Assembly (NCBI GenBank): GCA_049699855.1
Contig: JBNAWM010000050.1
Coordinates: 1-10,674 of the forward strand
Source of the DNA: Candidatus Cryosericum sp.
GTDB taxonomy: Bacteria > Caldisericota > Caldisericia > Cryosericales > Cryosericaceae
Reading direction: 5' to 3'
DNA length: 10,674 bases
The notes below the pieces were generated by a model. The model worked only from the letters and a program-made list of their open reading frames with translations, was not told where the DNA came from and did no database searches. This document shows, one piece after another, positions 1 to 10,674 of the stretch (positions are counted from its first letter, which is position 1; each line of letters opens with the position of its first letter). The translations under genes and the position numbers were made by a program.

Positions 1-1
1 G

Positions 2-355
2 ATCCTGCTGGGGCTGGCTGGCTCACGGCATGAGACTGCCGCCCGCGAGCTGGGTGTCCCCTTCGCCGCCGAGGTATTCGCGGACCGCGCCTACCAAGGT
101 GACGGATCGCTGGTCGCCCGCTCCCACCCCGGTGCGGTTCTGCATGATCCCGAAGCGATCGCCGCGCGCGTCGTCCAGATGGTAACCGAAGGGACGGTCG
201 CCTCAGCTCAGGGCAGTACGATCACGCTGCATGCGGACTCGGTCTGCGTCCACGGGGACAACCCTGCAGCACTTGCCATCCTGAGGGGAGTGCGCCGGGC
301 GCTGGATGGCGCCGGCGTCCGTGTCAGTCCTCTGCGCGAGGTGCTCGGCCTTTAG
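2..355 (+). CDS. pxpA: 5-oxoprolinase subunit A (LamB/YcsF family), 3' part; 5' end lies outside the window
   Basis: Not in the ORF track; translated by hand in frame 2: ILLGLAGS...AAEVFADRAYQGDGSLVARSHPGAVLHD...ADSVCVHGDNPAAL...LREVLGL*, TAG at 353-355. EVFADRAY..DG.LV.R...GAV and D(S/T).CVHGD are LamB/YcsF signatures. Confidence 0.93.
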   Translation: MLLGLAGSRHETAARELGVPFAAEVFADRAYQGDGSLVARSHPGAVLHDPEAIAARVVQMVTEGTVASAQGSTITLHADSVCVHGDNPAALAILRGVRRALDGAGVRVSPLREVLGL

Positions 356-824
356 CGGCCAGAACCCTCTGTTCGTGCTCCAGCAGCCACTGCTTGCGCT
401 CCAGTCCGCCTGCGTAGCCGGTGAGGGAACCGTCCGCGCCAAGGATGCGGTGACAGGGGATGATGATGGCAACAGGGTTGTGCGACACCGCCCCGCCGAC
501 GGCATGCGCCGCCTGTGGGCGGCCGATGGTGCGTGCGAGACTGCTGTAACTGGCAGTCCTGCCAAACGGGACATCTGCAAGGGCTGCCCACACCAGCGTC
601 CTAAACTCCGTACCGCGCACGTCCAGGGGAACGGAGAACCGCGTCCTCCTGCCACCAAAGTACTGGCTGAGCTGCGTGATGCAGCGCTGGACCGTTTTCG
701 TCGTGCAGGTGGCCGCAGTGTCGATGCTGTCCACAAACGCCACCGACACGATGCCCCGCTCGGTACCGGTGATCTCCAGCGCTCCGATGTCCGTGAAGAG
801 ATACCCTTTGTCCAGATGCTCCAT
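324..824 (-). CDS. ogt: Methylated-DNA--protein-cysteine S-methyltransferase (166 aa)
   Basis: Active-site IIIPCHRILG, plus GTEFRTLVWAAL, VPFGRTASY and GYAGGLERKQWLLEHE. Start moved from 857 to ATG 824 because GGAGGA (plus-strand tcctcc, 831-836) lies 6 nt upstream. Confidence 0.95.
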   Translation of the reverse strand: MEHLDKGYLFTDIGALEITGTERGIVSVAFVDSIDTAATCTTKTVQRCITQLSQYFGGRRTRFSVPLDVRGTEFRTLVWAALADVPFGRTASYSSLARTIGRPQAAHAVGGAVSHNPVAIIIPCHRILGADGSLTGYAGGLERKQWLLEHEQRVLAAKGRAPRAED

Positions 825-853
825 TCCAGCTCCTCCCACAGTGTCTCCTGGAC

Positions 854-1459
854 TCACCCCTGCGTGGGCAGTTCCTTGATGCGACGCGCCGGCACCCCTA
901 CATACAAGCCGTTGGGCGCGCAGTCCTTACTGACCACGGCTCCGGCCGCGATGACGCAACCGTCCCCGATCGTCACCCCCGGCAGGATCACAGCGCGGGC
1001 GCCGATCCAGCATCCATCGCCGACCGTGATGGGCTGGGGATGCACTCGCCCCGCCCGCTGTGTTGGCGGCCCCGGGAAGTGTGTCGAGGTGCAGAACAGC
1101 ACCTCCATGCCGATGCCACAGTTCTTGCCGATGTGGATGGGCGCCGAGCCATCGAAGAAGCACCGGTAGTTCACAAAGGTGCCCTCGCCGATGGTCACGT
1201 CCCGTCCAGCAAAGTAGCAGTTGGGCCGGATGCCATGTGTCCGGGTGCGGATGCCGTACAGACGCATCAATTGCGCCCTGACGGGATTGGGCAGGAGCGA
1301 GCTGGCCGCCAGCCCATTGATGAAAAAACCTCTCCACATGCGGTCAGCCACGATGCCAATCTCGCTCCATCTGCTCGTTCTCTTCAGCTGTTCTGTCACG
1401 ATCAGTCTCCCTGTGTTGTTGACGCTGCCCTTGCGTTCCGTGCGGTCGACCGGCTCCAC
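854..1459 (-). CDS. Hexapeptide-repeat (left-handed beta-helix) O-acetyltransferase, maltose/galactoside acetyltransferase-like
   Basis: VTIGEGTFVN, IHIGKNCGIG, TSTH, PITVGDGCWIGARAVILPGVTIGDGCVIAAGAVVSKD, GVPARRIK. GTG 1459 is preceded by GAGGGAGG; an alternative GTG at 1399 is preceded by GGGAGA. Substrate unknown. Confidence 0.88.
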   Translation of the reverse strand: MEPVDRTERKGSVNNTGRLIVTEQLKRTSRWSEIGIVADRMWRGFFINGLAASSLLPNPVRAQLMRLYGIRTRTHGIRPNCYFAGRDVTIGEGTFVNYRCFFDGSAPIHIGKNCGIGMEVLFCTSTHFPGPPTQRAGRVHPQPITVGDGCWIGARAVILPGVTIGDGCVIAAGAVVSKDCAPNGLYVGVPARRIKELPTQG

Positions 1460-1489
1460 GGACCTCCCTCGAATATGAAACCGATGGTT

Positions 1490-1518
1490 ATTCTAGTTCA
1501 ATTTCCGATGTTTTGCCA
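1490..1518 (-). promoter_or_regulatory. Putative sigma70 promoter for acetyltransferase-ogt
   Basis: Minus strand reads TGGCAA-17 nt-TAGAAT, 30 nt upstream of the GTG at 1459. Confidence 0.45.
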
Positions 1519-1576
1519 GCACCGGTTTCCTGCAATGCGCTCACTGGTATCGGCGCCAGGAGGCTGTCAGAACGCT

Positions 1577-1608
1577 GGGCGGCGAAAGGTGTATGCCTTC
1601 CGCCGCCC
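1577..1608 (-). terminator. GC-rich hairpin downstream of the lipoprotein gene (possible terminator or pause)
   Basis: Minus strand GGGCGGCGGAAGG-cataca-CCTTTCGCCGCCC, 13-bp stem with one G.U pair (a mismatch on the plus strand, favouring minus-strand function). No clear U tract. Confidence 0.5.
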
Positions 1609-1659
1609 CGTCCCTTGCTCATGGATGTCCGCCGGGCACTTGCCTCGGCCGGGCGCCTC

Positions 1660-2583
1660 TTACGGCAGTTTTATCCCGAGTTTCTTGTTGAGGTCGTAGA
1701 CGTCGATCGTGTATCCACTGCGCTTCGTTGCATCCTTGTCGTTCTGGTAGGAGATGTCATAGCGGGTCATGACCCCTTTGAACTCGCCACTCTTGATGAA
1801 ATAGCCGCTCGCTGTCATGGTGACGCCGCTCACATCCATACTGTACGTATACTTGTCGGTGTCGTACCCGTTGATGGATCCTCCATTGGATTTCTTCCAG
1901 TCCGAGGACTTGTCCTTGATGCTTGAATAGTCGCCCGTCAGCGTACTGATGAATGTGTCTCCATAGCCAAAGTTCTTGGCTTCATCGCCGCTGAAGGTCT
2001 GCCATGTTTCCGCGGTCCCCATCTTGACGGTTCCATCGACCTTGTAGAACTCCAGTTGTGTCTTCCCGTTCTTGTCGCGCATGATGTAGTACTCGCTGTC
2101 AGGCTTCTCCATGCCCCCTTCGATTACGGTTGGCGCTGCGTCCCCTTCCGAGAGTGTCGTCCACTTGTAGCGGTAGCTTGTAAGCGAATCGACCACGGAC
2201 GGATCGCCAATAGACGAGTCGTCCTGGCCAGAGGCGCCCGAGCTTGTCGTGGCACTGGCCATAGTGAGGGAGACGCTCTGGGTGCCCGAGTCAACGGTGA
2301 TTGAATCGGTTCCATCCACATACCCGCTCATGACCGACGCGACGTCGTAGTCGCCATACGTTACGCCACTGAACACCGCCGTTCCGTTGGAACCGGATGT
2401 GGCATTCAATGCCTTGCCATCGCTGTCTGTCAGCGTGACATCCGCTCCTGTCAGGGGTTTTCCACTGTCATCCGTCACGGTGATGGTGACCTTTCCCGTT
2501 TGCACCGTGGCTGTCGGCTTGCCACAGCCTGCAACAAATATGAGACCCACAAGCAGCAGCCCTGCGATCATAATCCTCTTCAT
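1660..2583 (-). CDS. Lipoprotein (307 aa): carboxypeptidase-regulatory-like beta-sandwich domain, Ser/Thr/Gly linker, and LppX/LolA-like C-terminal domain
   Basis: True start ATG 2583 with GGGAGG upstream (not 3495). Signal MKRIMIAGLLLVGLIFVAG|C with lipobox. GKVTITVTDDSGKPLTGADVTL...ATSGSNGTAVFSGVTYGDYDV...GY is the CarboxypepD_reg pattern. C-terminal INGYDTDKY...YDLNKKLGIKLP resembles LppX-like lipoproteins (fold is inference). Confidence 0.82.
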   Translation of the reverse strand: MKRIMIAGLLLVGLIFVAGCGKPTATVQTGKVTITVTDDSGKPLTGADVTLTDSDGKALNATSGSNGTAVFSGVTYGDYDVASVMSGYVDGTDSITVDSGTQSVSLTMASATTSSGASGQDDSSIGDPSVVDSLTSYRYKWTTLSEGDAAPTVIEGGMEKPDSEYYIMRDKNGKTQLEFYKVDGTVKMGTAETWQTFSGDEAKNFGYGDTFISTLTGDYSSIKDKSSDWKKSNGGSINGYDTDKYTYSMDVSGVTMTASGYFIKSGEFKGVMTRYDISYQNDKDATKRSGYTIDVYDLNKKLGIKLP

Positions 2584-2662
2584 ACAAACCTCCCTTTCCA
2601 GAATGGTCTTCAATGCGCGGTCGGGTCGTTCGGACGTGCTGTTTGGAACAGGTGCTGTAGTT

Positions 2663-2687
2663 AGTATAACAAATACGGGGATGTCAA
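2663..2687 (-). promoter_or_regulatory. Putative promoter of the lipoprotein gene (extended -10)
   Basis: Minus strand TTGACA-13 nt-TATACT with TGn directly before the -10 (TGTTATACT). The spacer is too short for canonical -35 use, so support rests on the extended -10. Confidence 0.4.
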
Positions 2688-2717
2688 TCCAGTGCCGAGC
2701 TCTCTCCCGCCAGTTTG

Positions 2718-2726
2718 TGCTACACT
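2718..2726 (+). promoter_or_regulatory. Possible extended -10 promoter for the MFS-phosphotransferase unit
   Basis: TGcTACACT about 50 nt upstream of ATG 2776; no convincing -35. Confidence 0.3.
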
Positions 2727-2775
2727 CATGGTGTTCCATGTGCAGTGCACAACCCTGAGACGCGAGGTTGCATGA

Positions 2776-4062
2776 ATGGTTGATGAGAAAACGGCAGGAG
2801 CGGATTCCCAGAAGACGGATGCCAGGCAGCGTATAAGCGTGCGCGACACGTTTGCGGCCCTGCAGTACCGAAACTACCGCATCTGGTTCGCCGGACAACT
2901 CGTCTCCCTTTTTGGAACGTGGATGCAGGTGACGGCGCAGGGATACCTTGCCTACCAGCTGACCAAGTCGGCGGCCTTCCTCGGCTATGTTGCCTTTGTC
3001 AACGGCGTTCCTGTCTGGCTGTTCATGCTGTACGCGGGTACCGTCGCGGATCGCATTCCCCGCAAGACACTGATGCTCTACACGCAGACATCCATGATGG
3101 TACTGGCCTTCATCCTCGCGATCCTGACTGCCACCGGTGCCGTCCGTCCCTGGCACATCCTCGTGCTGTCGTTTTTGCTGGGCATCGCAAACACCTTCGA
3201 TTCGCCCGCCCGTCTGGCGCTGGTGGACCAGCTTGTCGACGACCGAAAGCACCTGCCCAACGCCGTTGCGCTGAATGGTTCGATGTTCAACGTGGCAACT
3301 GCACTGGGCCCGGCGGCTGCTGGCACTGTCTATGCCCTGCTGGGACCTGCCTGGTGCTTTGCCATCAACGGTCTGTCCTTTCTCGCGGTCATTGCCGCCT
3401 TGCTGTTCATGCGCCTGCGTCCCATTCCCCTGTCGCCGCGTGACCAGCATCCGCTGGCCGGGATCGCTGATGGCCTGAAGTACGTCTGGCATCACGAGAG
3501 CATCCGCGCCATCATCCTGCTCGTGGGCATCACCGCGCTGTTTGGTCTTTCATTCACCGCACTCATCCCCGCCTGGGCCATCAAGGTCCTGCATGGAACG
3601 GCGACGACCGGAGCCACCATCAACGGCCTCCTGCAGTCTGCCCGTGGGGTCGGCGCTCTGCTGGCCGCCTTGACCATCGCCACCATCAGCCATCTCAGGA
3701 TCAAGGGACGCATCGTCACCTTTGGAACCTTCGCCTACCCCGCCGCCCTGCTGGTCTTCGCACTCATCCGGTCCCTCAACCTGTCGTTGGCACTGATGAT
3801 GCTGGTCGGCTTCACCAGCATCCTGGTCGTCAACCTGTGCAACGTCCTCCTGCAGTCCCAGGTGGAGGACTCGGTGCGGGGCCGCGTCAGCGCCGTCTAC
3901 AGCCTGGTCTTCTTCGGCGTCATGCCCATCGGCTCCCTGCTCATCGGCTGGCTGGCAGAGTGGACCAACGAGCCGGTGGCCGTTATTGCCAGCGCCGGCG
4001 CCGCACTGGTGGGCGCGGTCCTCATTTGGATGTTCATTCCACGTCTCCGAACCACACCATGA
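2776..4062 (+). CDS. MFS transporter (MFS_3 / EntS-MefA-like H+ antiporter group), 428 aa
   Basis: FAALQYRNYRIWFAGQLVSLFGTWMQ, motif A GTVADRIPRK, FDSPARLAL, NAVALN, QSQVEDSVRGRVSAVY; about 12 hydrophobic segments; GAGG upstream. Confidence 0.93.
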   Translation: MVDEKTAGADSQKTDARQRISVRDTFAALQYRNYRIWFAGQLVSLFGTWMQVTAQGYLAYQLTKSAAFLGYVAFVNGVPVWLFMLYAGTVADRIPRKTLMLYTQTSMMVLAFILAILTATGAVRPWHILVLSFLLGIANTFDSPARLALVDQLVDDRKHLPNAVALNGSMFNVATALGPAAAGTVYALLGPAWCFAINGLSFLAVIAALLFMRLRPIPLSPRDQHPLAGIADGLKYVWHHESIRAIILLVGITALFGLSFTALIPAWAIKVLHGTATTGATINGLLQSARGVGALLAALTIATISHLRIKGRIVTFGTFAYPAALLVFALIRSLNLSLALMMLVGFTSILVVNLCNVLLQSQVEDSVRGRVSAVYSLVFFGVMPIGSLLIGWLAEWTNEPVAVIASAGAALVGAVLIWMFIPRLRTTP

Positions 4063-4100
4063 GACAACGGTCGGTTTCTGAGAACCATCGGGAGGATGCC

Positions 4101-4913
4101 ATGGAGCACCACATCGGATCTGCCACGTTGATTGGGCGCGGCCGCATCGCAGAGGTCTACACCTGGAGCGACGAAACGGTCCTCAAGCTGTTTGTCCCGG
4201 GCTATCCGGCCAGTCTGGTCCAGCAGGAAGTCGACGGCACACGGGCCGCCAACGCGGCCGGCATTCCGTCGCCTCGCCTGCTCGACGCGATCACCGTGGA
4301 TGGGCGCGCAGGGCTGGTCATGGAACGCCTGACGGGAGCAAGTATCCTGACCCTGCTGGGCCGAGAACCCACCCGCGTGACGCGCTATGCCCGCATCTTT
4401 GCCGAACTGCAGGCACGCATCCACGGGCGCCAGGCACCGGGGCTGACATCCCGCCGCGAGGACCTGGCGCGGAGGATCGCCCGTGCTGGCGTTCTGGCAC
4501 ACGTCAAGGGCAATGCACTGGCAACCCTCGAGCGTCTGCAGGATGGCGATGCCTTGTGCCACAGCGACTACAACCCGGACAACGTGCTGATGACTGCCGG
4601 GGGACCCTTTGTCATCGACTGGTCCTTCGCCACAAAGGGAGTCCCGGCATCCGACGCGGCGCAGACGGCGTTGCTGCTGCGAATCGCCGATGCACCGCCG
4701 GGGTCGTTCTCGGTGGCGTGGGTTGAACGCGAAACCAGGGATCGTTTCTACCGGGCATGGCTTGCTCGCTACCGGGAGCTGGCACCCGATGCAGGGCAGG
4801 CGATGTGGGCCTGGCTGCTGCCGGTGGCCGTAGCGCGCCTCGCAGACGACATCCCCAGCGAACGGCCGCGGCTTCTGACCCTCATCGAGGAGCTGCAGCA
4901 GAAGCGTCAATAA
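4101..4913 (+). CDS. APH/choline-kinase-family phosphotransferase (270 aa)
   Basis: ATG 4101 after GGAGG. LIGRGRIAEVY (Gly loop), VLKL, LVMERL, catalytic loop CHSDYNPDN and metal-binding IDW. Substrate unknown. Confidence 0.88.
   Translation: MEHHIGSATLIGRGRIAEVYTWSDETVLKLFVPGYPASLVQQEVDGTRAANAAGIPSPRLLDAITVDGRAGLVMERLTGASILTLLGREPTRVTRYARIFAELQARIHGRQAPGLTSRREDLARRIARAGVLAHVKGNALATLERLQDGDALCHSDYNPDNVLMTAGGPFVIDWSFATKGVPASDAAQTALLLRIADAPPGSFSVAWVERETRDRFYRAWLARYRELAPDAGQAMWAWLLPVAVARLADDIPSERPRLLTLIEELQQKRQ
4860..4905 (+). repeat. Left copy of a 46-bp direct repeat (attL-like), inside the phosphotransferase 3' end
   Basis: gaacggccgcggcttctgaccctcatcgaggagctgcagcagaagc matches 7231-7276 at 44/46 (differences 4862 a/7233 g and 4878 a/7249 g). 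Confidence 0.95.
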
Positions 4914-5444
4914 TACAGGGAGCCCTTTCCCACTGCATAGACCCTAACAGTCTTTCGACTCTTTTCGTGTCGCAGGATCACTAGCACGCAACCGTGAACA
5001 TATAGTGAATGATTCCGTTCAGACTTCTGGTGCCATCTTCGTTGTATGGGTGAGGGGAATAATGGTCGGCGGTGGCAGGGATATGAGAGAGGGTGTCGGG
5101 CACAAGCTGGAGGAAAACCAGAAATCGTTACCGTATCGTTACTTTCGGTTTGTACAATCTCAGTTGCTAATGAAAGGAGGCACGGGTCATGAAGGCGTAG
5201 AAAGAACGGACGTGAACCCTCGCTGCCGGGAATGTGACAGACGAGAGAACGAGGAAGAAGACACAATGTACTCAAAGAACTTGTAGATTCTTAGGGAAGT
5301 AAACAGGTTTGCGGGGTGATAAGAATCGCTCAAAATGGGTATGAGTAAAACCGGGGCGAGAGCTCCCTCGGAGAAGCTGCGATAAAAGAACTTCTGGTGT
5401 CTTTGAATGACCAGATGAAACTATGATCAAGGAGGGAACAGACA

Positions 5445-6836
5445 ATGAAGGACACATCTAAAGTGATCAGCATACTTTTGGTTTTTGCCCTTCTATTTGC
5501 CTTAACCCCATTTATCAAACCTCTCAATTTCTCTGACTGTTCTTTGCTCGCGGTCAGTATCAACCCTTCAAAGAAATATGCAATTGACTTTGACTTGCCT
5601 CACCTGAAATCAGTTGATACCCTGACAAGAGAGAGCGCAAACAACAATATCACGAAGACCTTCAACTTCAAAGATGGAACAATTGACTACACGCGCCCAT
5701 CTGTAGAAATAGAACAAAACTCTCTTGGTAACTCTTACTCAGGCCTAATGAGATATGGCAACATCCAAACAAACTTTGAAAGAATAATTCTCAAATTCAA
5801 ACATGAAAACTCACCTACCACAGATACCCTTCTTGAGGGACGTCTCACTCTCAATAGCAAGCCCCTCAGAGCCAATATCTTCCTCATGGAAAACGGTTCA
5901 CTTCTTCAATATGCTTCAGTAACAATCCAGGATGAAATGGACAACGTGCTTGCAATGTTCACCCATGGAAAAGCGGACGAAATGCGTCAACCGAAAGATG
6001 GTTCAGAAGATGCCGAGAGTACAGATAATGGCAACCAAGAAGCAATGAGTACCCTTTCAACCAATTCGTTGTCTGCTAATAGTTCTGAAAGGGTATTGAG
6101 GTCCTATGTAAAGGACATGACAATCGGAGACCCCTTCGGAGGAACACCCCCAATAACCGTCCACGCGCTCAGGACTGATGCGATGGCCCAGTATCCATTT
6201 TCAACAAGTATTGGCACGTTGGATCTTCTGTCATTAAGAAGCTGGGGCTTCAGAAAGCCTCTTACCGATGCTTACAGGGCTTTTTATCAAAATGCAGGAT
6301 ACAATCCTTCTCTCATCTATGTCGATTTCGGTGCTTCCTCTGTAGACCATATCATCGAAACAAAATTCCAAAGTGGAGCAGATGCTACTTATAGTTTCCC
6401 TCAGCCATCTGGATATACTACCGTTCCTCTCGGTGTAAGTTTCCCTTTGTACGGCTATGGAAGCATAGGCTATACAATCGGGATGCCAGTTGGTGGTGTA
6501 TCAAAGGCTTGGACGTATAAACAAACCGCAGGGAGTATTCCAGGCATGAACAATTACGCAGAACTTGCCGCAAACTCCTTCTACAATTGCACCTGGAATG
6601 ACAATAGCCTGTTCTGGCCTGACAATGACACAAACCCCTATATATCCAACCCGGGAAGCAGTTTTGGTGGCTTCTACTCACATAGTGTCTTCTTGCTCCA
6701 GGCAACTGGCCCTGGCTTCACCGCTCGCTATACTTCTTCGTATCTGTACAGCATTGGGGTCGGCATACTTGGCCAGGGGGCCGATATCTACTATCTGTCG
6801 TCCTATAACACGTTCGATCCAGTAACACTTGATTGA
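5445..6836 (+). CDS. Hypothetical exported protein, 463 aa
   Basis: Long ORF in AT-rich DNA, AAGGAGGG 8 nt upstream, N-terminal basic plus hydrophobic signal/anchor (MKDTSKVISILLVFALLFALTP). No family recognised. Confidence 0.85.
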   Translation: MKDTSKVISILLVFALLFALTPFIKPLNFSDCSLLAVSINPSKKYAIDFDLPHLKSVDTLTRESANNNITKTFNFKDGTIDYTRPSVEIEQNSLGNSYSGLMRYGNIQTNFERIILKFKHENSPTTDTLLEGRLTLNSKPLRANIFLMENGSLLQYASVTIQDEMDNVLAMFTHGKADEMRQPKDGSEDAESTDNGNQEAMSTLSTNSLSANSSERVLRSYVKDMTIGDPFGGTPPITVHALRTDAMAQYPFSTSIGTLDLLSLRSWGFRKPLTDAYRAFYQNAGYNPSLIYVDFGASSVDHIIETKFQSGADATYSFPQPSGYTTVPLGVSFPLYGYGSIGYTIGMPVGGVSKAWTYKQTAGSIPGMNNYAELAANSFYNCTWNDNSLFWPDNDTNPYISNPGSSFGGFYSHSVFLLQATGPGFTARYTSSYLYSIGVGILGQGADIYYLSSYNTFDPVTLD

Positions 6837-6905
6837 TGTTCCTGAGACATTGAGGTAATATCAAGCCTTCTCCAAGAAGGGGCAGGCTTTTCCAGGAGGT
6901 TCTTC

Positions 6906-7202
6906 ATGCAAAAACAACTGAGAATCAAGAGCGTGTCGGTTGAAGACTTCACGAAGTTTGGCTTTTGGGTTGGCATCGTCTTGGCTATTGGTGGAGATAT
7001 CGCCATTCTTATGTCTCCGACTTCAAGAGTAACAGCAGGAATTCCCTTCTTCACGTATAATGCAACGCGTTCCTTTTCAGGCATTCTCATCTTCTCTGTC
7101 CTCGCAGTCTTGTCATCAACATTTGACCTCCTGCTTGCTGCACTATTCTCAAACCTTGTCCTCAAACTCTCAAAGGGGATTTCAATAGAAATCGAAGAGT
7201 AG
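6906..7202 (+). CDS. Small two-TM membrane protein, 98 aa, DUF3566-like
   Basis: AGGAGG 6 nt upstream. Pattern LRIKSVSV..F.K, two hydrophobic helices, then SNLVLKLSKGISIEIEE resembles DUF3566-type proteins (from memory, not searched). Confidence 0.75.
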   Translation: MQKQLRIKSVSVEDFTKFGFWVGIVLAIGGDIAILMSPTSRVTAGIPFFTYNATRSFSGILIFSVLAVLSSTFDLLLAALFSNLVLKLSKGISIEIEE

Positions 7203-7230
7203 AACGACCACAAGAGACACTTTCAAAGGA

Positions 7231-7276
7231 GAGCGGCCGCGGCTTCTGGCCCTCATCGAGGAGCTGCAGCAGAAGC
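7231..7276 (+). repeat. Right copy of the 46-bp direct repeat (attR-like)
   Basis: gagcggccgcggcttctggccctcatcgaggagctgcagcagaagc; 44/46 identical to 4860-4905. Confidence 0.95.
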
Positions 7277-7287
7277 ACGGCGACTAG
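7231..7287 (+). pseudogene. Displaced 3' fragment of the phosphotransferase gene
   Basis: Reads ERPRLLALIEELQQKHGD* (TAG 7285-7287), versus ERPRLLTLIEELQQKRQ* in the intact gene. Confidence 0.75.
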
Positions 7288-7304
7288 CAGACACGTCTGG
7301 GCTG

Positions 7305-7332
7305 TTGCTTCCGCGCAACTCTCCAGTACAAT
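7305..7332 (+). promoter_or_regulatory. Putative sigma70 promoter for the P-loop gene
   Basis: TTGCTT-16 nt-TACAAT, 80 nt upstream of ATG 7413. Confidence 0.55.
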
Positions 7333-7412
7333 ATGAGGCTTCTCTGCGTGAGCATGCTGAAGTGTGCCCGCAGAACGAGCAAAACGGACAAGGCGCTCCG
7401 CCTGGAGGTATG

Positions 7413-8132
7413 ATGGACAAACTGGATGTGATCCTGCTTATCGGCCGGCCCGCTGCCGGCAAGAGCGAAACCATTGACTTTCTGAAACACCTGACCGATG
7501 CCGAGCGATTGCGAGACTATCACATCGCACCGTTCGAGGAACTGGACGATTTTGTCTATGTCTGGGAGACATTCGAGAACGATGGGATCCGCGAACACAT
7601 GGGACTGCCGCGCCGGGACACGGATGCGAACCTGTACTTCCTCGACGACCGCATCTGGGACTTCTTCATCGAGCGCATTGACCTTGACCTCCGCAAGAAG
7701 CTGGCGCGGGACCCTGCGTTTCTCGATGGACACACGGTGCTGATGGAGTTCGCGCGCGGTGGCGAACATGCCTTCTCCAATGCTTTCCAGCATCTTTCCG
7801 ACGATGTCCTCGCGCATGCCGCCATCCTGTACATCGACGTCTCCTTCGAGGAGTCCCTGCGCAAGAACCGGCGGCGCTATCGTCCGGACCAGGCGGACTC
7901 GATCCTGTACCATTCGCTCGAGGATGCCAAGATGGAACGATACTACAAGGTCAACGACTGGGCTGACCTGTCCGGGGGACGCGACGACGGGTTCATCTCC
8001 GTGGGGGAGCACCAGGTCCCGTTTGCAGTGTTTCACAACGAGCCGGAGAAGACGCTGGATCCTCAGTTGCTGGGCGATGCACTGCGGGATGTGACCGAAC
8101 GACTTGCCAAGCTCTTCACCGCAAAAGGTTGA
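7413..8132 (+). CDS. Uncharacterised P-loop NTPase, NMP-kinase-like (239 aa)
   Basis: GGAGG at 7404-7408 supports ATG 7413 (or 7410) rather than 7305. Walker A VILLIGRPAAGKSE at the N-terminus, VLMEFARG (Walker B-like), and ILYIDVSFEESLRKNRRR (lid-like). Host-like codon usage. Confidence 0.85.
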   Translation: MDKLDVILLIGRPAAGKSETIDFLKHLTDAERLRDYHIAPFEELDDFVYVWETFENDGIREHMGLPRRDTDANLYFLDDRIWDFFIERIDLDLRKKLARDPAFLDGHTVLMEFARGGEHAFSNAFQHLSDDVLAHAAILYIDVSFEESLRKNRRRYRPDQADSILYHSLEDAKMERYYKVNDWADLSGGRDDGFISVGEHQVPFAVFHNEPEKTLDPQLLGDALRDVTERLAKLFTAKG

Positions 8133-8156
8133 ACTCCGGTGTCTCGGTGCTAGACT
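8129..8156 (+). promoter_or_regulatory. Possible internal promoter for the PLP enzyme gene
   Basis: TTGAAC-16 nt-TAGACT with TGn extension, overlapping the upstream stop codon; followed by a small hairpin cggctc-gcgt-gagccg (8164-8179). Confidence 0.4.
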
Positions 8157-8221
8157 GCTTTACCGGCTCGCGTGAGCCGTTTGTCGCCTGCATATGGATT
8201 CTTTGACACAAGGAGAATGAC

Positions 8222-9694
8222 ATGGCCGTATTTGACATGACTGTCCATGAGGACGTTCTGGAGAAAACCGTACAACGAGCTCGGCAACGCAACATCATCA
8301 TCCCCACCTTCGCACAGCAGAAGGATCCGTCGCTGGTCCCCGACAAGGTGAAGGCAAAGCTCAAGGGTGTTGGCCTGTGGGACATCAACCCCATCAACCT
8401 GTTCCGCATCACGTGGCACAATGACGTGAAGACGGGTCTCTTCGGCGATGTCAACTACATCGAGATTCCCAGCTCCATCACCGGCATCAAGGCGCGTGTC
8501 GTCGGCATCGTCGGCAAATACTTCCCTACCGGCGCGCACAAGGTCGGCGCTGCCTTTGGCTGTCTCGTCCCGCGGCTCGTCACCGGGCAGTTCGACCCGA
8601 CCCGCCAGGCGGCCGTGTGGCCATCGACGGGCAACTATTGCCGTGGCGGAGCCTTTGACTGCTCTCTGCTGGCCACGGACGCTGTTGCTATCCTGCCGGA
8701 AGGCATGAGCAAGGAACGCTTTGACTGGCTGCGCGAGATTGGAACCAAGGAAGTCATCGGCACGCCAGGGACTGAGTCCAATGTCAAGGAAATCTACGAC
8801 AAGGTGCACGAGCTGAAGGCAGAACGTGGCGACGACATCGTCGTGTTCAACCAGTTTGATGAGTTCGGCAACGCTCTGTGGCACTACCACATGACCGGTT
8901 CGGCGTTCGAACAGGTCTTCAACAGCATCAAAGGACCCAAATCGCGCATGGCTGGCTACGTTTCCGCCACGGGCTCTGCTGGGACCATCGCTGCGGGCGA
9001 GTACCTGAAGAAGGTCTACCCTTACAGCCACCTCACCGCCGTCGAGGCCCTGCAGTGCCCGACCCTGTATGCCAACGGGTTTGGAGCCCACCGCATCGAG
9101 GGCATCGGCGACAAGCACGTGCCGTGGATCCACAACGTCCGCAACACCGACGCCGTCGCGGCTATCGATGACGAGTATCCCATGCATCTCCTGCGCCTCT
9201 TCAACGAGGAGGCCGGCAAGACGTACCTGGAGAAGAAGGGCGTTCCGCGCGCGATCGTGGAGCAGCTGAACCTGCTGGGAATCTCCTCTCTGGCCAACCT
9301 CGTCGCGTCCATCAGAATGGCGAAGTATGAGGAGATGGATGAGAATGACATCGTGTTCACGGTGTTCACGGATTCGGCCGACCTCTACCTGTCCCGCATC
9401 GAGGAACTGCGCGCTGAGTACGGCCCCTACACCGAGATGGATGCCGCGCTGGATTACGCCAAGTACCTCGAGGGGATCCTGACCGACTGGTACCGCGAAC
9501 TCAACTACCGCGACCGCAAGCAGCTGCACAACCTCAAGTACTTCACCTGGGTCGAGCAGCAGGGCAGGACCAGCGAAGAGCTGCGCGAGCTCTGGGAGCC
9601 GGAGTTCTGGGATCAGATCTGGTCTGCCGTTCCCGCCTTCGACAAACTCATCGACCAGTTCAACGAACGGACGGGACTGCTGGCACAGCTGTAA
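8222..9694 (+). CDS. Fold-type II PLP-dependent enzyme, cysteine-synthase-like but extended (490 aa); reaction unknown
   Basis: AGGAG RBS. PTGAHKVG (Schiff-base Lys), PSTGNY, NQF, ATGSAGT (phosphate loop), HRIEGIG (CysK HKIQGIG equivalent), GISSLAN. Confidence 0.9.
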   Translation: MAVFDMTVHEDVLEKTVQRARQRNIIIPTFAQQKDPSLVPDKVKAKLKGVGLWDINPINLFRITWHNDVKTGLFGDVNYIEIPSSITGIKARVVGIVGKYFPTGAHKVGAAFGCLVPRLVTGQFDPTRQAAVWPSTGNYCRGGAFDCSLLATDAVAILPEGMSKERFDWLREIGTKEVIGTPGTESNVKEIYDKVHELKAERGDDIVVFNQFDEFGNALWHYHMTGSAFEQVFNSIKGPKSRMAGYVSATGSAGTIAAGEYLKKVYPYSHLTAVEALQCPTLYANGFGAHRIEGIGDKHVPWIHNVRNTDAVAAIDDEYPMHLLRLFNEEAGKTYLEKKGVPRAIVEQLNLLGISSLANLVASIRMAKYEEMDENDIVFTVFTDSADLYLSRIEELRAEYGPYTEMDAALDYAKYLEGILTDWYRELNYRDRKQLHNLKYFTWVEQQGRTSEELRELWEPEFWDQIWSAVPAFDKLIDQFNERTGLLAQL

Positions 9695-9719
9695 GCAGTT
9701 TTCAAGTATTGCTACCGAT

Positions 9720-9755
9720 ACGCCCCGGGGACATCACCTCGGGGCGTTTTTCTTT
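9720..9755 (+). terminator. Rho-independent terminator
   Basis: ACGCCCCGGGG-acatca-CCTCGGGGCGT followed by TTTTCTTT, 25 nt after the stop codon. Confidence 0.88.
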
Positions 9756-9826
9756 GGCGGCATGACGCCTTGGCGCAACAATGTGAAGACGTCGGTACCT
9801 GGTACCAAAGGGATTCACAATTGGCG

Positions 9827-10114
9827 TTTTCCACAGAGCCTGTCAATTATGTGGAGAAGTGGTGCAACAGCACAGTGCGAGATGGTGGATAACCTGTCAG
9901 GGGCTGTGGAAAACGCCAGGGGTATCCGTTTCTCAGGGTCAGGCCCTGAACTCCGCATGGGAGGCTGATTTCACAAAAAGATGCCCCTGGCTGATGCGAA
10001 GCGGTCAAAAACGTGCGATGGTACGTCAGGCAACGCGAAATCCTCTCTCAGGGCCACTTTTCGTTACAACGTTTTGGAACGTCACTATCCATGATGCTTT
10101 ACGGGTTTTCCACC
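9827..10114. promoter_or_regulatory. DnaA-box cluster
   Basis: Against TTWTNCACA: perfect at 9827-9835 (+) and 9905-9913 (-); one mismatch at 9850-9858 (-), 9884-9892 (-), 10106-10114 (+); several two-mismatch sites nearby. Confidence 0.7.
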
Positions 10115-10136
10115 AAGGCTTGGTCACAAAATAGAG

Positions 10137-10164
10137 AACCGCCCGCCAAACAAGGCGGGCGGTT
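10137..10164 (-). terminator. Rho-independent terminator of thrB
   Basis: Perfect 11-bp stem AACCGCCCGCC/GGCGGGCGGTT with a 6-nt loop; the minus strand continues CTCTATTTTGT; 18 nt past the thrB stop. Confidence 0.8.
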
Positions 10165-10182
10165 GGCATTTCCGGGAGGATA

Positions 10183-10674
10183 CTATGCCTTTTCGTCGCC
10201 CTCGGTCTTCAGGATGACACCCTGGGCCGAGACATCAACCACCAGGGTCTCTGCCCCGGCATCGAACTCGACCATCGCCTTCTGCATCGCCTTGGCAACC
10301 TTCTCGGCCTTCCCAGGAGCGGCGAGAGCTGCAATGCTGGGGCCTGCACCCGACAGGAAACTGCCGTATGCCCCTGCTCGCACGGCGGCGTGCGTGACTT
10401 CCCGGAAGCCTTTGACCAGCTTCTCGCGGTAGTGTTCGTGCAGACGGTCGTGCAGGGCAAATCCGAGCAGGTCGTAATTGCCGCTGAAGATGGATGCGGA
10501 GAGCATGGAGGCTCGGCCGATGTTGAAGACGACATCCTTGCGCGCATAGCTGTCTGGAAGGCAGGCACGGGCTTTCCTTGTCGAGAGGAACGTGGAGGGA
10601 ACAGTCACGACGACCTTGAGGTTCTGCGGCACGACCCTCATGTAGGCCACCTCGCTCTTGTCGCTTGCAGCGAT
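10183..10674 (-). CDS. thrB: Homoserine kinase, C-terminal part; 5' end lies outside the window
   Basis: Frame is open to the window edge (IAASDKSEVAYMRVV...). STRKARACLP, DVVFNIGRASML, LHDRLHEHYR and GAYGSFLSGAGPSI are GHMP homoserine kinase motifs. Confidence 0.93.
   Translation of the reverse strand: MAASDKSEVAYMRVVPQNLKVVVTVPSTFLSTRKARACLPDSYARKDVVFNIGRASMLSASIFSGNYDLLGFALHDRLHEHYREKLVKGFREVTHAAVRAGAYGSFLSGAGPSIAALAAPGKAEKVAKAMQKAMVEFDAGAETLVVDVSAQGVILKTEGDEKA

Follow-up and report, generated by a model that had tools for sequence, protein, structure and literature searches.

A two-gene cassette behind a kinase gene in Candidatus Cryosericum that resembles insertion with long target duplication

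Described systems closest to the locus

Insertion with long target duplication, which is a known, poorly understood kind of insertion and with which an earlier paper by Nobusato et al. from 2000 is reportedly linked, is the best fit for the locus described here, which would be a new example of it. The locus lies in a 10.7-kb window (the whole stretch of 10,674 nucleotides that was analysed), an entire contig from a 157-contig assembly of the genus Candidatus Cryosericum with a GC content of 58.1%. The passages of Furuta, Abe and Kobayashi (2010, PMC2853133) that describe their cases give duplications of 45-47 bp, with 44/46 in two H. influenzae cases; the inserts hold no other mobile genes, often lie at gene starts or stops and come mostly from naturally competent species. 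Cases were taken where the duplication exceeded 30 bp, the insert was below 20 kb and without another mobile element, an empty site had one copy and the repeat was unique and not a tRNA, with R and M genes as the rule of inclusion. The cassette has a duplication of 46 bp, an insert of 2325 bp, a single-copy empty site and a unique repeat, and it is likewise short, free of mobility genes and of lower GC, in a host with competence genes (ComEC and DprA). It shares the footprint and is not an RM case, as Pfam gave no restriction-modification family in either cargo ORF; therefore, the idea in PMC2853133 that a property of RM systems drives the insertion cannot apply here. In the published cases and here the target gene stays intact because the insertion is at a gene end. 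In contrast to those cases as described, the repeat ends here 8 nt before the end of the stop codon, and distant species hold the same cargo at this site in a replacement form.

In Neisseria, minimal mobile elements (Saunders and Snyder 2002, presented in passages of PMC3787668) are variable genes between conserved flanks, with an organisation shared by distant genomes and differing in close ones. The locus likewise has variable content between conserved flanks, present in distant and missing in close genomes, and two distant carriers, G017 and G018, share foreign spacer DNA that reaches to the following conserved gene. Here, however, one cargo only was seen, the carrier flanks are 20-30% divergent and the form in the window is additive with a duplication. 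Single-crossover integration of re-circularised incoming DNA and homology-facilitated illegitimate recombination, as treated in parts of PMC3240628 and PMC5361080, resemble the locus in combining one homologous end with a microhomology joint of 3-10 bp; by the single-crossover route, part of the target is duplicated. Such recombination has been put forward for effector loci with orphaned 3' ends. In the experiments given in PMC3240628, trimmed incoming DNA was re-circularised and integrated by single crossover, which left duplications of 109-950 bp in 56 of 60 clones. Homology-facilitated illegitimate recombination usually deletes recipient DNA, however, and the evidence in these parts comes from E. 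coli and competent model species, not from Cryosericum. Passages of PMC5704250 place CIMEs and IMEs at the 3' ends of housekeeping genes, with direct repeats of 8-60 bp; the repeats here fall within that range and contain the target gene's end. In contrast, the cassette has no integrase of its own, neither repeat copy comes from an element's attachment site, no related integrase-bearing element was found in 23 incomplete genomes, and the cargo spread in lineages without an intact right copy.

The repeat, the insert and the empty site

The features of the locus are given below (asterisk, stop codon).

4101..4913, plus strand: target gene, APH-family phosphotransferase (kinase) of 270 aa (PF01636, E 7.8e-21), intact, ending QQKRQ*
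4860..4905, plus strand: left repeat copy, the last 15 conserved kinase codons, recipient-type in a register table of tails
4906..4926, plus strand: insert start, 21 bp; two codons and stop (4906-4913), with in-register homology to the 21 bp after the G017 kinase tail
5039..5249, plus strand: putative leader/promoter module of a dispersed kind, with a tandem YGTWAC-N5-YGTWAC box (5126-5142) and TACAAT (5153-5158)
5445..6836, plus strand: cargo 1, 463 aa, with a hydrophobic N-terminus; predictions give a small beta-barrel (about 40-175) and, at the C-terminus, a beta-sandwich like that of hemolysin/leukocidin pore-formers
6906..7202, plus strand: cargo 2, 98 aa, hydrophobic, DUF3566-like, conserved cargo-1 partner (from neighbourhood, weak PF12089 and atlas)
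7222..7235, plus strand: right end of the sequence common to G017 and G018 by alignment, the last five bases overlapping the right repeat
7231..7287, plus strand: right copy of the repeat (7231-7276) with an orphan native tail that runs to 7287 and closes in HGD*; the empty-site contig of run X6 continues through the copy
7305..7332, plus strand: promoter-like site of the P-loop gene, TTGCTT-N16-TACAAT, conserved and unaffected by the insertion
7413..8132, plus strand: downstream host gene, P-loop protein of 239 aa (weak AAA_33, E 0.027), conserved kinase neighbour

The two repeat copies (4860-4905 and 7231-7276) start 2371 bp apart and are identical at 44 of 46 positions, with mismatches at 4862/7233 and 4878/7249. 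As the preliminary description had it, they bracket an insert of lower GC (4906-7230; 2325 bp, 45.4% GC against 58.1% in the genome). The repeat is unique, as a scan of all 157 contigs with up to 14 mismatches allowed returned only the two copies (blastn E = 1e-13). Translated, the left copy reads ERPRLLTLIEELQQKRQ* and the right copy ERPRLLALIEELQQKHGD*. Among the 8 spaced repeats of at least 30 bp in the genome, the kinase-end repeat has the spacer of lowest GC. The right copy had been taken for the native end, and it does continue into the native spacer and promoter, where the window and 12 relative loci alike keep the 16-bp spacing of TTGCTT-N16-TACAAT (a generic promoter scanner missed the site). 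Kinase orthologues are 58-79% identical at 18 loci, and the residues after QQK differ among empty-site relatives (R*, H*, G*, TP* or longer). Because these residues vary freely, the restoration of the reading frame, stressed earlier, needs no explanation; only two freely variable codons are new. The insertion damages neither the kinase nor the next promoter, and the locus is a spot where insertion breaks no gene.

A search of relatives for an empty site, suggested earlier, confirmed a true insertion. Among 22 congeners (23 genus genomes with that of the window, G000; all incomplete assemblies), the kinase directly adjoins the P-loop gene in 15, the same cargo is present in 2, and 5 are uninformative. 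Contigs were compared from four runs (X1, X5, X6 and X10) out of 20 holding part of the stretch. A contig of run X6, about 94% identical, jumps exactly 2371 bp and is the exact empty site. The clade to which the window belongs has both empty and filled alleles. In run X1, with host flanks about 94% identical, three contigs tile the left flank, the insert and the right flank, with breaks at the repeat, and a contig of run X5 spans the right junction. Read depth in run X1 was 316 for the insert against 313 and 342 for the flanks, which is no excess and is unreadable as a copy number. Neither a circle junction nor a back-going joint was seen in the contigs of the four runs. Misassembly had been named as grounds for refutation, and the window is a complete contig in a fragmented (157-contig) assembly. 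However, the arrangement recurs in the independent runs X1 and X5, and G017 has the same cargo at the same site on a single contig, so that the chance of an artefact is practically negligible. The cargo-swapping hotspot proposed earlier was not seen: no other cargo occurs at the fetched loci, and the three filled genomes among 18 informative ones all carry the same cargo. Of 451 candidates in a metagenome scan for the kinase, 1 was confirmed, a 43% relative, and no close locus was returned; literature listed under the name Cryosericum contained nothing on this locus.

Base 7233 is part of the insert's own end, whose sequence two relatives have in common as far as 7235; the duplication of host sequence is therefore probably 43 bp long (4863-4905), with a short microhomology in addition. 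G017 and G018 match the right end of the insert up to 7235, and a run X10 contig departs after 7234; the overlap of this shared sequence with the right repeat points to a microhomology joint. At the other end, the first 21 bp of the insert match G017 at 14/21 positions (binomial p 1.7e-4, post hoc) and G018 at 11/21, equal to the 11/21 for the empty-site genome G011. Both repeat copies in G000 have G000-type bases and differ at 6/46 positions or more from the tail of every relative, and the left copies of G017 and G018 are each of the host's own type. This speaks against a replacement tail carried in attP. Nor do the mismatches point to the attP of a related strain, as the insert itself supplies one of them and the second, judging from the contigs, is probably a later point change.

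Neither cargo ORF matches a Pfam family at E <= 0.1, and therefore no recombinase is encoded in the insert, in agreement with the preliminary description. An IS or composite transposon was rejected, since the insert has no terminal inverted repeats (5/20 matches end to end) and no transposase. A structured recombination site in the repeat was also rejected: the 46-mer folds no better than shuffles (z about 0), and its 7-bp inverted repeat is missing in relatives. No dif-like motif was found. The repeat is kinase coding sequence and not a tRNA site, without an Rfam match (the search gave one chance-level match). Insertion of the Cas1 type was considered as the genome has two cas1 genes, but the insert size and the missing terminal repeats do not fit.

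Transfer between lineages and route of insertion

Between the window and G017/G018, dS is 0.14-0.29 for the cargo and 0.98-1.67 for host genes; between G017 and G018 it is 0.20 for the cargo and 0.57-0.99 for host genes. In the kinase tree, G017 groups with the empty G001 (support 1.0) and G018 with the empty G011 (0.95), and the window forms a separate branch. Because cargo dS is far below that of the flanking genes in three separate kinase lineages, the cargo has moved horizontally and is mobile between lineages. One alternative is that the cassette was inherited vertically and lost several times; the repeat would then come from a tandem paralogue of the kinase that has decayed, its copies held similar by gene conversion. 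This could account for the decayed tail-like stretch after the cargo in G017/G018 and for the host-like divergence of the insert's first 21 bp. It is largely refuted, however, by cargo dS values that are 4-8 times below those of four flanking genes; the carriers are not sisters, most congeners are empty, and no further kinase sequence lies upstream of the right copy. We regard it as highly improbable. Between run X1 and the window, the insert has 39 differences in 2389 bp and the flanks 158 in 2650 (Fisher p 3.6e-16). The additive form is found in hosts 6% apart with an insert divergence of just 1.6%, and therefore moved at least once more.

G017 and G018 seem to carry a replacement form, with a shared foreign promoter region, a decayed tail and, in one, an IS1634 remnant. 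The 125 bp before the P-loop gene are 88% identical between G017 and G018, against 56% between G017 and G001 and 44% between G018 and G011. Neither has an intact right repeat copy; the 60 nt after the cargo look like the decayed remains of a kinase tail (p 0.001 and 0.007 against shuffles, first 5 nt excluded), in a post hoc test on two sequences that are not independent. The G017 kinase is G001-like through its end (56-62 of 62 per comparison window), and no clear recombination tract was seen inside either coding flank. No stretch of the window kinase is nearer to G017/G018 than to empty relatives; therefore, no homologous tract marks the entry of the cassette. In all three lineages the left joint is at the identical base, after AA(G/A)C, and G017 and G018 retain own-lineage bases to within a few nucleotides of it. 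The cargo in run X10 is 98% identical with a different right end, which only hints at a donor with a window-type kinase and a G017-type right end; no donor combining the two was found.

The locus holds a foreign two-gene cassette with no mobility gene and a recipient duplication of about 43-46 bp, and we consider it probable that general host recombination on incoming DNA, and not a dedicated integrase, brought the cassette in and spreads it. First, a gene pair from a low-GC Caldisericaceae relative would have acquired a Cryosericum leader and settled behind the kinase, perhaps aided by IS1634; the older tail copy left by this would have decayed since. Second, the native spacer of G017/G018 would have been replaced by a block from the kinase end to the start of the P-loop gene, with crossovers at the two conserved coding edges. 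Third, in the window's clade, a fragment may have circularised at the GA(A/G)CG microhomology with one 43-46-bp kinase tail, and the circle would have entered an empty allele by a single crossover. This would give the additive form and would also permit precise loss. Against general recombination stands the precision of the left joint, which is not predicted at 20-30% divergence and which a site-specific enzyme would predict. Moreover, 43 bp is short for a RecA-dependent crossover. It is also below the minimum duplication of 109 bp in the experiments given in PMC3240628.

Such an enzyme could act on a CIME-like remnant or satellite. The repeats would then be attL/attR, and a recombinase in trans, from a helper element or of the housekeeping Xer type, would excise a circle and reinsert it at the kinase end elsewhere. 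The shared left joint in three lineages, the shared right boundary of the common sequence and the precise empty site agree with this, as does the repeat length, which is inside the 8-60 bp that PMC5704250 gives for tyrosine-recombinase IMEs. The X1 contig ends would imply a change beside the 5' part of the repeat, as an internal crossover could leave. However, the window's genome has one tyrosine recombinase, of a kind that is single-copy in most congeners, and no serine recombinase; neither type was found in G018. No integrase lies at the kinase end in the 18 informative genomes, and none cognate to the cassette was found in the 23 incomplete genomes (three extra G032 integrases and one partial G005 match left out). 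Incomplete assemblies often miss mobile elements. Two integrase regions of G010 and a broken one of G017 have no likeness to insert or tail. A search for the 46-mer elsewhere and next to integrases had been suggested; the 23 genomes gave no second tail copy, the 18 pattern matches being 16 kinase tails or right copy and 2 ABC ATPase genes. Neither repeat copy is element-type, the repeat has neither a dif-like site nor folding above shuffles, and G017/G018 gained the cargo recently although they lack an intact right copy. We therefore hold such a remnant, and with it the mobilisation in trans or descent from a larger element suggested earlier, to be unlikely; a gene-end repeat alone is no proof of attL/attR.

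A further alternative departs from the general-recombination account mainly at the third step. It supposes a single IS1634-associated insertion of the cargo behind the kinase and, in the window's clade, a one-off break repair with two template switches at microhomologies. The repair would have copied 43 bp from the recipient, and the additive form would neither have passed through a circle nor be mobile repeatedly. G017 has the remnant of a transposase, which matches an annotated IS1634 transposase at 43% identity (E 4e-16), and dispersed-repeat ends between kinase and cargo; the window lacks this 1.05 kb and has a short shared CCT at the join. Recipient-type copies and the microhomology at the right joint are also consistent with repair. 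The further move of the additive form speaks against it, however, and the window's insert has no IS sequence and no terminal inverted repeat; the G017 remnant has no match anywhere in the window's genome. We judge this origin quite improbable.

In the 2010 survey, insertion with long target duplication was linked to RM genes (PMC2853133; its supplementary tables may hold non-RM cases). Here, the cargo has no RM genes, one clade has exact alleles with and without the insert, and distant species have the replacement form; together these speak for general host recombination as the source of the footprint, at spots where an insertion does no damage. The cassette also offers a small substrate of 2.4 kb for tests of recA dependence.

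Cargo genes and their leader

Cargo 1 may be a secreted protein with a possible hemolysin-type fold. For its modelled C-terminal domain (pLDDT 68), the Foldseek matches listed all belong to the hemolysin/leukocidin beta-pore-forming family (PF07968; best E 6.8e-6), at TM-scores of 0.20-0.34 and an rmsd of at least 15 A. The top VIA-align match, also hemolysin/leukocidin, covers 194 residues at Z 9.3, a value that pilin and Ig-like sandwiches equal, and an atlas lead points to the same family (0.82). Cargo 1 may resemble this family in the fold of the C-terminal domain, and it has a signal-peptide-like start. In contrast, it adds an N-terminal beta-barrel and has no sequence match to PF07968 or to a solved member. 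Cargo 2 is probably a DUF3566-like membrane partner: of the 11 distinct loci with cargo-1 homologues in Caldisericaceae, 6 have a cargo-2 homologue downstream, and PF12089 is weakly matched by 3 of 8 family members (best E 0.024; atlas 0.89). The pair would come from Caldisericaceae. Cargo 1 falls into 17 clusters among 1.84 billion representatives and has matches in 8 of 93 genomes of the phylum; in a species-wide scan all 8 cargo loci were Caldisericota, and none of 70 virus candidates carried the cargo.

The leader module has 8 profile matches in the genome, including that of the cassette, and no Rfam family. A long ORF follows 7 of the 8, each with a start that is signal-peptide-like by eye. 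The cassette thus appears to share its leader with other genes for secreted proteins. Other leader-linked cassettes flanked by short gene-end repeats were not evident at 14 loci.

A guess from the fold, at roughly even chances, is that the product of the cassette is a secreted and perhaps pore-forming protein, with a small membrane partner. A wider and doubtful reading is that Cryosericum has a recombinase-free traffic in secreted antagonism cassettes, in which an activator-boxed leader precedes unrelated effectors with downstream partners. At this locus, these would be an undescribed two-domain hemolysin-fold protein and a DUF3566-like immunity partner, placed at the same base, in two forms, across 20-30% divergence. 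If so, insertion with long target duplication would extend beyond restriction-modification genes, and DUF3566-like proteins would gain a testable role. The cargo pair and its leader are signs of a set of secreted effectors, so far unstudied, in a phylum of which little is known. Across the genome, six of the seven matches to the YGTWAC-N5-YGTWAC box fall inside the leader module.

The insert and its empty allele

The preliminary description had placed a long direct repeat around lower-GC DNA, with a left copy closing a phosphotransferase gene and a right copy forming an orphan tail, and this was borne out. The two copies are identical at 44 of 46 positions with a spacing of 2371 bp, and the 2325-bp insert has a GC content of 45% (genome, 58%). 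Even with up to 14 mismatches allowed, the genome-wide search with the 46-mer returned these two copies only and no third among the 157 contigs. The observation thus stood; its interpretation did so only in part. No Pfam family was found for either ORF of the insert.

4101-4913: APH phosphotransferase (kinase) gene
4860-4905: left repeat copy, end of the kinase, reading QQKRQ*
5445-6836: cargo 1, 463 aa
6906-7202: cargo 2, 98 aa
7231-7276: right repeat copy, reading QQKHGD*
7413-8132: P-loop gene

The locus search took in 22 congeners, from which matching loci were retrieved. The proposed empty site, with the kinase directly before the P-loop gene, was present in 15 of them (16 loci, gaps of 34-137 bp). 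In two, G017 and G018, the same cargo lay between these genes, the G018 locus being split over two contigs, and five were uninformative at the locus. Further evidence came from contigs of 4 of the 20 sequencing runs containing part of the stretch. An X6 contig, with about 94% identity to the window flanks, skipped exactly 2371 bp. In X1, the contigs tiling the two flanks differed from the window at 158 of 2650 bp and those tiling the insert at 39 of 2389 bp (Fisher p 3.6e-16), with breaks at the repeat. The right junction was spanned in X5. X10 gave cargo pieces of 98% identity, on a contig that departs from the window sequence after 7234. Therefore, the misassembly considered earlier is excluded. 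The insert must also postdate the divergence of the hosts in these runs.

Junctions and route of insertion

A replacement tail carried in attP had been proposed, and the two mismatches had been attributed to a related-strain attP or to age. The replacement tail and the related-strain attP did not fit the junctions. Since both window copies have window-specific bases (at least 6 positions differ from each relative's tail) and the kinases of G017 and G018 keep their own host type as far as AA(G/A)C, no repeat copy is an element-borne tail. The insert supplies only two new codons and a stop, at positions varying freely among empty alleles. Because the sequence common to the window and G017/G018 stops at 7235, within the right copy, the mismatch base at 7233 is the insert's own. 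The X6 joint runs from 4862 to 7234 with 15 ambiguous bases, and from it we infer that the empty allele matches the left copy at the first mismatch and the right copy at the second. In X1, the contig ends suggest copies identical over 4866-4905, assuming 31-letter words. Together, these joints and the shared end indicate that some 43 bp of recipient DNA were duplicated and joined at a microhomology.

Neither G017 nor G018 has an intact right copy. In each, a stretch of about 60 nt looks like a decayed kinase tail (p 0.001 and 0.007 against shuffled sequence; post hoc). The spacer behind it is 88% identical between the two, but 44-59% identical to that of each one's neighbour in the kinase tree, which argues that everything between the kinase end and the P-loop start was swapped in as a block. 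G017 has an additional 1.05 kb, of which the first 226 bp are common to G018. One of its dispersed repeats is present up to roughly twelve times in G004 and G010, with many of these copies at the ends of contigs. The promoter-like site of the P-loop gene, TTGCTT-N16-TACAAT, is intact and downstream of both junctions and the insert, so the locus tolerates insertion.

L021:10130-11190 (G017): remnant of an IS1634 transposase, with the ends of two dispersed repeats, lying between the kinase stop codon and the cargo
7305-7332, and 12 relative loci: promoter-like site, 16-bp spacer in every matched case

Insertion probably occurred via host recombination on incoming DNA. In G017/G018, replacement would have taken place through recombination at conserved coding edges. 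In the window's clade, a fragment would have closed at microhomology into a putative circle and then integrated by one crossover within the 43-46-bp tail; PMC3240628 describes comparable duplications from trimmed, re-circularised DNA. Against host recombination count the left joint, at the same single base in three lineages, the shortness of the homology, and the window's kinase, in which no mosaic tract was found. Because of these three points we keep a site-specific enzyme acting in trans as an unlikely explanation, and a one-off repair event as a quite improbable one.

Regarding such an enzyme, the genome encodes no serine recombinase and one tyrosine recombinase, which its neighbours, as read from translations, place between a formyltransferase-like gene and murA; most congeners have one match to it. 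These counts come from incomplete assemblies, in which a helper element may be missing. Within the same limits, the suggested integrase-linked tail copy did not appear, no tail copy being found elsewhere in 23 genomes. The insert showed no terminal inverted repeats and no dif-like motif, and the repeat no significant hairpin. ComEC and DprA genes are present in the genome. It also carries an 808-aa reverse transcriptase-Cas1 fusion (L080:79-2502, contig C40) and a second, stand-alone cas1 (C62).

Compared with the insertion with long target duplication, as characterised in PMC2853133 (44/46-bp cases in its Table 2), the window footprint agrees in size, uniqueness and empty site, whereas its insert departs from the RM-cargo rule. 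In G017/G018, the cassette behaves as described for the minimal mobile element in PMC3787668. From the CIME/IME, as portrayed in PMC5704250, the window cassette differs in two features.

Spread and nature of the cargo

When the window was compared with G017/G018, synonymous divergence was 0.14-0.29 for the cargo versus 0.98-1.67 for four genes in the flanks; the G017-G018 comparison gave 0.20 versus 0.57-0.99. In the kinase tree (single-gene FastTree, root G032), G017 is sister to the empty G001, G018 groups with the empty G011, and the window forms a separate branch. The cargo has spread horizontally across species. G016 has two divergent kinase-P-loop loci in different parts of the tree (L029 on C34, L030 on C109), which reflects either an additional allele or mixed binning. 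The cargo pair also occurs in five Caldisericaceae genomes (1-4 copies each, 26-44% identity, DNA of 31-44% GC), with the 98-aa partner after the cargo-1 homologue at 6 of 11 distinct loci; the pair is a Caldisericaceae module. The weight of the finding lies in two coexisting insertion forms, cross-species spread and unstudied cargo.

The cargo 1 family is small (17 clusters). The predicted structure of cargo 1 combines a beta-barrel at the N-terminus with a C-terminal beta-sandwich, the latter reaching pLDDT 68 when modelled alone. Against this C-domain, Foldseek returned hemolysin/leukocidin structures through the whole list (best E 6.8e-6, TM 0.20-0.34), and VIA-align placed them on top (Z 9.3, 194 residues, rmsd 8.8), although pilin and Ig-like domains scored equally. 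The atlas gives this family as a lead only (0.82), and cargo 1 had no sequence match to it. Cargo 2 is weakly DUF3566-like. An effector with its immunity partner is a reasonable guess for the pair.

Upstream of the cargo lies one of eight copies of a leader of about 230 bp, in which a tandem YGTWAC-N5-YGTWAC box occurs together with TACAAT; the other copies precede unrelated low-GC genes with signal-peptide-like starts.

5039-5249; window genome contigs C24, C47, C66 (3 copies), C74 and C88: leader copies
L037-L040, L043, L045, L047, L048: leader-associated loci

The genes behind it, among them a C39-like peptidase, often form pairs with a gene for a lipoprotein or membrane protein, and many of the loci adjoin either a REP-like palindrome or a gene resembling an ECF sigma factor. 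One such cluster includes an Amidase_6 gene. We take the tandem box to resemble OmpR/WalR-type operators. The recurring leader may mark a regulon or serve as a common platform for recombination.

A second variable slot appears to lie two genes upstream of the kinase, where a lipoprotein-like gene of 307 aa that includes an Ig-like domain (1660-2583, minus strand) is 72% identical in G012 and about 40% in G031, G011 and G009. At 9790-9920, within the extended non-coding DNA that follows the PALP gene, there is a 24-bp inverted repeat (9822-9845/9895-9918), and a motif beside it resembles dispersed repeats on contigs C33 and C70.
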